IMG/VR virus record: IMGVR_UViG_3300012953_000099
Coordinates: 1-34,207 of that record
Direction: 5' to 3' (one strand)
Origin: a virus
Lineage: Duplodnaviria; Caudoviricetes
Length of the DNA: 34,207 bases
Shown here: in pieces, positions 1-34,207 of the stretch
Position numbering within the stretch: the stretch's first letter is position 1
How the letters are laid out: each line of letters opens with the position of its first letter
Translations under genes and position numbers: made by a program
The notes under the pieces: model-generated
Databases searched by the model: none
What the model saw: the letters and a program-made list of their open reading frames with translations, nothing else
Told to the model about the DNA's origin: nothing

Positions 1-186
1 AAGGGTTCTAAAAGAAGAAACTCAGACGAAAAGAAATATGCGGAATCGTGGGAACGAATCTTCGGTAAACCTCAACCTAAAATAAAGTCTCGCAAAGAGA
101 CTCCTTCACATGCATCTACTCAGGTGCATAAAGATAAAACAAAAGTTATTCCTCGTAAAGAGAAGTATTACGATAAGTTAGATTAG
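1..186 (+). CDS. Partial (5'-truncated) small basic hypothetical phage protein
   Basis: Not in the ORF track. Frame 1 is open from base 1: KGSKRRNSDEKKYAESWERIFGKPQPKIKSRKETPSHASTQVHKDKTKVIPRKEKYYDKLD, TAG at 184-186, overlapping the stop of the convergent minus-strand gene. Confidence 0.6.
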   Translation, partial: KGSKRRNSDEKKYAESWERIFGKPQPKIKSRKETPSHASTQVHKDKTKVIPRKEKYYDKLD

Positions 187-2267
187 TAATCGACGCCTTC
201 TATCATTTGATAGTATCGGTCATTCTCGTCTCTTGCAGAACTAGTATCATTCATTATATTTGTTGAAGAGTTATTATTGTTCTGTTGAACTATTTGTTGA
301 GCTGCTTGAGCGGCAACTGAATCATCTGGTCTAGCTGCTATTGTCGCAGCGTCTATTGCACCACCTCTTTCTGCAATTGCATCTTGTGTAAACTCCATAG
401 CTAAACTTGGGTCGGTACCATCTGCAAGAGCTACAGCACCTGCATCCATAGCTGCCTTAGCTTCATCATAATCTGCAATAATAGATTTTCTACTCTCTAA
501 TTCTTTTTGAATAGCTTCATATGATTCTGCAGCTATGTCATCATCATTAAGTATTGCTTCTAATTGATTTGTAGGTGCAGTCTTAACCATATCTAAGTTA
601 ACGAGTGATGCTCTTAAACCTCTTTTAGTATAAAGTCCTGATTCTTCCGCACCCTCCTGGCCTGCCTCTTGTTCTTCTTCGGTCATTTCTGGTGCTTCTT
701 CACCACTGCCGAAGATTAGTCTAACTGCCCAATCTGGTAAAATTTTCTTTGCCATATCTGATATGAATTTACCAATATCAATACCAAAGACATTCTTAAA
801 GAAATCACCGATTGCCTTGAATGGTGCCTTGATTAAATCCCAAATACCACCAAACATATCTTTAAGACCACCGAACATCATGTCGAAGTCACCTGTAAAT
901 AGACCTTTAAAGAAGTCAAAGAATCCGCCAAAGATTTTAAATATTGAATCTTTGATATCTATGAAGTATTGTATAACTGTATCAACAGCAGCTTTAAATT
1001 TCTCAGACTCTTCATACAGTTTCATACCTGCCAAGACTAAACCAACGATAGCTATACCTGCAAGTATATATGGAGCAGCTGCTAATAACATACCACCTGC
1101 AGTCATTAATAAACCACCTATAAACGCAGCGGCACCAGTAGCGAATGCAGTTAGTGTTGTCATCAATGCCGTTCCCGCAGCTGCGAGTGAAGTTCCTACG
1201 GCCGTGAATGCACCTCGAAGAGCCGTCATGCCACCTTTAAGCATTCCACCTAAAGATTTTTTAAGACTTCCCGCAGCTTTTCCGATTCCCTTTCCTGCAT
1301 CTTGCATTACTCTTCCAAGATTACCCATAATCTTATCACCTAAGACTCCATCTCCACCAAAAACTTTACCTAGTGCATTTAACTTCTTGGTTGCACCATC
1401 AAATGCTCCCATGATATCCATACCTGTAAGTTCTTTAAGACCATCAGAGAAGTTTGAAAGTCCTTCCATTTGAGTTTCTTTAGACTTATCAATAGCAGCT
1501 TTTAATTCTTCAGCCGCACTTTTTTGATGTTCATGAATAGATGTTAATGACTTCTCATGTTCTTCAACAAAGAAACTTCTTCCTTTCATCTCTTGGTCTA
1601 AGAAGCCTCGTTCTTTACTAAATTTTTCAGTTAAGATTTTATCTTGTTGTGCCTCTTGTTCTGCAAGAGCGTTTTTGGCTTGTGTGAGTTCTGCTTGAAG
1701 TCTAAAGTCTAATTTTTGAATCTCATTTTCACCTGCTTTCTTTTCTGCATCTCTAACGGCTTGCATTGCATCAGCGAGGGCAGATTCTTTTTCAGATGCC
1801 ATTGCTGTATCTAAGTCAGTAATCTTTTGTTGAGTTTCTGCTTGTCTTATTAATGAGTCTCTTCTAAGTTTAGTAAACTTCTCTTCTTCTTTTTCAAGAC
1901 CTTGCATTCTTGCAACTTGGCCACCAAAAACTTCTGATAGAATATCTTGTTGTTCTTCGGTTAGATTACTCCAACCCTTTTCTGCCATTTCAGTAGCAGC
2001 GGACATACCTTTGATAAGGTCTCTATTAAGAACGGCACCTTTAAATGTATCGGCAGATAGACCTTTAAACTCAGAAACAATTTTAGCTGCCTCTGGTCTC
2101 GTTTGAGCTAGACTAGAAATAACATTCTTAAACTCTTTTGTTGTTCCAACTGTAGACTCTTCTAAGTCTTTATTGAACTCATCACGAATGCTTCTTTCTT
2201 TATCTTTGGCCTGTTTAAGTTCGTCTACTAACTGTTGTCGAACCTTTTTTATTTCGTCATCTGCCAT
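183..2267 (-). CDS. Putative tape measure / tail length determinant (T4 gp29-like position)
   Basis: 694 aa: long coiled-coil N-half, Gly/Ala-rich hydrophobic segment, amphipathic F/W repeats (IFGGFFDFFKGLFTGDF), C-terminal QQNNNNSSTN tail; lies downstream of gp26/gp51-like genes. Confidence 0.7.
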   Translation of the reverse strand: MADDEIKKVRQQLVDELKQAKDKERSIRDEFNKDLEESTVGTTKEFKNVISSLAQTRPEAAKIVSEFKGLSADTFKGAVLNRDLIKGMSAATEMAEKGWSNLTEEQQDILSEVFGGQVARMQGLEKEEEKFTKLRRDSLIRQAETQQKITDLDTAMASEKESALADAMQAVRDAEKKAGENEIQKLDFRLQAELTQAKNALAEQEAQQDKILTEKFSKERGFLDQEMKGRSFFVEEHEKSLTSIHEHQKSAAEELKAAIDKSKETQMEGLSNFSDGLKELTGMDIMGAFDGATKKLNALGKVFGGDGVLGDKIMGNLGRVMQDAGKGIGKAAGSLKKSLGGMLKGGMTALRGAFTAVGTSLAAAGTALMTTLTAFATGAAAFIGGLLMTAGGMLLAAAPYILAGIAIVGLVLAGMKLYEESEKFKAAVDTVIQYFIDIKDSIFKIFGGFFDFFKGLFTGDFDMMFGGLKDMFGGIWDLIKAPFKAIGDFFKNVFGIDIGKFISDMAKKILPDWAVRLIFGSGEEAPEMTEEEQEAGQEGAEESGLYTKRGLRASLVNLDMVKTAPTNQLEAILNDDDIAAESYEAIQKELESRKSIIADYDEAKAAMDAGAVALADGTDPSLAMEFTQDAIAERGGAIDAATIAARPDDSVAAQAAQQIVQQNNNNSSTNIMNDTSSARDENDRYYQMIEGVDY

Positions 2268-2279
2268 TTAAATTTTCCT

Positions 2280-2657
2280 TTATTTTCCGAATGCTTTTCC
2301 AGCTTCAGATATTCCAAATGCACCTAAAGTCACAACTACAAATGATGTATAAATTGTTTCAGAGACTTTTAAGTCTAAATCCCAAACTAGTGCTGTGACT
2401 AAGTCTGTTATACCGAAACACATCATTAAAAAGAATGAAATAAATCCTATGATTGCCTTTTCATTCAAGTCGTTGTCATCTAAGAACAAGTCTATAAACT
2501 TTCTTTTAGGTGGGTCGAGTTGCAACTTGGCCTTTCTAGCCTCTTCTTGCATCTCTTTGATTTTGTCTTCTGATTCGTCTAGTTTTTCGATAAGAGCCAT
2601 ATACTTATCTAAATCAATTTCCACCTCATTTCTGCTTAAATCTTTTTCGTCTGCCAT
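2280..2657 (-). CDS. Small membrane protein (N-terminal coiled coil, two predicted TM helices); function unknown, holin-like size
   Basis: 125 aa; hydrophobic runs AIIGFISFFLMMCFGITDLV and IYTSFVVVTLGAFGI; GAGGAG Shine-Dalgarno upstream on the minus strand. Confidence 0.65.
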   Translation of the reverse strand: MADEKDLSRNEVEIDLDKYMALIEKLDESEDKIKEMQEEARKAKLQLDPPKRKFIDLFLDDNDLNEKAIIGFISFFLMMCFGITDLVTALVWDLDLKVSETIYTSFVVVTLGAFGISEAGKAFGK

Positions 2658-2698
2658 TTTCTACTCCTCATAGTTAATCACGGCACACATAATATAAG

Positions 2699-2887
2699 TT
2701 AATTGTATTTTTTATTATCCTGTCTTTGCTTTTCTTGTTCTAAGTAGTTCAAGAGAAGATTCGTATAAATCTCCCTTTCCCACGGCATCATATCTTCTAA
2801 TTCTGTTAATGAATAATTATGATGTTGCATCATTTGAAAGTTAGTGTTATAATAATTAAACACCGACTCGTGTGAAAGGGCTATTAA
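2699..2887 (-). CDS. gp51: gp51-like baseplate hub assembly catalyst; probably expressed as a -1 frameshift extension of the gp26-like gene (alternative starts GTG 2863 or ATG 2833)
   Basis: Not in the ORF track. Read by hand: LIALSHESVFNYYNTNFQMMQHHNYSLTELEDMMPWEREIYTNLLLNYLEQEKQRQDNKKYN*; NF.MMQ.H.YSL.E.E.M.PWER.IY is the hallmark of the small gp51-like ORF of marine T4-like phages. Confidence 0.8.
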   Translation of the reverse strand, partial: LIALSHESVFNYYNTNFQMMQHHNYSLTELEDMMPWEREIYTNLLLNYLEQEKQRQDNKKYN

Positions 2888-3585
2888 AAAAAATTTTGTA
2901 GCCCTTGTAGAACTCTACTTTGTTTAGTTCCACATAGTTCACATTTAAATTCTACTTCCTTTTGTAGTTTAGGAGCATTCTCAAAGAAGTTAGATAATTT
3001 ACCTAGTTGGTCCATAGTTAAGTTTTCAATAAACTCATCTACATCCTCATCGGTAATATCGTTCCTTTCGTAGACACTTTCTGAATCAAAAATCCTATCT
3101 ACAGATTTATTTAATAGATAGAATATGACTTCGTTCTCAGGCATTTCAGCAACACCTTTTGTATCTCCTACTTTGAGTAATCTCAAAACTACTCCAACAT
3201 CATCACTAATCATTATAGTATTATCAGGTATTTCACCATTTACTTCTACTTCTTCAAAGTTAATAAGTGCATCTCCTGTTCCTGAGCAGTCATTTTCTTG
3301 ACATTTCATTTTAACAGTTGCAGATTCACCAACAGATTTTGAACGAATCTGAATGAACAACCATTCAAGGTCGACCATTGCAAGTTCATTCGAATCTACT
3401 TCTCCAAAGGTAACAGTATTAATCATATTTTTGACAGCTTCAAGTGACTCTTCTTGGTCGTCGCCTTCTTTTGCCAACATCAATACCTTTTGTTCTTTTA
3501 CAAGAAAAGGTCGGAACTTTATTTCACGACCATCACTTGGTAGCATCGTCTTATAAGTCGGTGCTGATTGGATTGGTAATCCCAT
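2884..3585 (-). CDS. gp26: Baseplate hub subunit / assembly chaperone (gp26-like, T4_baseplate family)
   Basis: MGLP...LPS...IKFRPFLVKEQKVL, IRSKSVGE, CQENDC and CELCG Cys pairs, C-terminal LQGLQNFF. Confidence 0.88.
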   Translation of the reverse strand: MGLPIQSAPTYKTMLPSDGREIKFRPFLVKEQKVLMLAKEGDDQEESLEAVKNMINTVTFGEVDSNELAMVDLEWLFIQIRSKSVGESATVKMKCQENDCSGTGDALINFEEVEVNGEIPDNTIMISDDVGVVLRLLKVGDTKGVAEMPENEVIFYLLNKSVDRIFDSESVYERNDITDEDVDEFIENLTMDQLGKLSNFFENAPKLQKEVEFKCELCGTKQSRVLQGLQNFF

Positions 3586-3611
3586 AATTTACTCCATAAT
3601 TTTATACTAGG

Positions 3612-4325
3612 TTATCCTAGTAGTCCACTAAGTCTTGACCCAGCAGAATCTAAATCGTTTAGTTTACCTAACATGTCTTTAGATTTACCATTGAATCGAC
3701 TTGCGACAGTAAGACTCTCTCTTGCTAAATCAAGATATCGTCTCCCTTTATTTAGTACCGAAAGTTTAGGTGCTTTACCATATTCGGTATCAAAAGTTTT
3801 AAATGCAAATTTGCATGTAAATTTCATTAACGCTGCATCTCCCATTGTAAGAGGCATTGGTTCGTAAGAGATTGGAAATGCATCATAGAATTTATACTTT
3901 AATGCCATTGAATCATCTCTTCTAAATTGTTCTATTTCTATTGTTCCGTAATAATCTTTTGGATATTTAAAGATTGGTTTAATACTATTACCGTCTTCTT
4001 CTGTAAAGATAGAAGATTGCCATGCTTCGATAATGTATCTATCAAAGAAACTTGAATCACAAAGAAATGCAAAGTCTACTTCATTTGTATTGTTTACTTG
4101 TGTTACTTTCTTTGTAGTTGTTCCTGTTGTATGAAAATCTTTTGTTGTTAAACTTCTTCCTGGAAGAGACGCAGTTTCACATCTAATTCCTTCAACACTA
4201 AAATTACCTCCTGGTCCAAAAATGTTGACTGCAAATCTATTACTCAGAGCACCAGCATCAAAGTTTCCTTTTATCTTATCGACACTTGATTTACTATTTT
4301 TAAATATATTATTAAAAAAATCCAC
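3612..4325 (-). CDS. Tail tube-fold protein, probable baseplate tail tube initiator (gp54-like)
   Basis: NRFAV, CETASLPGRSL, YPKDYYGTIEIEQF, FYDAFPIS motifs of the gp19/gp54 tube family; GTG start overlaps the gp2 stop (TAGTG). Confidence 0.7.
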   Translation of the reverse strand: MDFFNNIFKNSKSSVDKIKGNFDAGALSNRFAVNIFGPGGNFSVEGIRCETASLPGRSLTTKDFHTTGTTTKKVTQVNNTNEVDFAFLCDSSFFDRYIIEAWQSSIFTEEDGNSIKPIFKYPKDYYGTIEIEQFRRDDSMALKYKFYDAFPISYEPMPLTMGDAALMKFTCKFAFKTFDTEYGKAPKLSVLNKGRRYLDLARESLTVASRFNGKSKDMLGKLNDLDSAGSRLSGLLG

Positions 4326-4900
4326 TAAAATTTCTCCCTACTTTCTGCATATACTGTATTTGCATTTACATTAAACTGTTGAGATGGTAACATCACCATC
4401 ATGTCCCAATAATCCATAGGTATTTCTGATATCCTAGAATCTATATGACTGAATAGATATCTCTTTACACATGGTTTTGCATACCTAAGTGTTGAAACTG
4501 ATTTTATTAACTGATAAGATAACATAACTCGTCTCTCTTCATCGTTATCAGTCTCCATTGCAATTTCATATAGACTTAAAAGTAATGGTGTTCGATATCT
4601 AGGTGCAATATAGTGTAGATTTATACCCATAAAGCCGTCAGATAACAAATCAAAGCAAATTATGAGTGGGAATCTATCCCAATAAGGCATTGTTTGTTTG
4701 TATTTTGCATCATAGAGATACATATACATTTTACCTAACTCAGGTCTCGCTACTACTGGAAAATCATCATCAGTTAGTAACTTATTTACTGGTTGTCTTA
4801 TCTTTCTAAGTCTTAATTTAAACCAATCTAAACTTTCTTGACTTCTCCTTTCTGTTTCAAGTGGAGTTTCACTTTGTATTTGTTCAAGTAAGTCTAACAT
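4325..4900 (-). CDS. gp2: DNA end protector protein
   Basis: GKMYMYLYDAKYK..MPYWDRFPLI, GFMGINLHYI, KPCVKRYL motifs typical of T4 gp2; adjacent to gp4. Confidence 0.9.
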   Translation of the reverse strand: MLDLLEQIQSETPLETERRSQESLDWFKLRLRKIRQPVNKLLTDDDFPVVARPELGKMYMYLYDAKYKQTMPYWDRFPLIICFDLLSDGFMGINLHYIAPRYRTPLLLSLYEIAMETDNDEERRVMLSYQLIKSVSTLRYAKPCVKRYLFSHIDSRISEIPMDYWDMMVMLPSQQFNVNANTVYAESREKF

Positions 4901-4906
4901 ACATAC

Positions 4907-4914
4907 TATTTATG
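4907..4914 (-). promoter_or_regulatory. T4-type late promoter variant (CATAAATA) for gp2
   Basis: TATTTATG on + strand, 6 nt before the gp2 start; one mismatch to TATAAATA. Confidence 0.55.
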
Positions 4915-4916
4915 TA

Positions 4917-5348
4917 TTATGTAAGGTGGTCTTCAGTTAAAATTCGAAATTTTAGCTTTCTTTCTTTACAAAAGTCTTCGGCCGCTTTAAATTTTGCTTG
5001 ATTTATGGCATATGTAGCAACTTCGTTGAGATATCTCTTAGTTTGTCGTTTAGGAGGCTTCGGAGGCAGTAATTGTTTCTTCGGTTTGACTTCAATCACT
5101 TCTCTTACTGTTTGACCAGAGGAATTTACATATTTTATGTAAAAATCGGGGAAATAACGATGAACTCTCTTGTCTAAAGGTGATTTATAAGGAATTACAA
5201 CTTCCTCACTTCCCCATTCGATGACATTTTCGTTATTATCGCAATAAACCATGAATCTACGCTCCCATAGCGAACGATAGAAGATTTTTGTTGGGTCTCC
5301 TTTGTATTTTTTATAGTTCTTTGGTTTAAACTTACCACTGTATGACAT
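4917..5348 (-). CDS. gp4: Head completion protein (TnsA-like nuclease fold)
   Basis: YSGKFKPKNYKKYKGDPTKIFYRSLWERRFM, HRYFPDFY, IEVKPKKQ, FRILTEDHL match the T4 gp4 family. Confidence 0.93.
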   Translation of the reverse strand: MSYSGKFKPKNYKKYKGDPTKIFYRSLWERRFMVYCDNNENVIEWGSEEVVIPYKSPLDKRVHRYFPDFYIKYVNSSGQTVREVIEVKPKKQLLPPKPPKRQTKRYLNEVATYAINQAKFKAAEDFCKERKLKFRILTEDHLT

Positions 5349-5353
5349 AAATA
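5346..5353 (+). promoter_or_regulatory. T4-type late promoter variant (CATAAATA) for gp48 operon
   Basis: CATAAATA 30 nt upstream of the gp48 ATG; overlaps the gp4 start codon on the other strand. Confidence 0.55.
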
Positions 5354-5376
5354 GATGTATATAACTCGTTTAAGGA

Positions 5377-5384
5377 TATTTATA
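5377..5384 (-). promoter_or_regulatory. T4 late promoter (TATAAATA) for gp4-gp2 operon
   Basis: TATTTATA on + strand is a perfect consensus on -, 28 nt upstream of the gp4 ATG. Confidence 0.7.
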
Positions 5385-6568
5385 TGCCCAACATTAACAA
5401 AATTTTAAGTAAAGTAAACCAGGCAAAATCAGCAGTTTCTAGTGCAAAAGGAATCAAGTCTAAACTTTCAAGTATTAACTATACCTCAGTAATCAACTCA
5501 AATGAGTTAGAAGCACAAGCTGAAATTGCAAAACAGACTTTAGATAAAAGAAAAGCATCTTTACAGAAGTCTTTAGATGCAAACAATACTGCAAAGAACA
5601 AGGCAAAGAAATCTCCAGATTCAGCATACATAGAATTGCAATATCCTAGAGATGAACTACACGATAACTATATCGTATTTAGAAGTAGACAAAGAATCAA
5701 TCGTCAAAGAAGAAGTGAAGACGGTAAAATGAAACAGGCGACTGGTGTTGGTATGAGTGCTGATTCAAATAGAGCATCTTTGATGAATACGGCAGACTCA
5801 CAAGTAGAAATTGCATTACACATTCCTTTAACATTAGAATCGGACGCTGCTGTTAAGTATTCTGCTAAAGATGTTGGTTCACTTGCAAGAGGAGTTCAAC
5901 AAGGTGGTGCTGGTGGATTTATTCAAGGTATGATTCAAGGACTATCACAAGCTGGTCAAAAGTTATTAAACAGTATGACTGGTAATGCAATGTTTATTAT
6001 GCAAGGTAAAGCAGTTAACCCTATGCAAGAAATGTCATTAGAGGGTATCGACTTCAGAACACTATCTTTTTCATATACAATGTCACCAACATCTGCTGAA
6101 GAGGCAGATATGATTAGAGATATTGTTTACTATTTCAAAACTGCAATGTTACCTGATACATACCCAGCGTTAGGTGCTGGTCAGTCAGATGCAGAAGGAT
6201 TCTTCAACTATCCAAATACATGGACTGCAGAATTAGAAGGACCAATTGCAACGAGAGTTGATGGTTATCTTCCAATGGTTTTACAAAACTGTAAAGTTGT
6301 ATATGAAGGAGATTCAACATCAATGACTTTCTTCAAAGATGGACAACCAACAAGTGTTAAAATGGACTTACAATTCCAAGAACTCAAAATACTTACACAA
6401 GAAGCTTATCAAGAAATTACTGCTCATCCAAATGGTGCAAAATCAGGACTTAAATCTATGCCTAGTATCATTGACCAAAATGCAACAGGTGATACAACGA
6501 ATATCGAAGCAGGAGAAGCTGCTGAACAGGCAGTCAAAGAGAACTCAGAAGATAAGAAAAATCCATAA
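5384..6568 (+). CDS. gp48: Baseplate tail tube cap
   Basis: LQYP, NPMQEMSLEGIDFRTLSFSYTMSP.S.EEA..I..IV.YFK..MLP, FFNYP, DGQPTSV.M.LQFQE motifs; precedes gp53. Confidence 0.85.
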   Translation: MPNINKILSKVNQAKSAVSSAKGIKSKLSSINYTSVINSNELEAQAEIAKQTLDKRKASLQKSLDANNTAKNKAKKSPDSAYIELQYPRDELHDNYIVFRSRQRINRQRRSEDGKMKQATGVGMSADSNRASLMNTADSQVEIALHIPLTLESDAAVKYSAKDVGSLARGVQQGGAGGFIQGMIQGLSQAGQKLLNSMTGNAMFIMQGKAVNPMQEMSLEGIDFRTLSFSYTMSPTSAEEADMIRDIVYYFKTAMLPDTYPALGAGQSDAEGFFNYPNTWTAELEGPIATRVDGYLPMVLQNCKVVYEGDSTSMTFFKDGQPTSVKMDLQFQELKILTQEAYQEITAHPNGAKSGLKSMPSIIDQNATGDTTNIEAGEAAEQAVKENSEDKKNP

Positions 6569-6578
6569 GGTATAAAAT

Positions 6579-7289
6579 ATGTCAAATCAATTATTCAAAA
6601 ACTTTCCAGAAATACAATACACTTTATCAACAGGTAAAATTGTTACCATAAAAGACTTCTTTAGAAAGTCTATGATTGAACAAGATGCCGTTAATAGTGT
6701 AATTAGTTACACATATTATGAGATACAAGATGGTGAAAGACCTGATGTAGTTGCAGATAGATTATATGGTGATAGTGAATTGCATTGGACATTCTTCTTA
6801 GTCAATGATATGGATAACTATTATCAATGGCATAAAGATAATGTCACATTTGAAAAATACATCAATGAAATGTATCCCGAATATTGGTTAATTGCAAGTG
6901 ATTCAACAGACATAGTATCTTCATCAAGTAAGTGGTTATTAGGTGAGATTATCGAATCATCTTCACAAAAAGGAAATGTCATCTCAGTTCAACCCACATT
7001 CAATAGGATAGGTGTTGCAGGTGGAAGTTGGAATGCAAATGATGTAGTCACAGGAAAAGTAAGTGGTAAATCATTTACTGTATCATCAGTTGTAAACGGA
7101 CCTGATGGTATTGACCACTATGTTAATTCAGAAGGACACAAAAGAAATAATTTAACAACAGGTTTTACACCTGTCACATATTACACACATGATTATGAAC
7201 AGAATGAGACTAATAGAAAAATAAAGGTTATTAGACCTGAATATATAAGAAGAGTTGTTTCAGAATTTGAAAAAGTAATGGCATCATAA
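6579..7289 (+). CDS. gp53: Baseplate wedge subunit (LysM-like)
   Basis: FKNFPEIQY, YEIQDGERPDVVADRLYGDSELHW, NE..RKIKVIRPEY motifs. Confidence 0.9.
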   Translation: MSNQLFKNFPEIQYTLSTGKIVTIKDFFRKSMIEQDAVNSVISYTYYEIQDGERPDVVADRLYGDSELHWTFFLVNDMDNYYQWHKDNVTFEKYINEMYPEYWLIASDSTDIVSSSSKWLLGEIIESSSQKGNVISVQPTFNRIGVAGGSWNANDVVTGKVSGKSFTVSSVVNGPDGIDHYVNSEGHKRNNLTTGFTPVTYYTHDYEQNETNRKIKVIRPEYIRRVVSEFEKVMAS

Positions 7290-8734
7290 TGGCAGAATCC
7301 CCACTAAAACAAGGAGAATTCTTAGTAGAATCCTTTGCATTAATAAACCAATTTGGTGAGACTTTAGATATCTCAGGTATAGTTGGTGAATTCTCAATGT
7401 CTGAGAGTATACATCGGAAGTTTGCAACAGGTGTCGTTGGTATTGTTGATGGTCTTAATCTATTAAAGAACTATCGTTTTACTGGCCAAGAGTTTATTCG
7501 TATATCACTAAAACAAAAAGAAGGAATGGGAGATACTGCAGATGCATTATACAGTATTGATAAAACATTCAGAGTATTCAAGGCTGATAGAATATCAAGA
7601 CAATCAGAAAAAATTCAATCGTATCTATTAAGTTTATGTGAACCTAGAGTATTCAATCTTAGAAGAACAAGATTGAGTAGAACATTAAGAGGTTCTTATG
7701 ATGACATGTTAGAGAATATCTTAGTAAATGAAGCAAAGATTCCTATGGAAGAATTTGACCATTGGGAAGAAACTAAACCAGATAACTTTCAATTCATAGT
7801 TCCTAATTGGACTACAAATCGTATTATAGATTATTGTGTTAAAAATGCAAACATAGGTGGTCAGACTAATTATAGAAATGCTATGTTCTTCTTTCAAACA
7901 TTAAATGGTGGGTTTAGATTTAAATCGATTGATGAAATGTTTGCACAAGAATTCCCTGTTGCATTCAGTATGAAACCTAGAAACTCATCTCCAACAGAAG
8001 ACATGGACTTAAATGCTCCTGGAGGTTTGAACAGTCAGATTCTTAGTTATAGAAAACCTCAAATGTTTGATACATTAAAAGGAACGATATCTGGTGCTTA
8101 TGCATCTCATATGAAAGTCTATGACCCTTTGCGTAAATTAGAATCAGAAGAACTTTATGATATGGAAGAGACATGGAAGAGAGGTAAACACCTTTCAGGT
8201 CATCCTATGATTCATAATGGTGAATATGAGTATACATTTACTGCAGAAAACTCTGTAGGTGAAGGAGAACCACCACAATATAGTGAATTAGATGTTGACT
8301 TGCCTCCAAACCAGCATTTTAACGCGTTTTTCATTGAGGCATCTGATATGAGACATTCATATGATGACAGTGCAGATATGACAGCACAAGAACTTTTCAG
8401 AGGAAAAGAGAATAGAGATAATGCAACATTAGAAAGAATTGCACTTATGGAAATTTTGTCTCAACATAGAATAGTTGTGACAGTTCCTTTTAGAACAGAT
8501 ATGAATGTTGGTCAAATTATTCAATTATCTTTACCAGCTGCGGAACCAACATCAGAAAGTGATACTTCAGATAAGTTAAATGATGACAGATATTTGGTAA
8601 CAGATTTAAAACTAGTTGGTGACCCAACACAATTAACAGGCACGATGACAATGGAATGTGTTAAAGAATCTTATATGGATAAAGTAGAGAATGCAACACC
8701 ATTAGATAATACTGCAACACCGAGAGAAGTATGA
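7289..8734 (+). CDS. Probable baseplate hub protein (gp27-like)
   Basis: 481 aa between gp53 and gp5; FFFQTLNGGFRFKSIDEM, VGQIIQLSLP, RYLVTDL motifs of contractile-tail hub proteins; translationally coupled on both sides (TAATG, ATGA). Confidence 0.65.
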   Translation: MAESPLKQGEFLVESFALINQFGETLDISGIVGEFSMSESIHRKFATGVVGIVDGLNLLKNYRFTGQEFIRISLKQKEGMGDTADALYSIDKTFRVFKADRISRQSEKIQSYLLSLCEPRVFNLRRTRLSRTLRGSYDDMLENILVNEAKIPMEEFDHWEETKPDNFQFIVPNWTTNRIIDYCVKNANIGGQTNYRNAMFFFQTLNGGFRFKSIDEMFAQEFPVAFSMKPRNSSPTEDMDLNAPGGLNSQILSYRKPQMFDTLKGTISGAYASHMKVYDPLRKLESEELYDMEETWKRGKHLSGHPMIHNGEYEYTFTAENSVGEGEPPQYSELDVDLPPNQHFNAFFIEASDMRHSYDDSADMTAQELFRGKENRDNATLERIALMEILSQHRIVVTVPFRTDMNVGQIIQLSLPAAEPTSESDTSDKLNDDRYLVTDLKLVGDPTQLTGTMTMECVKESYMDKVENATPLDNTATPREV

Positions 8735-10008
8735 TAACATTTTATGGAATAGTTGAAGATAGAAATGACCCATTGATGGTCGGAAGAGTTCGTGTTCGTA
8801 TACATGGAATTCATTCTGAAAATAAACAATATATTGCAACACCTGACCTTCCATGGGCACAAGTTTTATTACCAACAACTTCTGCTGGATTATCCGGCAT
8901 AGGAACACAACATGGGCTAATCGAAGGCTCAACAGTATTCGGTTTCTTCAGAGATGGTGAAAGTAAACAAGACCCTGTTATAACTCATGTATCTGCGGGT
9001 ATTCCTCAGAAAGGTTATAAAGAAACAACAAAAGACGAATTATTAAATAGAAGTATTGAAAAGGGTTTTAATGACCCACGAAGATTAAAAGTTGCAGACT
9101 ATAAAGATACTCCAGACGGACCTAATCCTGAACAAGCACCCAATCGTTCTCATGGTTTAACAAGTGATATAGAGAATGCACCAAAAAGTCCAAAAGAATT
9201 AAAGATTAATTACGACAATACAGGTTCTACTATCGAAGAGTTAGAGGTAACTGAAGATATGTTACCTTACTATCCATTATACACCGAAGAATCTGATTTG
9301 TCAAGTATTGCAAGAGGTGGTATTTTAGACCATGCAATTAAAGGTGATATAGTTCACCCAGAAACACAAAAGATTTTAGGAGATTTTGTGGATGTCCAAG
9401 CAAAACCTGTATATCCTTACAATAAGGTTTTACAGACCGAGGCCGGCCATGTTTTAGAAATCGATGACACACCAAAATCAGAAAGACTAAATCTTCATCA
9501 CAGGTCAGGAACATTCCACGAGATTCATGCAGATGGTTCAGAAGTCACAAGAATAGTAAACAATAATTATACTGCAATACTTAAAGATGACAAAGTTTAT
9601 ATTGCTGGTAATACAGACTTGCAAGTTGGTCATGGTAATGTAAACATAACAATCAATACAGGTAATGTTGATATGAAAGTTCTGAAGGGAAATGTTACTT
9701 CAGAGATTACCGAAGGAAATCTAAAAGCAGATATCCTAAAAGGAACAACCGATGTATTATCCGAAGGAAAGATAACAATCACAGGTAATAATACAACAGA
9801 GATTATATCTAACACAACAGTTACAGGAACATTACATGTAACTGGTGCTCAGACGAATGATTCAACAATACATGCAACAGGAGATATATCAACTTCTGCT
9901 GGAAATGCTCCAACACTTGCAACACATAAACACAAATCTACTTCACAAGATACAGGCTCAGGAGCAAATGCTAATAAGAAGAAAGATACTTCGGAACCTG
10001 ATGCATAA
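8731..10008 (+). CDS. gp5: Baseplate central spike gp5 (OB-fold + beta-helix, no recognisable lysozyme domain)
   Basis: FYGIVEDRNDPLMVGRVRVRIHG..DLPWA OB-fold; YPYNKV.QTEAGHVLEIDDTP..ERL...HRSGTF.EI..DGS; V..GN beta-helix repeats; terminal THKH. Confidence 0.9.
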   Translation: MITFYGIVEDRNDPLMVGRVRVRIHGIHSENKQYIATPDLPWAQVLLPTTSAGLSGIGTQHGLIEGSTVFGFFRDGESKQDPVITHVSAGIPQKGYKETTKDELLNRSIEKGFNDPRRLKVADYKDTPDGPNPEQAPNRSHGLTSDIENAPKSPKELKINYDNTGSTIEELEVTEDMLPYYPLYTEESDLSSIARGGILDHAIKGDIVHPETQKILGDFVDVQAKPVYPYNKVLQTEAGHVLEIDDTPKSERLNLHHRSGTFHEIHADGSEVTRIVNNNYTAILKDDKVYIAGNTDLQVGHGNVNITINTGNVDMKVLKGNVTSEITEGNLKADILKGTTDVLSEGKITITGNNTTEIISNTTVTGTLHVTGAQTNDSTIHATGDISTSAGNAPTLATHKHKSTSQDTGSGANANKKKDTSEPDA

Positions 10009-10012
10009 GGAG

Positions 10013-10020
10013 TATAAATA
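10013..10020 (+). promoter_or_regulatory. T4 late promoter (TATAAATA) for gp25-gp6
   Basis: Perfect consensus 5 nt before the gp25 ATG. Confidence 0.75.
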
Positions 10021-10025
10021 GATAT

Positions 10026-10442
10026 ATGGCAGATTTAAAATCACAAGCAAAGAATGTAGCGGCGAAGGAAGTTTATGCAGATTTAGACATGAATTTTACT
10101 GCACACCCAATTACAGGTGATTTAACTATCAAAAAAGATGCAGATGCAATCAAACAGTCTGTAAAAAATATCATAATGACTAATTATTATGAAAGGCCAT
10201 TCAAACCATCACTTGGTGGAGGTTTTAGAGACTTGTTATTTGCACTTGATACTGAAAGACGAGTAAAAAGAGCACAAGTAAAAATAAGTCAAGTAATTGA
10301 GGATTTTGAACCTAGAGTTACAGCAGTTATGCCTCAATTTGTAATAAAGAGAAACAACGATTTGCATGTCATAATTAATTATACGATTAAAAATGGTATG
10401 CCGAATCAAGAAGTCAATATGACACTTAAAAGGGCAAGATAA
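10026..10442 (+). CDS. gp25: Baseplate wedge subunit gp25
   Basis: YADLDMNF..HP.TGDL, AIKQSVKNI..TN.YERPF.P..G, FEPRV motifs. Confidence 0.93.
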   Translation: MADLKSQAKNVAAKEVYADLDMNFTAHPITGDLTIKKDADAIKQSVKNIIMTNYYERPFKPSLGGGFRDLLFALDTERRVKRAQVKISQVIEDFEPRVTAVMPQFVIKRNNDLHVIINYTIKNGMPNQEVNMTLKRAR

Positions 10443-12313
10443 TGGCAACAAAAAGTTCACAAATAAACATTACAGAATTAGATTTTGATTCTATTTCAGA
10501 TAATCTAAAAGCATATCTTAAAGGTCAAGAGAAATTAAAGGATTATAATTTTGAGGGGTCAACAATGGCGACATTGATTGACTTACTTGCGTATTCATCA
10601 CACATAGGTGCAGTCAATACTAACATAGCTGCGTCAGAATTGTTTTTAGACTCAGCACAAATAAGAAAGAATGTAGTATCTCGTGCAAAAGATTTAGGAT
10701 TTACACCTGCTTCAGAAAAGTGTTCATCTGCTATCATAGATATTGCATTAAATAATGTTTTAAAGGCCGATGGAACTTATCCGACACTTTCAGAAATGAC
10801 TATACCTAGAGGTCATGTTTTTCAAACAGTTTTTGATGGCGTATCATATGATTTTGTTACTACAGATACAAATAAACCAACTCAAAACAGTTCAACATTT
10901 AATTATACAGGTGTTGAGATATCACAAGGAACATATATGTCTGATTCTTTTGTCTATGATAGACAAATTAAGAATTCAAAATTTGTTTTATCAAATGAGA
11001 GGGTTGACAGAAGTAAACTTTCAGTTGTAGTTAACTCAGGTGGAACATCTTCTACTTATGCATTATCTACAGACATTTCTACAATTACAACAACATCAAC
11101 TGTATATTATACACAAGAAAACGAAGAAGGATATTTAGAAATCTATTTTGGTGATGGTGTATTAGGAAAAGAATTACTTGATGGTGATATTATAACTGCA
11201 ACATATATTGTAGTTGATACAGACCACGCCGATGGTGCAAAAAGTTTTCAACAAATCACTTCAATAAATGGTTATTCAGATTCAGTTATAACAACGACAA
11301 CCAATTCAACAGGTGGTGCTGAGAAAGAATCAGTTGAATCAATTAAGTTTAAAGCAAATAAATTTTTTACATCTCAGAACAGACTAGTAACACTAAATGA
11401 CTATAAAGCAAAAGTCAGTGAATATTATCCAAATGCTGATGCAGTTGCCGTATGGGGTGGGGAAGATAATAATCCACCACAATATGGTAAAGTGTTTCTT
11501 GCAATCAAACCTAAAAACTCAGACTATTTAACTGAAGTAGAAAAGGCAGAAGTAATTAGAAAACTAAATTCATTGAATATGGTTACAGTCAGACCAGAGA
11601 TTATAAATCCAGAAATTATTAAGATTCTTATCTCAACCTGTTTCAAATACAATAACAATTTTACAACACTATCAAAAGGAGAGTTAGAACAATTGGTCAA
11701 CACAACAATCAACCAATATGATGCAGATAACTTATCAAACTTTGATAGTATATTCAGACATTCAAACTTAGTAAAGAATATTGATGAAACAGATACATCA
11801 ATACTTTCTAATATAACAAACATAAGATTGAAGAAATCATCAAACATTACTTTAAATAAAAAGATTGGTTATACAAACGAATTTGGTAATGCTTTCTATC
11901 ACCCAAATGCACAATACAATAAAGCTTTAGGTGGTATATTATCTTCAACTGGATTTAAGGTTACAGGAGATTCTGTAAACACACAATATTTTGATGACGA
12001 TGGAGATGGTAATCTGAGAAGATACTATCTCTCTGGTTCAACAAGAATCTATAGTGATACGACTGCAGGAACAGTCGACTACACTACAGGTAAAATAACA
12101 ATCAATGCGTTGATGTTTACCTCAACAGTAAATACCAATACAACGATTGATTTCACAATCATACCAGACAGCTACGATGTAGTTGCAACTAGAGGTTCTC
12201 TTGTAGATATCTCTTCTGCTGATGTCACGGTCAAAGGTGAAATAGACACCATCGCAAGTGGTGAGAGTAGTGCTGGGGTTGGATTTAGTTCAACATCTAG
12301 TTCTACATATTAA
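10442..12313 (+). CDS. gp6: Baseplate wedge subunit gp6
   Basis: ELDFD.I..NLK.YL, DYNFEGS, ELFLDSA..R.NVVS.AK.LG.TP, QNRLVT..DY, WGGEDN.PPQYGKV motifs. Confidence 0.95.
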   Translation: MATKSSQINITELDFDSISDNLKAYLKGQEKLKDYNFEGSTMATLIDLLAYSSHIGAVNTNIAASELFLDSAQIRKNVVSRAKDLGFTPASEKCSSAIIDIALNNVLKADGTYPTLSEMTIPRGHVFQTVFDGVSYDFVTTDTNKPTQNSSTFNYTGVEISQGTYMSDSFVYDRQIKNSKFVLSNERVDRSKLSVVVNSGGTSSTYALSTDISTITTTSTVYYTQENEEGYLEIYFGDGVLGKELLDGDIITATYIVVDTDHADGAKSFQQITSINGYSDSVITTTTNSTGGAEKESVESIKFKANKFFTSQNRLVTLNDYKAKVSEYYPNADAVAVWGGEDNNPPQYGKVFLAIKPKNSDYLTEVEKAEVIRKLNSLNMVTVRPEIINPEIIKILISTCFKYNNNFTTLSKGELEQLVNTTINQYDADNLSNFDSIFRHSNLVKNIDETDTSILSNITNIRLKKSSNITLNKKIGYTNEFGNAFYHPNAQYNKALGGILSSTGFKVTGDSVNTQYFDDDGDGNLRRYYLSGSTRIYSDTTAGTVDYTTGKITINALMFTSTVNTNTTIDFTIIPDSYDVVATRGSLVDISSADVTVKGEIDTIASGESSAGVGFSSTSSSTY

Positions 12314-12392
12314 GGTATTCATTATGAATAAAGTGGTCGCGAGTCCCGCGAGTAGTTTCCCATTAATTTGGATTATATAAAAGGAGAAAAAA

Positions 12393-12860
12393 ATGGCAGA
12401 TAAAAAAATATCAGCACTATCAGCAGTAGCAGATTCAGCAATTGGAGCTGATGACTTACTACACATTGTAGATAACCCAGGTGGAACACCTGTAAACAAG
12501 AAGATGACTATTGGTCAATTGTTTGAAAATATCCCAACTCATTTAGCAGTTGATGATATTGTCACACATACGGCAACTAGTTCAACATTACAGAATCAGT
12601 TTTGCAATATCTTCAACATGTCACAAACATCGAAAGTTGTTTATGACCTTGGAGTTGGAACACAAACTGGTCAGTTATTGGTCTTCATCATGTCAGCTAT
12701 AGGTTCAGGCGGTTCAGCTGCTATAACTGTTAGTTCATGGGGTGGTTCAACAGATACTACAGAACAAATTACACTTGATGCAGTAGGCGAAGGCTGTGTA
12801 TGCATGTGGAATGGTTCAAAGTGGTTTGTTGTTGCTAACAATGGTTGCACAATAACATAA
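12393..12860 (+). CDS. Hypothetical virion structural protein
   Basis: 155 aa, AAGGAG SD; N-terminal MADKKISAL...DDLLHIVD...NKKMT module common in phage structural proteins, beta-rich C-terminus (WNGSKWFVV). Confidence 0.7.
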   Translation: MADKKISALSAVADSAIGADDLLHIVDNPGGTPVNKKMTIGQLFENIPTHLAVDDIVTHTATSSTLQNQFCNIFNMSQTSKVVYDLGVGTQTGQLLVFIMSAIGSGGSAAITVSSWGGSTDTTEQITLDAVGEGCVCMWNGSKWFVVANNGCTIT

Positions 12861-12871
12861 GAGTAAAATAA

Positions 12872-15800
12872 ATGTCTCACGAATCATTATCATCAGATAA
12901 AATTACCCAAAGACTGCATACAATCTTACCAGAACATGTAAGAGAAGATGCACCTGCTTTTGCGGCGTTTTTATCTGCATATTTTGAATTCTTAGAGAGA
13001 GAGGTTATAACTCTTAAATCACAAAGCGATTTAGACGGTATTGCTTTAGAAGACGGTCAAGGTTCTCTACTTGTAGAAGCTGCGACCGTCTCACCGTCTC
13101 CAGATGAGAACTCATCTAAAATCATAAACGAGTCAACAGCGACAAACCCAAATGTAAGTGCAGAACCTCTTACAGTTGGAGAATATGTTTATGGTCAATC
13201 AAATGGTTCTATTGCAAGAATAGATGTTATCAATGGTAACACATTATATGTTTCAACAATTCAAGGTAATGGTTTCTCATCAGGTGAAATCATTGAAGGA
13301 AGAAACAGTTTACAAACTGCAGAAGTTTTAAACTATAGAGAAAACTCTATACTTGCCAACAATCGATTATTAGACTATTCTGATATCGACCATACAACTG
13401 AAGAATTTCTACAATACTTCCAGAAAGACTTCTTACCATCGATTGATTTATCAAAACTTAAAAACAAAAGATTAACAATCAAAAACATTTCTGATTTATA
13501 TCAGAGAAAAGGAAGTGAAGAGTCAATTAAATTCTTAATGAGACTCTTATATGCTCAGGATGCAGAAATTAGATATCCTGACAACGAAACAATTTATGTA
13601 TCTGAATCAAATTACAATGAAGAGAGAAGATTAGTTATATTGATGCCTGATGAAAAGGTACCTGCAGAAACAGATAAACTAACTTACTATGATTCAGATG
13701 GCAAGACTATACTTGCAGAAGCAAATATAGAAAGAATAAACACACTTGCAACGAACACTTACTCATGTAGTATATCCAGAAATCACTATGGAACTTTTGT
13801 AGAGAATACACAAGTTACAGTTTTAGATAGAGATGGTATTACAAGTTACATAGGAACAATTTTAGGTGTAAATACAGCAATCAATACTACGAGTGGTTCT
13901 TCTACTTATGTGAGTCAATTCAATGATACCGATGGCCATGGTATTCTCTTAGCAGAAGATGGTTCTGGTATTCTTATGGAGAAATCTACAATAGGTTCTC
14001 TATATTCAATGAATGACAATATCATATTTACAGGTTCTAAAGATGATGCAGGAGTTGTAGACTCATCTGCAAAAATTGATGAACTATCATCTGGACCTGT
14101 TAAAGAAATTATTGTTGAGACTGGTGGTATTAATTACGAAGCTGGTGAAATGGTTGTCTTTGATGAAACTAACACAGGTGGTAATACTGCAGAAGCTATA
14201 ATTGCAGCGACTGGTGATGAAATCATATTAGAGAATGCCACACTTTGGGGTCAATTTGAATTTATTGCAACAGCCAATCAAACCGTATTTGGTGGTCCAG
14301 GTGTAAAAGATGTAAACGGAAGATATGTATTCTTTAATGACCATACTGTTAAAATATTTAAAGACGGTTTAATACAAACAGACCCAGGTGATGGTTCACT
14401 ACTTACAGTAAAAAATGATAGAGTCACATTTGCGGCTGGTCAGTCTGCAGGAACAAAAATTGAAATTGTTACCGAATCAAATAGATTATTACACGAAACA
14501 GGAAAACCAATAACACTAGATGCATATGATGATAGTGGAACTATTGTATCAGATGACGGAAGAATTAGAAGAGTTGAAATTTTAAATGGTGGTGTAGGAT
14601 ATAGTTCTATACCAGTAATAAGTCCTGGTGGTTATTTATACTTTGATTCTGTAAGTGGTTTCCTAGTAGGTGAAACAGTCACAGGTTCAGTATCAAATGC
14701 AACTGCAACTATTCTAAGAATAGAACCTGAACACAATAGAATAGTAGTAAAAAGAAGTCATACAGACACAGGAGTATTTCAATCTAACGAACAGATTACA
14801 GGTTCACTTTCATCAACTGCAACATTAAATAGAAAATCTACTGTTTCAACAGGAACAGGTGCAAAACTTCTTGCATACTCAGATGAAATTGGTGGTGCTC
14901 ATTCAATTAACATAATAACACAAGGTTATAATTTTGATTCAGATGGTGTTGTTTCATCGTCTTCAGAATACCCCATGTTAATTTCTACACCTAGTGCAAC
15001 ACCAGCGAGAGACAATGTAATAACAGGTGCTACATCAGGTTCAACTGCAAAGGTTGTTAGTTATAATGCAGGTAGGCAGATTGTAACATATAAAGATTTA
15101 TCTGGTGAGTTCTTAGAAGGAGAAACAATAACATTTAATGTTAGTGATAAGTTTACAGTCTTTAAATCAGACCCAATATCAGGAAGAGGTAGATTTGCTG
15201 GAGAAGGAAATGTAAATGAAGGATTATTAGGAGATAAAGGAACCTTAGATGCAACTGCGGCTAATATACAAGATGGTTATTATTATCAAACACATTCGTA
15301 TATTGTTAAAGTTGGTGAATCAATTAACAGTTGGAGAAGTGTATTAAAAGATTTAATTCATCCATCTGGTCATATCTTCTTTGGTGAAGTTGCAATTAAC
15401 TCATCAATCAATACAGTTGCAGACGAACAATTCAGATTTAGACCAACACTTATAATGAACTTAGATGTTGGTGTTGCAGTTCCAAATGCGTTTGCAAATT
15501 CTACAAGAGTTGTAAATCTTTGGACTACAGATAGTGAAGTCACAGCTTCTGGTGTAATGATGCAATTATTAGAAGCAGGTATTCCAGGAGTAAATGTAGA
15601 TACATCAGGTGTATTAAATGTAGTAGATACAAAAAATCCTGCAGGACAAAGTTTAGGTGCAAGGTCAGAATTTTATGACACTTCACATAGGGCAAGACAC
15701 ATCAACCTTAATATTATAAACTCTTTTGCACCAAAAACAACTCTTTATGCAAAGGGTTCAAACGATGGCATACCAACAGCATTATCTTTAGATTCTGCAG

Positions 15801-16486
15801 ACCACGATTACTTAATAAGAAGTCCAGAAAGAAGACCTGCAGACCAAGGTAAAATTTTACAACTTGGTTCTTTAGTTGATGAACAACTAATACTTGAAGA
15901 TGGTGGTCGTATTGAATTAGAAGAAGAATTGTGTAAAGTGATGATGGAACCTCATGAACATGCAAGAGTAAAGGGTGATTACGGTGATGTCTTCACAATG
16001 GAAGACGGAAGTATATTCAGACTTGAAAGTGCAACTACAGATGAACCTGTTCATTACTTTACGACTGAAAGGTCTATAGAATTGGCAGGAAAATATCTTA
16101 GAACAGAAAAAAACGAAAGAATCTCTATGGAAGATGGAGACATACTAATTGATGAAGAGAATTCAGAAAATAGTATAGTCAGTTTCGTTCCTTTAGGGTC
16201 TCGATTTAGCACTATAAATACAATTAGTGAACAGAACACTTATCGAATATCTTATCATATGAAACAAGATGATGGTTCTGCATTCAATTCAGGAACACAT
16301 GGAGATGAAATCTTAATGGAAGATAATTCAGGAAGTGTATTGATGGAAGAATCTATCAAAGAGGGATTGAGAATATCAGATATAGAACATTACTATCCTA
16401 AGTTTTATGTATCTGAATATGACAATCATAAAAATTTAAGAACAAATTTAACATTTAATGCATATGTTAAGTCGGCCACGACATAA
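12872..16486 (+). CDS. gp7: Baseplate wedge initiator (gp7-like)
   Basis: LPEHVRED...F..FL.AYFEFLE, IKNI.DLY.RKGSEESIKFL.RLLY, IQDGYYYQ.HSYIVK, IHPSGH.FFGEV; located between gp6 and gp8. Confidence 0.8.
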   Translation: MSHESLSSDKITQRLHTILPEHVREDAPAFAAFLSAYFEFLEREVITLKSQSDLDGIALEDGQGSLLVEAATVSPSPDENSSKIINESTATNPNVSAEPLTVGEYVYGQSNGSIARIDVINGNTLYVSTIQGNGFSSGEIIEGRNSLQTAEVLNYRENSILANNRLLDYSDIDHTTEEFLQYFQKDFLPSIDLSKLKNKRLTIKNISDLYQRKGSEESIKFLMRLLYAQDAEIRYPDNETIYVSESNYNEERRLVILMPDEKVPAETDKLTYYDSDGKTILAEANIERINTLATNTYSCSISRNHYGTFVENTQVTVLDRDGITSYIGTILGVNTAINTTSGSSTYVSQFNDTDGHGILLAEDGSGILMEKSTIGSLYSMNDNIIFTGSKDDAGVVDSSAKIDELSSGPVKEIIVETGGINYEAGEMVVFDETNTGGNTAEAIIAATGDEIILENATLWGQFEFIATANQTVFGGPGVKDVNGRYVFFNDHTVKIFKDGLIQTDPGDGSLLTVKNDRVTFAAGQSAGTKIEIVTESNRLLHETGKPITLDAYDDSGTIVSDDGRIRRVEILNGGVGYSSIPVISPGGYLYFDSVSGFLVGETVTGSVSNATATILRIEPEHNRIVVKRSHTDTGVFQSNEQITGSLSSTATLNRKSTVSTGTGAKLLAYSDEIGGAHSINIITQGYNFDSDGVVSSSSEYPMLISTPSATPARDNVITGATSGSTAKVVSYNAGRQIVTYKDLSGEFLEGETITFNVSDKFTVFKSDPISGRGRFAGEGNVNEGLLGDKGTLDATAANIQDGYYYQTHSYIVKVGESINSWRSVLKDLIHPSGHIFFGEVAINSSINTVADEQFRFRPTLIMNLDVGVAVPNAFANSTRVVNLWTTDSEVTASGVMMQLLEAGIPGVNVDTSGVLNVVDTKNPAGQSLGARSEFYDTSHRARHINLNIINSFAPKTTLYAKGSNDGIPTALSLDSADHDYLIRSPERRPADQGKILQLGSLVDEQLILEDGGRIELEEELCKVMMEPHEHARVKGDYGDVFTMEDGSIFRLESATTDEPVHYFTTERSIELAGKYLRTEKNERISMEDGDILIDEENSENSIVSFVPLGSRFSTINTISEQNTYRISYHMKQDDGSAFNSGTHGDEILMEDNSGSVLMEESIKEGLRISDIEHYYPKFYVSEYDNHKNLRTNLTFNAYVKSATT

Positions 16487-16489
16487 ATA
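16482..16489 (+). promoter_or_regulatory. T4-type late promoter variant (CATAAATA) for gp8
   Basis: Overlaps the gp7 stop codon, 37 nt before the gp8 ATG and its GAGGAG SD. Confidence 0.5.
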
Positions 16490-16526
16490 GTATTAAAGAA
16501 AATTATAATCTGAGGAGATTAAGAAA

Positions 16527-17996
16527 ATGGCAGCAATAATAACAGAGAAGTTTCGTGTTCACAATGCGAGACAATTTAAAGAGGACTTTAGTGAAGACCT
16601 TTCTTCAACCTATGTATTCATAGGTCGTCCATATTCATGGGCAGACGATAATAGTCCACCTGCACCAGCAAATGGTGTTGGAGAAGAAATTCAGGCATGG
16701 GAAGACATGTTGGCACTTAAAAAAGTATTACCAGCAGATGTATCTCATGGTATAAACAGATATAACTGGACATCAGGAACAACTTACGATGAGTATTCAC
16801 ATGATTACAGTGCAACAAATAAAACACCTGCAACAAATAAAGATAGTTTGTATGAAGGAAGATTCTATGTGTTGACTGATGAGTATCATGTTTATAAATG
16901 TATCAGAACAGGAAGAGATAGTTCAGGTGCAGTTGTAGGTTCAGCAAACAAACCAACAGGAACAGATGTATCAACTCTATTTGAAGGAACAGCAGCTGAT
17001 GAGGGTGGAACAGACGGAATGCCTTATCTTTGGAAGTATATGTATACTATATCTGCTTCAGATACAATCAAATTCGTAACTAACGACTTTATACCTGTTA
17101 AAACACTAGGTGCTTTAAACGGAATTTATGGAACTCATACAAACGGTGGTCTGAACTCCTCAGCAGACAACGATGGTTCTCAACAGTATCAAGTTGAAAC
17201 CAATGCCGTTGACGGTTCAATTCTTCATATTAAAGTAGACAACCCAGGTTCTGGATATACAGATGGAACTTACACGAGTGTTGATATAGACGGAGATGGT
17301 TCATTAGGAAAATGCACCGTTAAAGTAGTTTCAGGTGGTTTAAGAGAAATCGATGTTACTACAAGAGGTTCAGGATATAAACAAGCATCTATTGATGTTG
17401 CAAACATACCAAGTATCGGTGGTGGTTCAGGTGGAGTTGCAACTCCAGTAATCTCACCTCAGTTCGGACATGGTGCTGACCCTGTAGAAGAATTAGGTGG
17501 AAACTACATCATCGTTAATTCAAGATTAGAATTCTCAGAGGGTGGTGGAGATTTCCCAACAGATAACGATTTCAGAAGAATCGGTCTATGTCAAGACCCA
17601 TTTACATTCGGAACTACAAACAGGTCAACTGCAACAAGTATGACTGCTTATAAGAAGGCAACTCTATCTTCAATTGGTTCGCTTAGTGTAGATGACATAG
17701 TGCATAGTGCGGGTTCTGATGGTGCTGGTGTGGCCGTGGCTAGAATCGTTTCTATAACAGGAAATGTAATATCATATTTACCAATTGCAAATAGTGAGGG
17801 TGGTTATGTAGACTTCGTAGCAGGAAATACAGTTTTCAAAATAGGAACTGGTTCAATCGGAACCATAAACGCTTCTTCTGTTATAAATCCTGAAGTTCAA
17901 CACCATACAGGTAGAATGATGTATATTGAGAACAGAGGTGCGGTGACTCGTGCAAGTGACCAGATTGAAGATATCAAACTGATTATCGAAATGTAA
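16527..17996 (+). CDS. gp8: Baseplate wedge subunit gp8
   Basis: MAAIITEKFR.HNA.QF, YVFIGRP..W, FYVLTDEY.VYKC, YLWKYMYTI, GHGADPVEELGG, NDFRRIGL, YIENR...RASDQIEDIKLIIE. Confidence 0.93.
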   Translation: MAAIITEKFRVHNARQFKEDFSEDLSSTYVFIGRPYSWADDNSPPAPANGVGEEIQAWEDMLALKKVLPADVSHGINRYNWTSGTTYDEYSHDYSATNKTPATNKDSLYEGRFYVLTDEYHVYKCIRTGRDSSGAVVGSANKPTGTDVSTLFEGTAADEGGTDGMPYLWKYMYTISASDTIKFVTNDFIPVKTLGALNGIYGTHTNGGLNSSADNDGSQQYQVETNAVDGSILHIKVDNPGSGYTDGTYTSVDIDGDGSLGKCTVKVVSGGLREIDVTTRGSGYKQASIDVANIPSIGGGSGGVATPVISPQFGHGADPVEELGGNYIIVNSRLEFSEGGGDFPTDNDFRRIGLCQDPFTFGTTNRSTATSMTAYKKATLSSIGSLSVDDIVHSAGSDGAGVAVARIVSITGNVISYLPIANSEGGYVDFVAGNTVFKIGTGSIGTINASSVINPEVQHHTGRMMYIENRGAVTRASDQIEDIKLIIEM

Positions 17997-17999
17997 TTC

Positions 18000-18021
18000 A
18001 TGGGAGTTAAAGAACTCCCAT
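18000..18021 (+). other. Intergenic stem-loop between gp8 and the VrlC-like gene
   Basis: ATGGGAGTT-AAAG-AACTCCCAT perfect 9-bp inverted repeat; no U-tract, so more likely a processing/stability hairpin than a strong terminator. Confidence 0.55.
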
Positions 18022-18042
18022 ATATAAAATTTAGGACAAACA

Positions 18043-21000
18043 ATGGCAGAGAAAACTGATTTAAATATATCACCCTATTACGATGACTACAATGAAGACA
18101 ATAACTTTAACAAAGTTCTTTTCAGAGCTGGTCGTCCTCTTCAAGCTAGAGAATTAACTCAATCTCAATCTATCTTACAAAATCAGATAGAAAGATTTGG
18201 TGACCACTTCTTTAAAGAGGGTTCTATCGTATCTGGTGCTCAATGTGATGTTGACATGGATTTATACTATGTCAAAGTTAAATCTGCAAACCCTAATTCA
18301 AGTGGTGATGCAAATGTTGAAACATACAGAACTGCTTCACACGGTTTACATATTCAAGGTAAAACATCAGGTGTAATTGCAAAGATTATAACATCTTCTG
18401 CTGAAACAACAGATGATAAACTAACACTATTTGTTTACTATCTACAACAAGGAACAAATACAACAAACGACTTTGCTTTCACGGCAAACGAAGAGTTACA
18501 AATAGTAACTTTAGATCCATCTGGTAATGTATCAGATGTCGCATCAAACAACAATGACTTTCAAGTTGAAGTCGAAACTGAGACACCAAATGGTCGTTCT
18601 TCAATAGCAAACATCTCAGAGGGTGTTGTTTTTAGTAGAGGTTTCTTTGTTAAAGTCCCTAAACAAGAATTAATACTTGAAAAATATTCAGGTAAACCAA
18701 GTTATAAAGTCGGTCTTTCTATTGTAGAATCATTCATTGATTCTGGAGACCCTACACTAGGACAATCATTATTAGATAATGCAACAGGAACATCAAACGA
18801 AAACGCTGCGGGTGCAGACAGATTTAAAATTACATTAACTCTAACAAAACAATCATTAGTTACTTCAGATGATACAAACTTCATTGAATTAACAAGAGTC
18901 AATCAAGGTATTATTGAACTACATGTCAATAGACCAATCTACAATGAAATAGAAAGCACACTTGCAAGAAGAACTTTCGATGCAAATGGTGATTTTGTTG
19001 TAAGACAATTTACACATAGTTTAAGAGAACATTTAGACGATACTACTAACAGAGGTTTCTATACTGCATTAAATGGTGGTAGAGATGACAAATTTGTCAT
19101 GCAAGTATCACCAGGTAAAGCATATGTAAAAGGTTTTGAAGTAGAAAAGATTGGAACTTCAATAGTTCCTTTAGACAAAGCAAGGTCTACTGCCACATTG
19201 GCATCAACAAATACACCAATTAGATTAGGAAATGTTCTACGAGTAACAAAAGCACATTCATTACCAGAATTTGGTAACGAAGCAGGAACAGATTCACAAG
19301 ACCCATTCAATGCATGTAAGTTATTTCCTTCAGTAGTTGCAGGAGACGGAGCAGAGAATAGTGAAAATCATATTGGTTTTGCAAGAGTTAGAGATATAAC
19401 ACTAAACTCAGGAACAGATACAAGTAATGTATATACTGCAACATCGCAATGGGATTTATCGATGTTCGATATTAAGATGTTTACTCAACTCAGTCTATCT
19501 GCGGTAAGTAATGGTCAGTATACACTTGGTGATAAGATTATAGATAAAACAACAGGTGCATATGGTATACTTGGATTAATTGATGTCTCAGGTAATAAAC
19601 TTATGTTACATGATGTTGTTGGTAGTTTCCAAGTAGCAAGTGATATCGAAACTGATGGTTATAGTTCAACATCAACATCAGGTGGTGCTATTCAAGCAGT
19701 TAGAGCATATAACATTGATAGAGTTCGTTCTATCTCACAAATTCCTTCTGCAACAAACAGAGAAATATTTACTGCAAATGTAATAACAAATTCAGATTTC
19801 GTTTTAACAGGAACAGTTCAGTTCACAGCAAGTTCAACTGCATTGACAGGTTTTGGAACTTCATTTACTAGAGAACTTAAAGAAGGAGATGTTATCTATA
19901 ATCCTGCAGGTTCAGGACAAGAATTAATTGTTGCATCAGTTACAGATAATATAACTGCAACATTGACAGGAAACTCAACTGCAGGTTTCCAAGGAAATGT
20001 TACAAGACGAAGAGTTAAAATTATTGACCAAGACCAGACTGCATCATTATTCAGTTGGCCAAGAGATTGGGTTAAATCACATACACCAGACCAAGTTAAA
20101 GTAAGAAGACAACAAGTAGTAACAGTTACATCAAATGCATTTCAACTTAGTGTATCTTCAAGTGAATCTTTTGATTCAAATAATCCTAATACAGATGACT
20201 TAACAATTGCAGTTATTGAGGCTGGTTCAGGTGGTTCTGCAAAAGCAGTTGGTGATTTACTTAATGTTGAAGATTACACAGCTCAATCTGGTACAAACAC
20301 ATTAACAATTTCAGGTTTTCATGCACACGATGAAAATGCAGTTCTAAAAGTTACATATACAGTTGACATTAACACACCAGTCAACAGAGATAAAACATTA
20401 CATAAAAATAGATGTTTAAAAGTAAGTAACGATGGTTCAACTTCAGCATTTTACGGAACACAATATGTAAACAAAGATATATCTCTTGGTGTTGCAGATG
20501 CATTTAAAGTCAGAGGTGTTTATGAAGGAGTTGACGGAACTCCTTTATCACCAAATGCAACATTTACAGTTACATCAGGAACATTCCAAGAACATGAAAC
20601 AATAATAGGTCAAACTTCAGATGCAAGGGCAGTATTAATCACAATGAATGGTGATTCTGCAACAAACTATTTCTATTATCTAACTGAAGAAAGATTTGTA
20701 AATACTGAAGTTATTGCAGGTGCGACATCAAGTGCAACTGCAACATTATCAAATGTATCAACAGGTTCTCCTGATATTAAAGATAGATATTTCTTTGATG
20801 ATGGTCAAAGAGATGGTTTCTACGACTTAGCAAAATTAACATTAAAGACTGGTGAACCATCACCACAAAATTCAATTCTAATTGTCTTTGATTACTTCAC
20901 AGCATCAAACGCTGGTGATTTCTATGATGTAAATTCATATACTAACATTGACTATTCAGAAATACCTGTTTACTCTCCAAGTAGAGTTGACTTAGGTGGT

Positions 21001-24000
21001 TTAGAACCAGACGGAACATTCGAACTATCAGATTGTGTTGACTTTAGACCAAGTGTTGGACAAATATTTGCACTATCAACTTTTGCAAATGCATCTCAAC
21101 ACAATGTTGCAAGTCCATTAGATTTATCAGATGGAACAAACGGTGCTAAATATGCACCATTCGGTTACGAATCAGGTCGTTCTTTTGCAACACAAAGAAC
21201 AAACATAACAGTTGGAAATGCATCAGCAGTAGATACACCTGTTAATGGTTCAAATATGACTGGTGCAATTGACTTCTATGTAGGAAGAATCGACAAAGTA
21301 TACATGCACAAAACAGGTCAGTTTATGGTATCAACAGGTATTCCTTCGTTGACACCAACTAGACCTAAAGCAATCGATGATGCAATCGAGATGTTTGAAT
21401 TAAGATTACCACCTTATACAAATAATCTAAAAGATGTCAGAGTAAGGTCTCTTGACCATAGAAGATATACTATGAAAGATATCGGTAAGATTAACAATAG
21501 GGTTACAAACTTAGAAAGAATTACTGCATTATCTTTATTAGAAAAAGATACACAAACAAAACAGATTTTAGATGCAGACGGTTTTGATAGATTCAAATCA
21601 GGTTTCTTAGTAGATAACTTTAGAGGTCATAGAGTTGGTGATGTATCACATCCAGATTACAATGTATCTATCGATGCAAAACTAGGTGCTATGAGACCTA
21701 AATCATATCAACAATTCTTTGATATTGAATTAGATACATCAGCGTCTAGTAACTATACAAAGACTGGTGATTTAATTACATTACCATTCTCAGAATTATC
21801 ATATGTAAACCAAGATAAAGCATCAAGACAATTGAATGTTAACCCATATCATGTCTTTGCTTTTGATGGTCAACTTAAACTAACACCTGGTACCGATATA
21901 TGGCAAGATACTGAAAGATTACCAGAAGTCAGAGTTAACAGAGAAGGAAACTTTGATGCCGTTGTAGCAGGAAATGACAATGCAGTAGGAACAGTTTGGA
22001 ACTCATGGCAAACAACATGGGTTGGAGAACCTAGTTCTGTAAGTTCAGAAGTTCAAGCAACTTCAAATGGTTCTTGGTCAGGAGACCCAGCACAAGGTGG
22101 TGAATGGGTTGCAGGTTTACAAGTAACAAGAGAGATTACAGAAACACCAGAAACACAAACAAGAACTGGTGTTACAACTTCAGTTGTTGAAGACTTTGTT
22201 GAAACAAGAAATGATAGAGTCGTATCAATATCAATGATACCTTTCATGCGTGCAAGAACAATTGAAATTGATGCAACTAACTTAAAACCAGGAACAAATC
22301 ATTTCTTCTACTTCGATAATATTGATGTAAACAAATTTGTAAGACCTTATTCTTCAGCATATTCAGTAGATGGTGGAACAACAGTATCTTCAAATTTAAA
22401 AACAGACGGAAACGGAAGATGTCGTGCATACTTCGAATTACCTAATAGTAATACACAAAGATTCCCGAGTGGTATGAGAGAGATGATAATTACATCATCT
22501 AAATTCAATCTATCAAACCCAGCGTCAAGTGCAAGTGTTATATATCAAGCACAAGGACTATTACAGGCATCACAAACAGAAATCGTTTCTACAAGAAATG
22601 GTCGAGTGATTACAGAAAGAGTAAGAGGTCAAAGACAATTTACAAGAAGAGGTGAAAACATAAATGCTACTGAATGGGATGCAGATGCACCAGAAATACC
22701 AAACAATGATGTAGTAGTTATTCCACCTAGTTCACCTATAATTCCACCTATACAAGAACCAGCACCGCCTATTGTTCCACCTATAACTCCTCCACAGTTA
22801 GAACAATTCCCAAATTTTAGTGCTGATAGAAGATTCATTTCCAGATTAGATGGTGGTGGAAGAGGTGGTTGGAAAGACCCATTAGCACAATCATTTATTT
22901 GTGAACCACAAGGTGGTATGTTCTTATCATCGATTGATGTCTTCTTTGCAACTAAGTCAGATAACTTACCTGTATCAGTAGAAATCAGAAACATGGTAAA
23001 TGGGTATCCAGGTCAAACAGTTTTACCTTTCTCAGTTGTAACTAAGAATCCAGGAGATGTTACTACTTCTGTAGATGGTTCAGTTGCAACAACATTCACA
23101 TTCGAATCACCAGTCTTTATTGAAGAGGGTGCAGAAATGTGTTTTGTTCTTCTATCTAACTCAAATGATTACGAAGTATTCATTTCAAGAATGGGTGAGT
23201 CAGATATCATTTCAGGTGAAACAATATCAGGACAACCTTATGCAGGTTCTTTATTCTTATCTCAGAATGCATCAACATGGACTGCAGAACAAACAGATGA
23301 CATGAAGTTCAACATGAAGATATGTTCATTCGACACAACAAAGGCACCTGATTTAAGATTCAACAACACATCTTTACCTGTTCACAAATTACAGAACAAC
23401 CCAATAGAATCACTATCAGGTAAAAACTTTGTTAAAGTTTATAGTTACTCACACGGAATGTATACAACGAATTCAAGTGTAGTTCTTGCAGGTATCACAG
23501 GTGATAAACTAAATTCAGTATTAAATATTGGAACTGAAACCCATGCATCTGGAACTGTTAGTGACCCAGGTGGGAATACCTACGATAATACAGGCACAGG
23601 TGGTTCAGGAACAGGAGCGAGAATGGAGTTTGTATTCTCAAATGCTTCAACAATGACAAGTGTAAAGATAAAAGACCCAGGTCAAGGTTATACAGTAGGT
23701 GATGTTCTTACTTTCACTCCAGACCCAGGTGGTGATGCAGTAGTTACAGTTGTAGTTGATGCAGTAGGTGAAACACTCGGTGGTATTCCAACTGCTTCAC
23801 TTAACGGAACATTTACTGCAATCAAAGAGATTGGTATCGATTCATTCTGTATAACACCAGATGTATCATCATATGACTTTAAATCTGCTTATACAGCACC
23901 TGTTAATACTCTAAGTGGTGGTTCAAATGTAACATCATCAAGAAACTATTACTTCGATACATTACATACAATGATACCAAGTTTACAATTTAAGAACACA

Positions 24001-24732
24001 AGGATATATTCAAGTGTTTACATGGCACCAATGCAATCACCAGAAGGATTTGCAAATGGAACAAATCATGTTAAGAAAACTGTAACAGAGTTTGTTACAT
24101 TAAATGATAATGTTCACTTTGATAGTCCTCATGTTGTTGCTTCTGCAGTCAATGAGGCTGCTTACAATGGTGGTTCTAAATCATTTACATGTCAGTTACA
24201 ATTACAATCATTCAATAGTAACTTATCACCTGTAATTGATGTTGGAACTTTAGGTGCTATTGGTATTATGAACAGATTAAACAATATTGATAGTGCAACA
24301 AGTAAGAAAGTTGATGGTGTAACAAATTCATTGCCAGAAGGAACAGTTTATGTTTCATCTGAAGAACCTGAGGGTGATAACAATGCAATGGTATATTGCA
24401 CAAGAAAAGTAAATCTAAAAACACCTGCAACTGCATTAAGAGTTACAGCAGATTTATTTAAACCTGCAACAACAGATATCAAATTTATGTATAAGATTCT
24501 GAAGAATGATGAATCACAACCATGGGATGATTTAGGTTGGGAGTTCTTCAATACGAATGGTTCTCCAGATTCAACATTAGAATCAGATGCAAGAAACTTT
24601 AAAGAATATGATTACACAGCAGAAGGACTGCCAGAGTTCTCAGCATTCTCAATTAAAGTAGTAGGACAAGGAACAAATACATGTGAGATTCCGTTAGTAG
24701 CGGCATTGAGATGTATTGCATTAGCAACTTAA
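18043..24732 (+). CDS. Large virion structural protein, VrlC-like (DUF4815-type)
   Basis: 2229 aa; TDLNISPYYDDY...KVLFR.GRPLQARELTQ.QSILQNQ, RRYTMKDIG....R..NLE, DRFKSGF.VDNF, DPLAQSF, SLFLSQNASTWT motifs as in marine T4-like phages. Confidence 0.85.
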   Translation: MAEKTDLNISPYYDDYNEDNNFNKVLFRAGRPLQARELTQSQSILQNQIERFGDHFFKEGSIVSGAQCDVDMDLYYVKVKSANPNSSGDANVETYRTASHGLHIQGKTSGVIAKIITSSAETTDDKLTLFVYYLQQGTNTTNDFAFTANEELQIVTLDPSGNVSDVASNNNDFQVEVETETPNGRSSIANISEGVVFSRGFFVKVPKQELILEKYSGKPSYKVGLSIVESFIDSGDPTLGQSLLDNATGTSNENAAGADRFKITLTLTKQSLVTSDDTNFIELTRVNQGIIELHVNRPIYNEIESTLARRTFDANGDFVVRQFTHSLREHLDDTTNRGFYTALNGGRDDKFVMQVSPGKAYVKGFEVEKIGTSIVPLDKARSTATLASTNTPIRLGNVLRVTKAHSLPEFGNEAGTDSQDPFNACKLFPSVVAGDGAENSENHIGFARVRDITLNSGTDTSNVYTATSQWDLSMFDIKMFTQLSLSAVSNGQYTLGDKIIDKTTGAYGILGLIDVSGNKLMLHDVVGSFQVASDIETDGYSSTSTSGGAIQAVRAYNIDRVRSISQIPSATNREIFTANVITNSDFVLTGTVQFTASSTALTGFGTSFTRELKEGDVIYNPAGSGQELIVASVTDNITATLTGNSTAGFQGNVTRRRVKIIDQDQTASLFSWPRDWVKSHTPDQVKVRRQQVVTVTSNAFQLSVSSSESFDSNNPNTDDLTIAVIEAGSGGSAKAVGDLLNVEDYTAQSGTNTLTISGFHAHDENAVLKVTYTVDINTPVNRDKTLHKNRCLKVSNDGSTSAFYGTQYVNKDISLGVADAFKVRGVYEGVDGTPLSPNATFTVTSGTFQEHETIIGQTSDARAVLITMNGDSATNYFYYLTEERFVNTEVIAGATSSATATLSNVSTGSPDIKDRYFFDDGQRDGFYDLAKLTLKTGEPSPQNSILIVFDYFTASNAGDFYDVNSYTNIDYSEIPVYSPSRVDLGGLEPDGTFELSDCVDFRPSVGQIFALSTFANASQHNVASPLDLSDGTNGAKYAPFGYESGRSFATQRTNITVGNASAVDTPVNGSNMTGAIDFYVGRIDKVYMHKTGQFMVSTGIPSLTPTRPKAIDDAIEMFELRLPPYTNNLKDVRVRSLDHRRYTMKDIGKINNRVTNLERITALSLLEKDTQTKQILDADGFDRFKSGFLVDNFRGHRVGDVSHPDYNVSIDAKLGAMRPKSYQQFFDIELDTSASSNYTKTGDLITLPFSELSYVNQDKASRQLNVNPYHVFAFDGQLKLTPGTDIWQDTERLPEVRVNREGNFDAVVAGNDNAVGTVWNSWQTTWVGEPSSVSSEVQATSNGSWSGDPAQGGEWVAGLQVTREITETPETQTRTGVTTSVVEDFVETRNDRVVSISMIPFMRARTIEIDATNLKPGTNHFFYFDNIDVNKFVRPYSSAYSVDGGTTVSSNLKTDGNGRCRAYFELPNSNTQRFPSGMREMIITSSKFNLSNPASSASVIYQAQGLLQASQTEIVSTRNGRVITERVRGQRQFTRRGENINATEWDADAPEIPNNDVVVIPPSSPIIPPIQEPAPPIVPPITPPQLEQFPNFSADRRFISRLDGGGRGGWKDPLAQSFICEPQGGMFLSSIDVFFATKSDNLPVSVEIRNMVNGYPGQTVLPFSVVTKNPGDVTTSVDGSVATTFTFESPVFIEEGAEMCFVLLSNSNDYEVFISRMGESDIISGETISGQPYAGSLFLSQNASTWTAEQTDDMKFNMKICSFDTTKAPDLRFNNTSLPVHKLQNNPIESLSGKNFVKVYSYSHGMYTTNSSVVLAGITGDKLNSVLNIGTETHASGTVSDPGGNTYDNTGTGGSGTGARMEFVFSNASTMTSVKIKDPGQGYTVGDVLTFTPDPGGDAVVTVVVDAVGETLGGIPTASLNGTFTAIKEIGIDSFCITPDVSSYDFKSAYTAPVNTLSGGSNVTSSRNYYFDTLHTMIPSLQFKNTRIYSSVYMAPMQSPEGFANGTNHVKKTVTEFVTLNDNVHFDSPHVVASAVNEAAYNGGSKSFTCQLQLQSFNSNLSPVIDVGTLGAIGIMNRLNNIDSATSKKVDGVTNSLPEGTVYVSSEEPEGDNNAMVYCTRKVNLKTPATALRVTADLFKPATTDIKFMYKILKNDESQPWDDLGWEFFNTNGSPDSTLESDARNFKEYDYTAEGLPEFSAFSIKVVGQGTNTCEIPLVAALRCIALAT

Positions 24733-24736
24733 TATT

Positions 24737-24949
24737 ATGAAAGAGTATGCATCAGTTGAAGGACATTCTAATCTCGCAAGAGATGAAGAATCTTCTGCAA
24801 TTGTAAATACAGATATTGAACAATGGAAACTTGCAAAACAAAGAAAATTGCGTTTTCAAAACCAAGCGAAAGAGATAAATAGTTTAAAGAGTGAAGTTGG
24901 TGAAATCAAAAACCTACTTAACGATATATTAGGAAAGTTAAATGGCTAA
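24737..24949 (+). CDS. Small conserved coiled-coil hypothetical protein
   Basis: 70 aa, VEGHSNL.RD..S.AIVNTD followed by heptads (EINSLKSEVGEIKNLL); usual neighbour of VrlC-like genes. Confidence 0.7.
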   Translation: MKEYASVEGHSNLARDEESSAIVNTDIEQWKLAKQRKLRFQNQAKEINSLKSEVGEIKNLLNDILGKLNG

Positions 24950-26420
24950 AACCGTAGATAATTACAGCACAATAAACGAATTCAGAGAAAAGTATAATGA
25001 ACTTGCCGTAGATGTGGGTGAGGTTTCAGGATTAAGACCTGCATTAGGAGAAAATCTTGTTGATGCCGTTAACGCAGTAGAAGATAAAGCATTCTATTTT
25101 GGAAAATATAGATATGTTGCAACTGCAGGACAACAAACATTCACAGGTGCAGATGCAAATGGAAATACTCTTAAATATAAAGGAAACAGAGTTCAAGTAT
25201 TTAAGAACGGAGCATTATTAGAAGAACAAAGTGATTGGCAGGTTGGTGGACTTGCAGGTGCTTTCTATTATAACATACAATTGATATCGGCGGCAAGCGC
25301 TAATGATTTAATACAAATCTATGCATACACAGGTTCTTTTGAAGGAACTGCTACATCAACTGCAATACTTTCATTCTTTACAGAAACATTACAGAACACA
25401 ATCTATAATACTAACTCAAATGGTGTTATACTTCAAGGAGATAATTCTTCTCCTACAACAACTCTACAAGGTGGATTTACTTTACAACTTGCAGGTAAAA
25501 CTTATGCAGAAGATGACATAACACTTGCAACAGGTAAAACATTAACTGCACCAACAGTAACAGATGGAACTGCATCTTTAACAAGTGGTTCATTATCAGG
25601 TGCAGTAAACGGAACATTCTCAGGCACAGTTCAAGCAGAACAATTAACGACTACAGATGATTTAACAGTAGGTGATGATGCAAGTATCGGTGGTGATTTA
25701 GGAGTCACTGGAACTGCAACAGTAGGCACTTTGGCATCAGGTGGTATAACAGGAACAACTGCAAGTTTTACAGGAAATGTAGACTTAGGAAGTGATGCAA
25801 GTGATACAGTATCAATCAATGGTGTTGTAGATACAAATATAATACCCAATACAGATAATACTAGAACATTAGGTTCTGCTTCAAAGAAATTTCAAAGTTT
25901 ACATGCAACAACTATTACTGCAACAACAATAAATGGTACCATAACTGGTGATGTAAAAGGTGATGTCATGAAAGATGACGGAACTAAAATCTTAGAAAAT
26001 TCAACAGGTGCTTTGACTGGTACTGTTTCTAGTGTTTCAAATCATTCAGCTTCAGGATTATCAGATATTAATTATACATCATCACCAGCTGCTGGGCAAG
26101 TCTTAGCATGGGATGCCTCAAACAATTATTGGGAACCTGTTAATCCAACAAATACAACAGACTCAGTATCAGAGGGTTCAAATAGTTTCTATTTTACAGA
26201 TGATAGGGTCAATGCAATAATTAATGCCGAAGCAGGTTTAGCCAAAACATATGCTACTAACACCTCAAACCCTTTGGATGGTGATATAAATATTAGTGTT
26301 AACACTTCAGAAGGAGTCAAAATTGATGGTGACAATGTGGTGATGGACAAAACAATAGTAAGCACAGCTCCTTCAGGAGTTGGGTCAACATCATCAGGTC
26401 ATTTATGGTTTGTAGTCTAA
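24942..26420 (+). CDS. Tail fibre / appendage protein
   Basis: 492 aa Thr/Gly/Ser-rich; IIPNTDNTRTLGSASKKF, GQVLAWD....WEP, TTDSVSEGSNSFYFTDDRV fibre motifs; ends STAPSGVGSTSSGHLWFVV. Confidence 0.75.
   Translation: MAKTVDNYSTINEFREKYNELAVDVGEVSGLRPALGENLVDAVNAVEDKAFYFGKYRYVATAGQQTFTGADANGNTLKYKGNRVQVFKNGALLEEQSDWQVGGLAGAFYYNIQLISAASANDLIQIYAYTGSFEGTATSTAILSFFTETLQNTIYNTNSNGVILQGDNSSPTTTLQGGFTLQLAGKTYAEDDITLATGKTLTAPTVTDGTASLTSGSLSGAVNGTFSGTVQAEQLTTTDDLTVGDDASIGGDLGVTGTATVGTLASGGITGTTASFTGNVDLGSDASDTVSINGVVDTNIIPNTDNTRTLGSASKKFQSLHATTITATTINGTITGDVKGDVMKDDGTKILENSTGALTGTVSSVSNHSASGLSDINYTSSPAAGQVLAWDASNNYWEPVNPTNTTDSVSEGSNSFYFTDDRVNAIINAEAGLAKTYATNTSNPLDGDINISVNTSEGVKIDGDNVVMDKTIVSTAPSGVGSTSSGHLWFVV
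26285..26292 (+). promoter_or_regulatory. Possible internal late promoter (TATAAATA) upstream of the repeat-protein pair
   Basis: Perfect consensus within the 3' part of 24942..26420, about 130 nt before the ATG at 26424; could be chance in AT-rich DNA. Confidence 0.35.
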
Positions 26421-26423
26421 ATT

Positions 26424-27815
26424 ATGTCAGAGAAAATTTATGTAAATACTGGTTCGACCTTTCAACAAGCGTTTAATGATAGGTCGCCTAGAAGTGCTCA
26501 ACAGCCGTATATAGCTAATGCTCAGACTCCCTATATAGCTAATTCACAAACACCCTTTACATATTCAAATAGACAACCTGCAAAGTATCAGAATCCAACT
26601 AGTGCTCAACAACCATATATAGCTAATGCACAACAGCCTTATCCGTATATAGCTAATGCAAGACAACCTTATATAGCTAGCGCACAACAACCCTATCCAT
26701 ATATTGCATCTGCTCAGAATCCTTATATTGCAAATGCTAGGCAACCTGCAAAATATCAGAGTCCATCTAGTTATCAAATACCTTACATTGCAAATTCGCA
26801 GACACCATATCCTGCTAATGCAAGACAACCTAGTAATGCACAAACACCTTATATTGCAAATTCACAGACACCATATCCTGCTAATGCAAGACAACCTGTA
26901 AATGCTCAACAACCAAGTAATGCACAAGCACCATATCCTGCAAATGCACAAACATCTGCTTACTATAGAAATCCATTTACATACAATGCAAACACACCTG
27001 CGTCTTCTCAAACTCCTGTGACATATGATGTTTGGGGTGGAGGAAATGCTCAAGCAACTTCACAATTAGAAACCACAACTGATGTATCTGCTCCTATGGC
27101 ACCATTTTCAGTAGGATTTAATTATACAAGTGTAGGTCAACCAGCTTCAATTAATTGGGGTCCAGGGTCAACTCACATAGCTACTAGTCCAAATTCTGCT
27201 TATGTAGGCACGAATGCATTAAGTCACATGTGGAATACACAACAACAAAATACTTTTAGTTATTCTTTTGGACAATGTTTCTGCCAATTCTTTATGGGTT
27301 ATGAAAGTAGTTCAAGTAAAGTTTACTATGGTTTTAGTTCTGGAAATAGTCAATTTCCTTCAACAGGTAAAGGTCAATCTCCCAATAGAATATACCTACC
27401 ATTAACTGAATTGAGTAATAATAACATTATTGATAGTTCTTGGAGTATATCAGTTAAATATACAGTTCAATCACAAAGTATTACCCAAGGTGGAACAGAT
27501 TCACAAAATCCAGCTAATCCAAACTATGGTTCAGGTGTAGCTGCTGGGACATATGTAAACCTATGGAATGGTTCTACTGTTCAAAGTGGTGGTTATGAAG
27601 AGTTTATGTGGTCAGCCGTATCATCATCTAATCCTGGAAATAGTGATGCAAGAGTTCAAGCAAGTGGTGTAGTATTTACAGTAAAGGCACATAAGACTGG
27701 TCAAACATCATACTATACTCATTACATTGTAGCACAACATGGAGCTGGTAGCGGTGGACCTTTTGGTGAAATATTCTGTAGGTCAGTATTCGGTAATAAC
27801 CATGCACCAGTATAA
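26424..27815 (+). CDS. Gln/Pro/Tyr repeat fibre protein A with C-terminal globular (putative receptor-binding) domain
   Basis: Residues 23-198 are 24 Pro-terminated units of 6/8/10 aa (mostly YIANAxQP); residues 199-463 are a non-repetitive Ser/Gly/aromatic-rich domain. Confidence 0.75.
   Translation: MSEKIYVNTGSTFQQAFNDRSPRSAQQPYIANAQTPYIANSQTPFTYSNRQPAKYQNPTSAQQPYIANAQQPYPYIANARQPYIASAQQPYPYIASAQNPYIANARQPAKYQSPSSYQIPYIANSQTPYPANARQPSNAQTPYIANSQTPYPANARQPVNAQQPSNAQAPYPANAQTSAYYRNPFTYNANTPASSQTPVTYDVWGGGNAQATSQLETTTDVSAPMAPFSVGFNYTSVGQPASINWGPGSTHIATSPNSAYVGTNALSHMWNTQQQNTFSYSFGQCFCQFFMGYESSSSKVYYGFSSGNSQFPSTGKGQSPNRIYLPLTELSNNNIIDSSWSISVKYTVQSQSITQGGTDSQNPANPNYGSGVAAGTYVNLWNGSTVQSGGYEEFMWSAVSSSNPGNSDARVQASGVVFTVKAHKTGQTSYYTHYIVAQHGAGSGGPFGEIFCRSVFGNNHAPV
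26490..27017 (+). repeat. Coding tandem repeat array (18/24/30-nt units)
   Basis: Recurrent CC(A/T)TATATAGCTAATGC / GCAAGACAACCT words encoding P-YIANA-RQP units. Confidence 0.85.
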
Positions 27816-27826
27816 GGAGATGAAAG

Positions 27827-28543
27827 ATGCCTACAGTTAATCAACCAGTAATCGTTCAACAACCTTATATTGCGAGTGGTCAATCACCTGTTATATATCA
27901 GGTGCCATCTACATACCAGGCAAGACAACCGTCTACATACAGGCATCCTTTTACATATCAGGTGCCATTTACATACCAGGCAAGACAACCTGGAACATAT
28001 GATAATAGACAGCCTTCTGAATATCAACACCCATTTACATATCAGGCAAGACAACCTGGAACTTATCAGGCAAGACAACCAGCAACATACAGGCATCCGG
28101 CAGACTATCAAACACCTTTTACATATTCACATAGACAACCAACAACATATGCAAGGCAAGGTCAAACACCATTCACATATAGTAATAGACAACCATTTAC
28201 ATATGAAAGACAAGGTCAAACTCCTTTCACATATCAGGCAAGAAGTCCGTTTACATACAGAAATCCAACAGACTATCAGACACCTTATATTGCAGATGCA
28301 AGGCAACCTGGAACATATTCTAATAGACAACCATCAACTTATCAGAATAGAAGTCCATTCACATATCAACTCTCAGTTCCAAGCACAAGACCAATAGGTC
28401 CTTTGGCAAAAGTAAAGCAGGTTTGGGTAAATGATTCTGGAACTTTAAGAAAGGCGAGTGAGTTATATGTTAATGATTCTGGAACGGCTAAAAAGATTCA
28501 TCAAACACAACCTACAGCACAATTAACCGAACCTAATACTTAG
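27827..28543 (+). CDS. Gln/Pro/Tyr repeat fibre protein B
   Basis: AAGGAG SD; residues 8-185 are 24 Pro-terminated units (mostly xTYxxRQP); C-terminus has two (W/Y)VNDSGT repeats. Confidence 0.75.
   Translation: MPTVNQPVIVQQPYIASGQSPVIYQVPSTYQARQPSTYRHPFTYQVPFTYQARQPGTYDNRQPSEYQHPFTYQARQPGTYQARQPATYRHPADYQTPFTYSHRQPTTYARQGQTPFTYSNRQPFTYERQGQTPFTYQARSPFTYRNPTDYQTPYIADARQPGTYSNRQPSTYQNRSPFTYQLSVPSTRPIGPLAKVKQVWVNDSGTLRKASELYVNDSGTAKKIHQTQPTAQLTEPNT
27848..28381 (+). repeat. Coding tandem repeat array (18/24/30-nt units)
   Basis: Recurrent ACATA(C/T)CAGGCAAGACAACC words encoding TYQARQP units. Confidence 0.85.
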
Positions 28544-28556
28544 AGTTCTTTTTTCG

Positions 28557-28564
28557 TATAAATA
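28557..28564 (+). promoter_or_regulatory. T4 late promoter (TATAAATA)
   Basis: Perfect consensus 5 nt before the ATG at 28570. Confidence 0.75.
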
Positions 28565-28569
28565 GTTAT

Positions 28570-28905
28570 ATGGCTATTATCGCAAACTTATATATTGACC
28601 AAGGAACCGACTTCACAATTACAGTAGATGTGACTGATGCAGCGGGAGATGTCCTTGTTTTAACTTCATATTCTGCACTTGCACAAATAAGAAAAACATA
28701 TAGTTCTTCTAGTGTTTCAGTAGCATTTACTACTTCGATATCAGCATCAAATGGGCAAGTCACATTAAGTTTAAATGACACACAAACAAAAGCTTTAGAA
28801 GCAGGTCGATATGTTTACGATTTAAATATTACAAGTCCTGGTGGAGTCACCACAAGAGTCGTTGAAGGACAGGCAGTAGTGACACCAGGAGTAAGTCGGA
28901 GTTAA
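28570..28905 (+). CDS. Small virion structural protein (Ig/BppU-N-like beta-sandwich)
   Basis: ANLYIDQGTDF, AQIRKTYSS, GRYVYDL, TRVVEG...VTPGV motifs common in T4-like marine phage tail regions. Confidence 0.75.
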   Translation: MAIIANLYIDQGTDFTITVDVTDAAGDVLVLTSYSALAQIRKTYSSSSVSVAFTTSISASNGQVTLSLNDTQTKALEAGRYVYDLNITSPGGVTTRVVEGQAVVTPGVSRS

Positions 28906-28907
28906 TT

Positions 28908-29150
28908 ATGTCGAACATTAAAGGAACAGTTTCAAGAGTTGCAGGTATCTCAGGTAGAGTTGGAGGCACAGGAAACATTCGTGCAAAACAAGTTCAAGTT
29001 GGTTCAGGTGGTCAAGCAGACTTAACCACAAAATCAATCAATGAACTATCAGATGTTAATGCAACAGAAACGGATGATGGACTTCTTTCATATGACCAAG
29101 CAACAGATAAATGGACAACAACCACCACTATTGACGGCGGAACATTTTAA
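28908..29150 (+). CDS. Small structural protein ending in DGGTF
   Basis: 80 aa; INELSDV....DDGLLSYD..TDKW fibre-type motif and C-terminal IDGGTF. Confidence 0.65.
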   Translation: MSNIKGTVSRVAGISGRVGGTGNIRAKQVQVGSGGQADLTTKSINELSDVNATETDDGLLSYDQATDKWTTTTTIDGGTF

Positions 29151-29165
29151 AAGTTTTAATATATT

Positions 29166-30029
29166 ATGGATGAATGGTCACCTTTGCGTGAAATCATTGT
29201 AGGAACACTTCAAGGTTTCAAAGAACACAATCACTATTCATCATATCATTCCTCAAATAAATTTATCAATACATTATATGATGAAGCAGAAGAGGGTCTA
29301 CAAACATTTCAAACACTATTAGAAAAAGAGGGTGTAATTGTCCATCGTCCTCGTGGTTTCTGTTATAATGTAAGAGATTGTGCAGTAGTATTAGGTGATA
29401 CTATTGTTGAGGGTTCTATGAGATATGAAGAAGAATATCTTTGGTTAGAATCTTTAAGACCAATATTCTTAGAAAGTGATTTAAATTATTTAATAGGTCC
29501 TAAACCCACATGGAAAAATGACGAACCCATATTTGATGGTGCAAATCTTTGTAAACTAGGAGATAGTGTTCTAATTGCAATTAATGAGACTGCAAATAAT
29601 AAAGGAAAAATGTGGTTAGAAAAAACTTTTTCAAATATAAACTTCAATTCAATAAATCTAAAAGAAGATGTATCTCATATAGATACAACTATAGTTCCTA
29701 TATCTTCTAATACTGTTTTATTAAACTCAAATAGATTAAACGAAGATACACTTCCATCTATATTGAATGATTGGAATAAAATATGGGTTAAAGAAGAAGA
29801 TTTAGTAGATGAAGCTAAAATGCTTGGATTTAAATATGGTGCAAGTAAGTGGATAGGTATGAATACTCTTTCTCTCAATGATAATACACTATTTATTAGT
29901 GAGGGGCAAGTAAAACTTATAGACATATTAGAGAGTAAAAACTTTAATTGTATACCTGTTCCTTTAAAGTATACCAGAGAACTTTGTGGTGGTTTACATT
30001 GTTGCACTTTGGACCTGGTCAGAGATTAG
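29166..30029 (+). CDS. Amidinotransferase-family enzyme (glycine/inosamine-phosphate amidinotransferase-like, pentein fold)
   Basis: EWSPLREIIVG N-terminus, RD motif, IFDGAN (Asp), SHIDTT (His), WIGMN.LS, C-terminal GGLHCCTLD (Cys): full Cys-His-Asp triad. Confidence 0.88.
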   Translation: MDEWSPLREIIVGTLQGFKEHNHYSSYHSSNKFINTLYDEAEEGLQTFQTLLEKEGVIVHRPRGFCYNVRDCAVVLGDTIVEGSMRYEEEYLWLESLRPIFLESDLNYLIGPKPTWKNDEPIFDGANLCKLGDSVLIAINETANNKGKMWLEKTFSNINFNSINLKEDVSHIDTTIVPISSNTVLLNSNRLNEDTLPSILNDWNKIWVKEEDLVDEAKMLGFKYGASKWIGMNTLSLNDNTLFISEGQVKLIDILESKNFNCIPVPLKYTRELCGGLHCCTLDLVRD

Positions 30030-30034
30030 AGTTG

Positions 30035-30042
30035 TATAAATA
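30035..30042 (+). promoter_or_regulatory. T4 late promoter (TATAAATA)
   Basis: Perfect consensus at the start of the 147-nt intergenic region before 30177. Confidence 0.75.
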
Positions 30043-30056
30043 CATATACAATCAAT

Positions 30057-30132
30057 GTGCCATTCAGTGAGGCACGAACCTCATAGTGAGAGGATAGCAT
30101 ATATGATTTCAATCTAGGGATAGTGAACTAGA
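30057..30132 (+). promoter_or_regulatory. Putative structured 5' leader: three hairpins with AGUGA-containing loops
   Basis: GTGCC-ATTCAGTGA-GGCAC (30057-30075); CCTC-ATAGTGA-GAGG (30079-30093); TCTAG-GGATAGTGAA-CTAGA (30113-30132). Confidence 0.55.
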
Positions 30133-30176
30133 ATTTTGCAAAATTTTATTAAATATATTTTCTTTAGGAGAGAAAA

Positions 30177-31817
30177 ATGGCAACAGTAATTCAAATCAAA
30201 CGAAGCACAGGAGTATCCGCACCAGCAGTCTCAGACTTAGCTGAAGGCGAATTAGCTTATGTGCAGGATAGGTCGAATTCAGGTGCTGGTGCTAAACTAT
30301 ACATCGAATCAGTAGATTCTGATAACTCAACTCCATTAATCCAAGCGATTGGTGGTAAGTATTATACAGATATCTTAGGTGGTTCAGCTGCTACACCAGC
30401 CAACTTTAAAGTTGGTAATGGTTCAACAGCAGGTGCAAGTTTACAACTATTAGAAGACAGCGACAACGGAACAAATTTCGTTGGATTAAAAGCTGCTGAT
30501 ACAATAGGTTCATCAGTTACCTTTACACTTCCAGCTGCCGACGGTTCTGCAAACCAAGTTTTGGGAACAGACGGCTCAGGAACACTTTCGTTCTTATCAA
30601 CAACTTCTACCGTAGCAGGTGCAAGTGATACTAATATCACAACTCCAGCTGACGGTGCAATGTTAATATATGACACAGGAACATCGAAATGGATAGACAA
30701 TGTTATGTCCGGCGATGCTACTATGACAGATGGTGGTGTTTTAACAATCGCAAACGATGCCGTTGAACAGGCTATGATTGCAGATGACGCCGTTGGTGCA
30801 GACCAACTTGCGGCTTCAGCAGTTGTATTTGGTTCATTAGCAGGTGCGATGGTACAAACATCAGGCGAATCATTCTCAGACGATGATGTTTCACTTATGA
30901 CTTCAGCTGCAATCCAGGACAAAATCCAAGCAACTGTAACTTTAGAAGACTTAGATGTCGCTGGTGATTCAGGAACAGGTGCAGTCGATTTAGACACACA
31001 AAGTTTAACAATCGCTGGTACAGCAAATGAGATTGAAACTTCTGCAAGTGGACAAACTATAACAGTTGGTCTTCCTAACAATGTAACAGTCGCAAACAAC
31101 TTAACCGTTTCAGGAAACTTAATATCAGACGATATTACAACTGCAACTTTAACAACATCTGGTAACTTAACAGTCACAGGAAACTTGGCAGTTAACGGAA
31201 CTACAACTACAGTAAACTCAACAACAGTAAATATTGCTGACCCTGTATTTGAAATTGGTGACGATTCTTCAGATGACAACCTAGACAGAGGTATTAAATT
31301 TAAATACAACTCTGGTGGTGCAAAGATTGGTTTCTTCGGAATGGATGATACTGACGGTTCTTTTGTTGCTCTAACAAGTGCAACAGATAGTTCATCAGTA
31401 TTCTCTGGAACTGCAATGGCAGGTAAATTCGGCAACTTAACAGCTGCTGGTTTAGCAATGAGTGGAAGTATTTCTTCTTATGCAGGTTCAGCTCCAACAG
31501 ATGGTCAGTTATTAATAGGTGATACAGCTTCAGGTATTATGGATGCAGCTACACTTACTGCTGGTGATGGTATTGACATCACTAACGGTGCAGGCGCAAT
31601 TACAATTGCGGCTGAAGTGTCAAGTGCTTCCAACTTAGGTTCTGTAATCGTAGAAGCTGGAGAGGGTATGGATGTATCTTACTCTGGTGGAACTGCTACA
31701 GTAGCTGGTGAAGATGCAACTACAACCAATAAAGGTATTGCAAGTTTTGCTACAGCAAACTTTACAGTATCAAGTGGTGCAGTTTCTATCACAGGTATCG
31801 ATGGTGGTACATTTTAA
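30177..31817 (+). CDS. Tail fibre / appendage protein with MATVIQIKRS N-terminal domain
   Basis: 546 aa; IQIKRS....P....LAEGELAY N-terminus (Mtd-N/hyaluronidase-like), GNL.VNGTTTTVNST, ATTTNKGIASF, terminal IDGGTF; AGGAG SD. Confidence 0.8.
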   Translation: MATVIQIKRSTGVSAPAVSDLAEGELAYVQDRSNSGAGAKLYIESVDSDNSTPLIQAIGGKYYTDILGGSAATPANFKVGNGSTAGASLQLLEDSDNGTNFVGLKAADTIGSSVTFTLPAADGSANQVLGTDGSGTLSFLSTTSTVAGASDTNITTPADGAMLIYDTGTSKWIDNVMSGDATMTDGGVLTIANDAVEQAMIADDAVGADQLAASAVVFGSLAGAMVQTSGESFSDDDVSLMTSAAIQDKIQATVTLEDLDVAGDSGTGAVDLDTQSLTIAGTANEIETSASGQTITVGLPNNVTVANNLTVSGNLISDDITTATLTTSGNLTVTGNLAVNGTTTTVNSTTVNIADPVFEIGDDSSDDNLDRGIKFKYNSGGAKIGFFGMDDTDGSFVALTSATDSSSVFSGTAMAGKFGNLTAAGLAMSGSISSYAGSAPTDGQLLIGDTASGIMDAATLTAGDGIDITNGAGAITIAAEVSSASNLGSVIVEAGEGMDVSYSGGTATVAGEDATTTNKGIASFATANFTVSSGAVSITGIDGGTF

Positions 31818-31844
31818 TAACGCTTAATCTAACGGAGAATTCAG

Positions 31845-32672
31845 ATGGCAACAGTAATACAATTCAAAAGAAGTTCTACTCAGAATAGTGTTCCTGCTAC
31901 TAGTGATTTAGCACTAGGTGAATTAGCAGTCAACACTTACCACGGTAGATTCTATACTGAGAAGAACGATGGTTCTGCCTCAGTTGTAGAAGTTGGGTCT
32001 AACCCAGCGTCTCTTACTGTTAACGATGCATTCACTTTTCCAACTTCAGATGGTTCTTCGAATCAGGTCTTAAAGACTAACGGTTCAGGAACTTTAGATT
32101 GGTCAGACCAACCAAGTAGTGGTATTGTAATATTTACATTTACAATGTCAGGCACTACAACATCAATCACAGGTAATGATGATAGTTCAAACTCATTATC
32201 ATATACAAGTGGTTCAGAGCAAGTATTCATAAACGGTGTTAAATTAGTTGGAGGTGGTGCAGACTATACTGCAACTAGCTCAACAGTTATAACACTTGCT
32301 GAGAATGCTCTATCTGGTGATGTTGTTCAGGTTGTTGCAATAACAGCGGCTAGTAATCTAGTTCAAGGTTTCTTTACACAAGGAAGCTTTACAGCTACTA
32401 CTGCAGACCAAGTCTTATCATCAAATGCAGTTGCGAATAAGGCAGTTAAGTATGTTATTAATGCCACACATGCATCAGCAGGAACTCACGCAGCTGAGGT
32501 TCTACTGATAAATAATGGTACAAATTCATATTTTGTGCAATACGGTGATGTTTATTCATCATCTTCATTGTTCACTTTGAGTTCAGATGTTGATTCAGGT
32601 AATATGAGACTTCTCATAACACCTGCCAACACTAACACAACAGTGGATACTTTCCAAATTAGACATAGTTAA
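31845..32672 (+). CDS. Tail fibre / appendage protein, N-terminal paralogue of 30177..31817
   Basis: MATVIQFKRS...LALGELAVN, FPTSDG..NQVLKTNGSGTL, EQVFINGVKL, C-terminal domain with KYVI...EVLL..NG......QYG. Confidence 0.78.
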   Translation: MATVIQFKRSSTQNSVPATSDLALGELAVNTYHGRFYTEKNDGSASVVEVGSNPASLTVNDAFTFPTSDGSSNQVLKTNGSGTLDWSDQPSSGIVIFTFTMSGTTTSITGNDDSSNSLSYTSGSEQVFINGVKLVGGGADYTATSSTVITLAENALSGDVVQVVAITAASNLVQGFFTQGSFTATTADQVLSSNAVANKAVKYVINATHASAGTHAAEVLLINNGTNSYFVQYGDVYSSSSLFTLSSDVDSGNMRLLITPANTNTTVDTFQIRHS

Positions 32673-32682
32673 GGAGTAGAAA

Positions 32683-33093
32683 ATGGCTAAAACAAACGCA
32701 TTTAAAATCGCTGAGTTAATAAGAGTCTTCTCTTATGATACAGCCGCTGATGTTATCACTACTTCAAAAGAACTAGATACTAAACATAGAACTTCAAGTT
32801 CTTTGACAACAACTGCAACTACAGAGGTAAATTTAGATACCTTTGCTCATGCTTCTTATAGAGCAGCGAGATACATTGTGGCAATGTCAAAGGGTTCTGA
32901 TTTCCATTCTACAGAGATAGTATTAGTCCATGACGGAAGTGCGGTGACAATGACTCAGTATGGCACACTCAAATCGGCCAGTTTGGCATCATTTGACGCA
33001 GATATTTCTGGTTCATATGCACGATTGAGGGTAACTCCAGCGTCAAGCAGTTCTACGGTTATTAATATTCATAGAGTATTAGTAGAAGCGTAA
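32683..33093 (+). CDS. Small virion structural protein
   Basis: 136 aa; LDTF....YRAARY...HSTEI.LVHDG......QYG domain shared with both flanking genes; AAGGAG SD. Confidence 0.75.
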   Translation: MAKTNAFKIAELIRVFSYDTAADVITTSKELDTKHRTSSSLTTTATTEVNLDTFAHASYRAARYIVAMSKGSDFHSTEIVLVHDGSAVTMTQYGTLKSASLASFDADISGSYARLRVTPASSSSTVINIHRVLVEA

Positions 33094-33112
33094 GACTTCT
33101 TTATATTATTCG

Positions 33113-33139
33113 AAAGGGGAACTAAGTTCCCCTTTTTTT
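33113..33139 (+). terminator. Rho-independent terminator
   Basis: AAAGGGGAAC-TAA-GTTCCCC followed by TTTTTTT, just after 32683..33093. Confidence 0.85.
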
Positions 33140-33152
33140 GGTCTACAAATGT

Positions 33153-33160
33153 TATAAATA
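33153..33160 (+). promoter_or_regulatory. T4 late promoter (TATAAATA)
   Basis: Perfect consensus between the terminator and the ATG at 33185. Confidence 0.78.
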
Positions 33161-33184
33161 GTATAACACAAGAGATTCTTTTAT

Positions 33185-34018
33185 ATGGCAACAAAATCTA
33201 AATTTTATGCAGACTTAGGGTTAGAATCAGCAAGTAATTTACAAGTTGATGGTAATGCAACCATTACAGGTAATTTGACTGTAAACGGAACAACCGTGAC
33301 AGTTAATAGTTCCACAACTTCAGTAGCTGATTCAATGTTAGAACTTGCAAGTGGTAATACATCGTCAGATACACTAGACATTGGGTTCTATGGTAATTAT
33401 GATGATGGATTATCAGATGGTGGTGCCTCAGAATATACAGGACTCTTCAGAGATGCAAGTGATTCTACATGGAAATTGTTTGATGGATTAGAAGCAGAAC
33501 CTACAACGACAGTTAATACTTCGGGAACAGGTTATGCACTTGCAGATTTACAAATAGGTGATTTGACAGCAACAACTATTACTGCAACAAACAGTATTAC
33601 AGGTGCTTCTATAGTCTTTCCAACTAGTGATGGAACTAGTGGACAGGCAATAGTCACAAATGGTTCAGGAACTTTATCTTTCTCAACTATCTCAGGTGGT
33701 TTAGAGGGTGGAACAGTAACAACTACTTCAACTTCTGAAACTACATTGGATAGTTTTGCAATAGGAACATATAGAAGTGGTAAATATCAAGTTTCAATAT
33801 CAGATTCAACTAGTGGAGATTATCAACAATCAGAAATCTCAGTAGTTCATGACGGAACAAGTGCCTATTTTACTCAATACGGAACAATAACAACAGATAC
33901 AGGCGAATTAGCATCATTCGGAGTTGATATAAACATTAATACTTTGAGAATCAGAATAACTCCTGCTTCTTCAAATTCTACTGTATTCAAATTTAAGAAA
34001 ATACTTGTAGATATTTAA
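33185..34018 (+). CDS. Tail fibre / appendage structural protein
   Basis: 277 aa; GNLTVNGTTVTVNS, DIGFYG.Y, YTGLFRDASD..WKLF, FPTSDGTSGQ...TNGSGTLSF and the shared YRSGKY...VHDG...QYG C-terminal domain. Confidence 0.78.
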   Translation: MATKSKFYADLGLESASNLQVDGNATITGNLTVNGTTVTVNSSTTSVADSMLELASGNTSSDTLDIGFYGNYDDGLSDGGASEYTGLFRDASDSTWKLFDGLEAEPTTTVNTSGTGYALADLQIGDLTATTITATNSITGASIVFPTSDGTSGQAIVTNGSGTLSFSTISGGLEGGTVTTTSTSETTLDSFAIGTYRSGKYQVSISDSTSGDYQQSEISVVHDGTSAYFTQYGTITTDTGELASFGVDININTLRIRITPASSNSTVFKFKKILVDI

Positions 34019-34048
34019 GATAAGCTGGTCCCGAGAGGACACACTTAT

Positions 34049-34056
34049 TATAAATA
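34049..34056 (+). promoter_or_regulatory. T4 late promoter (TATAAATA)
   Basis: Perfect consensus upstream of the ATG at 34093, preceded by a small GTCC-CGAGA-GGAC hairpin (34028-34040). Confidence 0.75.
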
Positions 34057-34092
34057 TCTGTATACTAACACATTTCAAACTAGGAAAGAAAT

Positions 34093-34207
34093 ATGGCAAC
34101 AACAAATACATTTGTAGTAGAGTATGGATTGACAGTTGGAACTACCGAAGTTATTAATTCATCAGGAAAATTAGCTGCTTCAGCAATTTCTGAACTTGAT
34201 ACTGATA
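34093..34207 (+). CDS. Partial (3'-truncated) structural protein
   Basis: AGGA SD, ATG at 34093, open to window end: MATTNTFVVEYGLTVGTTEVINSSGKLAASAISELDTD. Confidence 0.65.
   Translation, partial: MATTNTFVVEYGLTVGTTEVINSSGKLAASAISELDTD

Follow-up and report, generated by a model that had tools for sequence, protein, structure and literature searches.

The window analysed here is the whole of the virus record IMGVR_UViG_3300012953_000099, 34,207 bases in length and with an estimated completeness of 19%. Profile matches to tail tube, baseplate hub and baseplate wedge genes place it in the tail region of a T4-like myophage, and it additionally contains fibre-like genes and the gene for a DUF4815 protein of 2229 aa. 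In a comparison with 50,697 deposited phages, the nearest counterparts of its gp6-like wedge protein (39-42% identity) belong to the Methylophilales phage Melnitz and the Pelagibacter phages Mosig and HTVC008M. The two genes of interest, A and B, lie on the plus strand, as do their immediate neighbours, between a gene for a fibre-like protein of 492 aa (24942..26420), whose C-terminal GHLWFVV is encoded at 26397-26417, and a conserved gene for an LtfC-like, L-shaped tail fibre assembly protein (28570..28905) that matches PHROG 3304 (E 8e-25), with the Pfam LtfC match staying below the cut-off. An LtfC-like gene comes after B in the inspected loci of the window's own subfamily (type 1, see below). 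The fibre cluster also contains, at 29166-30029, an amidinotransferase/dimethylargininase-like gene (weak NCBIfam match; PHROG 25854) that is present in some relatives (L046, L049) and missing from others. The fibre-region proteins encoded at 28908-29150 and 30177-31817 both terminate in IDGGTF, and like ends are seen in several neighbour genes of related loci.

Gene A (463 aa; 26424..27815, plus strand) codes for an N-terminal hairpin motif, an outgoing repeat arm and a C-terminal head. The hairpin motif, KIYVNTGSTFQ at residues 4-14 (26433..26465), was recognized by eye as one copy of a 14-aa motif, and a PHROG scan of a 25-aa piece containing it gave no match. The arm spans residues 23-198 (26490..27017) and consists of 24 units of 6, 8 or 10 aa in which all 28 prolines occupy even positions and 32/32 alanines and 22/23 aromatic residues odd ones. 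The head (approximately residues 202-463; 27027..27812) is without an assigned family and is variable among homologues; hints of Cementoin and keratin stayed below the cut-off and were dismissed as compositional. Gene B (238 aa; 27827..28543, plus strand) provides the returning repeat arm at residues 8-183 (27848..28375), the mirror complement of the A arm with A residue i facing B residue 203-i. Its C-terminal residues 194-227 (28406..28507) hold two copies of a [YW]VNDxGT hairpin motif 14 aa apart. This end matches PHROG 13729 (E 5.9e-7) across 34 of 190 profile positions, so that we claim a shared tandem 14-aa hairpin motif but not full membership in that family.

A reading made from the letters of the window alone had proposed that unit i of A aligns with unit 25-i of B. 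When the arms are split at their prolines into 24 units each, with one boundary in A (between YPANAQTS and AYYRNP) placed by hand at the serine, this arrangement is borne out: unit lengths agree at 23 of the 24 positions, no other antiparallel offset exceeds 9 length matches, the best parallel offset gives 15/24, and none of 200,000 shuffles yielded more than 21. The sole mismatch, A1 (RSAQQP) against B24 (FTYQLSVP), vanishes when Ser183 of B is counted as a proline, which is also the register fixed by the conserved ends. The particular appositions described by the sequence-only reading are likewise present in the window: each of the 12 pairs of 8-mers sets a Y(I/P)A unit opposite an xTY unit, B has its two YIA units where A has its two FTY units, the AKY 6-mers of A are both found opposite xDY units of B, both 10-mer appositions exist, YPANARQP is opposed to FTYQARQP twice, and YIANSQTP is opposed to a GTY unit three times. 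Judged on the window alone, the two rules on unit types have chance probabilities of 1/66 and 1/45 and are thus only modestly unlikely; it is the homologues that render them decisive.

Viral loci were collected from scans (43, and 80 kept of 120) and supplemented with 80 of 241 metagenome loci, and protein searches gave 159 and 438 relatives as well as 254 representatives at 50% identity. The family comprises two subfamilies, type 1 (that of the window) and type 2, which differ in their end motifs. From the first 118 loci, 53 distinct A-B pairs were assigned, with seven loci containing two repeat genes escaping the patterns used. All counts given below are non-independent, as they include related loci and units duplicated inside arrays, and the unit tables take in only stretches between matched prolines. 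In cultured phages, BLAST searches, whose low-complexity filter may conceal matches, returned one weak match to B (E 7e-3) and none to a fusion of A and B, a type-2 A or the C-terminus of the upstream protein. Cellular genomes contributed a single locus (L199), on a 7.9-kb contig of a Verrucomicrobiales MAG; this contig is probably of viral origin and may be phage DNA that was binned in error, not a clue to the host. In the ESM Atlas, B matched only unnamed viral clusters under 0.9, and the A head matched nothing. Several irregular loci were noted. At L029 (4623-6726), gene A is frameshifted within its repeat array, probably through an assembly or sequencing error, and near-identical loci are intact. 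The near-identical records L007 and L008, as well as L033 and L035, differ solely in A, by a block of 20 aa, representing either an unmatched indel awaiting compensation or a repeat collapse during assembly. At L007, L010, L011, L016, L060 and L064, A and B are separated by an additional gene, small or unrelated (83-250 aa), which leaves the match between the arms undisturbed.

The compensatory code suggested by the sequence-only reading is supported by these homologues, but its proper level is that of residue pairs in one register and not a list of unit types. As judged from sequence comparisons, it is a residue-pair code operating in a single antiparallel register, A i with B 203-i. Within the window, proline stands opposite Gln or Arg in 50 of its 52 pairs, and an aromatic residue stands opposite Ala or Gly in 38 of 55; the proline pairs occupy one parity and the Tyr/Phe-Ala/Gly pairs the other, with a strict period of 2. 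A register that would place proline directly opposite proline was dropped, since mutual information and co-substitution both favour the register two residues away: mutual information peaks there at 1.53 bits (0.62-1.21 at other registers), and so does co-substitution between relatives, with an odds ratio of 6.2 versus 2.4-4.2 (15 comparisons, two of them duplicates). Covariation is present at two diagonal registers, too. The fifth residue of a unit illustrates the code: Ala5 is opposite Phe in 272/305 cases and Gly5 opposite an aromatic residue in 34/34, but Ser5 is opposite Phe in 0/23. YIANS units face GTY units because Ser5 faces a small residue. The Lys and Asp residues of the AKY/xDY pairs are directly opposite each other in the 203-i register.

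With a pair table trained on the other subfamily, the two arms of the window score 206 in their own register, in comparison with -1 for the runner-up among the A-B registers, 15 for A with A and 21 for B with B. The register is unique because the order of the 6-, 8-, 10- and 12-aa units is irregular. Across 98 arms, 3110 of 3154 Pro-Pro spacings are even, and a length of 3 occurs only three times. For 45 of the 53 pairs (one of them a tie), no antiparallel proline register does better than the one defined by the conserved anchors, with the ungapped register being lost in 8/53; the highest proline matching amounts to 70/72 over 525 residues. Three proteins (P0251, P0264 and P0250) share the end motifs but are built from other repeats (RRP, YHNR, longer units) and have a large insert in the middle; near their base proline is often opposite Gln or Arg; they possibly use a second dialect of the code.

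Covariation across homologous pairs had been named by the sequence-only reading as a check, with YIA-YIA or TY-TY appositions at random frequency counting against its proposal. This contrary outcome did not materialize: in 48-49 non-redundant loci or pairs, 426 of 434 in-register 8-mers are of opposite type (Tyr versus Ala), the remaining eight are of neither type, and Tyr-Tyr appositions are absent (0/434). An earlier set of 8-mers gave 283/288 opposite-type pairs, compared with a mean of 171 (sd 7, maximum 203) in 5000 within-locus shuffles. The rule that TY never faces TY holds for 8-mers but not for units of other lengths, as an aromatic residue stands at position 3 of both chains in 26/206 pairs of 6-mers and 102/109 pairs of 10-mers; in the true register, these position-3 aromatics are not opposite each other. 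The proposed Lys-Asp code is real in the lineage of the window, where locus L001 has acquired two further Lys-Asp sites, each through a double change, but it is not general: outside the window and its close kin, no Lys was found at this position, and Asp at the xDY position is opposite Thr more often than Lys (8 versus 4). Both polarities are present in most loci, and each chain is able to hold each type. In eight variants collinear with the window, both chains flip polarity together at A129-136, 151-158 and 171-178, and the site observations are complementary in 96 of 96 cases. A 12-mer replaces a pair of two 6-mers in both chains simultaneously in collinear variants.

The complementarity favours the cognate partner. 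For dereplicated type-1 pairs, proline matching amounts to 0.64 with the cognate and 0.38 with non-cognate partners (17 pairs: 13 strictly best, two ties, two lower), and for type-2 pairs the values are 0.95 and 0.42, the cognate partner being the best in 9/9. We trained a log-odds pair table on the nine type-2 pairs and applied it, ungapped, to 40 non-redundant type-1 B proteins; the cognate A was ranked first for 33 of them. The seven missed B proteins have short bulges, and their gapped scores exceed those of 9-10 sampled non-cognate partners. The lengths of the two arms are correlated (r 0.78, n=50, median difference 9), as measured by a crude arm rule that fails in several diverged A proteins. 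The order of the genes can be reversed, as at L033-L035, where B precedes A and complementarity is retained.

In many loci, a single gene combines an A-like start with a B-like end. These fusions are self-complementary in the A-B register from the joined ends outward; in 9 of 12, the self-pair scores are 111-212 versus 29-63 for ten lone A or B chains, and the other three self-pair no better than lone chains. As far as can be told from their sequences, the fusions imply an out-and-back topology with the variable domain between the two arms. On three contigs (L020/L083, L010/L093, L014/L102), a type-1 pair and a type-2 pair are separated by about 10 kb. The type-2 arms there match 40/42, 36/40 and 45/47 prolines with their own partner versus 14-18 with the other one; the bulged type-1 pairs on those contigs do not separate in the ungapped count. 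On two such contigs, the last 60 residues of the type-1 and type-2 A proteins are near-identical, and one head would therefore be displayed on two stalks. This suggests an exchange of heads between the type-1 and type-2 stalks of one phage.

A direct antiparallel pairing of A with B is, in our assessment, very likely. Since the spacing has a period of 2, the pattern is that of a beta-strand and not of polyproline or heptads, and the full model, which we consider probable, is a 1:1 two-stranded antiparallel beta-ribbon that would give a tail fibre a thin stalk at its tip. Chain A would leave the base and finish in the variable head, and the strand of B would return. The aromatic knobs would sit over small residues of the opposite strand. 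Residue pairs in an antiparallel sheet alternate between hydrogen-bonded and non-bonded sites, and prolines restricted to one class would turn the missing NH outward. Located at non-hydrogen-bonded sites, the Pro/Gln-Arg pairs would be costless in a two-stranded ribbon and would block the addition of a third strand. The code would determine register, length and partner choice, and the A-B stalk would hold the head out toward the host. An extended strand rises by 0.33 nm per residue; by residue count, the stalk is inferred to reach up to about 60 nm here and about 45-175 nm in relatives.

Structure predictions contributed little to this picture. AlphaFold2 modelling of the fusion L107 gave a mean pLDDT of 33.6 and no usable ribbon; its low-confidence strand pairs 20-36/414-430 and 45-55/395-405 both sum to the predicted register, a weak indication. 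The short protein P0008 (pLDDT 49.7) was modelled with four short C-terminal strands and no ribbon; its arms match over no more than about 30 residues, and it may have arisen by deletion or collapse. A fold search with the P0008 model found no PDB representatives with Z>=2 and nothing in BFVD at E<=0.001. For the complex of A(1-210) with B, the prediction score was 0.02 against a mark of 0.32, obtained with 14-row alignments under which the controls remained unfolded as well. A sequence search of the PDB revealed one match only (E 0.42) and no solved relative.

For the base of the stalk, the hairpin motifs offer a candidate attachment. In 11 proteins of PHROG 13729 detected with a strict motif pattern, three copies are present in nine and two copies in two. 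The two copies in B and the one in A suggest that one A together with one B makes up a three-part adaptor; these hairpins would thereby rebuild a three-hairpin adaptor capping the upstream fibre. As type-2 A proteins seem to carry three hairpin-like motifs themselves, this count of one plus two is limited to type 1. The 492-aa upstream protein has no PHROG, Pfam or NCBIfam match. At the inspected loci of both subfamilies, the gene upstream of A/B terminates in G[HD][LIM]W-xxx(x), and over all loci the G[HD][LIM]W motif was found at 161 ORF ends versus two internal occurrences. The 492-aa protein is thus likely the proximal fibre on which A and B dock. At the other end of the stalk, the A heads vary widely among homologues; of 22 proteins scanned, five have a Hint-like head (the A C-termini at L022, L024, L040, L046 and L115), with the domain following the arm after a Gly run and CF. 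Such a head may cleave itself or carry out a ligation at the tip.

Other explanations have to be weighed against the single ribbon. One of the two least favoured dispenses with physical pairing altogether and attributes the mirror order to an inverted duplication of DNA or to low-complexity chance. Both proteins are indeed of low complexity and draw on one small alphabet of units, and even non-cognate pairs match about 0.4 of their prolines. However, A and B are encoded on the same strand without an inverted repeat linking the arrays, for which a search recovered just eight short chance-like pairs; the mirror would therefore be maintained by selection at the protein level. The order of the units is reversed but the units themselves are not, different codons underlie identical peptides, and the match has been renewed over dozens of distinct unit orders. 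Cognate specificity, the ranking of held-out partners and the polarity flips refute this explanation at the sequence level, and we regard it as scarcely credible. As little can be said for an antiparallel pairing without beta-strands, in the form of polyproline II or of an intertwined stalk like that of antigen I/II, despite an arm composition of 14% Pro and 16% Gln and the interlocking of Tyr into Pro pockets described in the available text on the antigen I/II stalk (PMC7732690). The strict period of 2 and unit lengths of 6, 8, 10 and 12, rather than periods of 3 or 7, speak against it, as does the absence of a helical Ala-rich arm, and we view this arrangement as highly improbable.

A more serious competitor keeps the same antiparallel code but bundles the ribbons into an A2B2 assembly or a six-stranded A3B3 needle with the aromatic face buried between ribbons. 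Aromatic and Ala/Gly residues are confined to one parity, and aromatics on one face could equally mean packing on a second ribbon. Phage fibres are usually trimers. Covariation at two diagonal registers would fit a bundle, as would the precedent of the gp37 needle, a six-stranded antiparallel domain built from three chains according to the accessible part of its description (PMC9659904). Against a bundle stand the prolines every 2-10 residues on one parity, which would disfavour further edge strands, the putative three-hairpin adaptor, for which one A and one B would suffice, and knob-and-hole pairs that fit a ribbon covering itself; on balance, we hold bundling to be unlikely. It is quite improbable, in turn, that the ribbon is real but located elsewhere, in a baseplate whisker or a neck or head fibre, or that B acts like a chaperone and is removed after folding. 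Such a setting would agree with the lack of an assigned family for both the upstream protein and the head, and the Hint-like heads of some homologues may process themselves. Yet the position of A/B behind a gene ending in G[HD][LIM]W is conserved in both subfamilies, B belongs to the final chain in fusions, and the variable head is swapped between two stalks of one contig. We consequently retain the two-stranded ribbon at the fibre tip as our preferred reading.

The proposed ribbon shares traits with known structures but departs from each of them. In heterodimeric antiparallel coiled coils, knob-into-hole complementarity sets partner and orientation, and the placement of an aromatic residue over Gly or Ala is a known cross-strand preference of beta-hairpins; unlike in these, the pairing of A with B spans 135-525 residues and relies on an aperiodic barcode of lengths. 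The small phage proteins of PHROG 13729, of unknown function, have the 14-aa motif [YWFH][VI]NDxGTxR in common with A/B; they bear two or three N-terminal copies in one chain with another domain directly after, whereas in A/B the copies are divided (two in B, one in A) with a 180-residue arm inserted. According to the portion of the literature available to us, the antigen I/II stalk (SpaP, BspA) runs out and back with two different repeat regions and lifts a variable globular domain, as A/B would, raising it over 50 nm with Tyr interlocking between the arms (PMC7732690). That stalk, however, is described there as one chain in which Ala-rich heptads oppose PxxP repeats with a regular period, whereas A and B are usually two gene products that use one period-2 alphabet in irregular order, with either type in either arm. 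The combination of an Ala-rich heptad helix with a PxxP arm was not encountered in A/B; both arms have a period of 2.

The distal needle of T4 gp37 also consists of long antiparallel beta-strands that run out and back to a receptor-binding tip, but according to the passages accessible to us it is homotrimeric, binds seven irons through His residues and lacks Pro-punctuated repeats (PMC9659904, PMC6957217). Histidine makes up about 1% of the A/B arms and is absent from that of A, the homodimer registers score 15-21 versus 206 for A with B, and neither A nor the arm of B gave a match in PHROG, Pfam, NCBIfam or the PDB, whether to gp37 or otherwise. With gp38 of the T2/T6/S16 type, A/B would share the role of a separate tip protein; as far as its accessible description goes, gp38 is monomeric, docks through its N-terminus on a trimeric fibre and varies in its distal part (PMC12032242). 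It differs from A/B in having neither a stalk nor a second chain, and it has no sequence match to them; no family match to its attachment, beta-helix or polyglycine sandwich domains was found in A/B. An attachment to a trimeric fibre tip, as for gp38, is what gene order and the conserved terminal motifs lead us to infer for A and B. In the accessible text of a preprint presenting a tail-fibre atlas (10.1101/2024.10.28.620165), the terms 'antiparallel' and 'heterodimer' do not occur, and our literature searches, with incomplete coverage of partly accessible sources, returned no description of such a pair.

Collectively, we see about an even chance that A and B constitute a natural protein duplex, in which two chains read each other through transferable pairs of residues and a barcode of aperiodic lengths, thereby allowing specific ribbon rods of any length, two stalks in one phage without cross-pairing, and rules for orthogonal rods. 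As the pair table predicts partners across the subfamilies (33/40), the code is directly testable, and the table may yield design rules for addressable nanorods; the programmable filaments envisaged by the sequence-only reading would be a conceivable use. If true, a class of fibrous proteins would be added alongside coiled coils, collagen and beta-helices, namely a naked ribbon whose partner, register and length are legible from sequence. It would likewise explain how widespread uncultured T4-like phages extend their receptor-binding heads and swap them.
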